The position numbers were made by a program, and so were the translations under genes. Below are positions 1 to 64,000 of a DNA stretch of 64,000 nt, in pieces. The notes beneath the pieces were generated by a model. The model made no database searches and was not told where the DNA came from. It saw nothing but the letters and a program-made list of their open reading frames with translations. Source of the DNA: a phage. The stretch lies in assembly GCA_026188615.1 (NCBI GenBank), contig GCA_026188615.1_4525.1. The stretch is one strand, 5' to 3'. Positions within the stretch are counted from its first letter, which is position 1. Each line of letters starts with the position of its first letter.

Positions 1-38
1 AAAAAAAAAAAGGAATCCCGAAGGATTCCTTAAATTAT

Positions 39-275
39 TTAACCACTTACTGGTGTAGGGGTAAACATTGCAGCGTTCTTAGTTTTCCAGTCAGCTGCAT
101 CAGAAACTACAGTAGAATAAGCTGCCTTTTCTGATGGAAAGATTTGGTAATGAGAATCTGCAATCCGATGTTCGTTTGAATAAATCTCAAACGGCACAGA
201 AACTTCCATACCTTTAACTTCTTTACCTTCACCAGCAGGATGCGTAAAGGTTTTGATGTTTACATAACCACCCAT
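39..275 (-). CDS. soc: small outer capsid protein Soc
   Basis: 78-aa ORF; GYVNIKTF...HYQxFPSEKAAYSTV matches T4 Soc from memory; RBS AAGGAG; late promoter TATAAATA upstream. Confidence 0.85.
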   Translation of the reverse strand: MGGYVNIKTFTHPAGEGKEVKGMEVSVPFEIYSNEHRIADSHYQIFPSEKAAYSTVVSDAADWKTKNAAMFTPTPVSG

Positions 276-277
276 AA

Positions 278-616
278 TTAACTCCTTTGTTGTTTAATTA
301 CAGGTGTATTTATAATGAATTTCTTCGGGACAATAAAATATCCGAATTTAGCTAATATAACAACATCACCGTTAATTATTACCGGAGAATAATCATCTGG
401 AGTATTAAATTTCCAGTGGAGTCTAGTATTATATCCATCAGAGCCGAATGCTTTATTAGCCGGTCTCCCGGCTTTTTGCCATGCATAAAAATCAAGTTTC
501 ATTTGCAACCCAATCAACCATATGTAGATGGTCTGATAATTGACTAACATGCTGAAGCTGATTAGACAGGAGCTTACAAATAAGCTCACTGTTATCATTT
601 TTAAATAGTTGGTCAA
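278..616 (-). CDS. hypothetical protein (start uncertain, hydrophobic N-terminus)
   Basis: 112-aa ORF between soc and 56; no recognisable motif. Confidence 0.35.
   Translation of the reverse strand: MTNYLKMITVSLFVSSCLISFSMLVNYQTIYIWLIGLQMKLDFYAWQKAGRPANKAFGSDGYNTRLHWKFNTPDDYSPVIINGDVVILAKFGYFIVPKKFIINTPVIKQQRS
307..314 (-). promoter_or_regulatory. late promoter TATAAATA (gp55-dependent type) for soc
   Basis: Exact TATAAATA on minus strand ~32 nt upstream of soc ATG. Confidence 0.6.
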
Positions 617-664
617 TACGTTTCTTATGAGCTTTCTTAAGCTGACGTTTATTTAAACGAGCCA

Positions 665-1186
665 TTAATAACCTCGGTCTTGACGAGCAAAGTTTTCAGC
701 ATTCTTCAGATAATACAGTTTAAAGATTTCTTCTGCTGTAAGACCAAGACCCTGGAACATATTCAGAACGAAATGAAGAATATCAATCATCTCAAATTTA
801 ATTTCAAGCTGGTCTTCAGGAGACAGTTCATCGATACGACGATTTCGATATTCAGCATGTTGTGCTTTCCATGGCTTCCATACAGAGCTAGCGGCTTTTT
901 CACCATTGCTCATACCACCAAGTGAAGTCAACAGTTCACGGAATTCATCATCAATATAATCTTTCTGATTACGCAGCCAATCAACAACATCACCAGCAGT
1001 AGCCAATTCATCAGGATGTTTGTTATGTTCAGGCTTGTCATTTGCCAGACGAACCTGTAAAGATTTCTGCATATCAAGCATTACCTGCAGTGGGTCTTTA
1101 TCTTCATGAATCAGAGCATTAAAATAAGCTTCTTCTGCTTTATCAACACCAGAAATAAGTTGTGAACATTCATTAAAGTGTGCCAT
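665..1186 (-). CDS. 56: dCTP pyrophosphatase gp56
   Basis: MAHFNEC...DPLQVMLDMQ...ETAGDVV...DDEFRELLTSLG...LYYLKNxENFARQDRGY matches T4 gp56; start moved to internal ATG with AGGA RBS. Confidence 0.9.
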   Translation of the reverse strand: MAHFNECSQLISGVDKAEEAYFNALIHEDKDPLQVMLDMQKSLQVRLANDKPEHNKHPDELATAGDVVDWLRNQKDYIDDEFRELLTSLGGMSNGEKAASSVWKPWKAQHAEYRNRRIDELSPEDQLEIKFEMIDILHFVLNMFQGLGLTAEEIFKLYYLKNAENFARQDRGY

Positions 1187-1274
1187 TATTTTTCCTTTCA
1201 ATTCAGTATAAGAGAGTTAATTCTAACATTAATTTTATAAAGCGTAATAAATAATATGTAACTAAGGAGATATC

Positions 1275-1472
1275 ATGTTTAAACTTCCATCGTTAATCAA
1301 CGCTATTAAAGGCAATAAAAAGAAAACTGCTATCGCTGCAATAGTTGTAGGTGGCATTATTTCATGGAACTTCGGGATTGCACCATTGTTAGTTGCCCAT
1401 GGTATTATAGTTCCTTCTGTTCCATTGGATACTGTAGTTGATTTGGCCTTTGCTATTATAGGGCTTGTTTAA
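1275..1472 (+). CDS. small hydrophobic protein (65 aa), opposite strand
   Basis: Plus-strand ORF in the 56-61 gap; ATG preceded by AAGGAG at 7 nt; two predicted TM stretches; stop overlaps gene 61 stop convergently. Confidence 0.45.
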   Translation: MFKLPSLINAIKGNKKKTAIAAIVVGGIISWNFGIAPLLVAHGIIVPSVPLDTVVDLAFAIIGLV

Positions 1473-2491
1473 ATCTTCGAATAACGAGATAATCTCATTT
1501 TAGCATGCAACCCACTTGAAATATTCTGTTTCATATATTCTAAAATTTCTTGTGGTGTTGCATTTTCTTTCATTACCATATCATTCACATCCTTTGATCT
1601 CCATGGAGCTCGGTCCCAGAACATGACACGTTCGCCTGCATCAACTAATCGCTTCATGCGAGCTATAGTATCCGGATGCCTAGGTTCGTTATCCATTACC
1701 CATACCCGACGTTCTTTAAATGGTACCACATCTAAATCTATCGAGCCGCCTGTAATAGCGATTGCATTGGGTATGAATAAACTATCAATAGGGCCTTCCA
1801 TTACCCAGACGTCCCCTTCCTTAACACGTTCAACACCATAAATTTTTGTTGCAGACTCAAACGCTTTAATAGTGATATATTTCTGAGGAGCATCTTTACG
1901 AAGTGCACGTCCTTGGAATGACTCGGCCTTCCCATCTTTATTAAAAATAGGAATCACTAACCGTGGTTCGGGAATCTCTTTCTTATACGTACCAGGTTGA
2001 ATCTTGTTGACCAATTTGGGCCATTCTAATGTGAACCATAATCTGTTCCACGATTCTTTAGGAATACACCGAGACTTAACATATTTCACAATAGGATGCT
2101 CTTCAGGCAGCTTGTCAAGACGAGAACAAGACGGCAAAGAATTTATAGTCTTTTTCTCTGGTTCTGGTTTATGTTCAGGAACCTTTTCAATCTTTGGTTC
2201 CATTCTAGCTTTTTCTTTACGAACTTCCATTAGATATTCGCGATAAAGCTCTTCATCATACTCTTTTAAGTATCCGGAAATTGTATTGTGGTATTGACAA
2301 TTATAGCAATGTACATTACCAGGAGTACCGCCATAATACCAACCGCGGGCTTTCATTGCATCTGTCTGAGAGTCGCCACAAACTGGACAACGAAATGTTA
2401 ATTTAAATGTGCTTGAATTATTGATTTGTCTAAAACGAGGTAGGTGAGAAAACGCACGATAAGCAAATTCATTATCTATCCATTCAGCCAT
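1469..2491 (-). CDS. 61: DNA primase gp61
   Basis: 340 aa; N-terminal Zn ribbon CPVCGDS...CYNCQYH and T4 gp61-like length and position. Confidence 0.9.
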   Translation of the reverse strand: MAEWIDNEFAYRAFSHLPRFRQINNSSTFKLTFRCPVCGDSQTDAMKARGWYYGGTPGNVHCYNCQYHNTISGYLKEYDEELYREYLMEVRKEKARMEPKIEKVPEHKPEPEKKTINSLPSCSRLDKLPEEHPIVKYVKSRCIPKESWNRLWFTLEWPKLVNKIQPGTYKKEIPEPRLVIPIFNKDGKAESFQGRALRKDAPQKYITIKAFESATKIYGVERVKEGDVWVMEGPIDSLFIPNAIAITGGSIDLDVVPFKERRVWVMDNEPRHPDTIARMKRLVDAGERVMFWDRAPWRSKDVNDMVMKENATPQEILEYMKQNISSGLHAKMRLSRYSKI

Positions 2492-2530
2492 AGTATTCTC
2501 CAGAGGCCTTAAATTAATAAGGCCATCATA

Positions 2531-3025
2531 TCACAACTTATTAATATTTACTTTAATTCGCTTTCTTTTCTTGGAAGGAATTTGTTCGGGACCTTTATTT
2601 ACGACTGCACCTGTAGTTGTTCCTGATGCAATAGCTTGAGGACTACTGCCTGAATCACCAGCAACCATATCCTCAAATAAAGGGAGTTCTTTAAATATTT
2701 CTTTCTGTTGTTCTTCAGTAATGTTATAGCGTGAAGCTACAGCACTCCAAGCGGACATCATTGAGGCCATTCCATTAAGACCCGGAACAGTGCTCATCAT
2801 TCGCTTCATTGAACGAACTGAAGCATGAAAAGGTGTATAAGCCGCTTTCTCTTCGGGAGTAGAAGGACGTTTAAGAACACTTCCACGTTCATCGATGATT
2901 TTGGCTTCGTACGCTTTCCATTCTGTAAAAGGTTTTTGCATTAGTCGAATAAACTTATATGCATAAACTGAATCTATTGCAGTGTTAATAATACCCATAG
3001 GTACCTCCTGAGTATATTTAATCAA
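2531..3025 (-). CDS. hypothetical protein (61.1-like position)
   Basis: 164-aa ORF, synteny only. Confidence 0.5.
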   Translation of the reverse strand: MIKYTQEVPMGIINTAIDSVYAYKFIRLMQKPFTEWKAYEAKIIDERGSVLKRPSTPEEKAAYTPFHASVRSMKRMMSTVPGLNGMASMMSAWSAVASRYNITEEQQKEIFKELPLFEDMVAGDSGSSPQAIASGTTTGAVVNKGPEQIPSKKRKRIKVNINKL

Positions 3026-3215
3026 TCACAAAGATCGCTTTATCACCGTTCGCATCTGTGACTTCATATGTAGTGTCTTCGTAGTGTGGAATATTCCAAA
3101 TTACACCGTCATTAGCTTTTACACTAATATGGCATTGGTGTTTTGAAACAACTTCATAATCTTCAAAACTTGTAAAAACACTAATTTTAGAACCAGTGCA
3201 AATTGCAGTAGTCAT
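3018..3215 (-). CDS. hypothetical protein
   Basis: 65-aa ORF, tight spacing to neighbours. Confidence 0.4.
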   Translation of the reverse strand: MTTAICTGSKISVFTSFEDYEVVSKHQCHISVKANDGVIWNIPHYEDTTYEVTDANGDKAIFVID

Positions 3216-3216
3216 T

Positions 3217-3876
3217 TTAACCTCGATTCATAAATGCATTAAATATTTGGTCATCAACAGAAATTTCTAATTCAACTTCAATTGCTTCAGCCTTTTCTTC
3301 AGGTGGTAATTCATATCCACACACTACAATTTTTTCATCGATATCAAAATATACAGAAGCAATACGATTAATGTTACTTTCAGTTAAGTCTAAATCAACA
3401 TCAACATCTTTTTGACCTACACTTAAAGGATAACTAATACGGGTTATTTTATTATCTTTAACAAAGAGACCACCAACATACTCTGTACTACGTTTGAAGT
3501 TTACACGTTTCCGAATTGAAAGATATGATGCATCTTTACCATGAGCTCGGCTCATAGGACATAATGAATAGCTAGAATAAGAGATGTCAAATCCTACACC
3601 TTCAATATGAGCCAACGTGTCATGATTAAACCAATTATAATCATATGCCAAATCCATTATATTGTAATATGTGAAAGGCACAGGATTAACATCATATGTT
3701 GTACCTTTAAAATCTGCCCAGGCAACGATTTCGTTATCTTTAACAATTACAAAAATTACACCAATATGGTATCCGTTATTATTTTCATTCGGCGTTATAT
3801 TATAACATTGTGCATTAGGAAATTTACCATATTTAAATGGCGCATTTTTGTGCATATAATAAATCATATTATTCAC
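3217..3876 (-). CDS. hypothetical protein (61.2-like position)
   Basis: 219-aa ORF; no motif recognised. Confidence 0.5.
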   Translation of the reverse strand: MNNMIYYMHKNAPFKYGKFPNAQCYNITPNENNNGYHIGVIFVIVKDNEIVAWADFKGTTYDVNPVPFTYYNIMDLAYDYNWFNHDTLAHIEGVGFDISYSSYSLCPMSRAHGKDASYLSIRKRVNFKRSTEYVGGLFVKDNKITRISYPLSVGQKDVDVDLDLTESNINRIASVYFDIDEKIVVCGYELPPEEKAEAIEVELEISVDDQIFNAFMNRG

Positions 3877-4162
3877 CTGTGATTTCGGTTACGATATCTT
3901 TGTTATCGAAATTAGGGTCACAATACAAAACATAGTTGTACTGCATGATACCGCCAGACTTAAGTTGTTCAACAACTTTATTAACCATATTAGGACGGTC
4001 TCGTTTAGTGATGTTCATGATATCAGAGAAGATTTGTTGTTCAACATCTTCTTGATTTGCAGTCATTGACCACTCACAGAGGTCTTTATCATAACCTGCC
4101 GTAACTGGAGCCGGTGCACATGATACTGCAAGTAAGATTGCTGCCAATGATAACTTTTTCAT
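3869..4162 (-). CDS. sp: spackle periplasmic protein Sp (61.3)
   Basis: 97 aa; signal peptide then GYDKDLCEWSMTA...KSGGxMQYNYVLYCD matches T4 Sp; RBS AAGGAG. Confidence 0.9.
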   Translation of the reverse strand: MKKLSLAAILLAVSCAPAPVTAGYDKDLCEWSMTANQEDVEQQIFSDIMNITKRDRPNMVNKVVEQLKSGGIMQYNYVLYCDPNFDNKDIVTEITGE

Positions 4163-4191
4163 TTTAACTCCTTAGTTGATTTGATAGGACT

Positions 4192-4221
4192 ACTATACTA
4201 TAGTCCATCTATAATGTAAAC
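4192..4221 (-). promoter_or_regulatory. T4-early-type promoter (GTTTAC -35, TATAGT -10)
   Basis: GTTTAC-N18-TATAGT upstream of sp; dyad symmetry flanks -10. Confidence 0.6.
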
Positions 4222-4225
4222 AAGT

Positions 4226-4474
4226 TTATTCTTTTTCGCGAATAATAATTACTTGTTGAGGCTGCTGAGCAGATTTCTTTTCGGCAACGATAGACCAAAT
4301 TAAAGTTCCAATCCAACCAATCATCGTCCAGTTAAAGAGTAAAGATACAAAGAAGATTGCTGTTGTGCTTTTTGTGCCACGAATAAGTGCGATTACCCAA
4401 GGCAACATGTAAATGATGATTGAACCAATACCTGCGATTAAAACTGCTACTGAACTAGCTACGAATAATTCCAT
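4226..4474 (-). CDS. small membrane protein
   Basis: 82-aa ORF, two hydrophobic helices, RBS AGAGGA; early promoter upstream. Confidence 0.55.
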   Translation of the reverse strand: MELFVASSVAVLIAGIGSIIIYMLPWVIALIRGTKSTTAIFFVSLLFNWTMIGWIGTLIWSIVAEKKSAQQPQQVIIIREKE

Positions 4475-4502
4475 GTTAATTTCCTCTTGATTTGTTATGT
4501 TT

Positions 4503-4532
4503 ATAATATCTTGTTTTAACTTTGGTGTAAAC
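4503..4532 (-). promoter_or_regulatory. early-type promoter
   Basis: GTTTAC-N18-TATTAT upstream of ORF 4226..4474. Confidence 0.5.
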
Positions 4533-4535
4533 CAA

Positions 4536-4904
4536 TTAATTAAATTTGTTTAAACGTTCAATACACTGGACGTAGTTATTCGCTATTTGTTTCTGGGTAG
4601 GCTCTTTACCAGTTGTTTCAACATAGCGAATGAATGCGATTTCAGTAGCCTGTAAGCAATGTTCTTTAACGCGTTGTTCTTTTGACAATGCTACAGTATC
4701 AGAGTCACGATAACGTTGAGCATGGGCATCAGCTTGAATCATTCGATTACCTACAGTAACCGGGTCTTCCACTTCAACTTTAGGTTGTTCATATTGTTTA
4801 ACATTCGGATTGTAAATCAGTTGGCCAACGTTATTAGGGATAAAGCCATGGGCACCACATCCGGTTAATCCGAATACCATTGCTAAAGCGATTAATTTTT
4901 TCAT
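4536..4904 (-). CDS. putative lipoprotein
   Basis: Internal start MKKLIALAMVFGLTGC (lipobox) with GAGGA RBS; track ORF 4536..4964 extends upstream. Confidence 0.55.
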   Translation of the reverse strand: MKKLIALAMVFGLTGCGAHGFIPNNVGQLIYNPNVKQYEQPKVEVEDPVTVGNRMIQADAHAQRYRDSDTVALSKEQRVKEHCLQATEIAFIRYVETTGKEPTQKQIANNYVQCIERLNKFN

Positions 4905-4964
4905 TTCAATTTCCTCTGTAGTTGATAGAAAGATAGTAACACAGTATGTGGTGCTTGTAAACAA

Positions 4965-5177
4965 CTATTTTAAACTTTTGCGAAATTTGCGTTTTTCTTG
5001 ACGAATCTGTCGTTTAGTCGGACGTACAGCAAATTTAACGAAGTCCACTTTACCGTGTGGAAACTTTTCAGATGCTTCACAGTCCATCATTAGTTCCCAT
5101 CCTTCCAGAATAAGAGCTTTCCATTGTGTAGTTGATGCAAATTCGTATGTTGATGGTTTAAACACAGTTGAATACAT
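4965..5177 (-). CDS. hypothetical small basic protein (C-terminal VRPTKRQ motif)
   Basis: Start moved to internal Met so that it abuts the dmd stop; paralog of 33408..33578. Confidence 0.45.
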   Translation of the reverse strand: MYSTVFKPSTYEFASTTQWKALILEGWELMMDCEASEKFPHGKVDFVKFAVRPTKRQIRQEKRKFRKSLK

Positions 5178-5178
5178 A

Positions 5179-5373
5179 TTATCCTCTGAAATCAGCTTCG
5201 AAAACTTTCTCGTCATTAACAAATGCTTTAACTAATGCTTTATTAATTTCAGCAAACTGCATGGTAGCCCACATGATATGCTCTTTGTCTGTTATATCCA
5301 TGCGGATTTCTTTGGTAAACATACTACCATTTTCAAACCAACCAATAAAAACTACTTTAGCAAACTCTTCCAT
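5179..5373 (-). CDS. dmd: antitoxin Dmd (61.5)
   Basis: 64 aa; KVVFxGWFxNxSMFTKEI...WATxQxAEINKALVKAF matches T4 Dmd. Confidence 0.85.
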   Translation of the reverse strand: MEEFAKVVFIGWFENGSMFTKEIRMDITDKEHIMWATMQFAEINKALVKAFVNDEKVFEADFRG

Positions 5374-5691
5374 TTAGATTTCCTCACAGAACGCCCATTC
5401 AGCATGATAAACTGTAGCGCCTTTAGTATCATTCATTTGAACTACATCTACCGGAGAAATTACTCGATAGAGTCGTGGTTCACCTCCATAAGAGCGTGCA
5501 GCTCGTCCTGCATAAATCTTTGCTAAACCGATATCTTCAGTAAAGAATACACGATCCAAGTTTTTCTTACGTCCAGTTTCAGACAGAACTCCTGTTTCCT
5601 CAGGAGGACAAAGCATGTTTTCGATGTTAGCTGAACTACTTGAACCGTGATAAAAAATCTTAAATTCTGCTTTACAATCGATGGTTTTCAT
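5374..5691 (-). CDS. hypothetical protein
   Basis: 105-aa ORF with RBS. Confidence 0.5.
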   Translation of the reverse strand: MKTIDCKAEFKIFYHGSSSSANIENMLCPPEETGVLSETGRKKNLDRVFFTEDIGLAKIYAGRAARSYGGEPRLYRVISPVDVVQMNDTKGATVYHAEWAFCEEI

Positions 5692-5717
5692 TTTGTTCTC
5701 CAGTAGTTGATAGGTCT

Positions 5718-5746
5718 ATAATAACACAACTACTGGAGAAGTAAAC
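5718..5746 (-). promoter_or_regulatory. early-type promoter
   Basis: GTTTAC-N17-TATTAT upstream of ORF 5374..5691. Confidence 0.55.
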
Positions 5747-6121
5747 TTAAAAACGTAATTTAGATATATCTGCGTTGATTTCGTTTTGGTTCGCGTCATA
5801 TGCAATTAAACGAACCGCTTTAGACGGGTCATTCAATGCATAGAAATGATGGAACATTGCTCGAACGATATCACCATTTACGAGTTCTACCTGGATAGGA
5901 GAACCTTTTTCGAGTTGGAAATGTTCATAAGCTTTGATGGTTCGTAGATAATCAAGTTTTTGATTTCCAGCTCCAACTATTTGTACGATACGTTTGCCCA
6001 TGTTTTCCATACGAGATACAATAGTTTTAGGAGCAAGAATAACGTAGGTTGCCAGCGGAGAAACTACTTCAACAGTTGTGTTTTCGGTGATTGCAGTAAA
6101 AATTGCTTGAGACATATTCAT
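5747..6121 (-). CDS. hypothetical protein
   Basis: 124-aa ORF, RBS AGAGGA, early promoter and terminator upstream. Confidence 0.55.
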   Translation of the reverse strand: MNMSQAIFTAITENTTVEVVSPLATYVILAPKTIVSRMENMGKRIVQIVGAGNQKLDYLRTIKAYEHFQLEKGSPIQVELVNGDIVRAMFHHFYALNDPSKAVRLIAYDANQNEINADISKLRF

Positions 6122-6150
6122 AATGTTTTCCTCTTGGTTGGTGTAAGTAC

Positions 6151-6180
6151 ATCATATCATGCCTAGAGGAAGATGTAAAC
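6151..6180 (-). promoter_or_regulatory. early-type promoter
   Basis: GTTTAC-N18-TATGAT upstream of ORF 5747..6121. Confidence 0.5.
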
Positions 6181-6183
6181 CCC

Positions 6184-6209
6184 AAAAGGAGACCGAAGTC
6201 TCCTTTTTT
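6184..6209 (-). terminator. rho-independent terminator hairpin (bidirectional)
   Basis: GGAGAC-CGAA-GTCTCC flanked by A4 and T6, just after gene 41 stop. Confidence 0.7.
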
Positions 6210-6210
6210 A

Positions 6211-7653
6211 TTAAAATTTTAACTCATTGGCTAAGCTATCTAGGTCAGCACGTGTTGCTTTGGCTTTACCTACGCGTTCCGTACGATTCACCTCTGCCTG
6301 ACGCATCTGAGCACCTGCGTTTTCATTTACTGTGTTAGGTGTGTTCATGCCTTCTTGCTCGATCTCAATCCATTTCTGGTTGCCTTTACGTACACCCATC
6401 AGGAATTTATTCCACTTATTCTTATCGCCGTATCGTGATTTGATTTGTTTGATAAGTTGTTGTTCAGCTTGTGCAAGTTCTTCGGTTTCAATTACGGCCA
6501 ACATGAAATCTGCCGTTGCTGGTAAACCTGCTGATTCTGCAATATCACTCATGTTCATATCCGAAGCATCCCATGCTGCACGCCCTACTTGAGCTGCAGT
6601 CCATAGAACTGTTTCAGATTCTACTGCTAATGCACGAAGTTCTTCTGCGATAGCTTTAACTAATGTGTAGCTATTTTCAGTGTAAACTCTGATACGACAA
6701 GACCCACAAATACCTAAGTAATCAACCATGATTACAGATGGCACAAAGTTCTTCTTGAGTTTCAATTCATTAAGCAATGCACGGAATGTATTAGCATTAG
6801 CTCCGCCAGTAGGATACTGTTTAACTACTAAACGTCCTAATGTGGATTTTGAACGCCATTTTTCCATCTTGGCTTTATATTCGGCATAAGATACGTTACC
6901 ATCATCGATATCATCAAGTGATACGTCAAGCATGTTTGCATCTATACGCTTAGCACAAACTTCTTCAGCCATTTCCATAGAAATATAAAGAACGTTATGG
7001 CCTGTTTGAAGATAATCTGCAGCAAGTGAACAAAGGCCTAAAGATTTACCGACGTTAACACCAGCCATTAAAACGTTTAGTGTACCTGTTTCTGCACCGC
7101 CTTTAGTGATTTTATTCAAAATGTTTAATTTGAACGGGACCTTACGTGCTTTATTTAGATAAGAAAGCCAGCGTGCTTCGTAGTCTTCCATCCAGTCATG
7201 TCCAACATAACTATCAAACGAAATTGAAAGTGCTTGACGCATAATATCAGGAATAGCTCCTACATCAGGCATTTTCTTGTTACGTTGTTCTGGAGGTAGT
7301 TCAGCATTAGACTGAATCTCAATGATTTTGGATGTAGCATTATACATCGCTTTTTGCTGGACATATTTCTCAGTTTCTTTAACCAACCATTCGTGGTCTT
7401 CAGGAGTATCAGCCAATTTTTCAATTAGGTCTGAAGTTCCTTTATATTCGGCTTCAGTTAAAGAACTGTTATCTAAAGCCACCTTTAATGCATTGATAGA
7501 TGGCATTGCATTATATTCGTTAACGTGGCTCTTTATAATTTTAAAGACATTTTTTGCCGGTCCACGCTCAAAATACTCAGAATCCATATAAGGCCAGACC
7601 TTAGAAAAATAAGCCTGGTCATATACTAGATGAGACAAAATAATTTCTACCAC
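6211..7653 (-). CDS. 41: replicative DNA helicase gp41 (DnaB family)
   Basis: 480 aa; MVEIILSHL..., Walker A GVNVGKS; start codon appears to be GTG. Confidence 0.93.
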   Translation of the reverse strand: MVEIILSHLVYDQAYFSKVWPYMDSEYFERGPAKNVFKIIKSHVNEYNAMPSINALKVALDNSSLTEAEYKGTSDLIEKLADTPEDHEWLVKETEKYVQQKAMYNATSKIIEIQSNAELPPEQRNKKMPDVGAIPDIMRQALSISFDSYVGHDWMEDYEARWLSYLNKARKVPFKLNILNKITKGGAETGTLNVLMAGVNVGKSLGLCSLAADYLQTGHNVLYISMEMAEEVCAKRIDANMLDVSLDDIDDGNVSYAEYKAKMEKWRSKSTLGRLVVKQYPTGGANANTFRALLNELKLKKNFVPSVIMVDYLGICGSCRIRVYTENSYTLVKAIAEELRALAVESETVLWTAAQVGRAAWDASDMNMSDIAESAGLPATADFMLAVIETEELAQAEQQLIKQIKSRYGDKNKWNKFLMGVRKGNQKWIEIEQEGMNTPNTVNENAGAQMRQAEVNRTERVGKAKATRADLDSLANELKF

Positions 7654-7662
7654 GATAACTCC

Positions 7663-8004
7663 TTAAAAGAATTTAAATTTTTTCTTGGTCCGTTCATTAA
7701 AAGCTTGTTGTACTTGCATTGTAATACATTTTTCAACATGTGGTGCAAGTTCTGCTTTTCTGTCCTGGTCAAGAACTGCAAAGTCCATTACGATTTTACC
7801 ATCAACCCAGTCTAGTTTTGTAATATAGACTATATGATGAGAACCATCTTCAAGCGTAATCAGAATCTCTTGAATGACATTTTCCATTGCTGAACGGATA
7901 ATTTTAAGAGATTCATTAAACACTCGTTCTTTGCGAATGTCTTCCCCTTCCGAAGAAGGGGATTCATCAACGATTTCTAGATTTAAATCATCGAGATTAT
8001 TCAT
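7663..8004 (-). CDS. 40: gp40-like protein (head vertex assembly chaperone position)
   Basis: Internal ATG MNNLDDLNLEIVDESPSSEGE immediately after uvsX stop; ~114 aa as T4 gp40; synteny. Confidence 0.6.
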   Translation of the reverse strand: MNNLDDLNLEIVDESPSSEGEDIRKERVFNESLKIIRSAMENVIQEILITLEDGSHHIVYITKLDWVDGKIVMDFAVLDQDRKAELAPHVEKCITMQVQQAFNERTKKKFKFF

Positions 8005-9169
8005 CGAAATCTTCCATTTCGTCAAGGTCGTTTTCAATATCTGCTGCAGACGGAGCATCAGAAGCTTTAACAGGAACTTTAGTTGTTGCTTTGCAATTAA
8101 TAAGGTCGTTAACAGCGTCATCAACTTCTTTAATAGAAGAGATAGCACCTAGTTTATATTTAGTTTCAATTGCATCTCGGAAAGGTTTGTGTTTAAACAA
8201 CGGTCCCCAGAATTCTACACAATCAGTAGCTTTAGCACGCCACGATTTCTCTTCACGAATCATTTCGCCTGTTTCTTCGTCAAGGAATTCACGAGCATAC
8301 CAACCAGCTTTAGGCTTAACTACAAAACCAATTTCAGTTGCCATTTCTAGCAAGCCGCTGAATGGGTCGATACCACCATCAAAATTAACCGTGATTGGGA
8401 AAGTAGATTTTTCTTTAACGGTGCGAGATTTTTCTGCTTTCAATGTGAAGTCATAACCGGTCAATTCTGTACCTTCTTTAACCTGACGTTTAGAGATAAA
8501 GAATACAGTGTTAGCAGAGTAAAGAATACCTGTACCACCACCCATAATCTCTTTAGGATACAATCCGCCAATTTCCATTGCGGTATGGTTAATTGCAACA
8601 CACGGAATATCTTTAATAGTCAGATAAGGAGTCACAATGCGGAACAGAGATTTAAGTGCCTTAGCACGAGACATATCACCTACAACTTTCTCGTTCAACG
8701 CATCTTCGGTTTCTTTCTTAGATGCAGTATTACCGATTGAATCGATAAAGATAATAACTTTATCACCGCGTTCAATAGCGTCAAGCTGATTAGTCATATC
8801 AACTTTAAGTTGTTCGACAGATTGAATCGGAGTATGAACTACTCGGTCTAAATCAACACCCATTGATCGAAAATAAGATTCTGAAGCACCAAATTCAGAA
8901 TCATAGAACAAACAAATTGCATCTTTATATTTCTTCATATATGCTGCAACCATAGTCAGCCCAAACAACGTTTTAAAGTGTTTAGAAGGAGCAGCAAAAA
9001 TAGTCAAGCCTGATTGCAATCCTGCATTCAGAGCACCACCTAGTGCAATATTCAACATCGGAATACGAGTAGGGACTTCATCACGATTATTAAACAGCTT
9101 AGACTTAGTCAAGTCTGCAGTCATTTTAGAAGTAGAAGCTTTAATCAGACGAGATTTTAAATCAGACAT
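7997..9169 (-). CDS. uvsX: recombinase UvsX (RecA-like)
   Basis: 390 aa; MSDLKSRLIKASTSK...GWYAREFLDEETGEMIREEKSWRAK matches T4 UvsX. Confidence 0.95.
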   Translation of the reverse strand: MSDLKSRLIKASTSKMTADLTKSKLFNNRDEVPTRIPMLNIALGGALNAGLQSGLTIFAAPSKHFKTLFGLTMVAAYMKKYKDAICLFYDSEFGASESYFRSMGVDLDRVVHTPIQSVEQLKVDMTNQLDAIERGDKVIIFIDSIGNTASKKETEDALNEKVVGDMSRAKALKSLFRIVTPYLTIKDIPCVAINHTAMEIGGLYPKEIMGGGTGILYSANTVFFISKRQVKEGTELTGYDFTLKAEKSRTVKEKSTFPITVNFDGGIDPFSGLLEMATEIGFVVKPKAGWYAREFLDEETGEMIREEKSWRAKATDCVEFWGPLFKHKPFRDAIETKYKLGAISSIKEVDDAVNDLINCKATTKVPVKASDAPSAADIENDLDEMEDFDE

Positions 9170-9222
9170 TGTATTTTTCCATAGGCATCATTATATTTTA
9201 CTCATGTTTAAAAGATAAGATG

Positions 9223-9247
9223 ATTATATACTAAGGGTTATACAGCA
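9223..9247 (-). promoter_or_regulatory. middle-promoter-like element (imperfect MotA box TGCTGTA + TATAAT)
   Basis: Box 12 nt upstream of TATAAT, ~50 nt before uvsX ATG. Confidence 0.35.
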
Positions 9248-9267
9248 TTTAAAACTTTAAATGGCTC

Positions 9268-9816
9268 TTAACGAGCCCATTTGATAATTTCTGTAATCAA
9301 ATAATTACGTTCGCTTGCATTAAATCCTATAACTTTGTTAGCACCATCATGATTAAGTAATTGATACGTTTGGATTTTGTTATGAATTGCAAACTCTTCA
9401 AAATGTGAAATGGCTGTATTAAAACCGAATGAAGACAAAGTAATAAGGTCGTCTTCAAAACTTTCAGTCATTTCGTTACGTGTTAAAATAATTGTGAACA
9501 CATCATGGTTTTGGCAAAGACGAATATAATCCTGTTCATAAACGTCAAGAACCGAGTCCGCATCTTGTCGAATACGTCCATAAACCCAGTTACTAATATA
9601 TCCACGGTCTAACAGATAAATCTTAGTAGGGTCTAAATAATTCAACATCGTTTCGAAACAGCCAACTTCATTTCGAGACTTAACATCGAAACGTCCATCA
9701 ACTGTTCGTTTAGGGAAATCAATCTTTACATATCTTTCACTAATTTCCATTATGTCATTAATGAAAGTTGTTTTACCGGCATTATCCGGGCCATCTACTA
9801 AAATAATTTTAGCCAT
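9268..9816 (-). CDS. P-loop kinase-like protein (thymidylate-kinase-like Walker A)
   Basis: 182 aa; IILVDGPDNAGKTT and DRGYIS motifs; occupies the T4 beta-gt locus together with 9818..10717. Confidence 0.6.
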   Translation of the reverse strand: MAKIILVDGPDNAGKTTFINDIMEISERYVKIDFPKRTVDGRFDVKSRNEVGCFETMLNYLDPTKIYLLDRGYISNWVYGRIRQDADSVLDVYEQDYIRLCQNHDVFTIILTRNEMTESFEDDLITLSSFGFNTAISHFEEFAIHNKIQTYQLLNHDGANKVIGFNASERNYLITEIIKWAR

Positions 9817-9817
9817 T

Positions 9818-10717
9818 TTATTCCTCGATTACGACATCTTCGTATTTAGGTATATTATACGGCGAAGAAATTAAAGCATTAAAGTAGATGAACTCACCAA
9901 GACCTGGATGGAATACTTCTTCAGGATTTTCGAAATATTGAATCTTCGGACGTCCTTTAAGAATTTGATAGTACTCAGTTTTAGTTGGTTTAAAAATTCG
10001 AATCAGCGCTTCTTCAGGATACTTATTTCTGTCGAAGCTATTATTTGGATCGGTTATATAAAGCGGTTGGCCTAATTGAATTGCACATTCAACCACTTGT
10101 TCAAAACGATAGCACGGGTCACTAATTCGAAATGGATGAAAAATACCATCTAGATGAATAGGAGCCAAATCACCTACAAGACGCTGCATGATGGAAGGAC
10201 GTATAACTTTCTGAGTTACGATAATCTTATTACCATCTGCACCTGCGTTAACCAGCACTTCTTTTTGACGTTCATTCAACACAGTAGTTTGAAGTGAACT
10301 ATTAACTGACAACATATCGGTTTTTAAGAATTCGTCAATATAAAAACGTGGTTTATTAGGGTCTGCCGTGATATTGAAATTGAATTCTACATCAAAAGCG
10401 CCGTCATAACCAGTGATATCTGTTATTAGAAAATCACAATCATAATAAGCAATTAATGAATCAACCACAAATTCATTTTCAGACCAGAAATATTTACGAG
10501 TGTTATACGCGTTATCTTTATACCATAATGGAACAAACTTAAATTCTGGGAAAAGACGTTCACATTCTTTAATATCAGATGCATTACGTGGATATGTAAT
10601 CACATCACCTGGATTAGCACGGTGCAAATGAAGTTGGAAGTTGCCATCCTTAAGGATAGCATACTGTCCAGTTTCATAAGACCGCATACTCAAGATAGGT
10701 ACGCGGAAAATAGCCAT
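9818..10717 (-). CDS. hypothetical protein (299 aa) in place of beta-glucosyltransferase
   Basis: No recognisable motif; TAATG stop/start overlap with gene 42, 1-nt gap to downstream kinase-like gene. Confidence 0.6.
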   Translation of the reverse strand: MAIFRVPILSMRSYETGQYAILKDGNFQLHLHRANPGDVITYPRNASDIKECERLFPEFKFVPLWYKDNAYNTRKYFWSENEFVVDSLIAYYDCDFLITDITGYDGAFDVEFNFNITADPNKPRFYIDEFLKTDMLSVNSSLQTTVLNERQKEVLVNAGADGNKIIVTQKVIRPSIMQRLVGDLAPIHLDGIFHPFRISDPCYRFEQVVECAIQLGQPLYITDPNNSFDRNKYPEEALIRIFKPTKTEYYQILKGRPKIQYFENPEEVFHPGLGEFIYFNALISSPYNIPKYEDVVIEE

Positions 10718-11433
10718 TAGTCAAGGAATCCTTTAACATAATCAAAATCACGTTCAAACACATGGGCACTTACCATGGTATGAGTATAATCACCAACTTC
10801 TACACCGCATTCGTTAGCGATATAATGAAGTAATTTTCCTTGGAGATAAAAATCCAACTGCATAACAACAGCACAGTTCTGAGAACGCATATGGCAGTGG
10901 GTATAAAGCTTACCATCACGAATATAATAAGTCACTGAGTCAGTACATGGATATTCAAGCGTTTCGTCTGAATCAAGCAAAGCCTGATCAGAACTTTCTA
11001 GAATTTGGAACACAACTCTTCGGGAGTTAGGCTTCTCTTTAAGTTCTTTTAGAAGAGCTGGTAATTGGGCCGCAATGCGAGGACCATAGAAAGTGTTGAA
11101 GTTCGCCGGCAAAACATCTGATTTTGGTTTAGAAATAAATTTAGCGACATTAGGATATGCCTTAAACGCTTCTTCTGCGTTGGTACCACCAGAAATCATA
11201 AACTTCCAGAAGTCTTCGGCATATTCATAAGAGATGCGGTTAATACGTGGGTCGGTCATTTTGAATGATGATGGAGTGTCAACAACTACTGTCATAGACC
11301 CAATTTCATTACAACGTCCAATACGAGAATCAGTTACGAATTCCGGGTTTTCTAAAATTTCACGATTGACTGCTTTAAATGCGGTTTGAAAATCTGCGGC
11401 TTTGATATATTTCATTGTGTTATGTTTTCCCAT
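10717..11433 (-). CDS. 42: thymidylate-synthase-family dCMP hydroxymethylase (gp42-like)
   Basis: 238 aa; SRRVV, YPCTDSVTYYIRDG, HMRSQN and QLDF align to T4 gp42 NPDSRRGIM / FMCTNTVQYLIRD / NMRSND / RNDY motifs. Confidence 0.75.
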   Translation of the reverse strand: MGKHNTMKYIKAADFQTAFKAVNREILENPEFVTDSRIGRCNEIGSMTVVVDTPSSFKMTDPRINRISYEYAEDFWKFMISGGTNAEEAFKAYPNVAKFISKPKSDVLPANFNTFYGPRIAAQLPALLKELKEKPNSRRVVFQILESSDQALLDSDETLEYPCTDSVTYYIRDGKLYTHCHMRSQNCAVVMQLDFYLQGKLLHYIANECGVEVGDYTHTMVSAHVFERDFDYVKGFLD

Positions 11434-11452
11434 GTTTACCTCAATACAATTT

Positions 11453-11476
11453 ATTATATACTCAATTCATAAAGCT
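11453..11476 (-). promoter_or_regulatory. middle-promoter-like element (AGCTTTA box + TATAAT)
   Basis: MotA-like box 11 nt upstream of TATAAT, ~20 nt upstream of gene 42 ATG. Confidence 0.4.
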
Positions 11477-11715
11477 TATTTGAATTTCTTGGCAATGTTG
11501 ATATAACGTAAAGCTTCAGAATCTATACTTCCAAGAACACTATGAAGGAATGCATCAGTGTAGTATTCCAATTGAACAGGTTCTTTAATCACTTTAGCCG
11601 CTTTGGTTTCAAACAGGCCCATAAGGGCCTTTTTAAGAATTTGTTCGTTAGTGTTCAGTTTCATAGTCAAAATCTCTTCGTTAAGTTTATAATTAAAACT
11701 TTTTCTAGAAATCAT
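11476..11715 (-). CDS. hypothetical protein (79 aa)
   Basis: ATGA start/stop overlap with upstream 386-aa gene; soluble, no motif. Confidence 0.5.
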   Translation of the reverse strand: MISRKSFNYKLNEEILTMKLNTNEQILKKALMGLFETKAAKVIKEPVQLEYYTDAFLHSVLGSIDSEALRYINIAKKFK

Positions 11716-12872
11716 TCCGGGTACCTCAAAGCGTCATCAGAGTTAGTTATATCAATAATAGATATGGAGTTTTCTGCTAACCCGTTTTTAGATAATTGAC
11801 GTTTATAATACCTTTCACAATATGTACACGTTGACCCACAGATTTCATTAGCACAATCAAAATCTGGATGTCTGAACCACCTTTTTTCTAAAAAGCCATC
11901 TAACAAAGAGGTTTCAATATTTACTGTATGTGAAAACTCAGTCTCATTTTCAAGAGTGAAAATAGTCTCTAAAGGCTTCCACAGTTCTAACAAATTACCT
12001 TCAAACTTTTCAGAAGCGTATGCTTCAAGAACTTTCAAAATGTAGTCTGTGCTACCTGTACGTCCTGAAACTTTGAATTGAGTGATACCAATATCATTAT
12101 AAAGTTTCAAATCTTGAGGACGAACAAAACGAGTTCTCAACCAGTTAAATGGGTCTGTATCACGAGCTTTAATACAGTGCTGCATTGGATATCCGTTTAA
12201 GGATTTAGCATCATCAGCTGTAACATCAGTACTATGGAAAATATAGCAAGAGTCACGATAGCTACAATGTGTTGTATACCCTTTACCAGCATTAGAACAG
12301 AACTCATTTACAAGAACTTCAAATATTATATTGTTCTTATTGCAAAACTCTGCTGCACGCTTCAGGAAAGAAACTGAACGGTTCTTATGAATTCCACAGC
12401 AGACCTTTTTGATATTATATTGGTCATGCAAGTATTTGATTTGAGTTACAGCATCGACATGTAGAATTGTTGAAACTTCAATCTCAATGTCTTTATTGAC
12501 TTCACGAACAATTTCCATAACAACAGGGTTAGCGATAGTAATACGCCATACGCCTATTGACCAAAGATACTGAACATAATCCTGAATAGCTTTCTTCTTC
12601 CACTCAACTAGTTCTCTTTTTGAACCAGGATTTATCGTGTTGAGTGTATAGTTAAAGCAAATACCTAATTCGTTACAACGTTTAACGTAGTCTTCTAACA
12701 TCTTTTTGTCAACGTCAGGAAGCCTAAAATCAGGTCTGGCTGCTACAAAAGCCATTTCTCTTGTAGAGCCGTATACTTCGTTTATCAAGCTATTAGGATA
12801 AGTTTTATTGAGCTCTACGATTTTATCAAGAAGAGCTAAATCAAAATTCGTTCCGATTTTAAAAGTATTCAT
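11712..12872 (-). CDS. Cys-rich hypothetical enzyme (386 aa)
   Basis: Multiple Cys clusters (KVCCGIH; NEFCSN...HCSYRDSC; C-terminal CANEICGSTCTYC); weak resemblance to Fe-S/TIM-barrel enzymes, not assignable. Confidence 0.55.
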   Translation of the reverse strand: MNTFKIGTNFDLALLDKIVELNKTYPNSLINEVYGSTREMAFVAARPDFRLPDVDKKMLEDYVKRCNELGICFNYTLNTINPGSKRELVEWKKKAIQDYVQYLWSIGVWRITIANPVVMEIVREVNKDIEIEVSTILHVDAVTQIKYLHDQYNIKKVCCGIHKNRSVSFLKRAAEFCNKNNIIFEVLVNEFCSNAGKGYTTHCSYRDSCYIFHSTDVTADDAKSLNGYPMQHCIKARDTDPFNWLRTRFVRPQDLKLYNDIGITQFKVSGRTGSTDYILKVLEAYASEKFEGNLLELWKPLETIFTLENETEFSHTVNIETSLLDGFLEKRWFRHPDFDCANEICGSTCTYCERYYKRQLSKNGLAENSISIIDITNSDDALRYPE

Positions 12873-12928
12873 TTTTTTGCATCTCGCGTTAATTGATGCG
12901 ATGGTTTTTGCAGGTCTTACTTAAATTA

Positions 12929-13330
12929 TTATAGATTCGGTTTATATGATTTAAATGTTTCGAATTCGCCTTTATTCATAAGAGCTTTGAATTCGTCAGG
13001 ACGCATAGCTTTGTCGTCGATAATCCAATCATATACTGGTTTATGTGTTAGCAAATTATGGTACTTCAAACCAATGTTTTCCAAGTTCTGAATCAGACTT
13101 GGGAGAATGTCAATTGCTATACGACCAGGACCTACTGACTTCATACCACGAGCAGTGTAAAGCGTTATGGTATGCCCTGCATCATACAGGGCATTAATGG
13201 CAGACACCATTTCGACGTCTGGTTTGAAGTTCACGTAATCACGATTGTTATTCCATTCCGTGATGCAATCATCGACATCAAAACAAAGATTAAGCATGTT
13301 TTCTACACGGTGCATTAGATTCGTTCCCAT
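12929..13330 (-). CDS. HAD-superfamily phosphatase (KdsC-like small sugar-phosphate phosphatase)
   Basis: 133 aa; motif I FDVDDCIT, motif II ITLYTAR, motif IV WIIDDK; 16-nt overlap with upstream gene. Confidence 0.65.
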   Translation of the reverse strand: MGTNLMHRVENMLNLCFDVDDCITEWNNNRDYVNFKPDVEMVSAINALYDAGHTITLYTARGMKSVGPGRIAIDILPSLIQNLENIGLKYHNLLTHKPVYDWIIDDKAMRPDEFKALMNKGEFETFKSYKPNL

Positions 13331-15000
13331 TGATGAGTGATATCGCCACCGATTGGACGATAGGAAACACCAGTTTCTTTATCAGTTAGTACCCATTTAC
13401 CCGGATTTTTTGTAATCAGAGTAGCCGTTACAGGTTCTGCTACGTCATAACTAATAGAGCCGTCTTGAAGTACACGGCCCATGTTACGTAATTGCTTAGT
13501 CAGAAGTTCCATACCTTTATAATATGCGGCTACCGCTTTAAGTGGATTATTCTTGAAATAACCACCTAATGCAATCCAGATAATTGCTACAGCCAAATGA
13601 TGATACTCGTTAAACGAACTCATCTTTCCATATTTGTAAACTAATGGATTGATGTTAATAGTCACATTACAAGTTGTTTCATCAATAGTAAACTGTCCCC
13701 AGGCCGGATTAGCATTGAATTCATCATAACCTGAAACAGCATAAAGCACTTTAGCTTCATCATATAATTTTGGCCCGTAAATCTTGGTTTCGCCAAAATA
13801 TCCACGAGGGTCGATAAACTTGACTTCACCGTTATCAGTAATCATAGTATTACTGAAGTTCGGGTCACCATGAATAACAGAGTACTGTCCCTGAGAACGA
13901 TTATGATAACGAATAAGGTGTTCTAAAGCTTGTTTCAGCATTGGCTTCAGACGTCCAATCTTAGTGTAGTTCACATGTGTGATTTTACCAAATGAATCAA
14001 TCAATGGTTGAATGCTTTCACAACGATCAATAACTTTCGTATAGAATTCTTTAGTGAAATCACGACGAACAGTTTCAGGACTTACAAAATAAGTGTCTGT
14101 GCTGAATTTCAGTGCATCTAAAATTGCATCAACAATTTGTGGACGAGCAAGACTTGATTTGGATTTAATATATTCAAATGCCGGCTTACCTTTAATGCGT
14201 TCCATTTCAAAATTATTTTCATTAACAGAAACTAACTGAGGAACTGAATCTGATTTCACTTTAAGATACCATGAAATCTCATCTTTCTGAAGAGCTCGAC
14301 CCTGTTCGGTTAATGCGAATTTAGTTACAGTTTCTTCACCAATTTCAACTGCATTAAAACTACGGTTCAGTTCACGAACTTCATGAGCTTTTTCAAGTTT
14401 AGGCATATCACCTAAATCAATTAGATTCATAAGCTCTGATTTATTGAATGCGCTACCGTAAAGGAATTCTACGAAATCACGTCCTTTGCAGTATTCATGA
14501 ATTTCTTCATCGGTGGAACCCATATAGAATTCCCAGTCTTTGAACTGATAAATTCCTACAACATTACCACCTGTTGAACCTACGTTAGTGATATTTTCAC
14601 CGTCGAAATTATATCGACATTCGTCACCCTTAACATAGATTGCGTTAACATTCCAAGACCATGAACCAAAATCCGGAATAATATCACACCAGTTAACAAT
14701 TACATTATGGCCGTCTAAATCTTTGTGTAATTTAGCAAGAGCATAAGCAGAACCATACGCTTCATCAACTGTACGAATAGTCACATTGAACCCTTCTTGC
14801 TCACAATAAGCTCGAACAGTTTCAGCAAATTTTGAATGAACTACTACAATAATTTCATCTGCGCCAAGGTCAGAATAAATTGTATACAAATTGCTCAGAA
14901 TAGTGTCTTGTTTATAGTTAACAAGCACCTTAGGAATATGATGCGTTATTGGATACAAACGAGTTGCCAGTCCAGCACCAAGAATAACAGCTTTTTTCAT
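13315..15000 (-). CDS. bifunctional sugar-1-phosphate nucleotidyltransferase / APH-type sugar kinase
   Basis: 561 aa; N-terminus KKAVILGAGLATRLYPIT (RmlA/GalU-type G-x-G-T-R-x-x-P-x-T); C-terminal VIHGDPNFSN...KFIDPRGYFG (aminoglycoside/choline-kinase-like). Confidence 0.7.
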   Translation of the reverse strand: MKKAVILGAGLATRLYPITHHIPKVLVNYKQDTILSNLYTIYSDLGADEIIVVVHSKFAETVRAYCEQEGFNVTIRTVDEAYGSAYALAKLHKDLDGHNVIVNWCDIIPDFGSWSWNVNAIYVKGDECRYNFDGENITNVGSTGGNVVGIYQFKDWEFYMGSTDEEIHEYCKGRDFVEFLYGSAFNKSELMNLIDLGDMPKLEKAHEVRELNRSFNAVEIGEETVTKFALTEQGRALQKDEISWYLKVKSDSVPQLVSVNENNFEMERIKGKPAFEYIKSKSSLARPQIVDAILDALKFSTDTYFVSPETVRRDFTKEFYTKVIDRCESIQPLIDSFGKITHVNYTKIGRLKPMLKQALEHLIRYHNRSQGQYSVIHGDPNFSNTMITDNGEVKFIDPRGYFGETKIYGPKLYDEAKVLYAVSGYDEFNANPAWGQFTIDETTCNVTININPLVYKYGKMSSFNEYHHLAVAIIWIALGGYFKNNPLKAVAAYYKGMELLTKQLRNMGRVLQDGSISYDVAEPVTATLITKNPGKWVLTDKETGVSYRPIGGDITHQWERI

Positions 15001-15041
15001 GTTGAAGTCCTCATTGGTAAGTAGGAGTATTGTACACTATT

Positions 15042-15185
15042 CTAGTTAAAGCATTCATACTTTGCTTGTAGTCCAATCATAATCCATCCAATTACAAGTG
15101 TTGGAATCATTACTGGAGCCGTTAAGCTCCAGTAGATAGTCATGACAAGCATCAATAGTAAAAGTCCTATTGTTATTGCTTTCAT
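15042..15185 (-). CDS. small hydrophobic peptide (47 aa), not in ORF track
   Basis: MKAITIGLLLLMLVMTIYWSLTAPVMIPTLVIGWIMIGLQAKYECFN; its ATG overlaps the TGA of the SIS gene (ATGA); ends 42 nt before the nucleotidyltransferase start. Confidence 0.5.
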   Translation of the reverse strand: MKAITIGLLLLMLVMTIYWSLTAPVMIPTLVIGWIMIGLQAKYECFN

Positions 15186-15817
15186 TGTTCGCCTCGTAAC
15201 ATGGCACCTAGTGCACCGCCTGGATGGAACTTAAGGAAATCATTAGAGGTAAATCCGCGTTCAGACGAAAGGTTGATAGCGAACGTATCGATAAGCGCTA
15301 ACAACAATGTAGTAGACATTGTCGGAGCTAAAGAGTTCTCGTCAACTTCTACTGCGATGCCTGTACAGAAAGAGTAATCAAAAAGGGCTTCATTTTCTTG
15401 TGGAATGTCTGGGTTACAATGCAACAGAATCTGTTTGACGTTCGGTCGAATCATTTTAAGATGCTTAGCCACGCCTATCATTTCTTCAGTTTTACCAGAA
15501 CGACTAATATGAATCAACACGTCATTAGGCGCAATAAATCCTGCATCACCGTGAGAATAATGTCCAGTGTTCAAGTACATACTCGGGATACCGAGTGAAG
15601 CAAATGTCTCAGAAGCTTTAGTTGCAATATTAGCATTCTTACCAACACCTGTAATAATTACTCGGCTTTCATAATTACTAAGTCCCGGGCGTCGAAGAGT
15701 TTCTAGAATAGCATTATAACGAGCAGGGTTTTGACTAATTACTTTGGCCATAGCGGCCAAAGAAGAAGCTTGTTTTATGATTGCGTCAATAGCGATAGTA
15801 ATAGGAGTAGTTTTCAT
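15182..15817 (-). CDS. SIS-domain sugar-phosphate isomerase (KdsD/GutQ arabinose-5-phosphate isomerase-like, no CBS domains)
   Basis: 211 aa; GVGKNANIATKASETFASLG and FHPGGALG motifs typical of SIS isomerases. Confidence 0.7.
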   Translation of the reverse strand: MKTTPITIAIDAIIKQASSLAAMAKVISQNPARYNAILETLRRPGLSNYESRVIITGVGKNANIATKASETFASLGIPSMYLNTGHYSHGDAGFIAPNDVLIHISRSGKTEEMIGVAKHLKMIRPNVKQILLHCNPDIPQENEALFDYSFCTGIAVEVDENSLAPTMSTTLLLALIDTFAINLSSERGFTSNDFLKFHPGGALGAMLRGEQ

Positions 15818-15857
15818 ATTTCTCTCATTTAATTAGTTTACCGTCCATGACATTATA

Positions 15858-18569
15858 TCAAAAATCGAACATATCGAACAGAGATGCTTTCTTCTCATAA
15901 TCGAGTTTCGCTGCTGATGTGAATCCTTCAAGTGGTTTAATAAATGTCTTCTCAAGGAGAACAGTGTAGTCCATCCAATGAAGTACATCATCTTTGATTA
16001 AATCAGTGATTTCCGTACCAGAAGGCCATGCGATACATTTATCACCGAATGGGTTTCCTTCACGTAAAGGCAGAACATATACTTTTTCACCTTCTACAAC
16101 TTGCGGCGCATCGATATTACCTTTGATAGCCCGGTTATACGTCAGAATTCCACGAATATGGAACGGGCATTTGGGACCAGGGAATCCACCGACGTCATAT
16201 TTAGCAATGTTATTCGCAGAAGATACCGACGCGATGCTAATATAATTCAATTGACGGAATTCTTTTTCAAACTCTTTAAAATATTCTTGTAATGATTCTT
16301 CACCTTCTTGAAGCATACGACGAATACATTCCTTAAGAGCTTTCTGTACTGCTTTAGGGGTTGAAGATTTCTGTGTTTCGAGACCCATGATTTTAAGCTT
16401 AGGTTCAGCGTATCTAGTTCCTTCCATATCCCACACGTTTAATGCATAACGTTTCTTACCAGTCCAGAATCCACCAATACCTTTAGAACCGAGCGGAGGA
16501 CCAGCGATAGCTTCTCGGTCCATGAACATCAAATGTTGTTTATTGTTCATGTATTCACACATTTCACGGAAACCTCTATCAATAGCTGGTTCCATACGTT
16601 CACGTGCAAACTTATCTAAGAAGTCTACCCAATGGTTAGTATCACGGAATTTAGATTCACCAACCTTATCGATAATTTTATCAGCAGATACGTAAATAGA
16701 GTCTGTATCACCATAAAGAACGAAAGCTTCGCCTTCTGTACCACAAACTTCATTCAGGTATTCATTAACTTTACGTTCAATCCACTGTAAAGCCATTTGC
16801 CCGAATGTTGTGATTGCAGTAGCATTACGCAAATCATAATAACGGAACCAAACGTTGCCAAGTGCACCATAAAGTGAGTTGATAAGCAATTTACGGTTAA
16901 TCTGTGCAGTCATACCTGCAACTTCAGTACGTTGAGCTCTAAACAACATTTCATTAAGAGATTTAGCAGACAACTTTTTAATCTTTTCTTTAATCTCATC
17001 GCTGAAGTCGAAACGATAATCAACATCTAATGGTTCGTCAACAGAAAGATTAGGATTATGCAATGCCTCTTTAATTATTTCACCATTACGTTGAGCTGCA
17101 AGCATGTAACCTTTATGTTCTTTACGTTGATTAAAGACCTTAGTGATTTCAGTTGGAACTACACCATCACGGTCTTTATAATACATCATGCCGTTAGGAG
17201 AACAACTGTACACATCTGAAGGACGTTCAGCGATTGCGTTAATATAATCATGCAATGGAGCTACTTTAAACGTTCCTGCTATTGTTTCTGGGCTAATATT
17301 CACTTGGCGAATAATACTTGGATACAGAGATGTAAGGTCGAAACTCATTACATATTTGTATCGATTTGGAATAGGTTCCTTAACAAAAGCGCCAGGATAA
17401 GGTTGAACCGGGTGAGAACGACCTTGTGGAATCACCTTGTTCTGCTCTTTAAGGCTATTAAAAATAATAGCATCCCATGTTTTAATTGGGCTAAACACAG
17501 ATTGAATCTGTATCTTAGCATAATAACCCATGTCCAAGCTCAAGTTGATGAACTGACGCTTAGCATCAATTTGCAATACACGATACACGTCGATAATGTT
17601 ATAAGAAATATATCGTTGGTGATTGCTTTCACGAAGCTTAGAAATAGGGCCGTCATATTTCAGTTTACCAACGTTCAATTCAAATTCTGAAATGTAATCC
17701 AGAGAATATGACGGTTGGTTCGTGAAAGAGAACTTTTTGTAAAGGTCAATGTAATCAAGAACAGAGATACCGAACAATGTAATGATTTCACGAGAACCAT
17801 ACATGTTTTCGATAACTTTAACACGAGTTTTACGATGTGGTGATAAACGTTTCGCAGTAGATTCGCCAAAAATATTCTTGATTCGGTTATACACATATGG
17901 AATATCAAATGACTCAACGTTCCATCCAGTCAAAATGACAGGAGTTTTCTGTTGCCAGAAGTTGAGATATTCCATCAATAATTCTTTTTCATTATCAAAC
18001 GGCATATAAACGATTTTGTCGATAATTTCGGATGGAACTTCATCACCACCTTGTTCTTGAAGCTTAGCTGCAATTTCGATAGACCATTCTTCTACATTAC
18101 CATATGGAGAATTCAATAGATCAAATACGTAGAACCTGTCGTCAATTGAGTCATAATGGGTGATAGCATCAATCGGATGTTTTGCTTGTGACGGCTCAGG
18201 GAACCCGTCCGGAGATGTTACTTCGATGTCGAAGTTAGCCACACGAATTTTTGTATGGTCGTATTTGATTTCATAGTTATAAGTGTCAGACAAATACGCC
18301 AATTTGAAATCGTCCATGCCAAGTGCTTCAAGTCCGATATCTTCCATGCGTTTAATCCATTGGGAGGCATCACGCATATTAGCGAACAACTTACGAGTAC
18401 ACGGCTTACCGTAGATATCGAAATATTTCGTAGCCTGACTTTCTGGACAATGAGCAAACAGTGATGGTTTATATTCTACTTCACGAGTACGTTCACGACC
18501 GTTAGAATCGATGTAACGTTCAAAAATTGAATCACCAATCTGTTCAACCGTTAAGTAAAATTCTTTCAT
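15858..18569 (-). CDS. 43: DNA polymerase gp43 (family B)
   Basis: 903 aa; MKEFYLTVEQIGDSIFERYIDSNGRERTREVEYKPSLFAHC... matches my recollection of RB69 gp43; exo and pol motifs (FDIEV, YGDTDS) present. Confidence 0.97.
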   Translation of the reverse strand: MKEFYLTVEQIGDSIFERYIDSNGRERTREVEYKPSLFAHCPESQATKYFDIYGKPCTRKLFANMRDASQWIKRMEDIGLEALGMDDFKLAYLSDTYNYEIKYDHTKIRVANFDIEVTSPDGFPEPSQAKHPIDAITHYDSIDDRFYVFDLLNSPYGNVEEWSIEIAAKLQEQGGDEVPSEIIDKIVYMPFDNEKELLMEYLNFWQQKTPVILTGWNVESFDIPYVYNRIKNIFGESTAKRLSPHRKTRVKVIENMYGSREIITLFGISVLDYIDLYKKFSFTNQPSYSLDYISEFELNVGKLKYDGPISKLRESNHQRYISYNIIDVYRVLQIDAKRQFINLSLDMGYYAKIQIQSVFSPIKTWDAIIFNSLKEQNKVIPQGRSHPVQPYPGAFVKEPIPNRYKYVMSFDLTSLYPSIIRQVNISPETIAGTFKVAPLHDYINAIAERPSDVYSCSPNGMMYYKDRDGVVPTEITKVFNQRKEHKGYMLAAQRNGEIIKEALHNPNLSVDEPLDVDYRFDFSDEIKEKIKKLSAKSLNEMLFRAQRTEVAGMTAQINRKLLINSLYGALGNVWFRYYDLRNATAITTFGQMALQWIERKVNEYLNEVCGTEGEAFVLYGDTDSIYVSADKIIDKVGESKFRDTNHWVDFLDKFARERMEPAIDRGFREMCEYMNNKQHLMFMDREAIAGPPLGSKGIGGFWTGKKRYALNVWDMEGTRYAEPKLKIMGLETQKSSTPKAVQKALKECIRRMLQEGEESLQEYFKEFEKEFRQLNYISIASVSSANNIAKYDVGGFPGPKCPFHIRGILTYNRAIKGNIDAPQVVEGEKVYVLPLREGNPFGDKCIAWPSGTEITDLIKDDVLHWMDYTVLLEKTFIKPLEGFTSAAKLDYEKKASLFDMFDF

Positions 18570-18616
18570 TTAATTTCCTTTAGACGAGTTATTGTCTTTT
18601 GTTTGTTGATGAACTT

Positions 18617-18647
18617 ATTATACTCCAAATGGGACCGAAGTCCCATT
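18617..18647 (-). promoter_or_regulatory. regA-43 intergenic hairpin (AATGGGAC-UUCG-GUCCCAUU) abutting a TATAAT element
   Basis: 8-bp stem with UUCG tetraloop on the transcript, 5 nt upstream of TATAAT, ~50 nt upstream of gene 43 ATG. Confidence 0.45.
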
Positions 18648-18650
18648 GCT

Positions 18651-19019
18651 TTAATTACCAATTGTATATTTTGCTTTCAAAGTCCAGTCATCTTTCTGTT
18701 TAAAAGAGATAACTCGGAAGTTATTAGTCAGGCTAAATAGATCTTCACGAGCAGAGTCTTCAATAACAATCAGTCCCCAGTCTTCAAGCAACTGGGCAAT
18801 CGAATCACGTCGTTGGTAGTCTTCACCATCGATATCAACTTGTCGTCCGTCCATACGCAGCATTTCTTTAAAGTGGACGATGTAGTATTTACCTTGCTTT
18901 TGGAGGATATGACAGGACTGATAAAGGACTTTATCCTTGTTATTAGCGATGCCCATACGGGTCAAAGTCTCTTTGACTTTAAGAAAATCTTCCGGGTTCT
19001 TCAATTTAATTTCAATCAT
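18651..19019 (-). CDS. regA: translational repressor RegA
   Basis: 122 aa; MIEIKLKNPEDFLKVKETLTRMGIANNKDKVLYQSCHILQK matches T4 RegA. Confidence 0.93.
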   Translation of the reverse strand: MIEIKLKNPEDFLKVKETLTRMGIANNKDKVLYQSCHILQKQGKYYIVHFKEMLRMDGRQVDIDGEDYQRRDSIAQLLEDWGLIVIEDSAREDLFSLTNNFRVISFKQKDDWTLKAKYTIGN

Positions 19020-19022
19020 TTT

Positions 19023-19586
19023 TTACCATTCCAATGCTAATTTTTTAAATTGTTTTTGTTCTTTCACATTTTTTGTAACTTCTTTGAGAAACTCATCAGT
19101 GACCATGGCCTTCAGTTCTTTAAGGACTATTGGCAGCTTGTTATTTTTTTCAAGGAGCCGTTTATACTCGGTAGCATCATTCATGTTGATTGTGTAACGT
19201 TTCATCAACAATTTGATAACTAGTAACTCTGAAGTGTCTTCGACTAGTTTAGCCCATTTAGAGAATCGACGACCATGCGGAATTGCCGCCATCATATAGT
19301 TGAAGTGCGCTTCATCACTTAATTCAGAACCGACTAAGTTCATCATGTAAACAGCTGGCATACATTCCGGGAACTGTGATAATGAGTTCTCAACCATAAA
19401 TTTTGAGTAGTCGACCTGAGCAATTGACATAGATTTCTTTTCATTAATAGCATTAATGATTTTAAAGAATTCATTCTCAGGTTTTTCTTTAAACATGTCA
19501 GCACATTTTTGAATCGCATCAGCGTCATTAGACTTCCATGCAATTTGGTGCTCGTTAAGCTGGACGTCATCATCGAATAAGTTCAT
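19023..19586 (-). CDS. 62: clamp loader small subunit gp62
   Basis: 187 aa, position between regA and 44, T4 gp62 size. Confidence 0.85.
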
Positions 19587-19587
19587 A

Positions 19588-20550
19588 TTATTTCCAAGTC
19601 AGTTCGCAGGTCAGTTGAAGAAGCATATACATAACATGTAATTCAATATTACTTGCTAATCCATGAAACTTATTGTTTTCGCCTGCAATTTCGTAAAGCG
19701 AAATAATACTTTTACCAGGTGCAACTTGGTCATAACATTCTGAAACTAATTTATCGATGAACCATGAATAATCTGCAGCGTATTTTGGAGCTAATGCACG
19801 AAGTTGTTTGATATCTTTGTTCTTCATTGCTTCGATAACATCAGAGACTGTGCCACGGTCATTAGTTACGATAGACAAAATACCTGCATCAAGAACACCT
19901 TTAGACGAGTACTGGTCTAATTGACCAATTGTACGACGAAAGTCCGGGAAGTTCTTTTTAACCAGAGCTGCAACAACTTTCATATCAGCGATTTCGATAT
20001 TTTCATTCTTACAGATTTCAACCATACGATGAATCATTTTCTTCATCATCGAGATTTTATCTTCTTCGGTTGGACGTCCGAATTCGATAACTCGACAACG
20101 ACTACGTAATGGTTCAATAATTCCATCGATGTTGTTAGCAGTAATAACAATAGAGCAGTTACTAGAGAATTCTTCCATAAACGTACGAAGGTGACGTTGT
20201 GATTCGGCGAGGCCACTACGGTCAAATTCATCAATAACAATAACTTTAGGCTTGCCTTCCATTGAGACTGAACGAGCAAATGCAGTTAACGGACCGCGTA
20301 CAAAATCAATTTTACAATCAGAACCGTTGACGAACATCATTTCAGCGTTGATATCGTTACATAATGCTTTTGCTACGGTTGTTTTACCGGTACCAGGAGA
20401 TGGAGAGTGTAAAATAATATGAGGAAGTTTTCCTTTAGATACTAAAGACTTGAATGTTTCATGGTCATACGCAGGCAGAATACATTCGTCAATGGAAGAA
20501 GGACGATATTTCTGTTCTAGAATGTGTTCTTTGGAATTGATAGTAATCAT
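19588..20550 (-). CDS. 44: clamp loader ATPase gp44 (AAA+)
   Basis: 320 aa; Walker [11 protein letters not shown], Walker B VIVIDEFD. Confidence 0.93.
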
Positions 20551-20576
20551 GTAATTTTCCTCATTATCATTAAACT

Positions 20577-20592
20577 GGAGGATTTCTCCTCC
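20577..20592 (-). other. 45-44 intercistronic hairpin
   Basis: GGAGGA-TTTC-TCCTCC between gene 45 stop and gene 44 start. Confidence 0.35.
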
Positions 20593-20625
20593 ATAATCGT
20601 ACTACATTAAACGTAAAGCTTTGAC

Positions 20626-21312
20626 TTAGAAGTCGTGAGTAGAATCGGCTTCCATCGCAATAACATAACTTACTTGAGAGCTTTCAAACTTAGCTGCAAC
20701 TTTATCACCAGCTCCCCACAACATTACTTTATAGTTACCTGGCTGGATTTTCATATTAGCCATATTGATTACGAAGTTAAAGTTGTTAGAACCATCATAA
20801 TCGGTAAGAGTCAAAGAATACTTAGGACGAGTCAAGCCAGAATCTTCAACTTTATTGTAACCGTTGATAACAATTTTACCATCTTTATTTGTAATAGCAA
20901 TTGTATCAATCTGAAGACCACGTGAAACTCGAAGCAATTGTTGAAGGTCTTCAGCTTTAATTTCAGTAATCACAGAAGCCACTGGGAATTGAATTGGCTT
21001 ATTAGGAAAAACAATGGTGCTCTTGTCAGCGGCAGGCCAATAAACTGTGGAACGTGTATCTGCAATTTTAATATTGCCATCAGTGTGCATTGAAATTTCA
21101 GCATCATCAGACACTAGACTCAAAATGCTTAAGAAGCTATTCAAATCATAAAGTGCTACGTCAAAATCAATTTCATCAGAGATATTTGCTTCCGCATAAG
21201 TGGTGCCATTAACTGCACGAGTCATAATAAATTTACCTTGACTCAGCAGAATGCCAGAGTTAATAGAGGCAAAGTTTTTCAGAATAGCGATAGTATCTTT
21301 AGACAGTTTCAT
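20626..21312 (-). CDS. 45: sliding clamp gp45
   Basis: Internal ATG MKLSKDT... with AAGGAA RBS; sequence matches T4 gp45 along its length (ends ALEADSTHDF in T4, AMEADSTHDF here). Confidence 0.93.
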   Translation of the reverse strand: MKLSKDTIAILKNFASINSGILLSQGKFIMTRAVNGTTYAEANISDEIDFDVALYDLNSFLSILSLVSDDAEISMHTDGNIKIADTRSTVYWPAADKSTIVFPNKPIQFPVASVITEIKAEDLQQLLRVSRGLQIDTIAITNKDGKIVINGYNKVEDSGLTRPKYSLTLTDYDGSNNFNFVINMANMKIQPGNYKVMLWGAGDKVAAKFESSQVSYVIAMEADSTHDF

Positions 21313-21354
21313 TTTATTTCCTTTCAAGACAATTCAAAGTTTATAACAAATTTA

Positions 21355-21771
21355 TTATGCAGCAACCATCTGCTTTTTAATAGCTTCAGGCAGTGATTCA
21401 ATATATTCTGGAATTTTAGAAGCAACAATTTCACCAGCTGCAATTAGTTGTTCGTCGGCATCAACACAGTAGAAATCTTCCAGACGCTCAGAACCGTCTT
21501 TATCAAGAACGATTTTTCCGCCGGCTTCAATAGAATCTTTATAGTGCTTACGCATCAGATGAATCCACATATCAGATACATCGTTATCAATAAAACCATA
21601 AATCATAAAACGAGTTTCTTGTGGCAAAGATTGGAGTTTTTTAGCACTTGTGTCATCACAATGCAGGACCCATGCTTTACGAACACGATTATGGTTATGT
21701 GGGTTAGCGTCAGTACGGATAGAAGTAACTTTCAGATCAGCAGCAGTGAAACCTTTAGCAGTAGTAAACAT
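21355..21771 (-). CDS. rpbA: RNA polymerase-binding protein RpbA-like
   Basis: 138-aa ORF in the T4 rpbA position; assignment by synteny. Confidence 0.55.
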   Translation of the reverse strand: MFTTAKGFTAADLKVTSIRTDANPHNHNRVRKAWVLHCDDTSAKKLQSLPQETRFMIYGFIDNDVSDMWIHLMRKHYKDSIEAGGKIVLDKDGSERLEDFYCVDADEQLIAAGEIVASKIPEYIESLPEAIKKQMVAA

Positions 21772-21783
21772 ATTATTTCTCTC

Positions 21784-21984
21784 TTATTCGTAGAAGTCGG
21801 TAACTGTCCATGCGGAATTGCGATTAGACATTATTTTATTATACTCATCTTTAAAAGCAGATTTGAGCATTTGTTCAGTAACAATATGTTCTTCACCTGA
21901 AAACGTATTGGTCAAAACATATTTTTTAATTTCAGGGACAACGAGAAGATGTTGGCCAGTTGAATACTCCATGTTGTTCTCCAT
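21784..21984 (-). CDS. hypothetical protein (45.2-like position)
   Basis: 66-aa ORF. Confidence 0.45.
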   Translation of the reverse strand: MENNMEYSTGQHLLVVPEIKKYVLTNTFSGEEHIVTEQMLKSAFKDEYNKIMSNRNSAWTVTDFYE

Positions 21985-22026
21985 TTAATTTGATGTGGTC
22001 ATTATAACCACATCGTGTTAAAGCGT

Positions 22027-23715
22027 TTATGAAACAGTCATTACCGTAAATCGTCCAACTTTGCTCATCTGAAGATGTTGTCCATAACGTTGAGGGTCAT
22101 GGTCTCGATGAGAGATAATGAACACATTAGTATTTTGTAAACTTCCAAGAATGGTATCTATAGCCTTAACAGCCTCAGAATCGACAGCACCATCAAAAAC
22201 CTCATCAAGAATCAGAGTGTTGATTTTAACACCAGAGACCTTTTCAGCAATATCTCGCCATGTAAACAACAATGCGATATCGATACGCGCTTTTTCGCCT
22301 TGACTAAATGAAGCATAACTGAACTCTTCACGGCCACGTGATTTTATAGATTCATTGAATTCTTCGTCAATAGAAAACACGTAATCGGCTTCCATGATTT
22401 TAAGATAATGGTTAATCTGCTTGTTGAACAGAGGCACGTATTTTTTAATGATAGCACCTTTAATGCCAGAATCTTTTAACATATCTGTGATAATACCACG
22501 ATGGTATTTTTCAAGAACGATATCCGATTTTGTTTTAATGATTTTATCAAGTTCTTTTTGAAGCAAAGCTATCTCATCGGCATGGTCGATAAATTCCGCT
22601 GAGGCTTGTTCTATTGCAGCTTTAACTTTCTTAGCTTTATCAATAGTGGCAATCATTGCTTGTTTCTTGGTACGAATATCAGATGCAAGGTCCTGTTTAG
22701 TCTTAACATTAGCTCTATATTCGTCCACTAGGACACTCAGATTATCTCTGTGACATGTAAGTTGCTCGAATGAGTGATTACATTCATGAAGCTTATCGGT
22801 AATCTTAGAGACAATAGGATCACCCTGGTGCAACTGTGATGCACAAGTAGGACATGTACCGCCGTCATGATACATCTTAATAACTTTGTTATATGAGTCA
22901 ATTTTAGATTTAATCAAGAATGCTTCTTGTCCTATCTTGTTAAATGCCTCAGTAGGGTCTTCATCAAGAACGATATTAAGTAGTCGCTCATTAGCTTCTT
23001 CGATTTCTGCTTTTAATGAACGAGCTTCTTTGGCCAGGTCGTCGTACATATTCTGTAGACGTGCTACATTGTCACCAGATAATTTCTTTTGACGTTCGAT
23101 ATTCTCGTTATAAATCTTAATTTGTTGGATAACACCATCTTTCTTAGCATCGAGAACTTGTCCCTGGGAATTAAGTTCTCGAACTTGAGACTTATTGATT
23201 TTATCCATTTCGGCGAGTGTGCCGACTTCTAAAAGGTCTTCGACAAGTTTTCTACGAGCAGGGGTGCTAAGAGCCATGAAAGGGGTATACCCTGCCGTCC
23301 CAAGCACAACGATTTGTTTAAAAGACGCGTATGACATTCCGATGCTACGTTCAAATTCTTCTTGGAAGTCACGACTGCTGGCAGATTCATCGAGACGAAC
23401 ACCGTCAACGGAGATTTCGAAAATATTGGGCTTTTGGCCGCGTCTAATGAAGTATTTTTTATCATCGAATTCCATCCAAAGCTCAACTAAGAGCTCTTTC
23501 TTGTTCGTGCTATTAATGATTTGTCCTTTCTTAACATCACGAAATGGTTTACCGAAAAGTCCGAAAGTAATGGCTTCTAACATCGTAGATTTACCACCGC
23601 CATTTTTACCAGTGATTAATGTCTTTTGGACTTTATCTAATTGGATATCAATAGGATTCCCACCTACCGACATGATGTTTTGATAACGAACACGATTTAA
23701 TTTAAATGATTTCAT
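22027..23715 (-). CDS. 46: recombination endonuclease subunit gp46 (Rad50/SbcC-like)
   Basis: 562 aa; Walker A TGKNGGGKST, long coiled coil with CPTC zinc hook, C-terminal signature. Confidence 0.93.
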   Translation of the reverse strand: MKSFKLNRVRYQNIMSVGGNPIDIQLDKVQKTLITGKNGGGKSTMLEAITFGLFGKPFRDVKKGQIINSTNKKELLVELWMEFDDKKYFIRRGQKPNIFEISVDGVRLDESASSRDFQEEFERSIGMSYASFKQIVVLGTAGYTPFMALSTPARRKLVEDLLEVGTLAEMDKINKSQVRELNSQGQVLDAKKDGVIQQIKIYNENIERQKKLSGDNVARLQNMYDDLAKEARSLKAEIEEANERLLNIVLDEDPTEAFNKIGQEAFLIKSKIDSYNKVIKMYHDGGTCPTCASQLHQGDPIVSKITDKLHECNHSFEQLTCHRDNLSVLVDEYRANVKTKQDLASDIRTKKQAMIATIDKAKKVKAAIEQASAEFIDHADEIALLQKELDKIIKTKSDIVLEKYHRGIITDMLKDSGIKGAIIKKYVPLFNKQINHYLKIMEADYVFSIDEEFNESIKSRGREEFSYASFSQGEKARIDIALLFTWRDIAEKVSGVKINTLILDEVFDGAVDSEAVKAIDTILGSLQNTNVFIISHRDHDPQRYGQHLQMSKVGRFTVMTVS

Positions 23716-23966
23716 ATGTATTCTCTTCGAATGAAGTCCTCTACATATTTTAACATGTCATCTCTATCAGCAAAATATTCATCTAGTTCTGCATACATAA
23801 CAACACCTGGGGCGTACTCACAGGTAACATACATTGTTCCAAAGAAACGAGGAGTTGATTCCTCGTAATTCTCAGTCCATTCAACGATACCAATATAACC
23901 GTCACCAATACTAAATTCATGACGATGGATTTCATAATCAGTCTTCGTCATTATACGCATCCTCAA
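23712..23966 (-). CDS. hypothetical protein (46.1-like)
   Basis: 84-aa ORF overlapping gene 46 start by 4 nt. Confidence 0.5.
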   Translation of the reverse strand: MRMRIMTKTDYEIHRHEFSIGDGYIGIVEWTENYEESTPRFFGTMYVTCEYAPGVVMYAELDEYFADRDDMLKYVEDFIRREYI

Positions 23967-24195
23967 TACACGCTTCAGCCATTTTAAGAATAGAACTGGG
24001 AGTATCGTTGTCCATTATATTAAAGCTAAATTCAATAGCCCAGTCGGTGCAGACATGAACTGCTTTAACTTCATTGCCTTCAACGCGTAATGGCTCAATC
24101 CAATACTTGATAGTGTTCTCGAATCCATCATCATCTTTAACGTCTATTTCAACTTCAAGCCCGAGCCCAGCATTGTTAAATTCATCTAAAGTCAT
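23938..24195 (-). CDS. hypothetical protein (46.2-like)
   Basis: 85-aa ORF. Confidence 0.5.
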   Translation of the reverse strand: MTLDEFNNAGLGLEVEIDVKDDDGFENTIKYWIEPLRVEGNEVKAVHVCTDWAIEFSFNIMDNDTPSSILKMAEACIEDAYNDED

Positions 24196-25211
24196 TGTGT
24201 TGCCTCAATATAAAGTTCGTTGGAATATTTGACCAGCGCTTCTCTGTCTTCGTCTGAGATATCTGGAATCGCGTCAATATATTCTTTAATGATATCTTGA
24301 AGTGATTTAATCTCGATTTCCTGGTCGTCATCAGATTCAACACTGTTATCAACTTTAGAAACCATACGAAGAGAGTGAACTACTTTTTCAAGTTCAGATT
24401 CAAACTTAGTCAAATCTGAATCAATTTCTGATACTATAACACGTACGGCTAGATTAGTATAATCAGAATAATTGATTTTGCCTTTAAACGGATAAGTGAT
24501 TCGTCGATGCCATGTTGTTTCATTAGGAATAAATTCCATACGTTCAACATCAGTGTCAAATACCCAGAATCCTCGAGGGTCGTTCTCATCACCTGCAGTA
24601 AGGGTCCATGGTGTCCCAATATATTTGACGTTAGCAGCTTCAGAGATTGTGTGGAAGTGGCCAGACCAGACTTGTTTATAGGTCTTTAAGAAATCAGGTT
24701 CAAGCCCATGAGACTTCATTCCTTTATAGAAATAAAAGCCGTTCAGTTCCAAGTGACCAACACAATACGCAGCAGAAGAAGTCTTGATGTGCTCTAAGAT
24801 TTCACCTGTATTTTCTTCACACATCCATGGAACGATATCAATCAGACATCCGTCAAAATCTACAGTAGTTGGATGTTCGTAAATAGTAAAGTTTTCAAAT
24901 TGAGTTAACAATTCAGAAACAGTGTTAGGTGTTATTGTATTCTTAAACGCCATGTCATGGTTTCCTATCGTGACATGAACGTGAATGCCTGCTTTAGAAA
25001 TCATATCAACGATTTCACGATTGAATTCCATTGTACGATGTGTTATTGCTTTACGGACGTCAAACCAATCACCGTACTGAATCCAAGTTTTAATCCCGTG
25101 TTTCTTAGAGTATTCAATTGCTTGACGAATACCGTCACGTTGAATATCTTGGACCCATGGGTCGTCTTGTTTGACTCCGATATGGAAGTCGCCTAAGTGC
25201 AAAATTTTCAT
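24192..25211 (-). CDS. 47: recombination endonuclease subunit gp47 (Mre11/SbcD-like)
   Basis: 339 aa; MKILHLGDFHIG, phosphoesterase motifs GNHD and GHxH. Confidence 0.93.
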   Translation of the reverse strand: MKILHLGDFHIGVKQDDPWVQDIQRDGIRQAIEYSKKHGIKTWIQYGDWFDVRKAITHRTMEFNREIVDMISKAGIHVHVTIGNHDMAFKNTITPNTVSELLTQFENFTIYEHPTTVDFDGCLIDIVPWMCEENTGEILEHIKTSSAAYCVGHLELNGFYFYKGMKSHGLEPDFLKTYKQVWSGHFHTISEAANVKYIGTPWTLTAGDENDPRGFWVFDTDVERMEFIPNETTWHRRITYPFKGKINYSDYTNLAVRVIVSEIDSDLTKFESELEKVVHSLRMVSKVDNSVESDDDQEIEIKSLQDIIKEYIDAIPDISDEDREALVKYSNELYIEATQ

Positions 25212-25234
25212 ATTATTTCCTCATTAGTTAATTC

Positions 25235-25258
25235 ATTCTATCATCCGTTTATAAAGCA
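25235..25258 (-). promoter_or_regulatory. middle-promoter-like element (TGCTTTA + TAGAAT)
   Basis: MotA box consensus 11 nt upstream of TAGAAT, just after terminator and before gene 47. Confidence 0.4.
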
Positions 25259-25281
25259 AAAAAGGAACTCCGAAGAGTTCC
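25258..25281 (-). terminator. rho-independent terminator
   Basis: GGAACTC-CGAA-GAGTTCC followed on minus strand by T6. Confidence 0.7.
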
Positions 25282-25454
25282 TATCCACATAGTACACCGT
25301 ACAGAGGCTCATTTGAACTTTTAAATCGAATGGGCTTGTACGTAATAGTTCCTTCGGCTTTAGCTTTATCATAAGACTCTTTAAAACGTCTCATTCTTTC
25401 TGCTTTGCCTTTACTGATTTTATCGAAATTTTCAGAAGTCGGGATGTTCGTCAT
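25281..25454 (-). CDS. small ORF (57 aa), not in ORF track
   Basis: MTNIPTSENFDKISKGKAERMRRFKESYDKAKAEG...; ends at the terminator hairpin. Confidence 0.3.
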   Translation of the reverse strand: MTNIPTSENFDKISKGKAERMRRFKESYDKAKAEGTITYKPIRFKSSNEPLYGVLCG

Positions 25455-25493
25455 GCATAATCACCTCTCAGAAAATACCTAAATCGATTTCTC

Positions 25494-25715
25494 TCATCGT
25501 TTCCACCATTTCTTAACTTGAAATGAATCAACCCACACGAGTTGTTTTGGGTCTGCCTTTACAATAGGCGGACAAATTTCTGTAATAGAACCGTCGTGAT
25601 ATTCCTTTTCGGAAATTTTAACACAAAGAGGACCACCTAATTTAATGGTGAACCCTGCGTTCAGCTTCAGACGTTTAAACTTTGTTTGAACTAGCGCCAT
25701 TAATGATGTCCTCAA
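25494..25715 (-). CDS. hypothetical protein
   Basis: 73-aa ORF. Confidence 0.4.
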   Translation of the reverse strand: MRTSLMALVQTKFKRLKLNAGFTIKLGGPLCVKISEKEYHDGSITEICPPIVKADPKQLVWVDSFQVKKWWKR

Positions 25716-25998
25716 TAGCCTGACGAGTAGTAATCCACTGGATTTTAATTAACTTGTCATTATATGGTTGTCGTAGAATATCCCGAGATTTCTTAATAGC
25801 ATATTCATAAGCTTCGAAGTTGTTTTGAATTGCTGCTTCTTGAGCATGAGCATAAAGACGGTTTAGTTCAAAACGATTCTTTTTAAGAATCTTTTCAGAT
25901 TTTTTACGTGCTTCAGCTTCATTTTTCTTTTGGATTTCTTGTAGCATTTTAGCTACTGCATCTTCTGCTTCTTTATTTTCAATAATCTCGGTAGTCAT
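25675..25998 (-). CDS. hypothetical protein
   Basis: 107-aa ORF. Confidence 0.5.
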   Translation of the reverse strand: MTTEIIENKEAEDAVAKMLQEIQKKNEAEARKKSEKILKKNRFELNRLYAHAQEAAIQNNFEAYEYAIKKSRDILRQPYNDKLIKIQWITTRQAIEDIINGASSNKV

Positions 25999-25999
25999 A

Positions 26000-26215
26000 T
26001 TATCTCATTAAATTAAAATAAAAACGTCCGTCCTCTTCAATACAGAACTCGTACTCAACCGGGGTCCCATTTATCGAAAATGACACGTCATGTGGGTTCA
26101 AAGGGTCGATGTCAAAATTAATTTTAAATTCTCGACCCAACAGTTTTACCAAATAAGGGATTGCTTCGTCAAAAGGTTCTTCTAAGTAGTTAGAGATGTC
26201 AATTGTCATCCTCAT
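26000..26215 (-). CDS. hypothetical protein (start trimmed to first in-frame Met, still overlaps gene 55 end by 17 nt)
   Basis: ORF 26000..26293 overlaps gene 55 end; internal Met used. Confidence 0.45.
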
Positions 26216-26756
26216 ATAAAAAATCCAAACTAGGTGAATCGCTAACAACTTCCTTCTTTTCAGCCCCAGGAGCTTTATAAGCGGATTCTTCATAATGCGT
26301 CATTTTATCGTAGATGTCTTGAATAAACGTTTCATCTACCAACGCTACCATATCATCGTCATGACTGTCGTAGACATTATGAACGAAGTAACTATATTTC
26401 TTTGCAACTTCCTTACGTTCTTTTTTGATACGTTGGACAAAAGCATTAAAACAAGCTCGAGTTATGTATGCATGTGGGTTATTGTACTTAGTTTCGTCGA
26501 AATTATGAAGTCCCTTAATAGAGGCTTCAATCCCATCTGCAATCATCTCCTGCTTCCAAGACTGGGTATATCCTGAAAAGTTGAAACGTTTGGACAGGCC
26601 TTCGGCGATAAGCATAATTGCTAAACCGATGGTATCATTCTGACGAATAATTTTGTTTGGGTCTTTATTATTTAAGAGCTCCTTTTTCCACTCGATTATA
26701 GCGGCGAGAAGCTCTTTATTATTCACATAGTTATTTTTAGGTTTTTGTTCAGTCAT
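26199..26756 (-). CDS. 55: late-transcription sigma factor gp55
   Basis: 185 aa; NYVNNKELL...[60 protein letters not shown] matches T4 gp55. Confidence 0.95.
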
Positions 26757-26793
26757 AAGTACCTCTTAGCTCAATTCATAGGTCTATTATATC

Positions 26794-26821
26794 ATAATAT
26801 TTAGAGACCTATCTTAAAGCA
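26794..26821 (-). promoter_or_regulatory. middle-promoter-like element (TGCTTTA box) upstream of gene 55
   Basis: TGCTTTA then 15-nt spacer then TATTAT; spacing longer than canonical. Confidence 0.3.
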
Positions 26822-26828
26822 CGAGATA

Positions 26829-27098
26829 CTATCGGATCAAACAATAAGCCTGAAACACTTTTTCCATTAAACGTTTGAACTCATGGATATCGATATAAAG
26901 CTCAGTAAGACCGGCATTATAAAGAAAATCTAAAAAGTTCTCATGTGTTTCGTTATAGTCGCCTTCGTTTAATTGAGATACATGAGTTTCCCAAAAACCA
27001 ACACCTTTAACGAATGGAAAATACGTGACTTTCATGTATTCGTCAACATAAAATTCGCCCAGCTTTTCTTCAGTTATACTGATTCGAGTTATTTTCAT
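26829..27098 (-). CDS. hypothetical protein
   Basis: 89-aa ORF. Confidence 0.5.
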   Translation of the reverse strand: MKITRISITEEKLGEFYVDEYMKVTYFPFVKGVGFWETHVSQLNEGDYNETHENFLDFLYNAGLTELYIDIHEFKRLMEKVFQAYCLIR

Positions 27099-27322
27099 TC
27101 TAGTTCCTTTGCTGCTTCAAGAGCAGCATCCAGCGAATCAAATTGGTCAACGAAATCAATATTCAACGCATCGTCAACCGTAGCATATAACCACCATTGT
27201 TTGAATTCATATTCTAGGATAAATCCAGGCCCTTCAATCTGAGGAAGACCTAGGCTATTTGTACCAACTTCGTAACCAGCTAGACGCAGGTCATTAATCA
27301 AAGTTTCTGTTAATACGCTCAT
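27095..27322 (-). CDS. hypothetical protein
   Basis: 75-aa ORF, 4-nt overlaps both sides. Confidence 0.5.
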   Translation of the reverse strand: MSVLTETLINDLRLAGYEVGTNSLGLPQIEGPGFILEYEFKQWWLYATVDDALNIDFVDQFDSLDAALEAAKELE

Positions 27323-27651
27323 TTTACCGCCTTAACAATTTTCAGGTCAACGAATTTTTTCTTACGTTGATTTTTCATACGACGGATAGTCTTTTCAGAG
27401 ATTTCATGTTTCTGATAAGCTTTAGATTCAACACCAAATGCAGCAACGTCAAATTCAGAAAGAATATATTGTACTAGAATTTCACGAATAGAATTACGTC
27501 CAATTTTCTGGTCGTGTTTTTGCATGATTTCATAAAGACGGAATTCCCACGCGTCAAGAACTTGAGGAGTAACAATATTGCCGGATTCCAGAAGAGCAAC
27601 AACTTTATCGAAAGCGAAAGAATTAACTACGTTTTTGATTTTAGTAGACAT
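27319..27651 (-). CDS. hypothetical protein
   Basis: Internal ATG MSTKIKN with GAGGA RBS; early promoter upstream. Confidence 0.5.
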   Translation of the reverse strand: MSTKIKNVVNSFAFDKVVALLESGNIVTPQVLDAWEFRLYEIMQKHDQKIGRNSIREILVQYILSEFDVAAFGVESKAYQKHEISEKTIRRMKNQRKKKFVDLKIVKAVK

Positions 27652-27688
27652 ATTATTTTCCTCGGTTATTTTATTATCCAACGAGAGA

Positions 27689-27717
27689 ATTATACTCATC
27701 TCTCAAGAGTTTGTATA
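27689..27717 (-). promoter_or_regulatory. sigma70-type promoter (TATACA -35, TATAAT -10)
   Basis: 17-nt spacer; near-duplicate of element at 57044..57072. Confidence 0.45.
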
Positions 27718-27957
27718 TTATTTTTTAAGCATGAAAAGTAAGTAATTTGTATCACGTGGAGTAATATCAACACCCATATCAAAGATGCCTTTATAGATTG
27801 GGTATTTGTTTTCGGTTGTATCGAAGCTGAAACTATTTCCATCACAACTAACAGTAATAGCATCTGTTAAAATGTCATACTCAATCCTAACAATTGAATC
27901 CCCAATTTTAACGTCGAGGTGTTTTTTGAATTTGATAAAATCTAATTCTTGGGCCAT
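27718..27957 (-). CDS. hypothetical protein
   Basis: 79-aa ORF. Confidence 0.5.
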   Translation of the reverse strand: MAQELDFIKFKKHLDVKIGDSIVRIEYDILTDAITVSCDGNSFSFDTTENKYPIYKGIFDMGVDITPRDTNYLLFMLKK

Positions 27958-28020
27958 GATATTTTACTCATTTTAAGACGATAGGAAGATAATAACATGT
28001 CTTCCTATCGTTGTACATTA

Positions 28021-28233
28021 TTAACCGAACTTTTTAGCGCCTTTCCAGCCTTCGTACATAACTGCACAAGTCAATAGTACAGCGTGCTGGCATTCTTTGT
28101 ATTTGTAAACCCAGAACCAGCGTAAGAAGTCTTCATCCTCAACGCCGTTGAGTTTCATATTGGCAAAGAATTCTGCACGTTCTTCACGAAGCTTTTGCGA
28201 TAACATAGATTCAGGATTCATTTTGTGTTCCAC
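28021..28233 (-). CDS. hypothetical protein
   Basis: 70-aa ORF. Confidence 0.45.
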   Translation of the reverse strand: MEHKMNPESMLSQKLREERAEFFANMKLNGVEDEDFLRWFWVYKYKECQHAVLLTCAVMYEGWKGAKKFG

Positions 28234-28359
28234 GCCCCATTTTCATCGATGAACTTAATCCAGTCATTTACAGACCATTTAGTTGTATCACCCTTTGGAT
28301 TAACATTTAAAGTGTATAATCCCTGCTTAAAAAGCATTCGTTTGATATTCATAATTTCC

Positions 28360-28653
28360 TCAACTGTAACGATAACATTCGTTAGCTTTACGTTTGGCTT
28401 CAGTATGAGAAGTATTATAATCATAATCTTCTTTACTGTAAACATCTTTTTTCAACTTACGAACTTCTTTGCGGAGTTGTCGATTCATTTCGTTCTTGAC
28501 TTCAGAATCAACGCCTTTCATACGTTTCCATTTATCTGAGCGGAAGATGTTTTCAACCATGTCTTTGTGGCTAACACCGTCAGGAGCTTTACGCTTACCA
28601 AAATAGTCGTAATCGCGAACTTTCAAATCTTTACGACGATATGTTTTACCCAT
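28360..28653 (-). CDS. hypothetical basic protein
   Basis: Internal start MGKTYRRKDLK; Lys/Arg-rich. Confidence 0.45.
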   Translation of the reverse strand: MGKTYRRKDLKVRDYDYFGKRKAPDGVSHKDMVENIFRSDKWKRMKGVDSEVKNEMNRQLRKEVRKLKKDVYSKEDYDYNTSHTEAKRKANECYRYS

Positions 28654-28660
28654 AAGTACC

Positions 28661-28909
28661 TCAGAGGTTGATTGATACAATGCGTTTGATAAAATTCACT
28701 TCACTTACTGAAAGGTCTTTAAGACCGATTGATTCTAAACGCTGAGTAAGCGTCAACATTGGGATATAATCCCATTGAGTTTTATTTGCTTGATAAGTAC
28801 GAACGCCATTAGCAATTTCAACATGCAAATCGGAAATGGTAATGAATACCGGATGCTCGTCATTAACTTTAAGGGTTAGAACAACCTTCTTTGAATCTAA
28901 ACTAATCAT
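28661..28909 (-). CDS. hypothetical protein
   Basis: 82-aa ORF. Confidence 0.45.
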   Translation of the reverse strand: MISLDSKKVVLTLKVNDEHPVFITISDLHVEIANGVRTYQANKTQWDYIPMLTLTQRLESIGLKDLSVSEVNFIKRIVSINL

Positions 28910-29250
28910 GGCTTAATTTCCTTCGCAACTGAACAGAAGATACTACGGTCACAAAGCATTTCACCAATTTCTGGATATTTGATTGAACGGTACCAAACAT
29001 CCAGGCTTGAAACTCTGGTTATCTGTATGGCATTACCATTGACAGAATAGTACTGGTCAACCTTAATTTCTTTATCTTCAATTGTCATTTTATTTTCCTC
29101 TATAGTAGATGGTTTAATCTTAACACATTTATTGAGGATGTAAACTGTTTTATGAAAATATTTTTTGATTTGAGAGGGGCACAAGGAGATAGTGAAGTGA
29201 AGATTCCAATGGATTATATTAGAAATGAGATAAAGAAGACCAGGCGGCAC
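28906..29250 (-). CDS. hypothetical protein
   Basis: 114-aa ORF, start uncertain. Confidence 0.4.
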   Translation of the reverse strand: MPPGLLYLISNIIHWNLHFTISLCPSQIKKYFHKTVYILNKCVKIKPSTIEENKMTIEDKEIKVDQYYSVNGNAIQITRVSSLDVWYRSIKYPEIGEMLCDRSIFCSVAKEIKP

Positions 29251-29254
29251 CTGG

Positions 29255-29545
29255 TCAATCTTCTATGATATCAGAGTCATATCCTAATGAAATCAAGGAC
29301 TTTTTAAACTCTGCAATATTCTTTTGTTTCTTATCATTTAAAAATATGACAGGATAACGAATATTAAGTGAAGTGAATCCTGCACGTTTAGCAAGAGATA
29401 CGATTAAAGGACGGTCATATTCAATCTTACCATTATTAGTGAGGACTTTATAAAATGTATAAGGAGCATTGAGCTCCTTTAAAAGTTTTGTAACAGTATA
29501 ACATCCTGGACAACGTCCAACTTCTTCAGGGATGCCATAAATTTC
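29255..29545 (-). CDS. glutaredoxin/NrdH-like redoxin (start uncertain)
   Basis: CPGCYTV CxxC motif in thioredoxin-fold context IYGIPEEVGRCPGCY...; upstream part of track ORF overlaps 29544..29861. Confidence 0.45.
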   Translation of the reverse strand, partial: EIYGIPEEVGRCPGCYTVTKLLKELNAPYTFYKVLTNNGKIEYDRPLIVSLAKRAGFTSLNIRYPVIFLNDKKQKNIAEFKKSLISLGYDSDIIED

Positions 29546-29861
29546 AATCTTGTTCTTTAAGTTCGAGTTTTGTTCCACGAGAAATAATTCCTTGGTAAGC
29601 CCAATAAGGAGGATTAACAGAATCCTCACCAGAGTTTTCTTCAGGAAAATAAACCTGGATAACGAAGCCGGATTCATCAAAGGTAAAATAAACCGTAGGC
29701 AGTTCACCTAACAAATCGGCACGAGCGTTGATTTCTTCGAGGTCTTGTTCACGTCCAGCCCAGAAGCTTGGGTTCAGACTACATTCATAGAAATAATAGT
29801 CATTACCGAACATATCAAAACCATTCCAACTCTCTACTACATACCGCTCAAAACTAATCAT
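29544..29861 (-). CDS. hypothetical protein
   Basis: 105-aa ORF with ATG start. Confidence 0.5.
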   Translation of the reverse strand: MISFERYVVESWNGFDMFGNDYYFYECSLNPSFWAGREQDLEEINARADLLGELPTVYFTFDESGFVIQVYFPEENSGEDSVNPPYWAYQGIISRGTKLELKEQD

Positions 29862-29863
29862 AA

Positions 29864-30079
29864 TTAAGCCTTTTTATCAAGAACAGAATTCAGTTTGTTA
29901 GTAATTTTATCCAGACGCTCATTGAACTCATTATAAGATAAGCCCTTTTCTGGAGAAATTAAACTAATCACGAAAAATACACCAGTAAAAGGAATAAGAA
30001 AAATAGCTCCAACTGCCATAAACAAAAAGAACGTTACAGTTGTAAGAAAATCAGCTAAACCTTTACGAAATTTATACAT
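29864..30079 (-). CDS. small membrane protein
   Basis: 71-aa ORF, one long hydrophobic segment. Confidence 0.5.
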   Translation of the reverse strand: MYKFRKGLADFLTTVTFFLFMAVGAIFLIPFTGVFFVISLISPEKGLSYNEFNERLDKITNKLNSVLDKKA

Positions 30080-30190
30080 ATTTACCCTTAATTAATTAAC
30101 CAAGCGTTGATAAGCAAACCATATTGCGAATAAAATTCTGGACCAAAATGAAAAATCATATCATTTGTAGTATCCATAATGTAATTCAAT

Positions 30191-30661
30191 TTAATCATGT
30201 TTCCACACCCCATCGGTATTTGACCAAAGTCGCTGATTATCTGATCCTCGCCACAGCTTTTTGGTCGGAAGATTTTTCTCATACTTCCCATCAATAATAA
30301 CATCAACATATTTAAGCATTTCTAGCTGTTTAATATCTTCAAACTTATATCCTGTCCACAACCAAATGCTTTTATTGGGATAAAGATTTTTAATAGTTTG
30401 AACCACAGAGTGAATCACATCTCTGTTATCAGGATAGAGAGGGTCACCTCCGGTTATAGTCAATCCTTCTATATAATCATTATTCAAACATTCAATTAAT
30501 TGTTCTAGTGTTTCACCAGTGAATGGAATACCATTTCTAGCATTCCATGTTGATTTATTATAACACCCTTCGCATTTATGCAAACAACCTGTAACGAAAA
30601 GAACGACCCTGCAACCAGGGCCATTCACAAAATCGCAAGGATAAAATCTATCATAATTCAT
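30191..30661 (-). CDS. nrdG: anaerobic ribonucleotide reductase activating protein NrdG (radical SAM)
   Basis: 156 aa; CxxxCxxC motif CLHKCEGC; size and position as T4 NrdG. Confidence 0.9.
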   Translation of the reverse strand: MNYDRFYPCDFVNGPGCRVVLFVTGCLHKCEGCYNKSTWNARNGIPFTGETLEQLIECLNNDYIEGLTITGGDPLYPDNRDVIHSVVQTIKNLYPNKSIWLWTGYKFEDIKQLEMLKYVDVIIDGKYEKNLPTKKLWRGSDNQRLWSNTDGVWKHD

Positions 30662-32475
30662 TGATGCTTAACCCTATGCATGATTTCTTTATTTTTGCCT
30701 AGATTAAATCCGCGTTCGTTCGGATTTCCCAAGTAACCGCAGGTCCTTCTTATAGTGTTCATCTTTTTAGGATCAGTTTCTCCGCAAACTGAACAAACAA
30801 ATCCGTTTTCAGTAGGAGTCATTTCATGGGTACTTCCGCATGTAAAACACTTATCTACTGGCATATTAACACCAAAATAATCTAAATGTTGTGCAGCATA
30901 ATCCCAGACAGCCTCAAGTCCCTTTAAATTGTTTTTCATATCTGGAAGTTCAACATAAGAAATGTGACCACCTGACGCAATGAAATGATATGGCGCTTCA
31001 CGAGAAATCTTTTCAAACGGAGTAATATTTTCTTCTACTGAAACATGGAAACTATTAGTGTACCAGCCTTTATCAGTGACATCCTTTACACTTCCATATT
31101 TTTCCGTGTCGAGTTTACAGAAACGATAACACAAGTTTTCAGCAGGAGTAGAATACAAGCTAAAAGCAAAACCGGTTCTTTCGGTCCACTGTTTAAGATG
31201 AGCATTCATCTTAGTTAAAATTTCTTGTCCAATATCACGACCGACAAGAATATTCAATTCGTGAATACCAATGTATCCTAGGGACACTGAACTTCTACCG
31301 TTTTTAAATAACTCAATTATATCGTCATCAGGTTTAAGACGGACCCCGAATGCACCTTCTTGGTAAAGAATAGGAGCAACAGTCGCTTTAACCCCTTTTA
31401 AGGAACTAATTCTACACATCAAAGCTTCAAAACACAAATCCATTCGTTCATCGAACAATTCGGCAAATTTCTGTTCATTGAACTGTGTTCCAATATAAGA
31501 ATCTAATGCGATACGAGGAAGATTCAGTGTTACAACACCGAGATTATTACGTCCATCAAGAATTTCATTACCGGTCGAATCTTTCCATACGCTCAAGAAA
31601 CTACGGCAACCCATTGGAGAAACAGGAACTGAAGAACCGGTAATAGCTTTATTATTCTTAACCGAAATAATATCAGGATACATTCTTTTGCTTGCGCACT
31701 CTAGAGCAAGCTGCTTAATATCATAGTTCGGATCATCTTTATAAAGATTAACACCTTCTTCAACAAACATAACAAGCTTAGGGAAAATAGGAGTTATTCC
31801 ATCACGACCAAGACCTTTAATGCGGTTTTTAAGAATTGCCTTCTGAATCATTCGTTCAGTCCAATCGGTTCCCGTACCAAATGTAATTGTTACAAAAGGC
31901 GTTTGTCCGTTTGAACTAAAGAGAGTATTTACTTCATATTCATAAGCTTGGAATGCGTCATAGACATCTTTTTCTGTTTTGGATTGAGCATAATTCAACG
32001 CATCAGCGATTTGCCATTTTTCTGCATCTTCAACATGTTTAGCGTATGTGCGTTTAACATAAGGAGAAAGAACTTTATCGACATTCGCAAATGTAGTTCC
32101 GCCATACTGGTGTGAAGCAACTTGTGCGGTAATTTGTGCCATAATTGCAGTAGCAACGCCAATAGATTTAGGCGTTTCAATTTGAGCATTGCCTAATTTA
32201 AATCCATTCTCAAGCATCCCCTTTAAATCGACTAAACAGCAATTAGTAAATGGAAGAGCAGGAGAATAATCAATATCATGCATGTGAATGATTCCGCTTT
32301 CATGCGCATTCATAATAAAAGACGGGACCATATTTTTGGCAATGTGCTTAGACACAATACCAGCCATAAGGTCCCGTTGAGTTGGAAAAACACGAGAATC
32401 TTTATTAGCATTCTCGTTTAAAAGGTCTTTATTAGTTTTATGAATTAATCCTTCAATTTCTTTTTCAATTTTCAT
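30658..32475 (-). CDS. nrdD: anaerobic ribonucleoside-triphosphate reductase NrdD
   Basis: 605 aa uninterrupted; C-terminal Zn site CFTCGS...CSVCG and glycyl-radical motif RTCGYLG. Confidence 0.95.
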   Translation of the reverse strand: MKIEKEIEGLIHKTNKDLLNENANKDSRVFPTQRDLMAGIVSKHIAKNMVPSFIMNAHESGIIHMHDIDYSPALPFTNCCLVDLKGMLENGFKLGNAQIETPKSIGVATAIMAQITAQVASHQYGGTTFANVDKVLSPYVKRTYAKHVEDAEKWQIADALNYAQSKTEKDVYDAFQAYEYEVNTLFSSNGQTPFVTITFGTGTDWTERMIQKAILKNRIKGLGRDGITPIFPKLVMFVEEGVNLYKDDPNYDIKQLALECASKRMYPDIISVKNNKAITGSSVPVSPMGCRSFLSVWKDSTGNEILDGRNNLGVVTLNLPRIALDSYIGTQFNEQKFAELFDERMDLCFEALMCRISSLKGVKATVAPILYQEGAFGVRLKPDDDIIELFKNGRSSVSLGYIGIHELNILVGRDIGQEILTKMNAHLKQWTERTGFAFSLYSTPAENLCYRFCKLDTEKYGSVKDVTDKGWYTNSFHVSVEENITPFEKISREAPYHFIASGGHISYVELPDMKNNLKGLEAVWDYAAQHLDYFGVNMPVDKCFTCGSTHEMTPTENGFVCSVCGETDPKKMNTIRRTCGYLGNPNERGFNLGKNKEIMHRVKHQ

Positions 32476-32945
32476 TTTAAACTCTTTCTAAGCTGCTTTT
32501 TGAATGAAGCTATTAATTGTGTTTTAGTGTCAGATTCATTATATTTAAATCCTCTTTGAAGCATCTCAGTCATCATTTCCTCTTTACCTAGTCTTGAGAA
32601 CTCTTTAGTTTTGTCTGGAACAAAATTAGGATGGATATTATTATCAGAATAATCTTGTTTCAAATAAGCAAGAAGAGCTTCAAGCCATTCGAGGTAATCA
32701 ACGTTTTGACCTTTAAGACCAGAACGGTTGAACTTATGCTTCATTTGACCTTCTGCTGCGTTGCACAGGTTACATAGTAAACCACGAACCTTACCTGCTT
32801 TTGGCCCGTTTAATTCATGGTCGTGGTCAAGATGGTTACCTTGAACATCAGGGTCTAATTCACGGTGGCAAATAGGACACTTACCGTTCTGTGCATCATA
32901 AAATTTTTGTTTTTCTTCTTTATATTTTGCGCCTGATAATAACAT
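32472..32945 (-). CDS. 49: endonuclease VII gp49 (Holliday junction resolvase)
   Basis: 157 aa; KFYDAQNGKCPICxREL...HLDHDHELNGPKAGKVRGLLCNLCNAAEG matches T4 gp49. Confidence 0.95.
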   Translation of the reverse strand: MLLSGAKYKEEKQKFYDAQNGKCPICHRELDPDVQGNHLDHDHELNGPKAGKVRGLLCNLCNAAEGQMKHKFNRSGLKGQNVDYLEWLEALLAYLKQDYSDNNIHPNFVPDKTKEFSRLGKEEMMTEMLQRGFKYNESDTKTQLIASFKKQLRKSLK

Positions 32946-32980
32946 GATAAACCCTTACCTTAAATAGATAAGGGTATTTA

Positions 32981-33544
32981 TTAACTTAAACGTCTTTCTA
33001 AATATTCAATGTATTCTGCGGCTGCTTGCATCAGGTTACCTTCATAGCCGTCGTTATTTTCTTGTCCGGCTAATTTAGCTAATGCATAAGAAATTCGTTC
33101 ACCTTCGAATTCACCAAGTTTACTACCTAGCACATCCGCAATATCAGCCGAATCAATTTCTTCGAGTTCATCTATTGAATGGGATTCCCAGAAGCACCAA
33201 AGAGAAGTATCACGGTCATAGATGCAAAGTTTCTCACCTGTGTTCAACATCACTTCGTTAATGCCATGGTCGCCATAACCATCTTCGGTAGTAGTACCAA
33301 TTACCTTGATGATTGTTCCTTTCTTTAATTCAGGAAACTTGACTTGTAGTTCTTCATCTTCTTTAACAATCTTGAACCATTTACCGCGAGTTTCAGAAAT
33401 ATTCATATCAATATTCTCTATAAAAGTTACGATGAGAACGTTTAGCTTTGCGAAGCTGACGTTTAGTAGGACGAACTGTAAATGGTTGTCCAGAGAAAAA
33501 ATTAGGATCGGTTTTAATAAGCAAATACCAATCATGTTTGCCAT
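32981..33544 (-). CDS. hypothetical protein (start uncertain)
   Basis: 187-aa ORF; likely starts at internal Met MNISETRGKWFK. Confidence 0.45.
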   Translation of the reverse strand: MANMIGICLLKPILIFSLDNHLQFVLLNVSFAKLNVLIVTFIENIDMNISETRGKWFKIVKEDEELQVKFPELKKGTIIKVIGTTTEDGYGDHGINEVMLNTGEKLCIYDRDTSLWCFWESHSIDELEEIDSADIADVLGSKLGEFEGERISYALAKLAGQENNDGYEGNLMQAAAEYIEYLERRLS

Positions 33545-33578
33545 TTTTTAATAAACGGTACAATAATTTAACTTGCAT
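33408..33578 (-). CDS. hypothetical small basic protein (C-terminal VRPTKRQ motif)
   Basis: Internal start MQVKLLYRLLK...FTVRPTKRQLRKAKRSHRNFYREY; paralog of 4965..5177. Confidence 0.4.
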   Translation of the reverse strand: MQVKLLYRLLKNGKHDWYLLIKTDPNFFSGQPFTVRPTKRQLRKAKRSHRNFYREY

Positions 33579-33706
33579 AATAATCTCTTCCCATTTCCAT
33601 ATCAATTAATTCATTTATTGAAGGTTCATCATAACATGGTTCTTCGTCGTTGTAAACCGTTTCGACGTCTGGCTCGACAGTCTCCCATCGAGCAGAATAC
33701 CACGGT

Positions 33707-33916
33707 TTAACCCCGGAGTTTATTGAGCTCTTCATAATCAATCCAGGATTCTAGCCCAGATGGCAAATCAGATTCAATTTCCCAAAGAAGCTCTTCAATT
33801 TTCTGAAGACGATCTAATTCTTCAACAGGAATAGTAACCATTGATGGAGCTCTTGCTGCACTAATATCGTAAATCATATTTACCCCAGTTTGACCACACA
33901 ATCGCCATATTTCCAC
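33707..33916 (-). CDS. hypothetical protein
   Basis: 69-aa ORF. Confidence 0.45.
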   Translation of the reverse strand: MEIWRLCGQTGVNMIYDISAARAPSMVTIPVEELDRLQKIEELLWEIESDLPSGLESWIDYEELNKLRG

Positions 33917-34095
33917 TTAGAAATAGACTTTTCGCCATTAGAATAATAAACTTCGAGTTTAGCACGATTATTTTTAATTTGAATAACCTTGGCTGTCATC
34001 AAAGTTCCATACCCATAGTAAACTGCAACTTCATCACCTACATATACCGCGTTTCCACGGTAGTCATGGATATAATCAGTTCCTTTAAGCATCAT
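33880..34095 (-). CDS. hypothetical protein
   Basis: 71-aa ORF. Confidence 0.45.
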   Translation of the reverse strand: MMLKGTDYIHDYRGNAVYVGDEVAVYYGYGTLMTAKVIQIKNNRAKLEVYYSNGEKSISKWKYGDCVVKLG

Positions 34096-34355
34096 TTAAA
34101 ATATTCCCGCAGTTGATCAAATCCACCAATGTGACTTCCGTCAGGAGCAAACACTTGAGGCATAGTCAATCCAACTTGTGATTTACGTCCAAGCTTAACC
34201 AGAAGCTCAGCAATTTTTTCTTCATCGAATACACCTTTTTCTGGCATAACATTAATGAATTCAAATGGCTGTTTCTTAACAGTCAGCAATCGTTTAGCAT
34301 TATCACAATAAATGCATTTATGAATAGTAGAGTCATACCCGTACACTTTAAACAT
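34092..34355 (-). CDS. nrdC: thioredoxin/glutaredoxin NrdC
   Basis: Internal ATG MFKVYGYDSxIHKCxYCDNAKRLLTVKKQPFEFIN...PDGSHIGGFDQLREYFK matches T4 NrdC; AGGA RBS. Confidence 0.93.
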   Translation of the reverse strand: MFKVYGYDSTIHKCIYCDNAKRLLTVKKQPFEFINVMPEKGVFDEEKIAELLVKLGRKSQVGLTMPQVFAPDGSHIGGFDQLREYFK

Positions 34356-34761
34356 TATTTTTCCTTTCATCGATTAAATATGCAACGCCAAATACAATAC
34401 ATGTAATAAAACCTGTGATACAGATAGAAACCAACAACACTGTACCAAAGAACCAAATCAGGTTATCTTTAGTAGTTTGTTTGATATCCATCTCACGAAT
34501 TTCTATAGCTATCGTATCACCTTTATTCAGAAGCGTATAAAACGAAGGTGATACACGCCTGTCAAAAACTCGTCCTTGTTCATCTTTATAAACTGCAATA
34601 AATTCTAATTTAGAATATTTTCCTGTAGATTGTCCTGAGATTAATTCCACTACCTCCACAGGAATTACTTTAGTTTCCATGTAAGTATTCTGGCTGTTCC
34701 AAATGAATGGAATAATGGCAAAAACTAAAGCTGCGATAAAACAACGAAGGCTATATCTCAT
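34348..34761 (-). CDS. membrane protein
   Basis: 137-aa ORF, N- and C-terminal TM segments. Confidence 0.5.
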   Translation of the reverse strand: MRYSLRCFIAALVFAIIPFIWNSQNTYMETKVIPVEVVELISGQSTGKYSKLEFIAVYKDEQGRVFDRRVSPSFYTLLNKGDTIAIEIREMDIKQTTKDNLIWFFGTVLLVSICITGFITCIVFGVAYLIDERKNNV

Positions 34762-35066
34762 TATAATGTTCTCTCAAATTTGTGGAAGCATTTACGGCAT
34801 TTCAATTTCAAGTTATCACTGGTCCAGTTAACCAGTTGGACTTGGATAGTTCCACATTCCGGACACGGATGTTTTGCTGCCGATTTGGCAGCATTTTCAC
34901 GTCGTTCAACCATTTTCATTATTTCGTTCCATGCTGGAGGAACGAACTCTTCTTCACCATGAATTTTATCTCGCTGAACAAATTCAATCTTTGAACTATC
35001 ATCAATAAACTTAACTAAGCCATGATTAGTGCTCATATCAATATCCTCTAGAAGACGTAGGTTCAT
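34761..35066 (-). CDS. zinc-ribbon protein
   Basis: 101 aa; CPECG...CRKC. Confidence 0.5.
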   Translation of the reverse strand: MNLRLLEDIDMSTNHGLVKFIDDSSKIEFVQRDKIHGEEEFVPPAWNEIMKMVERRENAAKSAAKHPCPECGTIQVQLVNWTSDNLKLKCRKCFHKFERTL

Positions 35067-36013
35067 TATAACACCTCAATGGCATTTCGTAAACCATCCG
35101 CTTTCGCGTTCAGAGCTTTTAACGATTTAGTCTGTTCTTTAATCTGGGCTTCGACTTCTTTAAGACGAGATTTGAGATATTCACGTTCTTCGCTCAAGTT
35201 GTCAACTTTTTCTACTTTAGGTTCTTTAATAGTCTTAAGTTTATACTCGTTAGGGTTCTTCAACTTAATTTGAATGCGAGAACTGAATAACATCGAACCG
35301 TTATCTTCGGTTTCGTCATACATTTCTACTACGTCCATGATTCTTAACATCATGCGAAGTTTATAAGACAGCGAACGAACGGTTTTATTGTGCTTCTTAA
35401 TTTCTTCAGCTTTCATGGTGCCGAGATTACGTGAGTAGTAATAAGGAACCTGGATATCAATTGACAATGATGCGTTACCATTACCTGTTGGTTTGAATAC
35501 TGCAGTAACCCAATCTTTAACATGAACTTTATTTGTACGATCATCGCCACCAGTGAATAATTTACGAGAATGTTTAAAAAGCATATTCACTTGGTTATTG
35601 AATTCACAAGCAAATTTATCAGCAAATTTAGTTTCAGGAATGGTAGATAACCAATCAGCCAAATGAGTCTTTTTAACATCATTAACAATAGTGAATTCAA
35701 CCAAATCGGTTTTAGATGTCACAGATTTAATAAAGCTCGGCTTCATAAAGTTTTTAATGTTATCGCGAGCTACAGTAGAAGATAATAAACGAGAACGTTT
35801 GAACCATTGAAGCAGCGTCCCTAATGAATGAGAATATGCATTTTGAGTATCTTTACAGATATGATTTTCTTGGCCTGTGTATGTAAGAAAATCACGAAGA
35901 ATACTATAAACCACACCTTTATGTGGAACATCAGTCCAAGCACCAGTAGCACGTTGAGCGTGAGCGTTAGCGATAAGACCGGCAAAGTATTCAATGTAAT
36001 GTGAACGTGTCAT
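35066..36013 (-). CDS. hypothetical protein with C-terminal coiled coil
   Basis: 315-aa ORF; strong early promoter upstream. Confidence 0.6.
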   Translation of the reverse strand: MTRSHYIEYFAGLIANAHAQRATGAWTDVPHKGVVYSILRDFLTYTGQENHICKDTQNAYSHSLGTLLQWFKRSRLLSSTVARDNIKNFMKPSFIKSVTSKTDLVEFTIVNDVKKTHLADWLSTIPETKFADKFACEFNNQVNMLFKHSRKLFTGGDDRTNKVHVKDWVTAVFKPTGNGNASLSIDIQVPYYYSRNLGTMKAEEIKKHNKTVRSLSYKLRMMLRIMDVVEMYDETEDNGSMLFSSRIQIKLKNPNEYKLKTIKEPKVEKVDNLSEEREYLKSRLKEVEAQIKEQTKSLKALNAKADGLRNAIEVL

Positions 36014-36041
36014 AATATTTTCCTCTCGTTAAGATAGGTTC

Positions 36042-36071
36042 ATTATACTCCAACCATCCTTGGTTGTAAAC
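36042..36071 (-). promoter_or_regulatory. early promoter (GTTTAC-N18-TATAAT)
   Basis: Best consensus match in window; upstream of ORF 35066..36013. Confidence 0.7.
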
Positions 36072-36075
36072 TGAT

Positions 36076-37035
36076 TTATGATTTTAATGCATTCATTGCG
36101 TTAAAAAGTTTAGAGTACTGCAACTGGAGATTGGTCACCACCTGTTGAGCATCACGAAGCTTAGCTTGTGCTTTGTCAAGTTCAACGGACAGTTGGTCTA
36201 CAGTAGCCTTGATTTGGTTGTAATGATAATCTTCGGCCGGAAGAAGGTCATTAGAAACATTTAGTTTTACTGCCGACAGTTTGCACACATTTGGCAAACC
36301 TTTAAACATACCAGATTGTGCTGGAGAATATGCGCCTAGAACCTCTGCATTACCGACTGGTGTTGCTGTAATATTGCCTTCAAACAATGCATTTTCCTTT
36401 TTAAGATTTTGATAGTATTCAGAGTCTTTGTGCCACCATGGCGCAGGAACCTTTTTACCAATAGATACACGAGCTTGGATAGCGATATGGCCCTTATTCT
36501 TGATAGGGTCGATAATATTAAGCTCACGAGAATAAATTGCTTTAATCTGGTGGATATTATCACCTAAAACTTCCAACGCTTGGTGAAATACACGAGCAAC
36601 GTTATCATTCTTAGGTTTATACGTAAGAGTGAACTCATTCTCACTGATAACCATGATTTCCAACTTATCATAAGTATATTTCAAATGTTTCATGTTAATT
36701 GCTTGAGGACGAATACGAGAAGCAATGGCCATCAGATTGTTAAGGTTATTCCGGAACTGCTTAGCGAAATATTGTCCTTCACCGCCAATACAAAAATTAC
36801 GAAGTTTCTGTTTGGCTAATAAACGGCTGAACTCACCATTTTTAATGAACTCTTTAACGGGTGTGTTAGTAACGCATTCAAATTGAGTAAACTTACGAGA
36901 AGTAATCCCATAATATGAACAGACTTCCTCAATCTCTTCAGGAGTCTTTACAGGCATACGGATAGGATTAGGTCCTGGAGTATATGCGTTCGAGGTAAAT
37001 TCTTTGATAAGTTCTTTACGTGTAATAAAAGCCAT
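36076..37035 (-). CDS. hypothetical protein with C-terminal coiled coil
   Basis: 319-aa ORF; own promoter. Confidence 0.6.
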   Translation of the reverse strand: MAFITRKELIKEFTSNAYTPGPNPIRMPVKTPEEIEEVCSYYGITSRKFTQFECVTNTPVKEFIKNGEFSRLLAKQKLRNFCIGGEGQYFAKQFRNNLNNLMAIASRIRPQAINMKHLKYTYDKLEIMVISENEFTLTYKPKNDNVARVFHQALEVLGDNIHQIKAIYSRELNIIDPIKNKGHIAIQARVSIGKKVPAPWWHKDSEYYQNLKKENALFEGNITATPVGNAEVLGAYSPAQSGMFKGLPNVCKLSAVKLNVSNDLLPAEDYHYNQIKATVDQLSVELDKAQAKLRDAQQVVTNLQLQYSKLFNAMNALKS

Positions 37036-37061
37036 TTTATATTCCTCATGTTGAAAAATTT

Positions 37062-37091
37062 ATTATACTCCAACCATCCTTGGTTGTACAT
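37062..37091 (-). promoter_or_regulatory. early-type promoter (TGTACA -35 variant, TATAAT -10)
   Basis: Near-duplicate of 36042..36071 with 1-nt change in -35. Confidence 0.5.
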
Positions 37092-38086
37092 CATTCCTTA
37101 AGAAGTTTTACTACCTGAATAAGATTAGCTCGTTCTGTTTTATTTTTACCATTTAAGCCTGCTAATCGTGAGATTTCATCGTCAGTCTGTTGAATAGTTA
37201 CATTAAGTTCGTTAATCAAAGCTTCAAAGTATTTGATTTGCTCAGCATGTTTTGATTCAAATTTCTGAACAGGAATAACGTCTTGGTTCAGTTCATCAAT
37301 AAGGTCTTTAAGAGCATCTTCTTGGTTGATATCATATTCAACTTCTTTTATTTCTTCAACGAGCTCGTCTTTATATCTAACGTCTTTTAGTCCTGGTGCT
37401 GGTCCTGAAATCTCTTCTTTAAGAGTACAAACATATCCAATACGGTATCCAATGCCGTCTCGCTTGATATCAACTTCGTCGATAAATCCACAATGTTTAA
37501 GACCAGAGCCGATTAGGTCAAAATATCCTTGACGTCGTCCTTCAAACGTTACACGAACTACTAAGACAGTTTTACCTGCAACCTTTTGAAGCTCACATTT
37601 ATAAAAGTCAGTTGAACCTGAATAACGTGGATGAGTTTTAAAGTTCATCTGACGATCTAGGCCCATTTGTAAGCGTGCTGTTACGGCCATAAAACGTGTT
37701 TGGTTCTCGTTAAGATGAGCAACAATCCATTTCAAAGGCATTTTACACTGTTCACGACCGAACAAATCAGTACGTCCTAGATTACGCAGGATGTTGTTAG
37801 AGTTAATCATCGACAGAACGTTAAGTTTATTCAGCGCGCTGAAGATTCCGTCAGCCATTGATTTTCCATAACCTTTACACGTTTTAATAAGTGCTCGCGG
37901 TAGATTAGTATAGATTTCAGATGGCATATGAAAATCAAATTTTCTAACCAGTAATTGATGAACTTGGATAGCAATTTGCTCATAATTAAGTGCTCTGCGA
38001 TCGTTATGGTCTTTAAACCACACTTTAATCTGTGAAGCACATAAACCGTTAATTTCATGTTTTACCGCATCAGATGTAATGCTCAT
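37091..38086 (-). CDS. hypothetical protein with C-terminal coiled coil
   Basis: 331-aa ORF. Confidence 0.6.
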   Translation of the reverse strand: MSITSDAVKHEINGLCASQIKVWFKDHNDRRALNYEQIAIQVHQLLVRKFDFHMPSEIYTNLPRALIKTCKGYGKSMADGIFSALNKLNVLSMINSNNILRNLGRTDLFGREQCKMPLKWIVAHLNENQTRFMAVTARLQMGLDRQMNFKTHPRYSGSTDFYKCELQKVAGKTVLVVRVTFEGRRQGYFDLIGSGLKHCGFIDEVDIKRDGIGYRIGYVCTLKEEISGPAPGLKDVRYKDELVEEIKEVEYDINQEDALKDLIDELNQDVIPVQKFESKHAEQIKYFEALINELNVTIQQTDDEISRLAGLNGKNKTERANLIQVVKLLKE

Positions 38087-38148
38087 AACTATTTCCTCAG
38101 ATTGAATTGGAACTCAAAACCATTATAACCCGTCCTTGGGTAAAGCGT

Positions 38149-38673
38149 TTATGCGTGAACCGTCTTTAAACGTTCTTCAAATTTCCGAAGAAGTGCTTGG
38201 CGTTCTGCTCGTTGTTCCGTATAAGTTTTAATACGACCTGAAGTGAGGGCGTATTGTTCGTTTACCGATTCCTTCATAAAATCAGGAATCTCACGACAAG
38301 CTTTTATTTCGTCGAACTTGTCAATAACTGCTTGTTGTTCTGCAATCAGATTGTTGTAGTATTCGATATCTGATTTAATGTTTTGGATATCAGACTCAGT
38401 AGGCATGTTACGTGCTTTACGTTTTGCCTGATACTCTGCGTTTGTAGCACGACTCCAGTGAAGAGTACGTTTTTTGTTAGTGTTTTTATAGACTTCCAAA
38501 ATCCCAACTGAATCGATGATAACAATCCAGTTCCAACGGCTTTTGTAAATCTCTCCTCCAGAAACGGTAATCTCGTTACCGCATGCTACTTCATTAAAGA
38601 ACTTGCTTTGTGCTTCAGATTTAAATTTACCGTCGTTATAATTTACCAGGTTGAAAATATCTTTAGCGTTCAT
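38149..38673 (-). CDS. hypothetical protein
   Basis: 174-aa ORF; early promoter upstream. Confidence 0.55.
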   Translation of the reverse strand: MNAKDIFNLVNYNDGKFKSEAQSKFFNEVACGNEITVSGGEIYKSRWNWIVIIDSVGILEVYKNTNKKRTLHWSRATNAEYQAKRKARNMPTESDIQNIKSDIEYYNNLIAEQQAVIDKFDEIKACREIPDFMKESVNEQYALTSGRIKTYTEQRAERQALLRKFEERLKTVHA

Positions 38674-38700
38674 GTTTTACCTCCAGTAGTTGATAGGTCT

Positions 38701-38730
38701 ATAGTAACATGTCCATAGACCTGTGTAAAC
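38701..38730 (-). promoter_or_regulatory. early-type promoter
   Basis: GTTTAC-N18-TACTAT upstream of ORF 38149..38673. Confidence 0.5.
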
Positions 38731-38732
38731 AA

Positions 38733-39020
38733 CTAAAAGAAACTTTTTTCGGTATTTTTTCCACTGAACCAAACAGACTTCGGGATTTTTTGTAATTTTT
38801 CAGATTTAAGTTTCTCTTTTTGTTCTTTCTTATATACACCCTTGTCGTACTGGAGCATCTCTATGGCATTCTTTTGTAGACGATCTAAGGTAATTAAGGC
38901 TTTAGTTTTTCCTTTCAAGGAAGAGTCCTGGCGAACCTCCTCGCTATATTGCATCGTAGAACTAACCATACGATGAGCATACAGTTCGACTGCGGCTTTA
39001 ATTTTTTGCATAAAATCCAT
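38733..39020 (-). CDS. hypothetical protein
   Basis: 95-aa ORF. Confidence 0.45.
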   Translation of the reverse strand: MDFMQKIKAAVELYAHRMVSSTMQYSEEVRQDSSLKGKTKALITLDRLQKNAIEMLQYDKGVYKKEQKEKLKSEKLQKIPKSVWFSGKNTEKSFF

Positions 39021-39158
39021 AACATATCCTCTTTGATTTGTACATCATTATTTTTAAATATTTCTATGCCCTCAGTAGGTTCCTGGTGTCCTTCTTTGAG
39101 GTAAGCCATATGATTATTCATCTTTATGGCTTTTGTTACCTAAGAATTTCCTATAAGC

Positions 39159-40160
39159 TTATTTCAGTAAAGTAACTTCCGAGATTTCCTCCCAACCATC
39201 TTTATCAGTTGAAATAAAATCTGCTACATAAAGAGCCGTACGTAATGATACATTGCGAAGACGAGATACGTTAGCCTTCATCCAGGACAATGCTTTATAC
39301 GTTTCTGCATCAGTCAGACCACGTTTCTGCATCATGTCAGTAGATAATATTACATCTTCAACTCGAACCATAATCTCTTCATTAGAGTGTACTCCAAGGT
39401 CGAGATACACTGAACGAGATACTAAAGCTTGAAGGTGTGGAGCAAGTTTCGAACCGCGTTCTAACTCTTTATCGATATCAACGTTTGTAATGAAAACGAT
39501 AGTACCTTCAAACTCAAATTCTTTATCAATACCCTTATCATCGAGATAAGATGACGCAGTGCTCCAACAAACTTTGCGTTTATCTCCAGTATCTAATGCT
39601 GCTTTAAGAAGATTCAAGATGTCCATATCTGAGAATACGTCAACGTCGTCGATTAAGAGAACGCTGTCTGCATCACGGTTGAGCCAAAGTTGTTCGTAAA
39701 GGCCAATACCGGAGATTTTACCATTAATGCTTTTGTATTTGATGAAACCATTATCATTAGCATTATTAAGTGCTTTATCCAGAGAATACGTCTTACCAAT
39801 ACCGGCTGCACCTGAAATAATGAGTGAACGAATTTTGCCATCGATAATGCCATTCGTCATCATGTTCATTACTTTAAAGCGTTTGTTGATACGAGTTTTC
39901 ATATCTTCAGTGCTTTCAACAACTGCAACTGGTGACGTCTCAACTCCTTCCATTACGATGTCTGATTTGAAGACCCATACTCCACGTTCAGAACCATCAA
40001 TCATAACGAAAATTTTACCGTCACCTAAGTGGGAACATTCAGGATTAAGCTTTGCCGGGAACCAGGTCTTTGTGGCAACATAAGAACCAGAGATTTCGTT
40101 ATTACGATAGATACCTTTTTTGATTTGAACGTTGAACATTTTATTCTCCAATTTACTCAT
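39159..40160 (-). CDS. AAA+ ATPase-like protein
   Basis: 333 aa; Walker A ISGAAGIGKTY, Walker B VLLIDDVD; unassigned ~110-aa N-terminal domain. Confidence 0.65.
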   Translation of the reverse strand: MSKLENKMFNVQIKKGIYRNNEISGSYVATKTWFPAKLNPECSHLGDGKIFVMIDGSERGVWVFKSDIVMEGVETSPVAVVESTEDMKTRINKRFKVMNMMTNGIIDGKIRSLIISGAAGIGKTYSLDKALNNANDNGFIKYKSINGKISGIGLYEQLWLNRDADSVLLIDDVDVFSDMDILNLLKAALDTGDKRKVCWSTASSYLDDKGIDKEFEFEGTIVFITNVDIDKELERGSKLAPHLQALVSRSVYLDLGVHSNEEIMVRVEDVILSTDMMQKRGLTDAETYKALSWMKANVSRLRNVSLRTALYVADFISTDKDGWEEISEVTLLK

Positions 40161-40177
40161 TTCGTTTCGATAGGTCT

Positions 40178-40206
40178 ATAATAACATATCCTAAAAGCAT
40201 GTACAC
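40178..40206 (-). promoter_or_regulatory. early-type promoter
   Basis: GTGTAC-N17-TATTAT upstream of AAA+ ATPase gene. Confidence 0.45.
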
Positions 40207-40236
40207 TACTTTTTAAAAATATTTTAACCCCCTAAA

Positions 40237-40252
40237 GGGACCCGAAGGTCCC
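40237..40252 (-). other. stem-loop GGGACC-CGAA-GGTCCC after secreted-protein gene
   Basis: 6-bp GC stem with tetraloop; not followed by a clean U tract. Confidence 0.4.
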
Positions 40253-40257
40253 CACAT

Positions 40258-40539
40258 TTACTTATCACACTTAGCAACATAATTAGGCATATCACAGAAT
40301 ACGGAGCGAGTAACTACTCGACCCTTTGACCATGCTTCAGTTGCTTGTCCGGCCGTGCTATTAATATAGTTTGATTTAATGTTCTCAATACCCTGAGAAT
40401 GTGATGCATTTACCGAACCATTGGAAGGCCCAGAAGACTGGTTACCACCAGCTCCTGCACTACCGCTGGCTGCACCCGTGGTAGCACCGACAGAGAATGC
40501 CATCATTACTGCGAATAAACCAATTACTAATTTTTTCAT
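40258..40539 (-). CDS. secreted Gly/Ser-rich small protein
   Basis: 93 aa; signal peptide MKKLVIGLFAVMMAFSVGA; two C-terminal Cys. Confidence 0.5.
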   Translation of the reverse strand: MKKLVIGLFAVMMAFSVGATTGAASGSAGAGGNQSSGPSNGSVNASHSQGIENIKSNYINSTAGQATEAWSKGRVVTRSVFCDMPNYVAKCDK

Positions 40540-40570
40540 ATTTACCTCAAGTTAATGGTTATTTATCTAT

Positions 40571-41560
40571 TTATTTATAGTAAGAATTATGATTTTCGAG
40601 ATAGACTTGCTCAAGGAAATCATCCCAGAAACTCATATCTACTTTTTGTTGCATACCATTCTTGGCAGCTTGTTCAGATGCTTGTTCAACTTGGTCAACG
40701 ATATCTTCTAGGAATTCTTGTACAGTTTTAAACGTATGTTTGCCAAGCTTAACATCGAGAATAAATGGAGCATCCTGAAGTGGGTAAACCAGGTCGCCGG
40801 TTTTGTAAATTTCCAATAATTGAAGTCCACCACGACATGCATGACTCAATGCTTTCCAGTCAATACCTTCGTTGGCTTCTGCCTTACGAGCACGTTCACC
40901 ATAGTTCTCTTCCAGTTTAACCAGGATGGCATTGAACTCTTTATTGGTTAACGTATCTTGGAATTTACGGTCTAACAGATTATAGAATGTTTGCTTACCT
41001 GTTTTCTCGTTTTCGGTTTCAACCCACGAAGCAAATTCACCTACAGGCAGAACATTCTTCATATGTGATAAACGAATTACTGCACCATTATCAAAGTATT
41101 GTCCCCATTCATTAGAACGTTTAAGGGCTTGTCGAAGAACAGCCAGTCGAGAACCCTTGACACCATATTTAGAAGCTTGCTTACGGACATACCCTAAATA
41201 AGATTTCATGTTAGTGGTATAGAAACGAGACCTGTTATCTTGAATATACTTCCATACATCAGGCAAATCAGATTTAACTACTAGACTTTGTGGAGTGTGA
41301 AGCATATCTAATGCGACGGTTTCACCATCCGCAGCTAGTTTAAAGAAATATTTGAGACTATATAACTCATGGTCCACGTCGTCTTTTGTGTTCTTAGAAG
41401 ATGTGTTATTCGTGTTCTTGCTCATATGTTCTTTAACGTTACCGGTCAAGATATCACGAGCATGAGGGACATAAATTTCTTTAAAATCAACGTCAGATTC
41501 TGGGGTAGACGTTCCATAAAGGTGGCTACCAAAGTAGCCTTTCATAATTGTTTTCATCAT
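40571..41560 (-). CDS. nucleotidyltransferase-fold protein (minimal NTase motif)
   Basis: 329 aa; GSHLYGTSTPESDVD fits G[SG]x9-13Dx[DE]. Confidence 0.6.
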   Translation of the reverse strand: MMKTIMKGYFGSHLYGTSTPESDVDFKEIYVPHARDILTGNVKEHMSKNTNNTSSKNTKDDVDHELYSLKYFFKLAADGETVALDMLHTPQSLVVKSDLPDVWKYIQDNRSRFYTTNMKSYLGYVRKQASKYGVKGSRLAVLRQALKRSNEWGQYFDNGAVIRLSHMKNVLPVGEFASWVETENEKTGKQTFYNLLDRKFQDTLTNKEFNAILVKLEENYGERARKAEANEGIDWKALSHACRGGLQLLEIYKTGDLVYPLQDAPFILDVKLGKHTFKTVQEFLEDIVDQVEQASEQAAKNGMQQKVDMSFWDDFLEQVYLENHNSYYK

Positions 41561-42030
41561 TTAGCCTTATATTCAAGAGTAGGACAGACTTTTTCTTTAC
41601 GAGCTTTAAGGTATTCGCCTATTAATGATTTCTTACGTTCAATAGGCTCAAGTCCATTTTTAATTCGTTCTTGGTTTTGCGCAATGAGCTCAATTTCTTT
41701 ATAATACTTCCGCTCTCTATATAAGTCGATTAGCCACGGTATGCCTAATACTAAAACTATAGAAATACCAACACATAATGCAATGAATAAAACACCTACA
41801 CCAATTGAGGCCGGAACCAATGACCATAAACTACTAAAGACAAAGAATTTAGTTAAAATTTCATGGCCAACGATTGTGGCCGCTGCTAAAATCGCAAATC
41901 CAATAATCGAAACAAACAATACCGGGAGAAACGTTTTCCAAAAATAAGCACACAACGTTTTCGGACGATTCCATGTACTATTAAACGCGGCATAAATTTT
42001 AAAGTGCCAAGAGTTTTCATTGATAATCAT
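41557..42030 (-). CDS. membrane protein
   Basis: 157-aa ORF, multiple TM segments. Confidence 0.5.
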   Translation of the reverse strand: MIINENSWHFKIYAAFNSTWNRPKTLCAYFWKTFLPVLFVSIIGFAILAAATIVGHEILTKFFVFSSLWSLVPASIGVGVLFIALCVGISIVLVLGIPWLIDLYRERKYYKEIELIAQNQERIKNGLEPIERKKSLIGEYLKARKEKVCPTLEYKAK

Positions 42031-42039
42031 AATAATTCC

Positions 42040-42570
42040 TTATTTCAAAGTTGGGATAATAGAATCGAGATAAGCTTTAAGAGCAACTGCTTCATCTTTG
42101 TCTAATGTAACGATATGTTGACGAAGGTCATCAATTTGGCGAATAACTACAACATCGCCATCTTCATAAGAAGGATTAACGCCTAGGACCGTTGTATAGT
42201 CAGGGCGGTCCTGATTTGTAATAAAAGCATTACGGCATTTAGCCCATTGAAGTTTAGCCTTTTTGGCCGTTTCAGATTCCATTAATTCTTTCACCTTAGT
42301 GACAAACGTTTTCCAATTATTAATAGAAAGGCATTCATCTTCTGTTTCGATATTAACCCCACTATAAAGACCGTGATAAAAACGAACTTGAAGGTCTTCA
42401 CCGATGTTAATTACAGATGCATGGCCGGGCGGATTGAGTTTCAAAATCTTGTCCAGTTCCATAGGAAGAATAGTAACAGAATCATCTTCTTGTGTCAGAA
42501 CATACACATAACCACGTTTTTCGATACATAAATCACCAAACAACTCGGTTGTTTCAATTACGGTTTTCAT
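42040..42570 (-). CDS. hypothetical protein
   Basis: Track ORF starts on TTG; ATG MKTVIETT at 42570 with RBS. Confidence 0.5.
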   Translation of the reverse strand: MKTVIETTELFGDLCIEKRGYVYVLTQEDDSVTILPMELDKILKLNPPGHASVINIGEDLQVRFYHGLYSGVNIETEDECLSINNWKTFVTKVKELMESETAKKAKLQWAKCRNAFITNQDRPDYTTVLGVNPSYEDGDVVVIRQIDDLRQHIVTLDKDEAVALKAYLDSIIPTLK

Positions 42571-42571
42571 A

Positions 42572-42751
42572 TTATTCACCAATTAAAGTTTCAACAAAAT
42601 TCACCAAATCATTCAGACAAGCATCAACCTGTTTTTCATAAAAGTCTTCGTTATCATTTACTGCATGATAAGCTACATCATTCAAATCTGAATCGGCTTC
42701 ACGTAAGTTACGGATAAGTTCCATCAATTTATTAGCTTGTTCACGGGTCAT
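42572..42751 (-). CDS. small ORF (59 aa), not in ORF track
   Basis: MTREQANKLMELIRNLREADSDLNDVAYHAV...; ATGA overlap with upstream 36-aa ORF. Confidence 0.35.
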   Translation of the reverse strand: MTREQANKLMELIRNLREADSDLNDVAYHAVNDNEDFYEKQVDACLNDLVNFVETLIGE

Positions 42752-42858
42752 TTTACCATACTCGTTTCAATAAGATTCACTACGCCGTTTACCATGTTAT
42801 AAGTAAACATCGGATAATTGTATTGTACTACAACATAAGCGATAAGCAAAAGTTTCAT
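42748..42858 (-). CDS. small ORF (36 aa), not in ORF track
   Basis: MKLLLIAYVVVQYNYPMF...; just downstream of an early promoter. Confidence 0.3.
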   Translation of the reverse strand: MKLLLIAYVVVQYNYPMFTYNMVNGVVNLIETSMVK

Positions 42859-42886
42859 TTTGTTCTCCGTTCGTTTTGGTAGGACT

Positions 42887-42916
42887 ACTATAACATAATC
42901 CTACCAAGATGTAAAC
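42887..42916 (-). promoter_or_regulatory. early-type promoter
   Basis: GTTTAC-N18-TATAGT with flanking dyad TAGGACT/AGTCCTA. Confidence 0.55.
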
Positions 42917-43149
42917 TACCGATTGTGTTTTAAATGTTGATAAAGTTCTTCAACTTGTTTATGGTCCAAAACAATTAGGTCATTTTCTTGGCGAAGATAA
43001 ATCCATCCCTTATCACCAGGGCCATTTTTACAAAACATCACCACCGTATCATCATCTTCAGCGCTTTCAGGTAAAAGTTCAAGTACACCGTCTTCAGATT
43101 TTCCAGTATAATCGTAAAGCATAATATCCTCACATAATCTCGTTAACAT
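42916..43149 (-). CDS. hypothetical protein
   Basis: 77-aa ORF. Confidence 0.45.
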   Translation of the reverse strand: MLTRLCEDIMLYDYTGKSEDGVLELLPESAEDDDTVVMFCKNGPGDKGWIYLRQENDLIVLDHKQVEELYQHLKHNR

Positions 43150-43309
43150 ACATTTGCAATTCGGTGTGGGTGTCAGCCATCTTTTTCATTGCCTTATTGA
43201 TATCAATATCGCCATCTTCGCACCCATGGGCATTCTCCCAATCAGATACGGCATTAGCGTACTCTTCAATCAAAAACATTAACTTAGAAATTTTTTCTTT
43301 ACGTGACAT
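43130..43309 (-). CDS. hypothetical protein
   Basis: Internal ATG MSRKEK; track ORF extends into the promoter. Confidence 0.4.
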   Translation of the reverse strand: MSRKEKISKLMFLIEEYANAVSDWENAHGCEDGDIDINKAMKKMADTHTELQMYVNEIM

Positions 43310-43336
43310 AACGTTCTCCTCTAGTAAGTAAAGACT

Positions 43337-43365
43337 ACTATAACACAACCTGCGGAGAAGTAAAC
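43337..43365 (-). promoter_or_regulatory. early-type promoter
   Basis: GTTTAC-N17-TATAGT immediately after terminator 43376..43404. Confidence 0.55.
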
Positions 43366-43375
43366 TGATAGATAC

Positions 43376-43404
43376 AAAAAAGCCCCAACCATAAGGAAGG
43401 GGCT
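43376..43404 (-). terminator. rho-independent terminator
   Basis: AGCCCC...GGGGCT stem with internal GNRA-like loop, then T5 on minus strand; after rI. Confidence 0.65.
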
Positions 43405-43410
43405 AGTAAA

Positions 43411-43713
43411 TTAGATAGATGTAGGCTCTAATTTTATTTTCATGAACTCGGCAAATTGTTTGGCAGTTTTTATGCCTTGTTCATGACATTCAAATGCATC
43501 ATCACAGGGGCTATTTTTGTAATGCTTTGCCATATACTTATAGAATTTTTCAGAGTTCTCGACATTTTGAATTTCAAACAAAGTGTATACGTTTTTAATC
43601 CCTGATTCCATAAAGTTATCAAAGTATGGGTCAACATATGCAGTACCAACGATAGGAGTTGTTGCTGCAAAAAACCCAAGCATCGCCATGACAGCTATCG
43701 CTCTTAAGGCCAT
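43411..43713 (-). CDS. rI: lysis inhibition regulator RI
   Basis: 100 aa; signal anchor then VDPYFDNFMESGIKNVYTLFE...PCDDAFEC matches T4 RI. Confidence 0.85.
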   Translation of the reverse strand: MALRAIAVMAMLGFFAATTPIVGTAYVDPYFDNFMESGIKNVYTLFEIQNVENSEKFYKYMAKHYKNSPCDDAFECHEQGIKTAKQFAEFMKIKLEPTSI

Positions 43714-43725
43714 ATAGGCCTCCTG

Positions 43726-43938
43726 TTAATTTTGGCCAGTATTTATTTTTCGCCTTTGGACGGCCTTAACATCTGCGAGGTATTTTTCCAGCTTGCGCTT
43801 GCGTGTATAATCAGCTTTAGAACCAGTTTGACGAATATCCTCGTTTAAATGAGAAATAGAATGTCCTAATTCTCTTCGGATTTCGTCCAATTGGGTTACA
43901 GTAAGATTACGAAGTTGTCTTTCGTTTAATTGCTGCAT
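43726..43938 (-). CDS. hypothetical protein
   Basis: 70-aa ORF; late-promoter-like TATAAATA upstream. Confidence 0.5.
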
Positions 43939-43962
43939 ATATACCTCTTGGTTAGATATTAG

Positions 43963-43970
43963 TATTTATA
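43963..43970 (-). promoter_or_regulatory. late-promoter-like TATAAATA
   Basis: Exact TATAAATA on minus strand 24 nt upstream of ORF 43726..43938. Confidence 0.45.
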
Positions 43971-44547
43971 ACAACCCTGTCAAATCATTCCAATGCTTCC
44001 GGCATAATGACACGTATCTATCAGTATCACCAATTTCAATTTGACTGCCATCTGTAATTGGAAGTCCGTCTTCCGTGACTCTAGCTACCATTGTGGCTTT
44101 TTTACCGCAATGACAGACACCTTTAAGTTCAACAAGCTTATCAGCAATAGCCATTAATGCTTGAGAACCTTCAAATAGATTACCTTTAAAATCTGTTCGT
44201 AGTCCGTATGCCATTACCGGCACATTGTATACGTCAACAATACGACTAAGTTGATACACCTTTTCAGTAGTTAAGAACTGAGCTTCGTCAACAAATACAC
44301 AGTGAATATCCTTTTGTGCTGCAGCCCATTTATAAAATTCAAAGATATCCATGTCTTTTGTAATTATATTGGCATCCTGACGAATACCAATACGGGAGAC
44401 TATTTCACCTTTTGAATCGCGAGTATCAATAGCCGGTTTAAGAACTAATACACCCATGCCACGTTCTTTATAGTTATGTGCGGCAGTAAGTAATGAAGCG
44501 GACTTACCAGCGTTCATAGCGGCATAGGTAAAAATTAAACTAGCCAT
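43966..44547 (-). CDS. tk: thymidine kinase
   Basis: 193 aa; Walker A YAAMNAGKSASLL, C-terminal Zn site CHCGKKA...CRKH. Confidence 0.93.
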   Translation of the reverse strand: MASLIFTYAAMNAGKSASLLTAAHNYKERGMGVLVLKPAIDTRDSKGEIVSRIGIRQDANIITKDMDIFEFYKWAAAQKDIHCVFVDEAQFLTTEKVYQLSRIVDVYNVPVMAYGLRTDFKGNLFEGSQALMAIADKLVELKGVCHCGKKATMVARVTEDGLPITDGSQIEIGDTDRYVSLCRKHWNDLTGLL

Positions 44548-44556
44548 AAGAGTCCC

Positions 44557-44739
44557 TTATAGTGAATTCACGTAGTCAATGAGTTCTTGTTCTTTCCTGT
44601 CAAATGATTCCATCAATGCTTGATATTCTTCGTCTGTTAAAGGAGCATATTCATCGTACGCATTGGTGGCTGCTTGCTCATCCAATAGGTCATGGATAAG
44701 TTCGAACAGTTTAGTTTTCTCTTCTTTAGTCAATTTCAT
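44557..44739 (-). CDS. hypothetical protein
   Basis: 60-aa ORF. Confidence 0.4.
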   Translation of the reverse strand: MKLTKEEKTKLFELIHDLLDEQAATNAYDEYAPLTDEEYQALMESFDRKEQELIDYVNSL

Positions 44740-44957
44740 TTAGGTTCACCTTCTTTAACGAAATCTGGGTAAGGGTAAAATCCTGAGTAAAACCCTTCAC
44801 CTTTATGATTGCTACAACCTTTGTTCGAACAGTAACACCAATAATCAAAATCACAAGCCATTTCGTCATTGCATAAAGCAAAAACTACAGGCCATTCGCA
44901 TTTTTCGCATTTAGCACCTGTAAGAATTTTTGTTTGGCTCATAACAATGGTTCCCAA
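44736..44957 (-). CDS. Cys-rich small protein
   Basis: 73 aa with 8 Cys (CEKCEW...CNDEMAC...CYCSNKGC). Confidence 0.45.
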   Translation of the reverse strand: MGTIVMSQTKILTGAKCEKCEWPVVFALCNDEMACDFDYWCYCSNKGCSNHKGEGFYSGFYPYPDFVKEGEPK

Positions 44958-45439
44958 TCAACAATCACAATTTCTAGTTTAGTGGAATACGTATCTAAAA
45001 TCTCTTCGATGACATCCCAGTTTCCACCACCACCAATACCTGCACCAATTCTTGGCATATAAATTACAGGCTTTGTTATCTTATTTTTTCCGAATTCATT
45101 TAATTCTATTATACAATTCATTAAAGCAGAGTACTCAAAATTAGGTCCCGGCTCAAACTGTGTATAAAGATTAAAGCAATAAGCTTTATGGGTCTTAAAA
45201 TATTTTTCATAAACCGAATAAGTCCCGAGTTTAGACTTGTCTCCGAATTCGGTTTGAAGTTTATCGGCTTCCAGAATTTTTGGATAAGCCTTTGCTAATT
45301 GTCCTGCCACACCAGCACCCATTGTATGAAAACAATTGCACCCATGAGCAATATTATTACCTTTAGAAAACAGGGCGACAATATCGCCCTTGATATAGTT
45401 TTTAATCACTTGCTGCAAGTCCTCTAGTATAAGAGTCAA
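44939..45439 (-). CDS. macro-domain protein (TARG1/OARD1- or DarG-like)
   Basis: 166 aa; NIAHGCNCFHTMGAGVAG and YMPRIGAGIGGG resemble TARG1 motifs AHCISEDCRMGAGIA and MPRIGCGLD. Confidence 0.65.
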   Translation of the reverse strand: MTLILEDLQQVIKNYIKGDIVALFSKGNNIAHGCNCFHTMGAGVAGQLAKAYPKILEADKLQTEFGDKSKLGTYSVYEKYFKTHKAYCFNLYTQFEPGPNFEYSALMNCIIELNEFGKNKITKPVIYMPRIGAGIGGGGNWDVIEEILDTYSTKLEIVIVDWEPLL

Positions 45440-45749
45440 CTAGGCGGTCTACCATAGAATTGCATGCTGCCTTATCTTTAGGTTCCGCCACCGAGCATTC
45501 TAATATTTGCCATTTTTTATGATATCGTTTAATTAAGGTAGACGCCTTGAACCTACTAGACGCCCCATCTTTTTCTCCGTCTTTATATGCGTATAACAAT
45601 TTTTGTGAAAAATCTACTTTACACTCTTGACTTTTACCACAATAATCAGACGCCGTTCTGTTTGTATACTCCGTTACATCAGTATATGTAGTATTAGCAA
45701 GAGCGTTAAATGAAACCAAGCCAACTATTAAAGCCAACATTTTGGTCAT
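45402..45749 (-). CDS. secreted Cys-containing protein
   Basis: 115 aa; signal peptide MTKMLALIVGLVSFNALA. Confidence 0.5.
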   Translation of the reverse strand: MTKMLALIVGLVSFNALANTTYTDVTEYTNRTASDYCGKSQECKVDFSQKLLYAYKDGEKDGASSRFKASTLIKRYHKKWQILECSVAEPKDKAACNSMVDRLVDSYTRGLAASD

Positions 45750-46288
45750 TCTTTTATTTCCAGTAGTTTATTTGATTTAAGGTAATTAGCCTTTTCTAGG
45801 ACTTCAGAAGCATATTTACTTCCAGCACTTGTCTTCCATCCCGCATTATATGAGGATATAGCTTTTCTTATATCCCCGTTATGTATATTTAACCAATAAG
45901 AAAATTCGATATAAGCCCATCTGGCTGAATTAGACCGCTTAGATAGCATTTTCTTAATTTGGGCATCAGTCATATTATAACCAAGTTGGTTAATTCTTGC
46001 CCTCATTGTTGGTAGATAATTTTGGAACATTCCATACGCATGGTGACCTTTCTTATCTTTAAGATTAATACCGGCAGATGATTCCTGCCATAGTATTGCG
46101 GCCATTATGTATCCAAGTCCTTTCTTATGCATATTTTCATGCGTTTTAAATTTTCCGTCCTTAGAAAACTGTTCCCCAAACTGATAAGCATAATTCAAGT
46201 TATCGAGTTGGACATTACTAAAAGTATGCTCGGAGCTATGTGCTGATAACGAAAGAGCAAATAGACCAGCGAGTAGTGCTTTTCTCAT
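45746..46288 (-). CDS. soluble lytic transglycosylase-like protein (vs.1-like)
   Basis: 180 aa; signal peptide; SLT motifs WQESS, YGMFQ, SYNAG. Confidence 0.7.
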   Translation of the reverse strand: MRKALLAGLFALSLSAHSSEHTFSNVQLDNLNYAYQFGEQFSKDGKFKTHENMHKKGLGYIMAAILWQESSAGINLKDKKGHHAYGMFQNYLPTMRARINQLGYNMTDAQIKKMLSKRSNSARWAYIEFSYWLNIHNGDIRKAISSYNAGWKTSAGSKYASEVLEKANYLKSNKLLEIKE

Positions 46289-46296
46289 GTTTACCT

Positions 46297-46755
46297 CTAG
46301 ATTTTAATCACTGCTTTAGAAGCTTTTCCTGGTAGTCGTTTATTGTTAATAATAGCCATTCTGCATTGAAGAGTCTTCATTTTGAATGCCGGATTTTCGC
46401 GACAAACTGTAAGTCCTAACCAAAGATTTCCGTCAGTTATTTCTAAACGGCCCGGGCGATATTCGACACCTTCGTCAAAATCTTCATCAACATCTGGACG
46501 TGCCGGCATTGATAAAAATTCTGCAACTTCTTTAACATGATTTTTTACTTTATGAAATAATTCAAAAACGTAATTCTCATCTATTTCTCTCTGGATGGCA
46601 CGATCTAAGAGATGTTGAGAATACTTGATATGAAAGCCTGGTAGTCCAAGAGACTTTGCAGCATCTTTTATACTGGCATTTATTTTGCGGAACTCCGTTT
46701 CAAAGATTCGACGGAGTTTATTGCGGCGGATAAAAACGTCTGAATTGATAGTCAT
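46297..46755 (-). CDS. regB: RegB endoribonuclease-like
   Basis: 152 aa; size and position as T4 regB; sequence similarity recalled only weakly. Confidence 0.6.
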   Translation of the reverse strand: MTINSDVFIRRNKLRRIFETEFRKINASIKDAAKSLGLPGFHIKYSQHLLDRAIQREIDENYVFELFHKVKNHVKEVAEFLSMPARPDVDEDFDEGVEYRPGRLEITDGNLWLGLTVCRENPAFKMKTLQCRMAIINNKRLPGKASKAVIKI

Positions 46756-46783
46756 TTTGATTTCTCCTCTAGTTGACAGGTCT

Positions 46784-46812
46784 ATAGTAACACAACTAGA
46801 GGAGAAGTAAAC
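46784..46812 (-). promoter_or_regulatory. early-type promoter upstream of regB
   Basis: GTTTAC-N17-TACTAT. Confidence 0.5.
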
Positions 46813-46816
46813 TACT

Positions 46817-47032
46817 TTATTGATAAAATGGAGTTAAAGCCCAAGATTCTTTAGATACTATATTGGCGAAACGCCTCATCTCTTCGATTTGGCGACGACG
46901 CTGGTCAGCATAGTCTTCTTCGCCTTCTTCCTTACAATCTTCAAGGTCTTCTTCAAGATACTTTAAGTATTCACTACAAATTTTGTTGACCTTTTCTTGA
47001 AAGTCCAATAACCCAGTAATAGTAGAAGCCAT
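46817..47032 (-). CDS. hypothetical protein
   Basis: 71-aa ORF. Confidence 0.45.
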   Translation of the reverse strand: MASTITGLLDFQEKVNKICSEYLKYLEEDLEDCKEEGEEDYADQRRRQIEEMRRFANIVSKESWALTPFYQ

Positions 47033-47466
47033 TAGTATTTTTCCTCAGGACGAAATACTGCACGACACGCCCACATGCTGGCTTCTTTTAGATGTTGCTT
47101 AGCATACTTAAGAGCCTGCACTGCATCCATATCTTCTTTGGTTTGTTCCTCTGTTTCATTTTCTTTCAAGATATATGCTTCTTCAATCAGAGCATCAAAC
47201 AACAATCCAAGACGGACTTCGGCATCTTTAATAGCGTTCACTTTACTGATTTTATCATCGGTATGCGGCTTGTAGCCTTTGATGTCTTCAATCGACATAA
47301 GGAATTTCCTCATCGGTGGCAAGGTCGTATTCGACCAATTGGATAGGCTCATTAATACCATATCCACGTACAGTGATATCAGTTGTCGGATAGTTTCCAG
47401 TAATATCACCCATTCTAAATGCTTCAATGAATGATTGCTCGCCTGAGCAACTAAACCAGGCGGCAA
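47032..47466 (-). CDS. hypothetical protein (start uncertain)
   Basis: 144-aa ORF; upstream part overlaps 47288..47512 in another frame. Confidence 0.35.
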   Translation of the reverse strand: MPPGLVAQASNHSLKHLEWVILLETIRQLISLYVDMVLMSLSNWSNTTLPPMRKFLMSIEDIKGYKPHTDDKISKVNAIKDAEVRLGLLFDALIEEAYILKENETEEQTKEDMDAVQALKYAKQHLKEASMWACRAVFRPEEKY

Positions 47467-47512
47467 AACATTTTAAAACATCTTCGGACCCTTCTATAAT
47501 CAATTTAGCCAT
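47288..47512 (-). CDS. hypothetical protein
   Basis: 74-aa ORF abutting grcA. Confidence 0.4.
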   Translation of the reverse strand: MAKLIIEGSEDVLKCFAAWFSCSGEQSFIEAFRMGDITGNYPTTDITVRGYGINEPIQLVEYDLATDEEIPYVD

Positions 47513-47874
47513 TATAGACTCTCAGTAAAGGTACGAGCGATAACGTCACGCTGCTGTTCCGGAGTCAGAGAGTTAAAGCGAACTGCATAACCGGATACAC
47601 GGATGGTCAGCTGCGGATATTTTTCCGGATGCTTAACTGCATCTTCCAGAGTTTCACGACGCAGAACGTTAACGTTCAGGTGTTGACCACCTTCAATTTT
47701 AACTTTAGGTTGATGTTCAATTTCAATTTCACGGGCATTCAAACCGTAGAAAATTTCTGGATCTACAATAGCGTCTTCTTTAAAAGTCTTAGAGACAATA
47801 ATCCGGGCTTGAGTACCGTCTTCAAAATAAATAGTGCCTTTGTGTGCACCTTCAAGAATTTGATATGCTTTCAT
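47512..47874 (-). CDS. grcA: autonomous glycyl radical cofactor GrcA/YfiD homolog
   Basis: 120 aa; C-terminal [60 protein letters not shown] matches E. coli GrcA from memory; locally GC-rich. Confidence 0.85.
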
Positions 47875-47880
47875 ATAACC

Positions 47881-48189
47881 TCAATTAGAAAATAAATTTA
47901 TCCAAGATTTTTCTTTAATCAAAAATGGACCGGAATTAAACGCCATTAAACTTTGAGTGATTAATCCCTTAAATGGTCCATCAATAAATTCCATTTTGAA
48001 ATGCGGAATACTAGTCATCAACCGTGCATTAGGAGCAGTACAAAGAACCTGCTGCCCTGCGAACGGACCTTTAGTCAAACGATATCGTTTAGGTTTAAAA
48101 TGGTAAATCTCGTAATTTTCTACAAGGGCCCTTTTATTGCATACTGGGCTGTTATAACAATATTCAAAAACTTCAATAGTGGTCATCAT
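47881..48189 (-). CDS. hypothetical protein
   Basis: 102-aa ORF. Confidence 0.45.
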   Translation of the reverse strand: MMTTIEVFEYCYNSPVCNKRALVENYEIYHFKPKRYRLTKGPFAGQQVLCTAPNARLMTSIPHFKMEFIDGPFKGLITQSLMAFNSGPFLIKEKSWINLFSN

Positions 48190-48725
48190 TGCATTCCAAT
48201 CACAAAAAATTGAGGACGAGCATTACCGCCGATGCAATATTTGCTTTTGCAACAGTGTTGGACTGTTTTAATATGTACATTGTAAATCTTATCCATATCA
48301 GGAGCTTTAATAGGCTCGTCAATTATATACAGAATACGAGAAAGCGTTAATCCACGAAATTTAGAACCTTCATTGCCAATAAAACTACGGACAGAATCAG
48401 TAAATAAACGGAATCGAATATCATCGCTAGAATAACGAGAAAATTCTTTTTTAATGTTGCCAGCAGAAATTTTAGCATAAGCTGAAGTATTAGAAAGAAC
48501 AATAACTGTTCCACCATCATACAGCCAATTAACAGCAAAATTAGTTACTGCGGTCGATTTACCTGATTGTCGGCCGCCGTCTAAACGAAGTGTACAGTAC
48601 TGCTTGAGTACGTCTTCAAACGGTGGGACATAACCATTCTTACAAATTTCTTCTACTCTAGCATCAGAATGGTGTGTAAAAGCATTCATCAGGGATAGAT
48701 AAGGTCCAGTTAAAAATGTTCTCAT
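48186..48725 (-). CDS. P-loop NTPase-like protein
   Basis: 179 aa; Walker A GGRQSGKST. Confidence 0.55.
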   Translation of the reverse strand: MRTFLTGPYLSLMNAFTHHSDARVEEICKNGYVPPFEDVLKQYCTLRLDGGRQSGKSTAVTNFAVNWLYDGGTVIVLSNTSAYAKISAGNIKKEFSRYSSDDIRFRLFTDSVRSFIGNEGSKFRGLTLSRILYIIDEPIKAPDMDKIYNVHIKTVQHCCKSKYCIGGNARPQFFVIGMQ

Positions 48726-48806
48726 TTAGTTTCTCTTAAGGTTTGGGCCATTCCGTGGCACATGAATTGTCCATTTCTGTATTTACCCCTCCAAGTAATT
48801 ATGAAT

Positions 48807-48836
48807 ATACTATCACAATTCTAGGAGAAAGTAAAC
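48807..48836 (-). promoter_or_regulatory. early-type promoter
   Basis: GTTTAC-N18-TAGTAT upstream of ORF 48186..48725. Confidence 0.45.
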
Positions 48837-48838
48837 TG

Positions 48839-49141
48839 TTATTTACCTTTAATTACTTTAGCTGCTTCGATAGCCGCTTGCTGAAGGTCATCCATAGACA
48901 TACCGAATTTAGAAGCAAAGTTATCAATTTTCTTTTCGACAGCATTCAAAGGCTTGGCCTGTTTACCTTCATTAGCGCCAGGAAGAGCGAGAATACGCTC
49001 TTTGTCAATATAAAGGCTTACAAGTTTCTTACGGTCTTTATCGGACAAATCATGAAATGAATGGGCCTTTTTATTTATAGCGGCTTCTAATTTACCTGCA
49101 CTCACTCGCGCTTCAGTAATAAATTCTTGATATGTTTTCAT
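48839..49141 (-). CDS. internal (capsid-packaged) protein with capsid targeting sequence, IPII-like
   Basis: 100 aa; N-terminal CTS MKTYQEFITEA; own early promoter. Confidence 0.75.
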   Translation of the reverse strand: MKTYQEFITEARVSAGKLEAAINKKAHSFHDLSDKDRKKLVSLYIDKERILALPGANEGKQAKPLNAVEKKIDNFASKFGMSMDDLQQAAIEAAKVIKGK

Positions 49142-49174
49142 TTTTTTTGTTTCCTTGTTTGTTTTGATAGAGTA

Positions 49175-49204
49175 ATTATACCATATTAATACTTAAGCGT
49201 AAAC
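49175..49204 (-). promoter_or_regulatory. early promoter (GTTTAC-N18-TATAAT)
   Basis: Upstream of internal protein gene 48839..49141. Confidence 0.65.
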
Positions 49205-49207
49205 AAT

Positions 49208-49468
49208 TTAAGCTTTACCGCCAGAAATAATTCCGAAATTGTTAAAATCATATCCAATATCGTCAACATCTACTTTAGGACTTGCTACAACATAAGCAAT
49301 TTCACTACGTTTTGCATAGGTGTTGATTTCTTTACCATCGCCACCTAAGAAAGAATACCCATTACGTTTTAATGAGCCAAAGTCTTCCGCATCACCAATG
49401 AAAGCTTTAACTTTAAATTTAGGACCTTTGGCATCAGCTTCAGTGATAAATTCTTGATACATTTTCAT
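49208..49468 (-). CDS. internal protein with capsid targeting sequence
   Basis: 86 aa; N-terminal MKMYQEFITEA. Confidence 0.7.
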   Translation of the reverse strand: MKMYQEFITEADAKGPKFKVKAFIGDAEDFGSLKRNGYSFLGGDGKEINTYAKRSEIAYVVASPKVDVDDIGYDFNNFGIISGGKA

Positions 49469-49474
49469 TTTTCC

Positions 49475-49888
49475 TTAGTAAATTGATTTACCATAGTATT
49501 TGTACCAAGTCGGACGTTGAGCAATTTTTTCATCTAAGCGTGCTTGACTTATCGCAATGGACTCTTCGGACGGGACGTAATTATTACGAAATTCGGCAGG
49601 GATGTCGGAAATATCCTGGACAGTCGTGTCCTTGATTTTGAAACCACGTTTCAAGCATTCAGCGATTAGCTCGATTTGTCGTAAACGTAAAAATTCGAGT
49701 TTGTCGTAAAAGAATGTTACGTGACCTGTGCCTAAGATAAATGTTGGAGAGATTTTAAAATCCTTTACACGTTTACCGTTTTGAACATGTTTACGGACTG
49801 CACCGAATACACGAGGTAATTCACGATACTCAGCCATAAGATGTTGGTCGGCCAGTTCAGAAACAAGTGTTAAATTGATACGGGTCAT
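49475..49888 (-). CDS. denV: endonuclease V (pyrimidine dimer DNA glycosylase) DenV
   Basis: Internal [37 protein letters not shown]... matches T4 EndoV. Confidence 0.93.
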
Positions 49889-49915
49889 AATTTCCTCCAA
49901 GTAGTTGATAGATGT

Positions 49916-49945
49916 ATAGTATCAAAGTCCTTGGAGGAAGTAAAC
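49916..49945 (-). promoter_or_regulatory. early-type promoter upstream of denV
   Basis: GTTTAC-N18-TACTAT. Confidence 0.5.
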
Positions 49946-49946
49946 A

Positions 49947-50228
49947 CTATTTTTCTGAAGCGCCTGAAATATATTTTTCAAGACGTTGTTTCATTAACGA
50001 GCCGTTCTTAGCGATTTCTTCCGGTTTATCGCACATACGTAACAAGGCTTCAAGCTTAGCGATATCGCTGGTACGTTCAAATTTGCGAGTATCTATCTTA
50101 CTAGCAAGTTCAGAAATACGTGCTAATAGACTTTCCGCTTCAACCAAAGCTGCACCTAGCTTAGTTGCAAATGTGTCAGTAGCTTCGTTAAGAATAGATT
50201 CTGATAAAAATTCACTATATGTTTTCAT
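49947..50228 (-). CDS. internal protein with capsid targeting sequence (IPIII-like position)
   Basis: Internal [14 protein letters not shown]; its ATG overlaps the TGA of gene e (ATGA). Confidence 0.65.
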
Positions 50229-50713
50229 ATATACGCTTTCCAAGTTCCTGTTTTAAATGTTGAGATTACGCGTTTTGCGCGATTAGGTGTCTGACGATAC
50301 CATTTAGATTGGGCTAGATTTACTGCCGCTTCGTCCCAACGTTTCTGTTGAAGCATACGAAGAGAATTAGTAAAACCGGCGACGCCTGCTACACCCATTT
50401 GGAAGACCATATTGACCAATGCACATCGACGAACTGCATCTAAAGAATCATATACCGGTTTAAGTTTAGCATTACCCAAGATTCCGCGAACGGCTTTATC
50501 AACGTCTTCATTAAATAGCTTTTCAGCCTCATCAAGGGTAATTGTACCGTTGCATTTACGACCGATCATTCTGTCAAGTTCAGCTTTAGCTACGGCTAAA
50601 GACGGGTTCTTTGTTACCAAATGGCCTATGCCAATCGTCCAAAAGCCTTCAGTGTCTTTGTATAAAGTCAGTCTAAGACCTTCGTCATTACGAAGCATTT
50701 CAAATATATTCAT
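50225..50713 (-). CDS. e: lysozyme (endolysin) e
   Basis: [23 protein letters not shown]..TIGIGHL...RCALxNMVFQMG..[25 protein letters not shown] matches T4 lysozyme. Confidence 0.97.
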
Positions 50714-50747
50714 AATACCTCCCACGTTTATAGGAGGTATTTATTAC

Positions 50748-51206
50748 TTATAGGATGGTAGTGAGCACCTTATATAATGATTTGCCCATTACATATTCCC
50801 ATTGAGAAGGTTTAATTAAAGCGAATGCATCAAATTCAGGAATCTGTCGTCCGTCTGGGAATGTATGATAGGAATTACAAACACTGTTTCTGAATTGCTC
50901 GTGCTCTACAGGGATGGTATATAGGAACAGATGAATATTCTTATTGTCTGAGTAATGATGTTCACCTAGGTCTTTCAGGAAGGCAGGGTCATATTGTGTA
51001 AACCCAGTTTCTTCTTCGCATTCACGAATAGCGGCTTCAATAGGAGATTCACCAGGCTCGACACGGCCTTTAGGAATATCCCACCGATGAGCTAAAGAAC
51101 CTTTAGGACGAGAACCAGTTACACGCCCCATGAATAATTCTTTATCTTCGGTAAGGAAAATAATACCGGCTGATAGTTCTTTCACTTTATTTTTCTTACT
51201 CATCAT
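50748..51206 (-). CDS. nudE: Nudix hydrolase NudE-like
   Basis: 152 aa; Nudix box GRVEPGESPIEAAIRECEEETG. Confidence 0.85.
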   Translation of the reverse strand: MMSKKNKVKELSAGIIFLTEDKELFMGRVTGSRPKGSLAHRWDIPKGRVEPGESPIEAAIRECEEETGFTQYDPAFLKDLGEHHYSDNKNIHLFLYTIPVEHEQFRNSVCNSYHTFPDGRQIPEFDAFALIKPSQWEYVMGKSLYKVLTTIL

Positions 51207-51447
51207 CTCTGTCCCATGATTTGGCCATTAATTCGGACATAAATTCTTCAATGCGCGTTTCTTTAGATGGACTTTCACTATTAGAGACCGCAAGTTTGTA
51301 ATCTGCAATAGGACAGAACATATCAAGGTCCATATTAAGGTCGTCTTTGATTTTTTCTTCTGACACATCTTTATCGTATGTGTACAGATAACTATCACAT
51401 GATTCTGATTTAATGTAAATTGCTATACTCATCTCAAATTTCTGCAT
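51196..51447 (-). CDS. hypothetical protein
   Basis: 83-aa ORF. Confidence 0.45.
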   Translation of the reverse strand: MQKFEMSIAIYIKSESCDSYLYTYDKDVSEEKIKDDLNMDLDMFCPIADYKLAVSNSESPSKETRIEEFMSELMAKSWDRDDE

Positions 51448-51920
51448 TCGGTAATAAAACGTTCAACTTCATTATTCTTGGCTTTTATCTTGTCTTTATG
51501 TTCTTGTAAACTACTTTTAATAAGATTAATAATGATAGCGGCAGTGCCGCCGCCAATGATGCCACCAACAACACTTATGATAATAGATGCTAATAAGATA
51601 GCAATAATATCAACAAAACCGAAAGAACTCACCTTAGTACTGAAAAACCATATAGATGGTACAAATATAATCCATCCTGTTATCCATTGGCACTTATTGA
51701 AAAACTTTTCAAGCTCAGCTTGAGTTGTTCGTATTACTTCATCGATAGGTTGATAACCGTTAATGTATCTGTTCACGATAATACCTGCTGGCTGGTCGAT
51801 TTTAAATTCTTGGCAAATACGTTTAACTAAGTAGGATGGACATCCTGTCCAATCTACTGAATAGTATGAAATACCTTTATTGCCGTCGTCTATATTAGAC
51901 CAATATGTTTTGTTAATCAT
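51429..51920 (-). CDS. membrane protein
   Basis: 163-aa ORF, two TM segments. Confidence 0.5.
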   Translation of the reverse strand: MINKTYWSNIDDGNKGISYYSVDWTGCPSYLVKRICQEFKIDQPAGIIVNRYINGYQPIDEVIRTTQAELEKFFNKCQWITGWIIFVPSIWFFSTKVSSFGFVDIIAILLASIIISVVGGIIGGGTAAIIINLIKSSLQEHKDKIKAKNNEVERFITECRNLR

Positions 51921-52606
51921 TACCAGCCTTCCATAGGGAATTCCAGATAAACTTGAGCGTTGACACGAATTTCATTGGTAATCTTTTTAACTCGGTCTGT
52001 ATTACGAGATACACGTCCGAACCAACGCCATCCGTTACTAATTGCACGAGAACCAGTGTGCCATGTTTGCCAATCAAACTGAAGAAGAGTACGATCCGGA
52101 GCTTCCCATTTCTCTAGTTCGCCTTTTTCGATTTTTTCGAGGACTTCTTTGTGCCACTGGCGATAGATAAGTTCGCCATCAGGAATCTGACTGAACTCTG
52201 CAGTTCCTGTTGCAAAATGAGTAGGACACACATCAGCGTTAACAAGACCAAGAATATGTTCAGACAAATAGCGAGGATTGTCATAGTCAGGTTGTCCTGC
52301 AGTAATAAAATGTTGACCAACCGGAATATCCGGGCGTGGTACATCGTCATGGTGATAACCTGGGATAGCAGGGTACCAACCGGGCATCAGCATGTGGACT
52401 CGTGAATCAAATACTACAACCGAGTCTTTCCAATCGTCAGGGAGATTTTGGATAAAGCTACGAGTAATTGGACCGCCGTTATCAAAAGCAAAATTCAAAT
52501 CGCAATTAAAGAACATAGGCTCGTTTTTAATCTGGCCATTTTTAATCGCATGAGCAAAACCACCTACTGCACGAGCTTGACTATTAAACACTTTAGAACT
52601 ATTCAT
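51920..52606 (-). CDS. hypothetical protein
   Basis: 228-aa ORF. Confidence 0.55.
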   Translation of the reverse strand: MNSSKVFNSQARAVGGFAHAIKNGQIKNEPMFFNCDLNFAFDNGGPITRSFIQNLPDDWKDSVVVFDSRVHMLMPGWYPAIPGYHHDDVPRPDIPVGQHFITAGQPDYDNPRYLSEHILGLVNADVCPTHFATGTAEFSQIPDGELIYRQWHKEVLEKIEKGELEKWEAPDRTLLQFDWQTWHTGSRAISNGWRWFGRVSRNTDRVKKITNEIRVNAQVYLEFPMEGW

Positions 52607-52607
52607 A

Positions 52608-52913
52608 TTATTTTCCTCGACATTCTTTAATGAAATTTTCTAGATTGGTAGATTCAATAGCTTTTTTACGAGCTTCTGCGTGTTCTTCTTCGGTCAATTT
52701 ACGTTTATAATTGACCCAGACATTATGGTCGAAACTAGTCGTGGCATATAATAACAATGCTCCAACGAATAGCAAAAACGGCGATAAGAATATAAAACCA
52801 GGAACACCATCCATATCGTAAGCCTTTTGTAATACTGCAACAGAAAGGGCTGCGTAAAAAAGTGATGCAAATATTGTTAAAAGACCAATTCGGTTGGTTT
52901 CGCCTAATTTCAT
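52608..52913 (-). CDS. membrane protein
   Basis: 101-aa ORF with TM segments; early promoter upstream. Confidence 0.5.
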   Translation of the reverse strand: MKLGETNRIGLLTIFASLFYAALSVAVLQKAYDMDGVPGFIFLSPFLLFVGALLLYATTSFDHNVWVNYKRKLTEEEHAEARKKAIESTNLENFIKECRGK

Positions 52914-52941
52914 AATATTCTCCTCATGTTTAATAGGACTA

Positions 52942-52971
52942 CTATAACATAGTCCTATAATTGTGTAAACA
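52942..52971 (-). promoter_or_regulatory. early-type promoter
   Basis: GTTTAC-N18-TATAGT, dyad ATAGGACT/AGTCCTAT around -10. Confidence 0.55.
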
Positions 52972-52982
52972 GTTTTGTGAAG

Positions 52983-53939
52983 TTATTTGAAAGGTTTTAC
53001 CATATGGAAATTTTGTTTGAAACGTTTGACGTAATCGTCATGTCCTAAGCTTTGGTACATACTTACAACTTTGCTGTAGTTTTCCCAAGCGTATTCACGG
53101 AACCAACCTGATGTGATTGAAGTACAGACCTTTTCAAGAGCCATCATAAAACTATCACGTGGATGGATTTTAAAGTCATTAGGAATTTGAGAACGTTCTA
53201 ACGCTAGTACACATGATTCTTCGTATACACCGGCCAATTTGACCATTTCCGGTAATGATTCGAACTTCTCGCGTGAGGTCATGACTTCAGAACCATCTTT
53301 CATGTAAAATGTATACGCTGGACGGTCTGTTAGTGCAATGGCTTCATGAATAGTATCATGGTCATATGTATAGATGTCATCTTTAAAGAATGCGCTTTTA
53401 GAAGTGTCAAGAACCGGGTGAGCATAATTCAAGGTTTCTTTCTGGCGTTTCAGCATAATTTCAGTAAGTTCATCGTTCAGTGTAACACCTTTACCACGAA
53501 GATACTGAATATGGTTCATAGTCTTTAAAAAGAATGGATTATTTTTCTTGAAACGATGAGACATCTTAATTGCAAGACACATCTCAGGAGTTGCCCAGTA
53601 AAACCCGTTCAAACGATCTTTAGTCAAATTTTTCTTGGCGTATTTTAAAAGGTCATAAGAAGACGTGAAATCTTCAGGAGTGAGTTCACCGACTAATTCA
53701 CGGACATTAGTGATTGCCGGAACAATATATGCTTCAAAATGAGTTTCGCGTCCATTATGGAAGCATTTGAAAACTTGGACATCAGGGTTATCTTGGTGAA
53801 CATATACACCCATCATTTGATTTTTGAATGCATTCCAAGAACCTTGGTCTGCAATAAAGTCCCAGTCACTATTTTTGATAGCGTTAGAATCAATAAGACC
53901 GTGATAGTGAAGTGCACGAGAACCAATAACTAACATCAT
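52983..53939 (-). CDS. hypothetical protein
   Basis: 318-aa ORF. Confidence 0.55.
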   Translation of the reverse strand: MMLVIGSRALHYHGLIDSNAIKNSDWDFIADQGSWNAFKNQMMGVYVHQDNPDVQVFKCFHNGRETHFEAYIVPAITNVRELVGELTPEDFTSSYDLLKYAKKNLTKDRLNGFYWATPEMCLAIKMSHRFKKNNPFFLKTMNHIQYLRGKGVTLNDELTEIMLKRQKETLNYAHPVLDTSKSAFFKDDIYTYDHDTIHEAIALTDRPAYTFYMKDGSEVMTSREKFESLPEMVKLAGVYEESCVLALERSQIPNDFKIHPRDSFMMALEKVCTSITSGWFREYAWENYSKVVSMYQSLGHDDYVKRFKQNFHMVKPFK

Positions 53940-53967
53940 AATATTTTCCTCGGATTAATTCATTAAC

Positions 53968-54219
53968 TTAAATTTCACGACATGCGATATTATATTCATC
54001 CCAGAGGTCATCGTGTGAAGCCTCTACCAATGGAACGATTGTACCGTTTATGTCTTCATTATAAGGGCAAATTGTACAGTGCGCATCTTCGAATCGGATG
54101 CCTTTGTGTTCAGATTTTTTATAACGCATATCGAATATCTTTGCAAACTTTTCACGAGTAATGGTTTTACCAACCACTTTGGTTCCGATACTTTCGTAAT
54201 AAATCATTGTGGACTCCAT
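53968..54219 (-). CDS. hypothetical protein
   Basis: 83-aa ORF; early promoter upstream. Confidence 0.5.
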   Translation of the reverse strand: MESTMIYYESIGTKVVGKTITREKFAKIFDMRYKKSEHKGIRFEDAHCTICPYNEDINGTIVPLVEASHDDLWDEYNIACREI

Positions 54220-54235
54220 TTGTTTTGATAGGACT

Positions 54236-54265
54236 ACTATAACATAGCCCTATCTTGTTGTAAAC
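54236..54265 (-). promoter_or_regulatory. early-type promoter
   Basis: GTTTAC-N18-TATAGT. Confidence 0.55.
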
Positions 54266-54269
54266 TGTT

Positions 54270-54467
54270 TTAGCAAGAATAACTAGATGATACCCAGCCT
54301 TGAACAGTGATACTATTGTGGGATAATGAGATCGCGTCCTGGAGATTCAGACCTGCGTTATCTTCAATCCATAATGTAACTTCTTCGCGTTCTTCTGTTG
54401 CAATTTGGAACAGGTTTTCCAGAGCAGCTACTGCCGTACGTACAGCACAATCTAATTCACGAGACAT
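54270..54467 (-). CDS. small protein, paralog family (C-terminal WVSSSxSC)
   Basis: 65 aa ending QGWVSSSYSC. Confidence 0.5.
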   Translation of the reverse strand: MSRELDCAVRTAVAALENLFQIATEEREEVTLWIEDNAGLNLQDAISLSHNSITVQGWVSSSYSC

Positions 54468-54476
54468 ATTGTTTCC

Positions 54477-54749
54477 TTAGCAAGTGTGAGAAGATGCGAC
54501 CCAACCACCAGTTTCGAGGCTCAGGTTGTAGTCGTATTGGTAAACGTCAGCCCATTCAGCATAGCCGTTTTTTGTACAACGTTCAAGATCGGCTTTAAGA
54601 TGTCCGGGTGAATGATAGGTTCCACCCATACCATAAGCTGGGTACAAGTTGAATGTTGTGTTTTGTTTATCAGCAATTTCTTTGGCAGCCTCAATAGCTG
54701 CATAGATTTTTGCTACAGCTTCAGCCAGTTCGGTTTGTTCTTTAGACAT
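54477..54749 (-). CDS. small protein, paralog family (C-terminal WVxSSxxC)
   Basis: 90 aa ending GGWVASSHTC. Confidence 0.5.
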   Translation of the reverse strand: MSKEQTELAEAVAKIYAAIEAAKEIADKQNTTFNLYPAYGMGGTYHSPGHLKADLERCTKNGYAEWADVYQYDYNLSLETGGWVASSHTC

Positions 54750-54758
54750 AATGATTCC

Positions 54759-55064
54759 TTAGCACAACGCAGAAGACGAAACCCAAGCACCTTCAGTAAT
54801 AACGTATCCATTACCTTCACGCTTAACATCGCCACCATTATTTTCAATTTCATCTTTCATCCACTGGGATACGATTTCACCCTTAGGATAATAAGTACGA
54901 CCGCTACCATAATCACCTACAGAAAATGATACGGCATATTGGTCTGCGATCTTTGTTGCTTCTTCTTCGATGCGTTCAGCTTGATTCAGAAGTTTATAAA
55001 TTGCATCTGAAGCGGATTTGGCATCATTAAACTCTGGTACTTTAATTTCAATAATCTTACTCAT
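54759..55064 (-). CDS. small protein, paralog family (C-terminal WVSSSxxC)
   Basis: 101 aa ending GAWVSSSALC. Confidence 0.5.
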   Translation of the reverse strand: MSKIIEIKVPEFNDAKSASDAIYKLLNQAERIEEEATKIADQYAVSFSVGDYGSGRTYYPKGEIVSQWMKDEIENNGGDVKREGNGYVITEGAWVSSSALC

Positions 55065-55420
55065 TTTCTACATTCCTTAATAAAGTTTTCTATTGTTTCA
55101 TTTTCACGTCTAGTTAGGAGTTCATTATAACTAATCATTTGAGAAGCGTAAACCTTTTTATTTTTCTTGTTATGGTTTATAAAATCGTAGTAAAAATAGA
55201 CTACAGTACAAAATGATGCGATGGATGCAAAGGCTTGGGTATACCGTAAGTCCTGCCATTGGTCTGTGAATCCACCGGTATTCCCTATAAATCCTAACAC
55301 AACTCCGTCAATAAGAAATCCAACTAATCCAAAGGCAAATCCCATGCCAATACTCATAATAAAAATTAGAATGTTCTCACCAAGAGAAGGCCATACGGTT
55401 AAGAGTTGAGGCTTTTGCAT
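55061..55420 (-). CDS. membrane protein
   Basis: 119-aa ORF. Confidence 0.5.
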   Translation of the reverse strand: MQKPQLLTVWPSLGENILIFIMSIGMGFAFGLVGFLIDGVVLGFIGNTGGFTDQWQDLRYTQAFASIASFCTVVYFYYDFINHNKKNKKVYASQMISYNELLTRRENETIENFIKECRK

Positions 55421-55824
55421 CTTATCTCCTTAACGAATTCCATAGCTTCTTCATATTCATACTTTTTAACAGCTTCATCATACTGAGCTTGAGCTTTTGC
55501 GCACTGAACTTTCCATTCTCTTAATCGGGCTCTGTGATGACGGCCTTGGTGCCAATATCCTACCCAATTAATAGGCATTAATAAAAACGGTACAATAAGT
55601 GGTGCGACGAACATTAATGAAAATGCTGCATCAGACGATATAACTTTATTGGAATCTAAAACAGCTCCTATAATCATAAAGATTAAAAATGCTAAAGCTA
55701 AAATAGGGCCAAATAGTACTTCGTTTGGGATTAATTTACGTTTGTATTCGTATGCCCATGGCTTAATTGGCATGTACAGGGTTGGCTTTGACATATTCTC
55801 TACATTCCATAATAAATTGCTCAA
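55399..55824 (-). CDS. membrane protein
   Basis: 141-aa ORF. Confidence 0.5.
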   Translation of the reverse strand: MSNLLWNVENMSKPTLYMPIKPWAYEYKRKLIPNEVLFGPILALAFLIFMIIGAVLDSNKVISSDAAFSLMFVAPLIVPFLLMPINWVGYWHQGRHHRARLREWKVQCAKAQAQYDEAVKKYEYEEAMEFVKEIRCKSLNS

Positions 55825-56359
55825 GGATTAAATTGTTAGTGAAATTAGGACTAACAACCATAGTTTCATAAAGCGCATCAATAGCACTTAAAGCATCAAC
55901 TCTTTTAAGCAAAGGCTTGCCTTCATACATAGTTTCAGAATCGATGATTAAAGTAAAGTAATATTTTTTATTATCGACTAGAACTTCTGTATCGATATAA
56001 AACATATTAGACCTCAGAAGCTTATCTCTAAAACCATAATAATCTTCTGAACGTTCACTGATATATTCCCGTTCAGTGTTTAAACAACAAACAGACCACG
56101 TAGGAGCAACGAAATCAGTGAATCTAATATCATGGTCTGCAACTAGTTTAGCAATAGCTCCGATATCATGAATCATAATACCTGGGGCTAATAAAGATTT
56201 TCGGTGATTTGCATATTCAGTTGTCTCATAAGAAGACGACCAGTACCATTTACGTCCAGTTGCAACATATCGTAATGAATCAACTAAAGACGTAGGTGGA
56301 TTTACCTTATCTCGGAACTCTTCGAACATTGAGTCAATATCATTATTTTGGTTTCGCAT
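55763..56359 (-). CDS. hypothetical protein
   Basis: Internal ATG MRNQNNDIDSMFEEF with AAGGAG RBS. Confidence 0.5.
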   Translation of the reverse strand: MRNQNNDIDSMFEEFRDKVNPPTSLVDSLRYVATGRKWYWSSSYETTEYANHRKSLLAPGIMIHDIGAIAKLVADHDIRFTDFVAPTWSVCCLNTEREYISERSEDYYGFRDKLLRSNMFYIDTEVLVDNKKYYFTLIIDSETMYEGKPLLKRVDALSAIDALYETMVVSPNFTNNLILEQFIMECREYVKANPVHAN

Positions 56360-56378
56360 GTTAACTCCTTTATTATCC

Positions 56379-56400
56379 AAAAGGAGGACCGGAGTCCTCC
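56379..56400 (-). terminator. hairpin with short U tract (weak terminator or attenuator)
   Basis: GGAGGAC-CGGA-GTCCTCC then TTTT on minus strand. Confidence 0.45.
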
Positions 56401-56408
56401 GTATTATT

Positions 56409-57002
56409 TTATTTCAAAGAGTTAATATATTCTTGTACATCAGCAGAAGTGGTTTCGACGCCGGCTGGAGTGCCATTGAACGTTTCAACACGAGTCAGAG
56501 TGTCTTCGATATCAACCTTAGTCAGTGCAGCTATTTCAATTACATCATCGGCCGTAGAGATACCAAGGGCATTGGCTGCTCGAGTTTCACGAATGTATTC
56601 GAGTTTGATTGCCAGGTTCTGACTAGCATCGTCAAGTTCAACCACCTTACGAGCAATTTCAATTCGCATAGCGGCGTACCCGTCAGCTTTTGTATTAAGT
56701 TGTTCGGCAGTTCGACGATACAGAAGACCAAGCTTAGCATGCATAGTAACATCTTGTCCTTCAGCCAGGAGCTTACGAATTTCACGTTCCTTAGAAGCGG
56801 CTTGCTTGTTCTTTTCATTAACAAGTTCGCGAATACGTTTTTCTTCATTAATAGATTTAACAGAAGCCGTTTTTAGTTCTTTGATTTGGGTAATCAACTT
56901 ATCTGCAGCTGCGTTATACTGTTCTTCGACAGTCAGATTTTTAGCCATAGCAGTACCCAGTTTAGTGCGAATGAATTCAACAAGTTTCTTCAGTGTGTTC
57001 AT
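56409..57002 (-). CDS. PspA/IM30-like coiled-coil protein (tentative)
   Basis: Start at [13 protein letters not shown]; long amphipathic coiled coil resembling phage-shock protein A architecture. Confidence 0.45.
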
Positions 57003-57043
57003 ATTATTACCTTTCAATTGGTGGTTTATTATCCAACGAGAGC

Positions 57044-57072
57044 ATTATACTCTGCTCTCAAGAGTTTGTAAA
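57044..57072 (-). promoter_or_regulatory. sigma70-type promoter (TTTACA-N17-TATAAT)
   Basis: Upstream of PspA-like gene; near-duplicate of 27689..27717. Confidence 0.55.
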
Positions 57073-57300
57073 TTATTTTTTAATCAAATTGACATAAAAC
57101 TTGGCGTCTTCGGGGTGCATGCCTTCGCAGTATTCTTCAACCATGAACTTCTTAACAGCTTCATAAGGACCGCTCAGATTAAGCTCAGTTGTCCAAAACT
57201 TGGAATCTTGGACTGAATCGATACGAACTTCAGGGTGACGGTTGCGAATAACTTCTTCAGTGTATTCATAATCAACAACATCAATACTAACTGTAGCCAT
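57073..57300 (-). CDS. hypothetical protein
   Basis: 75-aa ORF. Confidence 0.5.
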   Translation of the reverse strand: MATVSIDVVDYEYTEEVIRNRHPEVRIDSVQDSKFWTTELNLSGPYEAVKKFMVEEYCEGMHPEDAKFYVNLIKK

Positions 57301-57329
57301 TTTGTTTCTCCTCTTGATTTGATGTGATT

Positions 57330-57359
57330 ACTATAACATAAACTTACTTAGATGTAAAT
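57330..57359 (-). promoter_or_regulatory. early-type promoter
   Basis: ATTTAC-N18-TATAGT. Confidence 0.45.
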
Positions 57360-57512
57360 TATTTCAACGTCACCTTTAGCTGCTTTATAACCTTCGGCCC
57401 AAGATACAACAGAGTTTTTATCTGAGGATTCAAATTCAGGCATTGGACTTTCACCAATATTCACACAGTATGTTTCTTCATTTTCATCGAACCAAATAAT
57501 TAAAGTAGTCAT
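57348..57512 (-). CDS. small ORF (54 aa), not in ORF track
   Basis: MTTLIIWFDENEETYCVNIGESPMPEFESSDKNSVVSWAEGYKAAKGDVEIIYI; fills otherwise empty interval. Confidence 0.35.
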   Translation of the reverse strand: MTTLIIWFDENEETYCVNIGESPMPEFESSDKNSVVSWAEGYKAAKGDVEIIYI

Positions 57513-57542
57513 TTTGTTTACTCCTCTGTAGTTGATAAGTCT

Positions 57543-57571
57543 ATAGTATCACCATCCTTGGTGCTTGTACA
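57543..57571 (-). promoter_or_regulatory. early-type promoter
   Basis: TGTACA-N17-TACTAT upstream of small ORF 57348..57512. Confidence 0.4.
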
Positions 57572-57580
57572 TCGTTATTT

Positions 57581-57886
57581 TTAATTTTTCCAACTTAACA
57601 ACTTGTAGTGTCCTTCATTCATACGTGGTTTATCCCAAGAAATACTAATATATGATTCGCTGTCAATAGAAGTCGCCGGGTTTTTCTCTACCGTAAGACC
57701 TTCACTTTCCAGCCATTCAATAGTATTTGCGCATAAATCGGAAGAACACCTCATCGGGAACCGGCAAGATTTTTCACCTTTAGCTGCAGTGTTATACATC
57801 TTTTCTAAAATACGCTTTTGCACGTTTTTAAAAATAGTTTCAGCAGATTCTTCAGATTTTTTATTCAGTTCAGTGTAAAGACTCAT
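57581..57886 (-). CDS. hypothetical protein
   Basis: 101-aa ORF. Confidence 0.5.
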   Translation of the reverse strand: MSLYTELNKKSEESAETIFKNVQKRILEKMYNTAAKGEKSCRFPMRCSSDLCANTIEWLESEGLTVEKNPATSIDSESYISISWDKPRMNEGHYKLLSWKN

Positions 57887-57914
57887 AATATTTTCCTCAT
57901 GTTTTTATAGGTCT

Positions 57915-57943
57915 ATAGTAACACATCTAGGGAAGAAGTAAAC
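57915..57943 (-). promoter_or_regulatory. early-type promoter
   Basis: GTTTAC-N17-TACTAT just after terminator 57974..58001. Confidence 0.5.
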
Positions 57944-57973
57944 ATCTTTATGAAATATTTTTATGCCCTAGAC

Positions 57974-58001
57974 ACCAAAAAGCCCCAACCTTTCGGAAGG
58001 G
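57974..58001 (-). terminator. rho-independent terminator
   Basis: AGCCCC...GGGGCT then T5; near-copy of terminator at 43376..43404; downstream of RNA region. Confidence 0.65.
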
Positions 58002-58052
58002 GCTATGCCTTGCGGCAACCTTGTCGGGGTTCCACCTGCTAAGGCAAGTGTT

Positions 58053-58144
58053 TGTACGAAACGCCGGGATTTGAACCCGGTTATCAAGTAGTTGACGCTA
58101 CTCAATATTTTTAAAAGGCCATATCTCGACCATATCCGAACGTT
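58053..58144 (-). ncRNA. tRNA-like structured RNA element
   Basis: T-arm CCGGG-TTCAAAT-CCCGG followed by 7-nt strand pairing with CGGAACG 77 nt upstream; no D or anticodon arm could be folded. Confidence 0.3.
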
Positions 58145-58315
58145 CCGTCAAAAACGCTACTCGGCTTACGGCAAAGATATTTCCTCGAATCGATAATTCG
58201 GTGCGCCGTTTCTGCTGTGATGTAAGGGGATATTAACAAATCGTAAAGATTTATTAAGACCAGTCCTTACTCAGGGAACATCAGTCCGACGACTTACCGG
58301 TAGCGACCCGGCTTC

Positions 58316-58711
58316 TTATTTTGGCATATCATCAATTTGCTCTCGACGCCGACGCCATAGATTAATCGCTTCATTAACACATTCGGCGTTTGGTATATGA
58401 CGGCAATAATATAATGATTCGCGTTTCTGGAACCGATGTTGCAATGGGATTTCGTTTAAAAGGTCTTTACGGTCAAAGTATTCAAAACTAGTTAACCCGG
58501 AACGGTTTTTAATGAACTTCCAATGACCGAATTCATTTTGAACATAGATGTAATCGGCATGCTGATACAGCGAATTAATCAATCGATGAGAAATAACTGT
58601 ATCATATTCGTTAAAATAAAACGTTAAATCATGAACTACCAGATAAATATTGCCTTTCATATTTTCCTCACTTAAAGTTGGTGCCTCTAGAAAGATTTGA
58701 ACTCTCACCAT
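58316..58711 (-). CDS. hypothetical protein (start uncertain)
   Basis: 131-aa ORF; likely begins at internal MKGNIYLVVHDL. Confidence 0.45.
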   Translation of the reverse strand: MVRVQIFLEAPTLSEENMKGNIYLVVHDLTFYFNEYDTVISHRLINSLYQHADYIYVQNEFGHWKFIKNRSGLTSFEYFDRKDLLNEIPLQHRFQKRESLYYCRHIPNAECVNEAINLWRRRREQIDDMPK

Positions 58712-58739
58712 TAACCTTAGAATGATTATATGCTATCCA

Positions 58740-59405
58740 TTACACTATAGAGGCAATTAAATTATTTACAATATCTTCTTTATAAACTTCAGCATAATGA
58801 AGTTCATATATTTCCCATCCTAATGATTTTATAATATCATGGCGTTCTTTATAATAAGGGGCCAAAATCTTTTTCTTAGGATTGGAGTAATGTTGGTTTC
58901 CATTAACTTCAATAATAATCTTTTTATCTATTAAAGCAATATCCGTGCAATACGCTCGGTTTTTAACCGGTTGGTATTCTTCAATAAATGAAATTCCATT
59001 TTCTATTAATTTAGATTTCAAAAATTCACAAGGCACAGATTTAAATTTTGTATTTTTCTTCCAAGGATGTTTATCGGGGTTTTCATTCAACCATTTTTTC
59101 CGAGCATTAGATATTTTTATTCTAGCTTCCTCAGAGTGTTCTCTACCTAATGAAGCGGCTGACAATTTTTGTCTAGTCTCTTCCGAAATTACTACAGGAA
59201 CACCAGTCTTTTTAGATACAACATACTGGTTTAAATTACCTGAAGCTATACGTGCTTTATTCATTGCTGCAATGGCTGATTTAGAACTTTCTTTATACAA
59301 TTCCAATTTAGGGTTGGATTTACACCATCTAGTGTGGTTAGCCATCCATCCTTTAGGTTTATTAGAAATATCAAATTCCATATTACAATGTTTACAAATG
59401 CTCAT
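58740..59405 (-). CDS. putative endonuclease (Zn finger, NUMOD3-like helix, C-terminal Vsr/DUF559-like PD-(D/E)xK domain)
   Basis: Track ORF starts on TTG; ATG MSICKHCN...; C-terminal IIEVNGNQHY...ERHDIIKSLGWEIYEL; sits beside the tRNA genes. Confidence 0.5.
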   Translation of the reverse strand: MSICKHCNMEFDISNKPKGWMANHTRWCKSNPKLELYKESSKSAIAAMNKARIASGNLNQYVVSKKTGVPVVISEETRQKLSAASLGREHSEEARIKISNARKKWLNENPDKHPWKKNTKFKSVPCEFLKSKLIENGISFIEEYQPVKNRAYCTDIALIDKKIIIEVNGNQHYSNPKKKILAPYYKERHDIIKSLGWEIYELHYAEVYKEDIVNNLIASIV

Positions 59406-59415
59406 TACCAATTAT

Positions 59416-59434
59416 CTCCTATAAAATATAGGAG
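59416..59434 (-). promoter_or_regulatory. hairpin sequestering the Shine-Dalgarno of the endonuclease gene
   Basis: Perfect 8-bp inverted repeat CTCCTATA/TATAGGAG; the AGGAG RBS lies in the 3' arm, ~10 nt upstream of ATG at 59405. Confidence 0.45.
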
Positions 59435-59479
59435 TATTTATTATTTGGATAGAGCACTTAATTTACTTCGTTTAAATTA

Positions 59480-59551
59480 CTGGCGCACTTGGACTCGAAC
59501 CAAGATAAAGAAGTTAACAGCTCCCCGTAATAACCTTTATACGATGCACCA
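59480..59551 (-). tRNA. tRNA-Asn (anticodon GUU)
   Basis: Cloverleaf folded by hand: U1-A71 7-bp acceptor, D loop with GG, anticodon loop CUGUUAA, T arm CTTGG-TTCGAGT-CCAAG; no encoded CCA. Confidence 0.7.
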
Positions 59552-59557
59552 TTTGTT

Positions 59558-59632
59558 TGGTGACCCTGGCTGGTTTCGATCCAGCTACCTATCAGTTATG
59601 AGCTGACAGCTCTCCCATTGAGCTACAGGGCC
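59558..59632 (-). tRNA. tRNA with CAU anticodon (Met or Ile2-type), CCA encoded
   Basis: Acceptor GGCCCTG/CAGGGTC, D stem GCTC/GAGC, anticodon loop CUCAUAA, T arm GCTGG-ATCGAAA-CCAGC, 3' ACCA. Confidence 0.7.
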
Positions 59633-59694
59633 TAAATAACTTTCTATTATGAAAGGCACTTTAGAGTACCTTTGGTAATAGAGGGTATGAATTA

Positions 59695-59719
59695 ATAATA
59701 ACACATAATTCTTAAAGCA
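59695..59719 (-). promoter_or_regulatory. middle-promoter-like element (TGCTTTA-N12-TATTAT) upstream of tRNA genes
   Basis: MotA box consensus with canonical spacing, ~60 nt upstream of tRNA 5' end. Confidence 0.45.
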
Positions 59720-60227
59720 AATCAATCATTTTAACAGTTGGCAAAACGATTTCTTCTTCAATATAAGCAAATTCGACACGTTCAACTACACGCAAGAAAT
59801 CATAATCATAGTATTCAGAAGCATAGCCAAGAATATCAATAAGACCTTCTGATACCTCATCACCTTTCACAAAGAACAGGTCGAATACACGGGCTTCGTC
59901 TTCTTCAGATTTATAGCCAAGGTCGACTTCAATATCAAAGACCTTTTTAATGAATTCTGGATAAAGCTGGTCTGAGAACAGTCCTTCAACCAAGTATTCA
60001 TAGATTAAAAGCGAGCAATCACTGAATGGTGTATTACCACAGTAACGTTCAGCTTTAGTACTGGAATGACGACTCTTAAATTTCTTCAAGAGATATTTAA
60101 ACTGTTGGAGCTCATGCTCTTCCACACCAAATAATGTTTTGGTTTTATAGTTGTCGCCGTCATTTTCCCAAGTAGTGACATCAATTACGTAACCCTTAGG
60201 AATTGTACTGCCTAAACAAATATTCAT
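59712..60227 (-). CDS. hypothetical protein
   Basis: 171-aa ORF. Confidence 0.55.
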   Translation of the reverse strand: MNICLGSTIPKGYVIDVTTWENDGDNYKTKTLFGVEEHELQQFKYLLKKFKSRHSSTKAERYCGNTPFSDCSLLIYEYLVEGLFSDQLYPEFIKKVFDIEVDLGYKSEEDEARVFDLFFVKGDEVSEGLIDILGYASEYYDYDFLRVVERVEFAYIEEEIVLPTVKMIDLL

Positions 60228-60231
60228 TTAC

Positions 60232-60522
60232 TCACCGTACCATATTAATGTAATTATATTCAATGCAACGTAATTTCAAAGGATTCTTGAAAATATCATA
60301 TTCAAGAGGGCCTTTTTCTGTTTCAATAAAGAAATCAAAGTTAACTGTGTTAAATTTATCGTCTTCACAGAGTAATTTAACTTGCGAAGATGAACGGTCG
60401 ATATAAACCTTTTCAACCTCAAAGTTAGTCAGAATACCGTAGTCATTAACTAGTGCTTTAGCTGCACGTTGGTCGCTTTCATATCCATTCTCGACAGATT
60501 TTACTTTAGCATAAAGAATCAT
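60232..60522 (-). CDS. hypothetical protein
   Basis: 96-aa ORF. Confidence 0.5.
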   Translation of the reverse strand: MILYAKVKSVENGYESDQRAAKALVNDYGILTNFEVEKVYIDRSSSQVKLLCEDDKFNTVNFDFFIETEKGPLEYDIFKNPLKLRCIEYNYINMVR

Positions 60523-60899
60523 GAATGTTCCACCATTTCAAAGGTATGAGCATCAACAATATGATACCAGTCAAAATTTTCTTCTGCGTTTTTATAAATT
60601 TCGCGAAGAGCCTCAACAGTTTTTCCTGTAGCAACAAGGTCGTCAATACCACCAAGAGGATAACAGTCATAACCAGCAAACAGAAGGAAATTAATAGTTT
60701 CTGTAGGTTCTGGATGCAGAACACCGTTATCGTCTACCACTTCAAAGAAAGTGTAAGAAGGAGTACAAGTTTTAATCCAAGCCCATGCTTGAGCTGCTGA
60801 ATCAAATGGTCTGCGTATCAAACGACAATCAGGGTCTTTAGAAGGATTTGCTTCAAAATCAGCATATACATGATATTTCATTTTACTCACCTTTTGCAA
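60519..60899 (-). CDS. hypothetical protein
   Basis: 126-aa ORF. Confidence 0.5.
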   Translation of the reverse strand: MQKVSKMKYHVYADFEANPSKDPDCRLIRRPFDSAAQAWAWIKTCTPSYTFFEVVDDNGVLHPEPTETINFLLFAGYDCYPLGGIDDLVATGKTVEALREIYKNAEENFDWYHIVDAHTFEMVEHS

Positions 60900-61089
60900 T
60901 TTTATCCATAACGATAGCGATTAAACTGATTAGAAATGCTACTACCAATGAGATAGAATTTTCAGTTGTTGTCAGTAGTCCGCAAATGAATCCTACAAAC
61001 ATCGAAAAACTAAAAGCCATTGAAGCAATTACTACAGCAACATTACGAATCAGTTCAGCGCGTTTCATTTTATTTCTCCATTTACTCAT
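60883..61089 (-). CDS. small membrane protein
   Basis: 68-aa ORF, two TM segments. Confidence 0.5.
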   Translation of the reverse strand: MSKWRNKMKRAELIRNVAVVIASMAFSFSMFVGFICGLLTTTENSISLVVAFLISLIAIVMDKIAKGE

Positions 61090-61105
61090 TTGATTTGATA
61101 GGACT

Positions 61106-61135
61106 ACTATAACATATCCCTATAGGCTTGTATAC
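61106..61135 (-). promoter_or_regulatory. early-type promoter
   Basis: GTATAC-N18-TATAGT. Confidence 0.45.
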
Positions 61136-61137
61136 CT

Positions 61138-61401
61138 TTATTTCAAATATATTGCGTATTTTTTATAGCCACCAGGCTCGTGTCGAAGACCTTTATCATT
61201 CGCAAAACGTTGAATGTTATTGAACTGGTTTTCATCAAGTTCGGATGTGTCAAATATAAAAAAGTTTCGTTTGTTACCAAGCGTGATATGCGGAGTTAAG
61301 TCAATGTTATACAAATTAAGAATATCAGCAATAACCTGATTAACCGCTTTGTTAATTTTCACGCCAGACGATTCTGAGATGAATTCATTGAAAGTTTTCA
61401 T
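61138..61401 (-). CDS. internal protein with capsid targeting sequence
   Basis: CTS MKTFNEFISES at internal Met of track ORF 61138..61413. Confidence 0.6.
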   Translation of the reverse strand: MKTFNEFISESSGVKINKAVNQVIADILNLYNIDLTPHITLGNKRNFFIFDTSELDENQFNNIQRFANDKGLRHEPGGYKKYAIYLK

Positions 61402-61433
61402 TTTAGGTTCCATTTGGTTGTTTTGATAGGACT

Positions 61434-61463
61434 ACTATAGCATAGTCCTATCGTGTTTTAAAC
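61434..61463 (-). promoter_or_regulatory. early-type promoter upstream of internal protein gene
   Basis: GTTTAA-N18-TATAGT. Confidence 0.5.
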
Positions 61464-61466
61464 TAC

Positions 61467-61754
61467 TTACAGAAGAGTTTTTGCAATAATTTTAAGCTGA
61501 GCTACAGAAATATGCTTAGCTTTAAACAGTGCAGTCTCTTCAGCCGGAGAGATAACAATAGTAGCGCCATCTTTCTTAGCAGACCATCCATCCCCTAAGT
61601 AAACAGTACCTTTTACTTCTTCGCCGTCAACCAGACTAATCATTGGTTTACCCTCACGTCCTTTATTTGCTTTAATAACTTCAGAAGTAAGGGTTGCTTC
61701 GGTCAGAGTAGAAACGTTAGCAACAGGTGATATAAATTCTTTATAGGTTTTCAT
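61467..61754 (-). CDS. internal protein with capsid targeting sequence (IPI-like position)
   Basis: 95 aa; N-terminal MKTYKEFIS; adjacent to 57B as ipI is in T4. Confidence 0.65.
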   Translation of the reverse strand: MKTYKEFISPVANVSTLTEATLTSEVIKANKGREGKPMISLVDGEEVKGTVYLGDGWSAKKDGATIVISPAEETALFKAKHISVAQLKIIAKTLL

Positions 61755-61788
61755 TTTATTTCCTTGAGGCTGTTTATTTGATAGGATG

Positions 61789-61818
61789 ATAGTATCACAC
61801 CATCTTCCTTATGTAAAC
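61789..61818 (-). promoter_or_regulatory. early-type promoter upstream of internal protein gene
   Basis: GTTTAC-N18-TACTAT. Confidence 0.5.
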
Positions 61819-61831
61819 TGTTTTGTGAAAA

Positions 61832-62517
<686 letters not shown>

Positions 62518-62521
62518 TTTA

Positions 62522-63256
62522 TTACCTTAAGATTTTTTCAATTTTAGAATAAAGCTCTTCTAACGAGCCGTCGTTTGTAATAACTAAGTCGCCTTCTTCA
62601 ATAGGCAACCCAGCTTCTGTAATATGTTTATCAGTGGATTCCGTACCAGAGCGAACCACATGAATAACTGTAGCACCCATCGCTCTAGCGGTTTCCATTT
62701 CATGGACTTGGCGTGTATCGGTCACAACGTAGTAATCGAAATCACTTCCAATATAATCCATATAGTTTAATGCAAAAAGCTTAACCCAATACATACGGTC
62801 AAATAAATTAACGACAACATCCGTACCGAGGGCTTGCATAAGACGGCGGATTGACCATGTGTCGTTGATATTATTTATAGCTTCACGCAGGGCTTCATAC
62901 GGTTTAATATCTAGATATGAATACCCACCTTCTAATGATGATAATACTTTAACATTATTAATTGGCAAATATTGACTTTGTAAATAAATTAGCGCTTCTT
63001 CCAATAATTCAATAACATCCAACTTATTGAGATTTAATGGTGTTTCACGGTCGTATCCAATGCCTTCAAAGTATTCGTATTTCAACTCTGTGAATACATC
63101 AGGATTTTCAGCATGCCAAAATTGCCACGCTGTTGCTAGAGCGTCTTTAATTGGATATGCTAATTGGTATTTTACGGATTTAAAGTTTGAATTGATGTAA
63201 TCAGCAGTAGTGTCTTTACCACTACGTTTGATGCCACTTAAAAAGATTAGCTCCAT
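62522..63256 (-). CDS. 1: deoxynucleoside monophosphate kinase gp1
   Basis: 244 aa; IFLSGxKRSGKDTTAD, WSIRRLMQALGTD, MGATVIHVVR, ITNDGSLEEL match T4 gp1. Confidence 0.93.
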   Translation of the reverse strand: MELIFLSGIKRSGKDTTADYINSNFKSVKYQLAYPIKDALATAWQFWHAENPDVFTELKYEYFEGIGYDRETPLNLNKLDVIELLEEALIYLQSQYLPINNVKVLSSLEGGYSYLDIKPYEALREAINNINDTWSIRRLMQALGTDVVVNLFDRMYWVKLFALNYMDYIGSDFDYYVVTDTRQVHEMETARAMGATVIHVVRSGTESTDKHITEAGLPIEEGDLVITNDGSLEELYSKIEKILR

Positions 63257-63309
63257 AGGTTTTCCTCATATAATTTATGAGTGATTATAACATACGGAGC
63301 TAGAAGCGA

Positions 63310-63900
63310 TTAACGCAAGGAAGGGTGTCTAGAAATGGATTTAGATTCGACTGCTTGACGTGGTTGTTGAGATACAATGACTTCACCATCCTTTTCTATC
63401 GTCATATACGCATAGTGAATAGTTGCTACGCACGTAACGGCAGGGTCAGAGTCTTCGGTGTAACTAAATTCAATTTCACTCAAATCAGAAATCCATGGTT
63501 TATAGAAATTCGCCGTCAAAACTACTTCAGTCTTATTGTTGTTTAAAATGTGCAAAGTAACAAACTCAGGACCATCAGAGTGTGCCGTATTATGTCCGGT
63601 TATATAGTTATTAGTGCTGAGCATCCATTTATACATGTTCATCCAGGACGTCATGTCTTCATCAACTATAAATCGTACAACAAAAGGGTCATATTCAAAT
63701 GTGGTGCCTGCACGCATTGCACGTCCTAACCCCATTGTGCCTGTCACAGTTTCAACAACAGGAATTCTCACACCTGGCAACGGTGCCGTTTGGGCATTGA
63801 GCACAAAACCTGAAGTTCGTGTACTATCCGGGATATCCACAACAAAGTTTGTTATATTTGTTTGGTTAAAAATCTGTCTCGCTGGACGAGTCATAAGCAC
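63310..63900 (-). CDS. 3: tail-associated protein in gp3 position
   Basis: 196-aa ORF downstream of gene 1; synteny only. Confidence 0.45.
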   Translation of the reverse strand: MLMTRPARQIFNQTNITNFVVDIPDSTRTSGFVLNAQTAPLPGVRIPVVETVTGTMGLGRAMRAGTTFEYDPFVVRFIVDEDMTSWMNMYKWMLSTNNYITGHNTAHSDGPEFVTLHILNNNKTEVVLTANFYKPWISDLSEIEFSYTEDSDPAVTCVATIHYAYMTIEKDGEVIVSQQPRQAVESKSISRHPSLR

Positions 63901-64000
63901 CTCAAAAACGCTTTAATAAAAATGCAGTATAATGGTTTTAGGTCTCTTCCATTAATCCGGTTCAACAGAATATCAGAAGAACGGAAGAGAATAGAATTAA

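Follow-up and report, generated by a model that had tools for sequence, protein, structure and literature searches.

The window, i.e. the whole 64,000 nt stretch of phage DNA analysed here, belongs to an RB69-like Mosigvirus. A 2.5 kb query across the small ORF in focus showed 97-98% identity to Escherichia phages moskry and RB69 and to more than 140 other Mosigvirus records. All genes of the locus are encoded on the minus strand. DNA polymerase gp43 (15858..18569) is followed by a SIS-domain arabinose-5-phosphate isomerase gene (SIS, 15182..15817), the ortholog of RB69 gp55 based on a Pfam SIS match (E 1e-10) and the annotation in relatives. Next comes the small ORF (15042..15185, stop codon included), which the ORF listing, phrog_3610 and PF26865 identify as an ortholog of gene 42.1 encoding a 47 aa small membrane protein. 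Downstream lie a bifunctional, AfhE-like nucleotidyltransferase/kinase gene of 561 aa (NTase, 13315..15000; Pfam NTP_transferase), the ortholog of RB69 gp52:53 (PMC13326640), and genes for a small HAD-like protein (12929..13330), a U32-like protein (11712..12872) and a thymidylate-synthase-like protein (10717..11433). Located between the latter two, a 79 aa ORF (11476..11715, minus strand) has no Pfam match in the window; its counterpart carries a CM_2 (chorismate-mutase) domain in PM2 and is annotated as chorismate mutase in KLB31. The RB69 record AY303349 shows the nucleotidyltransferase-kinase split into ORF053c and ORF052c (6501..8187 of the RB69 excerpt L001), whereas the window has one intact 561 aa ORF. 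This agrees with the report that the split in RB69 is a sequencing error (PMC13326640).

The product of the small ORF is MKAITIGLLLLMLVMTIYWSLTAPVMIPTLVIGWIMIGLQAKYECFN. Its position on the minus strand, its length of 47 aa and its ATG start in the ORF listing are those given by the initial annotation. Its ATG occupies 15185..15183 and the TGA of SIS 15184..15182, which makes the reported ATGA overlap real (15182..15185, minus strand). The distance to the NTase start amounts to 41 nt (TAG stop at 15044..15042, ATG at 15000) and not to 42 nt as claimed before. The GAGGA ribosome-binding site described for the NTase gene is present at 15012..15008 on the minus strand, 7 nt before its ATG. Within the SIS coding region, a further GAGG (15195..15192, minus strand) precedes the ATG of 42.1 by 6 nt and is a plausible Shine-Dalgarno sequence of 42.1's own.

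The ATGA junction appears compatible with termination-reinitiation, and the GAGG could also permit independent initiation of 42.1. An extended -10-like element, TGATATAAT (15852..15860, minus strand), includes the pol stop codon and is found 35 nt before the SIS ATG. It represents a candidate promoter for a joint SIS-42.1 transcript. We assume that 42.1 would be made early together with its upstream gene, by coupled or Shine-Dalgarno-assisted translation. In a genome this rich in AT, ORFs of 47 aa often arise by chance, and 4 nt gene overlaps are common too. Hence neither the length nor the overlap is significant alone and the case for a gene rests on conservation.

The small ORF had been introduced as unannotated, which does not hold since its family is already catalogued and already known. 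phrog_3610 matches over the full length (residues 1-47 of 47, E 6.8e-27). PF26865 is precomputed on homologs at 94-96% identity and on every other homolog in a large protein collection. Its label Phage_T4_Y02C derives from a second tool, and the Pfam set scanned directly comes without the PF26865 model. The identical 47 aa protein is deposited as ‘hypothetical protein’ on 137 contigs (NCBI accessions; NCBI and UniRef) and is annotated in moskry as moskry_71 / QHR76509.1. The records of RB32 and VR7 call the ortholog gene 42.1, and the T4 ortholog is entered, in UniProt style, as ‘Uncharacterized 5.6 kDa protein in Gp42-imm intergenic region’. RB69 has it as RB69ORF054c, noted there as ‘similar to T4 42-imm intercistronic region’ and shortened to 36 aa because the start was placed at an internal Met. 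Neither NC_000866 nor AF158101, the two T4 reference records, annotates the 49 aa ortholog. Coupled to imm by ATGA, it occupies NC_000866 26227..26376 (L003 2228..2377, minus strand), and 7 nt separate its end from gene 42. No feature is listed at 42.1 in about a third of the T4-type records sampled. The name itself is ambiguous between records because the 1988 T4 record M37159 (2259..2510) uses ‘ORF 42.1’ for today's imm and ‘ORF 42.2’ for imm.1. A literature search on 42.1 and its ORF and family names, T4 ribosome profiling included, found no paper on the gene in the library searched.

By tblastn, the 42.1 frame proved intact in 772 phage records, all from T4-like phages that infect enteric bacteria. 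The family is narrow, since only three true clusters emerged when a profile was run against 1.84 billion representative proteins. A 481 aa repeat protein (P0021) from the wide profile search was discarded as spurious upon reading its sequence. No paralog of the small ORF was found in the window, where the next best match to the family profile has an E value of 0.027. According to the alignments, the small ORF carries the conserved family residues P24, M26, P28, W34, Q40, C45 and N47 and falls into the 45-50 aa size class. It also has the location of the family, i.e. the variable 43-42 stretch downstream of the DNA polymerase gene 43, with a start overlapping the upstream stop. The T4 protein and the window copy are orthologs of 53-55% identity (49 and 47 aa) which share the motif P-x-M-I-P-T ... 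G-W ... Q-x-K-Y-E-C-x-N, the position in the stretch between genes 43 and 42 and the ATGA coupling to the upstream gene. They differ in their neighbours, the upstream partner being the SIS isomerase in the window and imm in T4, the downstream gene the nucleotidyltransferase-kinase and gene 42, respectively.

42.1 is confined to T4-like phages of Enterobacterales. Comparison of the loci shows that it always resides in the variable region following gene 43 and, in phages that possess gene 42, precedes that gene. T4 and RB32 exhibit the order 43-imm.1-imm-42.1-42, VR7 the order 43-imm-42.1-lipoprotein-uvsX and Bp7 the order 43-imm-42.1-lipoprotein-NTase/kinase-HAD. In a JGI metagenome phage (L029), 43-imm-42.1 is followed by a 165 aa frame, SIS, an 86 aa frame and NTase. 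Mosigvirus, Kanagawavirus, Tegunavirus, Winklervirus and PM2 share the order 43-(lipoprotein)-SIS-42.1-NTase. The comparison further shows that the ATG of 42.1 always overlaps the upstream stop, whether this belongs to imm (T4, RB32, VR7, Bp7, JGI metagenome phage) or to SIS (the five SIS-type lineages just named). The ATGA junction is seen at 23 of the 23 loci examined, with SIS and imm alike. Serratia phage 4S has imm-SIS, then 51 nt and NTase, with no 42.1 match at the locus. Acinetobacter phage KARL-1 (SIS, 67 nt, NTase) and Klebsiella phage Marfa (pol, NTase) have no 42.1, and in Salmonella phage Melville (Gelderlandvirus) imm is coupled directly to gene 42, again with no 42.1. Its absence at the locus from Melville and Serratia 4S means that 42.1 is dispensable in some lineages. 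In the simplest reading, 42.1 would have been in the variable 43-42 stretch for long and the sugar genes would have been inserted later at the gene boundaries flanking it.

The initial annotation suggested an Imm-like membrane protein. As a statement on homology this fails: the small ORF has no Imm_superinfect (PF14373) match at E ≤ 10 in the Pfam scan, and a comparison of the 42.1 and Imm alignments by hhalign gave a probability of 1.2% over 8 columns. Both together rule out Imm homology. The profile match including the L-P-W..A..R-G and G-W..G-W motifs that marks the Imm family is lacking in the small ORF. The true Imm of the window is encoded at 4226..4474 (minus strand; PF14373, 63% identity to T4 Imm), about 10.5 kb from the small ORF. 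It is flanked by Imm.1 (4536..4904, minus strand, DUF5481) and Spackle (3869..4162, minus strand, PF25676, E 1e-42), the three forming one cluster at 3869..4964 (minus strand) of the window. A T4-early-promoter-like GTTTACA-N17-TATAGT is found between imm and sp of the window. In T4, the spackle gene (61.3) is not known to adjoin imm, so that the adjacency of imm and spackle would be specific to this Mosigvirus.

What remains of the Imm idea is neighbourhood. 42.1 is located directly downstream of imm in T4, RB32, VR7 and Bp7, and also in the JGI metagenome phage, in each case as its ATGA-coupled neighbour. Moreover, genes for envelope proteins recur beside 42.1. In T4 this is the gene of the lipoprotein Imm.1, and VR7, Bp7, Kanagawavirus and 4S have other genes of lipoprotein type. 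That all these neighbouring lipoproteins are Imm.1 (DUF5481) was ruled out, as only the copies of T4 and the window match. T4 Imm and 42.1 also resemble each other as small, early, hydrophobic inner-membrane proteins from the 43-42 stretch (predicted in the case of 42.1) whose genes are adjacent and coupled in T4-type phages. One could hence picture 42.1 as a functional partner of Imm, an accessory of the immunity system by which superinfecting DNA is stopped at the inner membrane, kept at a fixed ratio to Imm by the coupling. However, the two proteins have no sequence relationship and 42.1 has only about half the size of Imm. In the window, 42.1 is coupled to a sugar isomerase while Imm, Imm.1 and Spackle are encoded 10.5 kb away. 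Melville and Serratia 4S contain Imm with no 42.1 at the locus. Yersinia phage phiR1-RT represents the opposite case. Its record harbours an unannotated 50 aa 42.1 homolog (at about 32117..32266), and upon scanning the whole genome (168,809 bp) in six frames no homolog of Imm, Imm.1 or Spackle was detected, the positive control for the Imm profile giving E 7e-38 on the window. We therefore regard a partnership with Imm as unlikely. The adjacency of 42.1 and imm in T4-type phages is real but no functional requirement.

In the window the small ORF indeed sits between two genes of the arabinose module and is ATGA-coupled to the SIS isomerase gene, as described initially. RB69 DNA carries diarabinosyl-5-hydroxy-deoxycytidine (PMC13326640, 2026). 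Synthesis of NDP-arabinose in RB69 employs the gp55 isomerase, the gp52:53 kinase/pyrophosphorylase and the gp51 phosphatase, and these three soluble enzymes suffice for the published pathway (PMC13326640). gp54, which corresponds to the small ORF in RB69, is mentioned in neither of the two RB69 arabinose papers, PMC13326640 among them. No catalytic or sugar-binding domain was found in the small ORF with Pfam, NCBIfam or PADLOC.

The proposal of a membrane tether, by which 42.1 would anchor or organise the isomerase and the nucleotidyltransferase-kinase at the membrane as a member of the arabinose pathway, draws on the placement between SIS and NTase and the coupling to SIS, which are shared by Mosigvirus, Kanagawavirus, Tegunavirus, Winklervirus and PM2. 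The distribution of the genes argues against it. About 490 of the 772 carriers, roughly two thirds, match at <60% identity and are mostly T4-type phages; in T4 and RB32, the T4-type carriers examined, arabinose genes are absent from the 42.1 locus, as sugar genes are in VR7. T4 and RB32 glucosylate their DNA. Conversely, the sugar genes of KARL-1, Marfa and 4S leave no space for 42.1 between them, and in Bp7 and the JGI metagenome phage 42.1 is found upstream of the module, coupled to imm. A homolog of AfhE, the kinase/pyrophosphorylase, is present in 369 records, 57 of which are Acinetobacter phages, a genus not among the ten commonest of the 42.1 tblastn matches. The distributions of 42.1 and AfhE overlap, neither containing the other. 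Across genomes, 42.1 does not consistently accompany the genes for isomerase, kinase-pyrophosphorylase and phosphatase. Together with the sufficiency of three soluble enzymes, this renders pathway membership very improbable. The presence of 42.1 is independent of the arabinose genes as well as of Imm, as the comparison of the loci shows.

To evaluate the coding status, 15 distinct copies of the DNA, drawn from at least six genera, were compared. Frame 0 contains no stop in 15 of 15 copies and is the sole frame open in all of them. Every copy has at least one stop in the antisense frames, and the two other sense frames are interrupted in all copies except four of Kanagawavirus type. Accordingly, no overlapping alternative frame is open in every lineage among the 15 copies. 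Out of 47 sites each, 36, 25 and 46 are variable at codon positions 1, 2 and 3, respectively. dS is saturated between genera, dN ranges from 0.2 to 0.76 and dN/dS, where computable, from 0.06 to 0.58. Indels among the 42.1 copies comprise whole codons only and are located near the N-terminus. This pattern of variation shows that the small ORF codes for protein and is under purifying selection. Whether relatives keep the reading frame was a check named beforehand, and its outcome strongly favours a gene: the frame is kept in 772 records and open in all 15 copies. The claim of a real gene for a small hydrophobic membrane protein is thus borne out by the conservation, the single open frame and the codon-position variability.

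The 3' end of 42.1 additionally overlaps a putative regulatory element. A pattern search revealed a MotA-type middle-promoter-like motif, TGCTTTA-N12-TACAAT (15029..15053, minus strand), which ends 28 nt before the NTase ATG. Its MotA box (15053..15047) falls in the Cys-Phe-Asn codons of 42.1 (TGC TTT AAC) and its -10 (15034..15029) in the intergenic spacer. The pattern occurs at 12 sites in the window versus 2.0 expected, and 4 of the 8 sites on the minus strand lie 23-62 nt before a long ORF. The same geometry was found by pattern scan in the Kanagawavirus copies of 42.1, and an equivalent TGCTTTT-N12-TACAAT was read by eye from the sequence of phiR1-RT. Serratia 4S, where 42.1 is gone, retains a near-match. 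In T4 a similar motif lies within the 5' third of 42.1, as opposed to the 3' end in the window. We suppose that the MotA-type promoter at the 3' end of 42.1 serves the nucleotidyltransferase gene, with a transcript start predicted near 15021. Transcripts from it would miss the 42.1 start, in which case the protein should come solely from the upstream, earlier transcripts.

Kanagawavirus, Tegunavirus and Serratia 4S exhibit a hairpin ATGGTAC-loop-GTACCAT (L005 3645..3670, L007 6147..6170, L021 4784..4806) immediately before their nucleotidyltransferase gene. It overlaps the putative -10 and reaches fold z-scores of -1.6 to -4.5. This hairpin is absent from the corresponding spacer of the window (14995..15050, fold z = +0.84), and no Rfam match was obtained in the small ORF region at E ≤ 1.

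The tripeptide C-[FI]-N at the site of the MotA box is kept in T4 and VR7 by different codons (TGT ATC AAT and TGT TTC AAT) with no MotA box there, which identifies it as a protein motif and not a mere by-product of the promoter. Consequently, although the MotA-type motif overlaps the last 42.1 codons in the window, Kanagawavirus and Tegunavirus, recurs within the T4 gene, and the protein is known here from sequence alone, it is hardly credible that the small ORF is untranslated and its frame open by chance or its sequence kept for transcription or translation signals of the downstream gene, given that C-[FI]-N persists, that third positions vary at 46 of 47 codons compared to 25 for second positions, that one frame alone is open everywhere, and that neither an Rfam match nor a stable RNA structure in the spacer 14995..15050 was found.

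The reading of 42.1 as a translated membrane protein was followed up at the level of the protein. Its GRAVY of 1.36 confirms the strong hydrophobicity noticed initially. By hydropathy, residues 3-21 form a clear transmembrane segment. A second hydrophobic stretch (residues 25-39) is short and proline-rich and has a marginal transmembrane score, and AlphaFold2 predicts one continuous straight helix of residues 2-42 (pLDDT 92) with no hairpin. Of the two transmembrane helices postulated before, the first is therefore clear, whereas the second is marginal and not reproduced by the single-helix model; a total of two is plausible. Two invariant prolines (P24 and P28) are located in the middle of a 37-residue hydrophobic run. 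Lys and Arg occur at the two ends alone and never mid-protein, with K2 and K42 flanking the stretch and the turn uncharged. Y18/W19 and Y43 occupy positions expected for membrane interfaces. In published work on model helices, prolines at such positions induce helical hairpins. On this basis a proline-kinked hairpin is favoured.

We propose that 42.1 forms a helical hairpin, kinked by prolines, in the inner membrane and that its two ends face the cytoplasm. Helix 1 (residues 3-21) would be the anchor, followed by a turn around T22-P24. Among homologs, the sequence of residues 3-21 varies while its hydrophobicity is preserved throughout, as suits the role of an anchor. Conservation is concentrated in the second half (P24, M26, I27, P28, T29, W34, L39, Q40, K42, C45 and N47). 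This half, P-x-M-I-P-T ... G-W ... L-Q-x-K-Y-x-C-x-N, would be the working surface, by which 42.1 may bind and modulate a larger membrane protein, more likely one of the host than one of the phage.

Binding is the likeliest mode of action since no enzymatic domain was found in any library. AcrZ, MgtS and CydX of E. coli as well as gp15 of HK97 are small membrane proteins that act by binding larger ones. Like 42.1, they have at most about 50 aa, contain one or two hydrophobic helices and lack an enzymatic domain. In contrast to this likeness in build, a sequence relationship does not exist; the similarity is an analogy in mode of action and not a membership. Based on the analogy we tentatively suggest, as a possibility well short of an expectation, that 42.1 acts by binding a larger membrane protein via its conserved helix and tail. 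Still more speculative, and on the whole improbable, is the idea of an overlooked early membrane effector of T-even phages. As such, 42.1 could add to the known superinfection-exclusion factors, or it might inhibit a defence or transport protein in the inner membrane of the host. Its target, specific to Enterobacterales, would be bound through the Cys-containing tail and the conserved second helix.

Taken together, the identity of 42.1, its coding status and its independence from the sugar genes can jointly be regarded as highly probable. For the reading as a whole we are somewhat less certain but still consider it likely: the small ORF would be the Mosigvirus ortholog of T-even gene 42.1, coding, independent of sugar genes and Imm, and probably an inner-membrane hairpin that binds a larger membrane protein. 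From the initial annotation, the translationally coupled membrane mini-protein persists, whereas the attributes unannotated, Imm-like and pathway tether had to be given up. The Imm hunch was right only in so far as 42.1 directly follows imm in several T4-type phages.

For the sugar module 42.1 is of little importance, and the arabinose pathway map of RB69-type phages needs no membrane component. Apart from the gap in the T4 reference annotation the general interest is low. This gap is nevertheless of practical relevance. Hundreds of T4-like genomes conserve 42.1, yet neither T4 reference record lists it and the RB69 record gives it a wrong start. Screens that rely on the T4 or RB69 annotations, whether transcriptomic, proteomic or by knock-down, will miss it. 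As a candidate for the expanding class of phage micro-proteins 42.1 is a clean one, having a defined conserved surface and a knockout that is simple to design.

Follow-up and report, generated by a model that had tools for sequence, protein, structure and literature searches.

What are three successive phage genes of nearly equal length, each ending in a heptad-rich segment, and do they descend from a single ancestor? The question arises at positions 35066 to 38086 of a 64,000-nucleotide stretch of phage DNA (the window), which comes from a genome of the Mosigvirus (RB69-like) type. A sequence-only reading had described the genes as consecutive, with products of 315, 319, and 331 aa and C-terminal coiled coils, and had proposed a set of diversified paralogs within a T4-variable region. 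We compared the proteins with each other, with their T4-type relatives, and with known defense and antidefense systems.

Gene array and family assignments

The locus is part of the interval that runs from nrdC to nrdC.11 in a T4-type genome. The three open reading frames were confirmed on the minus strand, separated by intergenic gaps of 55 to 62 nt and each preceded by a Shine-Dalgarno sequence of the GAGG type; we refer to them as W315, W319, and W331. The stop codon of W315 and the start of nrdC.2 overlap by 1 nt.

Table 1. Positions of genes, promoters, and C-terminal segments of the array in the window
Feature	Position	Strand	Description
NrdC (true)	34092-34370		Match to the glutaredoxin Pfam model
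W315	35066..36013	(-)	315 aa; T4 NrdC.3 ortholog; phrog_1435, Pfam PF26897
W315 C-terminal heptad/coiled-coil segment	35069..35212	(-)	aa 268-315, ending ...AKADGLRNAIEVL
W315 early-type promoter	36042..36070	(-)	-35 TTTACA (36070-36065), -10 TATAAT (36047-36042)
W319	36076..37035	(-)	319 aa; DUF7235/T4 NrdC.5 family
W319 C-terminal coiled-coil helix	36079..36240	(-)	aa 266-319, ending ...QYSKLFNAMNALKS
W319 early-type promoter	37062..37090	(-)	-35 TGTACA, -10 TATAAT; same 25-30-nt core
W331	37091..38086	(-)	331 aa; T4 NrdC.6 ortholog; phrog_2257, Pfam PF26899
W331 C-terminal helical segment	37094..37330	(-)	aa 253-331, weaker heptads, ending ...TERANLIQVVKLLKE
W331 middle-type promoter	38122..38146	(-)	MotA-box-like GCTTTA (38146-38141), TATAAT (38127-38122)
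W174	38149..38673	(-)	T4 NrdC.8 ortholog, 73% identity; outside the paralog family

W315 was 56% identical to T4 NrdC.3 and was covered over its full length (residues 1 to 315) by phrog_1435 (E = 3.8e-103); it also matched T4 NrdC.4 (E = 8e-5). A homolog was present in 654 phage records, and all W315 homologs had a precomputed PF26897 match. W331 was covered end to end (residues 1 to 331) by phrog_2257 (E = 4e-127) and was 29% identical to T4 NrdC.6, and its homologs, found in 742 phage records mostly at 30 to 34% identity, carry PF26899. For W319, the Pfam model DUF7235 (PF23882) matched over all of its positions (1 to 307 of 307) with an E value of 1.7e-120 and 402.6 bits against a cutoff of 30, and T4 NrdC.5 matched the same model at 5.3e-126 and 420.6 bits. 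The two proteins were only 23% identical over 330 aa. The W319 allele type occurred in 133 phage records, all at least 80% identical and all from Mosigvirus, and it was not found in Tequatrovirus by tblastn (E < 1e-3). Judged by sequence, W319 corresponds in Mosigvirus to T4 NrdC.5.

Many GenBank records name these genes differently, with "thioredoxin" on seven to nine consecutive genes, which would make the three products thioredoxin- or glutaredoxin-like redox proteins. The labels are all that speaks for this assignment, which can practically be dismissed: none of the three proteins contains a CxxC motif, and none matches thioredoxin or glutaredoxin Pfam models, whereas the true NrdC does. 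We therefore rejected the label for W315, W319, and W331. It goes back to the names nrdC.1 to nrdC.11, which denote only ORFs downstream of nrdC, and the widespread misannotation is hereby corrected.

Relationship among the three proteins

Compared pairwise by BLASTP, W315, W319, and W331 showed no similarity, and at this level, taken literally, nothing beyond coiled-coil composition was detectable between them. Direct family-versus-family hhalign without bridging was also nonsignificant (1 to 7% probability). Together with the assignment of the proteins to three separate families in both PHROGs and Pfam and the absence of reliable structural models (AF2 pLDDT, 42 to 47), these results favor three unrelated ORFans that resemble each other only in size, in position, and in having an amphipathic helix of a generic kind at the C terminus, with any profile similarity being an artifact of composition or of merging alignments. 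However, we consider this very unlikely in view of comparisons bridged by two further families, namely, T4 NrdC.4 and a relative present as a single copy in Enterobacter/Kosakonia phages (CX). With shallow profiles (Neff, 1.2 to 2.7) and scoring without a secondary-structure term, NrdC.3 matched NrdC.4 at 98% probability (E = 1e-12), the NrdC.3+4 profile matched the NrdC.5 family at 86% (E = 4.9e-6, 175 columns) and still at 82% (E = 1.1e-5) after removal of the C-terminal 70 aa, and NrdC.3+4+5 matched NrdC.6+CX at 92.7% (E = 4.1e-7), a value that dropped to 45% (E = 2.2e-4) when the coiled coil was trimmed. Similarity outside the coiled coil is supported for the W315 side and the W319 family and is borderline for W331.

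The controls fell far below these scores. Reversed templates scored 13 to 17, the maxima of 80 column shuffles were 24.5 and 20.7 compared with real scores of 43.8 and 36.1, and none of 20 unrelated families of genes taken from these loci exceeded a score of 23 or a probability of 3.6%. The bridged alignments lay within the globular part, and the weak direct matches among families all involved the same pair of helices, in registers that agree with one another. Independent models also cross-matched through the bridging family: CX, which is phrog_26858, further matched phrog_2351 (8.6e-8) and phrog_2257 (5e-6, residues 151 to 336), its DUF7235 match exceeded the family cutoff, and T4 NrdC.4 matched phrog_26858 over residues 64 to 316. 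An exhaustive HMMER search of 1.84e9 proteins with the W315 profile retrieved a 336-aa protein (E = 3.9e-6), which we take, from length and span only, to be NrdC.4-like. Single-copy relatives occupy the equivalent position in other Tevenvirinae.

The conserved elements are two helices, with motif 1 F.K...LS.......L.NF and motif 2 F..F......L....[AS][RK]L, and a terminal motif, [QE]R.KL..A[ILMV]..L[KR], which was found at its position in all seven clusters. Since the similarity includes two helices of the globular domain as well as the terminal motif, it amounts to more than coiled-coil composition. The proposed paralogy was thus supported in part, as distant homology seen through bridging families and not as direct pairwise alignment: W315, W319, and W331 probably share a common ancestor. 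With similarly high confidence, based on these profiles, they would belong to one T-even gene family of ancient, strongly diverged paralogs, which we name the NrdC.3/4/5/6 superfamily. As the genes are orthologs of the named T4 genes nrdC.3, nrdC.5, and nrdC.6, the duplications would be ancient, with no local expansion. Paralogy within the array is already implicit in existing databases, because NrdC.3 and NrdC.4 are in one PHROG, and the inclusion of NrdC.5 and NrdC.6 is an extension absent from the PHROGs and Pfam assignments examined.

Coiled coils were scored with a crude homemade heptad score in 35-aa windows and compared with 200 shuffles. As had been proposed from the sequence, the best window was C-terminal in each protein, namely, residues 268 to 302 of W315 and 269 to 303 of W319 (for both, 0 of 200 shuffles were as good; P < 0.005) and, with weaker support, 273 to 307 of W331 (P = 0.035). 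Two AF2 models had overall pLDDT values of 41.9 and 46.8, which are unreliable, and only the order of secondary-structure elements agreed between them. The model of W319 contained one long helix (residues 266 to 318; pLDDT, 59 to 77), its sole region with a pLDDT of at least 59, and that of W331 had a tail of four shorter helices between residues 253 and 330; Foldseek searches with these low-confidence models returned sequence relatives only (TM, 0.16 to 0.28). The predicted layout is a basic helical N-terminal region, the two conserved helices, a small beta-alpha-beta unit, a hypervariable disordered linker, and a C-terminal coiled-coil helix.

The whole proteins were 23 to 56% identical to their counterparts, versus 73 to 91% for neighboring genes. 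The C terminus was the best-conserved region in every Mosigvirus/Tequatrovirus pair, with identities of 68% for W315 and T4 NrdC.3 (52 to 60% elsewhere), 43% for W319 and T4 NrdC.5 (22 to 27% in the body), and 50% for W331 and Bas39 NrdC.6 (29 to 38% in the body). The N-terminal domains were strongly basic (net charge, +10 to +13; pI, 9.4 to 9.7).

Promoters, spacer hairpin, and proposed cassette shuffling

The near-duplicate promoters noticed ahead of two of the genes proved to contain an exact 25-nt duplicate upstream of W315 and W319. This 25-mer occurred exactly twice (36044-36068 and 37064-37088; 0 expected by chance), and over 30 nt the two copies are still 97% identical; the repeat spans the -35/-10 spacer. 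The two promoters are sigma70/T4-early-like, with 11 of 12 matches for TTTACA-17-TATAAT at W315 and 10 of 12 for TGTACA-17-TATAAT at W319. The W315 spacer can form the hairpin CAACCA-AGGA-TGGTTG (36051-36066; minimum free energy [MFE], -6.9 kcal/mol), and the W319 promoter has the same hairpin at 37071-37086. The W331 promoter is homologous to the T4 nrdC.7 promoter and is a degenerate relative of the W315/W319 repeat, with a degenerate hairpin, ACCC-AAGGAC-GGGT (38128-38141; MFE, -4.9 kcal/mol); a near-identical phage record has a T4 middle promoter annotated at this site. In a set of only nine distinct sequences picked by their conserved core, four of six hairpin pairs had changed on both sides, and 88.9% of the hairpin cells were paired, compared with 61% in shuffled and 20 to 43% in slid alignments. 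No terminator-like site was found in the intergenic regions of the array.

In Bas43, which lacks nrdC.4 to nrdC.7, nrdC.3 is preceded by a chimeric sequence that joins the T4 promoters of nrdC.7 and nrdC.3, with its crossover point within CCAAGGATGG. The deletion junction, a single one, thus lies exactly in the hairpin-bearing repeat, which fits cassette shuffling. Promoter cassettes carrying a conserved spacer hairpin, N4-CA-AGGA-TG-N4, would recombine homologously with one another, and the copy number of the array (one to four copies plus nrdC.7) would shift as a result.

Proposed function and comparison with known systems

Because every one of the three genes is served by a separate early or middle promoter, its product is expected soon after infection. 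The T4 genes nrdC.3 to nrdC.6 and the Bas37 genes 0198 to 0201 are reported to be nonessential, the T4 orthologs being dispensable in laboratory hosts, and in the part of the HIDEN-SEQ supplementary tables examined, no significant conditional phenotype was found for NrdC.3, NrdC.4, or NrdC.6. On dsr1+ cells, infection is restored by T4 nrdC.5, which counteracts the SIR2-family defense protein Dsr1 (Srikant et al. 2022, PMC9391042). Two nearby genes have also been linked to defense systems, nrdC.1 as an anti-Septu gene and bas37_0203 as a Druantia III inhibitor (preprint 10.1101/2025.11.20.689424). The latter is at the NrdC.8 position and has the same length (528 nt), and from position and length only it is the apparent NrdC.8 ortholog.

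We favor, with moderate confidence, the interpretation that the three genes encode early, nonessential proteins that act as stoichiometric oligomeric inhibitors of host immunity and are diverged paralogs in a cassette-shuffled array. Through the conserved coiled coil, the proteins would form oligomers or attach to one shared partner, the rapidly evolving N-terminal domain would determine which host protein is bound, and W315 and W331 would have targets other than that of W319. For the three proteins, we infer antidefense function, oligomerization, and direct binding; PADLOC defense-system HMMs gave no match to any of them at E < 0.1. An antidefense role for at least one protein of the three seems somewhat probable, and such a role for all three is possible but doubtful. 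The array probably serves as a toolkit for host range, of a kind that is ordinary for T-even phages.

The family could also be real without immune inhibition being the general role of its members, which would then be dimeric nucleic-acid-binding or host-takeover early proteins with targets such as host DNA, RNA, or transcription, and the Dsr1 effect of NrdC.5 would be indirect or peculiar to it. The early promoters fit such a role, as does the HIDEN-SEQ result for nrdC.3, nrdC.4, and nrdC.6; the basic N-terminal domains are unlike acidic DNA-mimic inhibitors, and nucleic-acid-binding proteins commonly combine a coiled-coil dimer with a basic domain. However, no DNA- or RNA-binding family was matched in Pfam, NCBIfam, or PDB sequences, and the genes are nonessential, evolve extremely fast, vary in copy number, and have neighbors with experimentally supported antidefense activity, a pattern typical of an arms race rather than of core takeover. 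We therefore regard the takeover role as unlikely.

The immune-inhibitor interpretation can be extended to an integron-like cassette array in the nrdC.3-nrdC.6 interval, with a hairpin promoter plus a modular immune inhibitor as the unit, and this extension is more unlikely still. Its common C-terminal coiled-coil "handle" would let paralogs coassemble or dock to one partner, each N-terminal domain would neutralize a different host defense, and the spacer hairpin would be a recombination or regulatory site for the gain, loss, and swapping of units between phages.

If the whole family is antidefense, then W315/NrdC.3, NrdC.4, and W331/NrdC.6 are candidate inhibitors, with homologs of NrdC.3, NrdC.4, NrdC.5, and NrdC.6 in about 550 to 740 sequenced T-even phage records each, and existing panels of defense systems could serve to find the host targets of these candidates. 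The common architecture suggests a domain-swap design for specificity that sets the conserved tail against the fast-evolving basic domain and hypervariable linker.

Among the T4 relatives, NrdC.5 (DUF7235, phrog_2351) has in common with W319 the end-to-end DUF7235 match, the array position, the length class, the C-terminal coiled coil with the tail ...KL.NA.NAL, and early expression, whereas the low identity places the Mosigvirus alleles in a separate clade. At this identity, anti-Dsr1 activity may not be conserved, and the contrast with the neighboring genes predicts that the NrdC.5 proteins of Mosigvirus and Tequatrovirus overcome different sets of Dsr1 variants, which would matter for host range and for selecting therapeutic phages. 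The T4 NrdC.3/NrdC.4 tandem belongs to the same family as W315, but the NrdC.4 counterpart is absent from the window. W331 is 29 to 34% identical to Tequatrovirus NrdC.6 in an end-to-end match and differs in its longer acidic linker (aa 223 to 252), which is absent in Tequatrovirus NrdC.6.

DSAD1, a phage inhibitor of the sirtuin defense DSR2 (PMC10973363, PMC11087589), resembles these proteins by analogy only, as a phage protein that directly binds and neutralizes a SIR2-domain NADase defense protein; it comes from Bacillus phages, and its target is DSR2, not Dsr1. The promoters are closest to the promoter-early stem-loops (PeSLs) of T4-type phages (Arbiol et al. 2010, PMC2839356; Comeau et al. 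2014, PMC4122927), with which they share repeated sigma70-like early or middle promoters and a stem-loop between nonessential genes of hyperplastic regions. The published PeSL stem-loop lies immediately upstream of the promoter and works as a terminator, whereas the hairpin in the window is inside the -35/-10 spacer and has a 5- to 6-bp stem, an AGGA loop, and no U-tract. The PeSL shuffling model places indel junctions inside the repeat, as in the one junction seen between Bas43 and T4, and the covarying spacer hairpin and this recombination junction refine that model of gene shuffling in hyperplastic regions.

Position of the trio and its T4 counterparts

The window comes from a T4-type phage in the RB69 group, genus Mosigvirus, and its segment 34000-40200 is 95 to 98% identical to moskry, vB_EcoM_SA79RD, and PhAPEC2, among others. 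Three minus-strand ORFs, named W315, W319, and W331 by amino acid length, are flanked by nrdC.2 and nrdC.8 inside the nrdC-nrdC.11 interval, with gaps of 55 to 62 nt between them and a GAGG-type ribosome-binding site in front of each. The three proteins are the Mosigvirus members of known, largely uncharacterized T4 families; T4 nrdC.4 is a fourth gene of similar size and belongs to the same PHROGs family as nrdC.3. W319 and T4 NrdC.5 both match DUF7235 (E values of 1.7e-120 and 5.3e-126, respectively). The trio is far more diverged from T4 than are the neighboring genes, whose products show 89% (gp49), 91% (NrdC), 73% (NrdC.8), 77.5% (NrdC.10), and 78% (NrdC.11) identity. When the W315 profile was run exhaustively with HMMER against 1.84 billion representative proteins, it matched five of them and did not reach NrdC.5 or NrdC.6; one match, a 336-aa protein at an E value of 3.9e-6, is presumed to be NrdC.4-like solely on account of its length and span. 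Judged by sequence, the family containing W315 is narrow.

Seven to nine consecutive genes, the trio included, are labeled "thioredoxin" in many GenBank phage records. We rejected this function for the trio, which had no thioredoxin or glutaredoxin Pfam match and no CxxC motif, and just one ORF at positions 34000-40200 matched the glutaredoxin model. The label on these three genes is name propagation from "nrdC.x." Elsewhere in the interval, a gene for an nrdC.7-like membrane protein adjoins nrdC, while in T4 it sits between nrdC.6 and nrdC.8, and no homologues of T4 nrdC.1, 49.2, or 49.3 were found between 31000 and 44500. The NrdC.10 homologue, strongly conserved unlike the trio, bears a P-loop/AAA-type NTPase signature; it weakly matches models of STAND-type NTPases and clamp loaders, and a helix-turn-helix may follow the signature.

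Coordinates of the features discussed (window nucleotides unless a comparison locus is named; motif and heptad positions are residues)
Feature	Location	Strand	Details
Glutaredoxin-model ORF	34092-34370		92 aa
nrdC.7-like gene	34348-34761	-	41% identity to T4 NrdC.7
W315	35066-36013	-	315 aa; T4 NrdC.3, 56% identity; phrog_1435, PF26897; motif 1, 69-90; motif 2, 131-153; heptads, 268-302
W319	36076-37035	-	319 aa; T4 NrdC.5, 23% identity over 330 aa; DUF7235 (PF23882), phrog_2351; motif 1, 60-82; motif 2, 89-110; heptads, 269-303
W331	37091-38086	-	331 aa; T4 NrdC.6, 29% identity; phrog_2257, PF26899; motif 1, 82-104; motif 2, 118-141; heptads, 273-307
W174	38149-38673	-	174 aa; T4 NrdC.8 orthologue
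NrdC.10 homologue	39159-40160	-	333 aa
38-nt repeat	35033-35070, 36010-36047		74% identical
Promoter 25-mer	36044-36068, 37064-37088		exact copies
Spacer hairpins	36051-36066, 37071-37086, 38128-38141, about 57549-57564	-	in four early or middle promoters
Fourth promoter	near 57535-57575		
Split nrdC.4	L011 14400-15432		two ORFs, 193 and 158 aa
Single-copy ORFs, distant Tevenvirinae	L018 14155-15231, L019 14781-15842, L020 14690-15688, L022 13109-14233		
T4 nrdC.6	L002 (NC_000866) 8067-8894		275 aa
Bas43 nrdC.3 upstream region	L003 6925-7010		compared with T4 (L002) 9290-9375 and 5846-5930

Relationship among the three proteins

The sequence-only reading had taken the three genes for a diversified paralog set, a view that was right in substance but could not be demonstrated by the pairwise alignment it proposed: BLASTP found no similarity among the three proteins, hhalign on their shallow alignments gave at most 1% probability, and comparison of the three family profiles by themselves gave 1 to 7%. 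Word-indexed homologue searches with all three proteins yielded close relatives only, so the alignments available for structure prediction were also shallow. The relationship emerged through bridging sequences from 18 IMG/VR loci for which the conserved neighbor NrdC.10 served as anchor, together with T4 and two BASEL phages. The ORFs of about 300 to 390 aa in this interval formed seven groups, NrdC.3, NrdC.4, NrdC.5, NrdC.6, and three single-copy groups that we call CX (Enterobacter/Kosakonia phages), CY (Citrobacter phage Moon group), and CZ (Salmonella phage S16 group). NrdC.3 and NrdC.4 matched at 98% probability (E value of 1e-12), and at 98% (2.7e-13) with the C-terminal 70 aa removed. 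The combined NrdC.3 and NrdC.4 profile matched the NrdC.5 family at 86% (4.9e-6 over 175 columns; 82% and 1.1e-5 when trimmed by 70 aa), and the three together matched NrdC.6 plus CX at 92.7% (4.1e-7), falling to 45% (2.2e-4) with the same trimming. Reversed templates scored 13 to 17, the maxima of 80 column shuffles were 24.5 and 20.7 versus real scores of 43.8 and 36.1, and 20 unrelated families encoded at these loci reached a maximum score of 23 and a probability of 3.6%.

Additionally, CX corresponds to phrog_26858, with further matches to phrog_2351 (8.6e-8) and phrog_2257 (5e-6, residues 151 to 336), and it matches DUF7235 above its threshold, while residues 64 to 316 of T4 NrdC.4 match phrog_26858. 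Thus, the curated libraries agree independently with the bridged comparison. Two helices (motifs 1 and 2) make up the aligned core, and a terminal positional motif, roughly [QE]R.KL..A[ILMV]..L[KR], was common to all seven groups. Judged from these profiles, it is quite probable that W315, W319, and W331 all share one ancestor; common ancestry is well supported for W315 and W319 and less so for W331. Uniting NrdC.3/4, NrdC.5, and NrdC.6 in a single superfamily whose coiled-coil tail is conserved is a modest addition to what was known. A recent duplication was rejected, as the sole notable DNA repeat between the genes is a 30-nt promoter segment. The idea that W174, the NrdC.8 orthologue, is a truncated member of the family was likewise rejected, because the 20 unrelated families, which presumably include its own, all scored below 4% probability.

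Copy number varies: Tequatroviruses carry four genes plus nrdC.7 and the window phage three, an IMG/VR contig (L007) has NrdC.4,.5, and.6 and lacks NrdC.3, and BASEL phage Bas43 has NrdC.3 as its sole family copy. The division of NrdC.4 into two ORFs in another IMG/VR T-even contig (L011) suggests pseudogenization of a family member. Distant Tevenvirinae have one gene of 332 to 393 aa at the same position, with recognizable motif-1 and tail motifs; the four ORFs listed, of 332 to 374 aa, combine a motif-1-like SGILRRVKANNRLRHY with a coiled-coil tail (QLKRQMETL or QQRKFKQILEAL) and probably represent additional single-copy relatives whose HMMER matches fall short of significance.

Coiled coils, structure models, and possible function

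As the sequence-only reading had described, three consecutive ORFs of about 320 codons end in heptads: with a simple heptad score, the best 35-residue window was C-terminal in each protein, exceeding 200 of 200 shuffles in W315 and W319 and reaching a P value of 0.035 in W331. The C-terminal helix is also the most conserved part of each Mosigvirus/Tequatrovirus pair (68%, 43%, and 50%, versus 22 to 60% elsewhere), and the linker is hypervariable and indel rich, even between Mosigviruses. The tail of reference T4 NrdC.6 is unlike that of the 295-aa form in other T-evens, and that of RB69 NrdC.5 (P0052, 300 aa) is likewise aberrant; in both cases a frameshift or sequencing error seems to have removed the conserved coiled-coil end. 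In the AF2 model of W319, residues 266 to 318 form a single long helix, the sole part with a pLDDT of 59 to 77 in an otherwise poor model. Two AF2 models, with pLDDT values of 41.9 and 46.8, were too low for a fold call and unusable, although their elements were ordered alike: helices at the N-terminus, beta-beta(-beta)-alpha-beta-beta, an unstructured linker, and one or more C-terminal helices. Foldseek searches of these models against BFVD yielded nothing beyond sequence relatives and noise with low TM scores, and three Acinetobacter-phage proteins of similar length (E values of 3e-3 to 2e-2) were not counted because their TM scores were below 0.3.

Pfam, NCBIfam, PADLOC, and PDB sequences gave no match informative on the trio's function; PADLOC and NCBIfam had no meaningful match, and PDB sequences gave nothing below an E value of 0.1 with the trio profiles. 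On cells with the sirtuin defense gene dsr1, a T4 deletion mutant plates again when T4 nrdC.5 is expressed (PMC9391042), and the Dsr1 sensor domain is reported to recognize phage major capsid proteins (PMC13581612). T4 nrdC.1 is reported to be a Septu inhibitor and bas37_0203 a Druantia III inhibitor (2025 preprint, 10.1101/2025.11.20.689424); in that preprint's data, T4 nrdC.3-.6 and Bas37 0198-0201 are classed as non-essential. By position and length (528 nt) only, bas37_0203 is the apparent NrdC.8 orthologue, and W174, 73% identical to T4 NrdC.8, lies directly upstream of the trio, which thus sits in an apparent anti-defense island. Placing the trio in this emerging island is again a modest addition. 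Because of the published nrdC.5, nrdC.1, and bas37_0203 roles and the non-essentiality, we propose that the family could comprise early, oligomeric inhibitors of host immunity whose targets have diverged, in which case the anti-Dsr1 factor would have its Mosigvirus counterpart in W319, which has only 23% identity to T4 NrdC.5. The N-terminal domains of the trio, all basic (pI 9.4 to 9.7), may instead act in nucleic acid binding, with which their charge is consistent.

Promoters and the spacer hairpin

Near-duplicate promoters had also been noted, and the 25-mer concerned indeed occurs exactly twice, with 0 copies expected by chance. The repeat extends to 30 nt at 97% identity and covers the spacer in two promoters of the sigma70/T4-early type (TTTACA-17-TATAAT and TGTACA-17-TATAAT). 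The W331 promoter is related and degenerate, with a MotA-box-like GCTTTA, and is annotated as a middle promoter in a near-identical phage record. W331 has inherited the promoter that in T4 precedes nrdC.7. One more such promoter, the fourth, occurs near 57535-57575. A separate 38-nt repeat shares TATAATGAACCTA: the copy upstream of W315 is its -10 box and leader, and in the other copy the ATG within TATAATG is the nrdC.2 start codon, overlapping the W315 stop. This repeat could be a remnant of an earlier junction between cassettes.

The promoter repeat holds CCAAGGATGG as part of a short hairpin (N4-CA-AGGA-TG-N4) that lies downstream of the -35 element or MotA box and upstream of the -10, with a 5- to 6-bp stem, an AGGA loop, and the constant core CAAGGA[TC]G. 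The outer stems vary yet remain complementary (CAAC/GTTG, ATAC/GTAT, GCCA/TGGT, AGC/GCT, CATC/GATG, and CAC/GTG) across copies from the window phage, T4, and related contigs. Among nine distinct copies, both sides had changed in four of six pairs, and 88.9% of cells were paired, versus 61% when shuffled and 20 to 43% with the partner slid; all nine were predicted to fold into one common hairpin (-4.9 to -8.2 kcal/mol). The hairpin may be a site of DNA recombination, act in the RNA of read-through transcripts, or bind a protein. In Bas43 (TadeuszReichstein), which lacks nrdC.4-.7, the left part of the region upstream of nrdC.3 matches the T4 nrdC.7 promoter and its right part the T4 nrdC.3 promoter, a chimera whose crossover falls within CCAAGGATGG. 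A covarying spacer hairpin containing a recombination junction is a further modest addition. A junction within the repeat is as predicted by the cassette-shuffling model for promoter-early stem-loop (PeSL) elements of T4-type phages (PMC2839356). However, the published PeSL stem-loops precede the promoter and serve as terminators (PMC4122927), whereas the hairpin described here is neither upstream of the promoter nor a terminator.

What the first reader, a model, noticed from the sequence alone, without database searches (positions are those of the whole stretch)
44939..45439. TARG1/DarG-like macro domain protein: possible reversal of ADP-ribosylation
Motifs NIAHGCNCFHTMGAGVAG and YMPRIGAGIGGG resemble the TARG1-type macro domain, the fold DarG antitoxins use to remove ADP-ribose from DNA. 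A phage copy could counter DarT-like or other ADP-ribosylating defences, or remove host- or phage-installed ADP-ribose marks.
Basis: partly seen in the sequence, partly recalled or inferred. Interest (0 to 1): 0.6.

Follow-up and report, generated by a model that had tools for sequence, protein, structure and literature searches.

The report
Phage anti-DarT2 macrodomain (T4 tk.4/adfM)

Summary
The ORF and both quoted motifs are real. The true gene is 44939..45409 on the minus strand (156 aa, GTG start), not ..45439. The window comes from a T4-like (Mosigvirus-type) coliphage. The gene sits between vs and the tk cluster, as T4 tk.4 does, and is about 80-85% identical to T4 Tk.4.

A 2025 preprint (HIDEN-SEQ) found tk.4 to be the only T4 gene needed to resist DarTG2, and named it adfM. 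Hydrolysis of ADP-ribosyl-thymidine on phage DNA was inferred there, not assayed.

One point goes beyond that work. The TARG1 catalytic Lys84 and Asp125 are both absent. They are replaced by Gln84, present in 259 of 260 family representatives, and by Gly/Ala. This matches Streptomyces SCO6735, a lysine-less enzyme that does cleave DarT-made thymidine-ADP-ribose and needs that Gln.

This copy also has one extra Gly in the diphosphate-binding loop, found in no relative examined.

Verdict: interpretation supported, function already known, low interest.

The parts
44939..45409 (-). adfM / tk.4 ortholog CDS: 156-aa stand-alone macrodomain. GTG start, TGA stop at 44941..44939.
   Evidence: ORF. Start aligned to the T4 ATG, with the upstream SD conserved. 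80% identity by tblastn and 85% in the MAFFT alignment to T4 Tk.4. Identical to phage WFbE185 QBQ77616 apart from one extra Gly. Pfam Macro, PHROG 335 at E 3e-64.
45410..45439 (-). In-frame upstream extension (from TTG 45439) included in the finding. Not part of the gene; it lies inside the 3' end of vs and holds the GAGGA Shine-Dalgarno at 45424..45420.
   Evidence: T4 has an in-frame TAG directly before its ATG at the aligned position.
45302..45346 (-). Loop 1 of the ADP-ribose pocket: H22-G-C-N25-C-F-H-T-M-G-A-G33-V-A-G36. H22 aligns with SCO6735 His24 and Poa1p His23. N25 aligns with SCO6735 Asn27 (and, per the SCO6735 paper, the conserved DarG asparagine).
   Evidence: Conservation in 260 family representatives: H22 252, N25 258, C26 259, G33 259. 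Alignments. SCO6735 N27S is nearly inactive. TaqDarG N22A is strongly impaired.
45158..45172 (-). N80-L-Y-T-Q84 strand end. Gln84 occupies the position of TARG1 Lys84 and SCO6735 Gln85 (and of DarG Lys80, by the equivalence stated in PMC9411070).
   Evidence: Q84 is present in 259 of 260 representatives. SCO6735 Q85A is inactive.
45017..45055 (-). Loop 2, the diphosphate-binding loop: P119-R-I-G-A-G-I-G-G-G-G-N-W131. Gly126 aligns with TARG1 Asp125.
   Evidence: The family has Ala (187) or Gly (70) at the D125 position and never Asp.
45023..45034 (-). GGT GGT GGT GGA run encoding G126-G129. Every relative examined has one GGT fewer.
   Evidence: The residue is an insert state in all 260 aligned representatives. 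The exact protein is not on record.
45402..45749 (-). Upstream neighbour vs (valyl-tRNA synthetase modifier). Its TAA stop overlaps the adfM start (GTGATTAA).
   Evidence: 67% identity to T4 Vs.
44736..44942 (-). Downstream neighbour: Cys-rich 68-aa ORF whose ATG overlaps the adfM stop (ATGA). Then a tk.2-like ORF (44557..44739) and tk (43966..44547).

Best explanation
The gene encodes the ortholog of phage T4 Tk.4/AdfM, an orphan DarG-like antitoxin. It is a stand-alone ALC1-like macrodomain made from the pre-replicative tk-vs-regB gene block. It most likely binds ADP-ribose that the host toxin DarT2 attaches to thymidines in single-stranded phage DNA and cuts the thymine-ribose bond. That restores replicable DNA and lets the phage grow on DarTG2 hosts.

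Catalysis is probably of the lysine-independent SCO6735 type. In that scheme Gln84, held by Asn25, positions the distal ribose and a water does the chemistry, instead of the Lys nucleophile of TARG1 and DarG.

Shown here: gene, start, orthology, synteny, fold class and active-site residues. Shown elsewhere: T4 tk.4 is required for DarTG2 resistance; SCO6735 hydrolyses thymidine-ADPr DNA and depends on its Gln; an isolated DarG macrodomain is sufficient as an antitoxin. Inferred: this protein hydrolyses thymidine-ADPr DNA, it uses the Gln mechanism, and the extra Gly is tolerated.
For: Orthology and synteny: 80% (tblastn) to 85% (MAFFT) identity to T4 Tk.4 over the full length, lying between vs and the tk cluster.

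Genetics of the ortholog: tk.4 was the single hit on DarTG2 and the knockout is sensitised. T4 lacking adfA and adfN stays DarTG2-resistant.

Active site: Q84 aligns with TARG1 K84 and SCO6735 Q85, N25 with SCO6735 N27, G124 with SCO6735 G128, and the shared loop 2 reads PRIG[AC]G[IL][AG]GGxW. SCO6735 Q85A is inactive, N27S is nearly inactive, and SCO6735 neutralises DarT. The DarG macrodomain alone rescues cells from DarT.
Against: No biochemical assay exists for T4 Tk.4 or for this protein; the preprint only infers hydrolysis. The genetic evidence is a preprint on a protein that differs at 15-20% of residues.

This copy has an extra Gly in the catalytic diphosphate loop that no relative examined has. 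AF2 confidence drops there (block 121-130, pLDDT 76).

SCO6735's DNA-binding Lys34 and Lys89, and its longer mobile loop, are not conserved here. The SCO6735 mechanism itself rests on MD simulation plus mutagenesis.

The N-terminal half resembles the phosphatase Poa1p at least as much as it resembles DarG.
Confidence: 0.72

Rival explanations
1. It blocks DarT2 without catalysis, either by binding the toxin or by capping ADP-ribosylated DNA. Its macrodomain pocket would serve only for recognition.
For: Catalytically dead SCO6735 Q85A still inhibits DarT strongly in vitro. AdfA and AdfB are binding-type anti-DarT factors. The canonical nucleophile Lys is absent.
Against: TaqDarG-macro K80A alone does not inhibit DarT, and the DarT-binding C-terminal domain of DarG is absent here. 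Near-invariance of Q84, N25, N80 and the Gly loops across 260 diverse representatives points to a conserved catalytic pocket, not a toxin-specific interface. The PhiKZ macrodomain AdfM acts enzymatically.
Confidence: 0.1
2. It is mainly a Poa1p-like ADP-ribose-1''-phosphate phosphatase, or a scavenger of small ADP-ribose derivatives. This matches the legacy 'phosphatase' annotation. Any anti-DarT2 effect would be secondary.
For: T4 Tk.4 is annotated 'phosphatase; contains A1pp phosphatase motif', and PHROG 335 is named 'phosphatase'. Poa1p is among the best sequence and structure matches. The HxCNC motif is shared. Poa1p H23 and S30, both mutated in PDB entries 6lfs and 6lft, align with H22 and T29. 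A comparative-genomics review argued that phage Macro domains mostly target small ADPr derivatives.
Against: The annotation is homology-derived with no assay behind it. The only phenotype known for the ortholog is DarTG2-specific. The residue at the K84/Q84 position is Ser in Poa1p but invariant Gln here, as in the DNA hydrolase SCO6735.
Confidence: 0.08
3. It erases ADP-ribose from proteins or RNA. The marks would come from other host defences or from the phage's own Alt/ModA/ModB enzymes.
For: TARG1 and SCO6735 also act on ADP-ribosylated protein. RNA-ADP-ribosylating defences are known (discussion).
Against: No data link tk.4 to these substrates. From my own knowledge, not tested here: T4 Alt/Mod enzymes modify arginine, a linkage that macrodomains of this class are not known to cleave. 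No ADP-ribosyltransferase gene lies next to it.
Confidence: 0.06
4. This particular allele is impaired, because the one-residue Gly insertion in the diphosphate-binding loop disturbs ADP-ribose binding. Alternatively the insertion is a sequencing or assembly slip in a GGT repeat.
For: The insertion is absent from all 260 family representatives and from every top phage hit. G-to-E changes in this loop impair DarG and SCO6735. It lies in a triplet repeat prone to slippage.
Against: It is in-frame and adds a Gly to an already Gly-rich flexible loop. The rest of the protein is identical to an intact relative.
Confidence: 0.04

Closest known systems
Phage T4 Tk.4 = AdfM (anti-DarT factor Macrodomain; bioRxiv 10.1101/2025.11.20.689424)
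   Same: Ortholog: 80-85% identity over the full length, same size (155 vs 156 aa), same position between vs and the tk cluster, same start context, same active-site residues.
   Different: 15-20% of residues differ. One extra Gly in loop 2. GTG start instead of ATG. T4's tk.3 is missing downstream in the window.
Streptomyces coelicolor SCO6735 (PDB 5E3B) and its close homolog Bacteroides BT1257 (2FG1/2AFC)
   Same: ALC1-like macrodomain with no catalytic Lys or Asp. It shares the essential Gln (Q85/Q84), the Asn that holds it (N27/N25), the His (H24/H22), the NxxxQ motif and the PRIG[AC]G[IL]AGGxW loop. SCO6735 cleaves thymidine-ADPr DNA and neutralises DarT.
   Different: Only about 23% identity. 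SCO6735 has a mobile loop 5-6 residues longer carrying Lys89, and has Lys34, both of which help bind DNA. Here the loop is short and Ala32 replaces Lys34. SCO6735 is a cellular, DNA-damage-regulated protein and not a phage gene.
DarG antitoxin macrodomain (T. aquaticus 5M31, M. tuberculosis 5M3I, T. africanus DarTG 7OMU)
   Different: DarG uses Lys80; here that position is Gln. DarG has a C-terminal DarT-binding domain and is encoded beside darT; neither applies here. NCBIfam DarG scores 26.5 bits against a cut-off of 250.
Human TARG1/OARD1 (4J5R/4J5S)
   Same: Best Foldseek hit (E 9e-10). Family profile E 2.4e-17. Shared KGD, MGAG and MPRIG.G motifs.
   Different: The catalytic dyad Lys84/Asp125 is replaced by Gln84/Gly126. 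TARG1 has Ser at the Asn25 position.
Yeast Poa1p (6LFQ), ADP-ribose-1''-phosphate phosphatase
   Different: Ser instead of Gln at the position-84 equivalent. A longer C-terminal half. It is a small-molecule phosphatase involved in tRNA-splicing by-product clearance.
PhiKZ gp104, also named AdfM (Cell Rep 2026, PMC13309987)
   Same: A stand-alone phage macrodomain that counters DarTG2. It has been shown biochemically to remove DarT2-made ADP-ribose from DNA.
   Different: Only remotely related (hhalign 95.7%, 20% identity over 114 columns). Its sequence has a DarG-like FPTK motif with Lys. It is imported into the phage nucleus. It appears to be an independent acquisition that received the same name.

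Membership tests
Macro domain superfamily (Pfam PF01661) | Score at or above the Pfam gathering threshold | tested here: met
   24.6 bits against a cut-off of 22, residues 32-138 of the 166-aa ORF.
Macro domain superfamily (Pfam PF01661) | Three-layer alpha/beta/alpha macro fold | tested here: met
ALC1-like (TARG1/DarG/Poa1p/SCO6735) macrodomain class | Closest solved structures and sequences belong to this class and not to the MacroD, PARG or viral classes | tested here: met
TARG1-type catalytic mechanism | Catalytic Lys84 and Asp125 dyad | tested here: not met
   K84 aligns with Gln84 and D125 with Gly126. The family has Gln in 259 of 260 and Ala/Gly in 257 of 260.
DarG antitoxin (NCBIfam NF048014 equivalog) | Score at or above the equivalog cut-off, full-length match | tested here: not met
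   26.5 bits against a cut-off of 250. Only profile positions 4-146 of 338 are matched.
DarG antitoxin (NCBIfam NF048014 equivalog) | C-terminal DarT-binding domain and an adjacent darT gene | tested here: not met
   The protein is 156 aa, macrodomain only. Its neighbours are vs and small tk-cluster ORFs.
DarG antitoxin (NCBIfam NF048014 equivalog) | Catalytic Lys80 | tested here: not met
   Gln84 aligns directly with TARG1 K84. PMC9411070 states that this position equals DarG K80.
T4-type AdfM (Tk.4) orthologous group | High full-length identity to T4 Tk.4 | tested here: met
   80% over 156 columns by tblastn; 85% in MAFFT.
T4-type AdfM (Tk.4) orthologous group | Conserved position: directly downstream of vs, upstream of the tk cluster, same strand | tested here: met
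T4-type AdfM (Tk.4) orthologous group | Needed for growth on DarTG2-expressing hosts | not testable with these tools
   Shown only for T4.
SCO6735-type lysine-less DNA ADP-ribosylhydrolases | Essential Gln at the Lys84/Lys80 position, held by a conserved Asn; Gly in the phosphate-binding loop | tested here: met
   Q84/Q85, N25/N27 and G124/G128 align. All are nearly invariant in the family.
SCO6735-type lysine-less DNA ADP-ribosylhydrolases | Extended mobile loop with Lys89, plus Lys34, for DNA binding | tested here: not met
   The loop after Gln is 5-6 residues shorter, and Ala32 replaces Lys34.
SCO6735-type lysine-less DNA ADP-ribosylhydrolases | Hydrolysis of thymidine-linked ADP-ribose on ssDNA | not testable with these tools
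   Needs an enzyme assay.
Poa1p-type Appr-1''-p phosphatase | Equivalents of Poa1p His23 and Ser30 (the residues mutated in PDB 6LFS and 6LFT) | tested here: met
   H22 and T29 align with them. This shows only that the residues are compatible. Activity was not tested, and the paper describing these mutants was not in the library.

The most novel reading that the evidence does not exclude
The very large phage family typified by T4 Tk.4/AdfM may be a distinct, lysine-less branch of the ALC1-like macrodomains. At least 1,287 clusters (50% identity) match at E <= 1e-30, and Gln is essentially invariant at the 'catalytic Lys' position. On this reading the family removes DarT2-made thymidine-ADP-ribose by the water-mediated SCO6735-type mechanism and not by DarG/TARG1 chemistry. 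It may therefore have a wider substrate range (protein, RNA or small-molecule ADP-ribose adducts) than the DarG it is being likened to.
Probability: 0.5. Interest if true: 0.4.

Novelty: already known. Interest (0 to 1): 0.22.

Why it matters
Phages of the T4 group carry several layers of protection against bacterial toxins that ADP-ribosylate DNA: AdfA, AdfN against guanine modification, and AdfM against thymine modification. This gene is the AdfM layer in this phage, so it helps predict host range on DarTG2-carrying E. coli, which is relevant to choosing therapeutic phages.

The one point that may go beyond published work is mechanistic. The family lacks the catalytic lysine of DarG and TARG1 and looks like the Gln-dependent SCO6735 enzymes. 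That would make it a convenient small model for lysine-independent DNA de-ADP-ribosylation.

Tried and rejected
- Single-sequence AlphaFold failed (pLDDT 35.6). It was replaced by a run on a 91-sequence alignment.
- An exact-sequence look-up of the 156-aa protein found no record.
- The promoter/terminator scan of 43300-47600 gave no enrichment (11 promoter-like sites against 14.5 expected). No dedicated promoter is claimed.
- An HMM search of all 600 window ORFs of at least 40 aa with the family profile found no second macrodomain. The 12-bit hit to the tk.2-like ORF is treated as noise.
- The TTG-45439 start was rejected in favour of GTG-45409.
- DarG membership was rejected: score, domain architecture, Lys80 and gene context all fail.
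- The TARG1-type Lys/Asp mechanism was rejected.
- Identity with the PhiKZ 'AdfM' lineage was rejected.
- A search for the Poa1p structure paper, to check its catalytic residues, found nothing in the library. Only the PDB entry titles were used.
- The HIDEN-SEQ preprint does not cover Mosigvirus or RB69-like phages, so the phenotype is extrapolated from T4.

Full report
**Observation**

The finding's coordinates match a real minus-strand ORF, 44939..45439, 166 aa counted from a TTG. Both quoted motifs are in its translation.

The 5' end should be moved to the GTG at 45409.
- In T4 the orthologous gene starts at an ATG that aligns with this GTG, and an in-frame TAG lies directly upstream of it.
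- A GAGGA Shine-Dalgarno is conserved 10 nt upstream (45424..45420).
- Relatives are annotated from this position as 468-nt genes.

The gene is therefore 44939..45409, 156 aa. Its start overlaps the stop of vs (GTGATTAA). Its stop overlaps the start of the next small ORF (ATGA).

**Where the window comes from**

The region 43900-46800 is 98.7% identical to Escherichia phage AlbertHofmann (Bas47). Positions 30000-54000 are about 96% identical to a set of Mosigvirus/T4-like coliphages.

Gene order around the finding is rI, rI.1, tk, a tk.2-like ORF, a 68-aa Cys-rich ORF, the macrodomain gene, vs, vs.1, regB, all on the minus strand. This is the T4 tk-regB block.

The macrodomain protein is 80% identical to T4 Tk.4 by tblastn and 85% in a MAFFT alignment. 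It is identical to the 'macro domain protein' of phage vB_EcoM_WFbE185 except for one inserted Gly. It is the tk.4 ortholog.

**What kind of protein**

- Pfam Macro passes its gathering threshold, though modestly: 24.6 against 22 bits.
- PHROG 335, named 'phosphatase', matches at 3e-64.
- Against PDB sequences the single protein hits BT1257 (3.5e-9), yeast Poa1p (1.9e-7), SCO6735 (1.4e-3), Taq DarG (8e-3), TARG1 (0.013) and Mtb DarG (0.054).
- A profile of 91 homologs raises these to 2.3e-18 (BT1257), 2.4e-17 (TARG1), 2.2e-15 (SCO6735), 6.8e-14 (Mtb DarG) and 1e-13 (Poa1p). Coronavirus Mac1 is at about 6e-4.
- AlphaFold without an alignment failed. With the alignment it gave pLDDT 93.7 and pTM 0.90.
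- Foldseek ranks TARG1 first.
- The NCBIfam and PADLOC DarG models match weakly and only over their macrodomain part.

**Published function of the ortholog**

The HIDEN-SEQ preprint (bioRxiv 10.1101/2025.11.20.689424, Nov 2025) screened a T4 transposon library on a DarTG2-expressing host. It found one significant hit, tk.4. A clean tk.4 knockout was sensitised to DarTG2. The authors renamed the gene adfM (anti-DarT factor Macrodomain) and proposed, without an assay, that it removes ADP-ribose from DNA.

This fits earlier work showing that T4 lacking both adfA and adfN is still DarTG2-resistant (PMC11825919). It also fits the finding that an isolated DarG macrodomain is sufficient to neutralise DarT (PMC5179494).

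An unrelated-lineage phage macrodomain, PhiKZ gp104, was independently named AdfM and was shown biochemically to remove DarT2-made ADP-ribose from DNA (PMC13309987). It is only remotely similar to the protein here (hhalign 95.7%, 20% identity). Its sequence carries a DarG-like FPTK motif with Lys.

**Catalytic-residue mapping**

They are lost. In HMMER, hhalign and hmmalign alignments, TARG1 Lys84 aligns with Gln84 and TARG1 Asp125 aligns with Gly126.

Across 260 family representatives:
- Gln84 is present in 259.
- The Asp125 position is Ala (187) or Gly (70), never Asp.
- Asn25 (258), Asn80 (258), Cys26 (259), Tyr82 (259), His22 (252) and Gly122/Gly124 (257 each) are nearly invariant.

This is the pattern of SCO6735. 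I recovered the SCO6735 sequence through its close homolog BT1257 (E 7e-53) and aligned it to the family profile (hhalign 98.5%, E 1.6e-15). The correspondences are SCO6735 His24/Asn27/Gln85/Gly128 to His22/Asn25/Gln84/Gly124 here. The phosphate loop PRIGCGLAGGTW matches the family consensus P.IGAGIAGGDW.

According to PMC9411070, SCO6735 lacks the TARG1/DarG catalytic residues yet cleaves thymidine-linked ADP-ribose on DNA and protects against DarT. Q85A is inactive and N27S is nearly inactive. A water-mediated mechanism is proposed in which Gln85 positions the distal ribose.

The loss of Lys/Asp therefore does not argue against activity. It points to the lysine-independent branch of the class.

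There are differences from SCO6735. The mobile loop after the Gln is 5-6 residues shorter and lacks Lys89, and Ala32 replaces Lys34. DNA contacts must therefore differ.

**Most likely mechanism**

The protein is made from the pre-replicative tk-regB block. That these are early/middle genes is my own knowledge of T4 and was not tested here; the promoter scan was uninformative.

The protein recognises ADP-ribose attached by DarT2 to thymidine in single-stranded phage DNA and hydrolyses the base-ribose bond. This removes a block to replication.

Orthology, fold and residues are shown here. The anti-DarTG2 requirement is shown for T4. Hydrolysis and the Gln mechanism are inferred.

**Rivals**

- Non-catalytic inhibition of DarT2. 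SCO6735 Q85A does inhibit DarT, but the DarG macrodomain K80A does not.
- A primary Poa1p-like Appr-1''-p phosphatase role. This is the legacy annotation. His22 and Thr29 match Poa1p His23 and Ser30.
- Erasure of protein or RNA ADP-ribosylation.
- Impairment of this allele by its extra Gly.

**Family size**

The family is large and mostly phage-borne. There are 2,654 phage records with a tblastn match, from Escherichia, Klebsiella, Salmonella, Pseudomonas, Vibrio and Acinetobacter phages among others. In the 50%-identity representative library, 18,795 proteins match at E <= 1e-3, 9,482 at <= 1e-10 and 1,287 at <= 1e-30. BFVD hits include 'tk.4' of Acinetobacter phage 133. The window contains no second macrodomain gene.

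**Verdict**

The function is already described for the T4 ortholog, so the finding is not new.

The residual interest is mechanistic: a Gln-type, lysine-less active site that the preprint passages I read do not mention. There is also a curious one-Gly expansion in the catalytic loop of this copy.

Noticed in passing
window 45023-45034 (-): A GGT triplet expansion adds a fourth Gly to the diphosphate-binding loop (GAGIGGGGNW). All 260 family representatives and all top phage hits have the shorter loop, and the exact protein is not on record. It could be natural slippage or a sequencing slip; the effect on activity is unknown.
   Followed up: partly
window 45372-45390 (-): An 8-bp GC-rich hairpin (AGGGCGATATTGTCGCCCT) followed by a U-run lies 12 nt after the vs stop, inside codons 7-13 of the macrodomain gene. 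It is identical in T4 and JK45, although the flanks differ. The fold z-score is -2.1, and the Shine-Dalgarno may pair with the U-run. It may be an attenuator, a terminator or an mRNA-stability element.
   Followed up: partly
window about 3220-3867 (-): Homolog of T4 gp61.2 = AdfA, another anti-DarT factor, at 65% identity. It carries Arg where T4 has His (NINRIAS vs IINHIAS). This is position 164 if the protein starts at MHKNAPF. PMC11825919 describes that RB69/Bas46/Bas47-type R164 variant as not neutralising DarT1.
   Followed up: partly
window 44736-44942 (-) and the tk cluster 43966-44942: T4 tk.3 is absent from the window. Many relatives such as JK45 carry an extra ~210-nt, 70-aa gene that the window also lacks (their alignments split into two pieces, 3107 vs 2901 nt). 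The 68-aa Cys-rich ORF just downstream of the macrodomain gene (MSQTKILTGAKCEKCEW...) has no T4 tk.1 or tk.3 match. Its ATG overlaps the macrodomain stop (ATGA).
   Followed up: no
window about 1190-1470, between the gene 56 and gene 61 homologs: T4 dam (DNA adenine methyltransferase), which sits between genes 56 and 61 in T4, has no tblastn match anywhere in the window.
   Followed up: no
not in the window (PDB 2FG1/2AFC, 5E3B, CHD1L chains): The structural-genomics protein BT1257 is a close homolog of the characterised DNA ADP-ribosylhydrolase SCO6735 (E 7e-53). The ALC1/CHD1L macrodomain also has Gln at the TARG1 Lys84 position.
   Followed up: no
window 45402-45749 (-), vs: The HIDEN-SEQ preprint reports the upstream neighbour vs as the most strongly depleted T4 gene in minimal medium. 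vs and adfM overlap by 8 nt, so polar effects between the two may matter when designing mutants.
   Followed up: no
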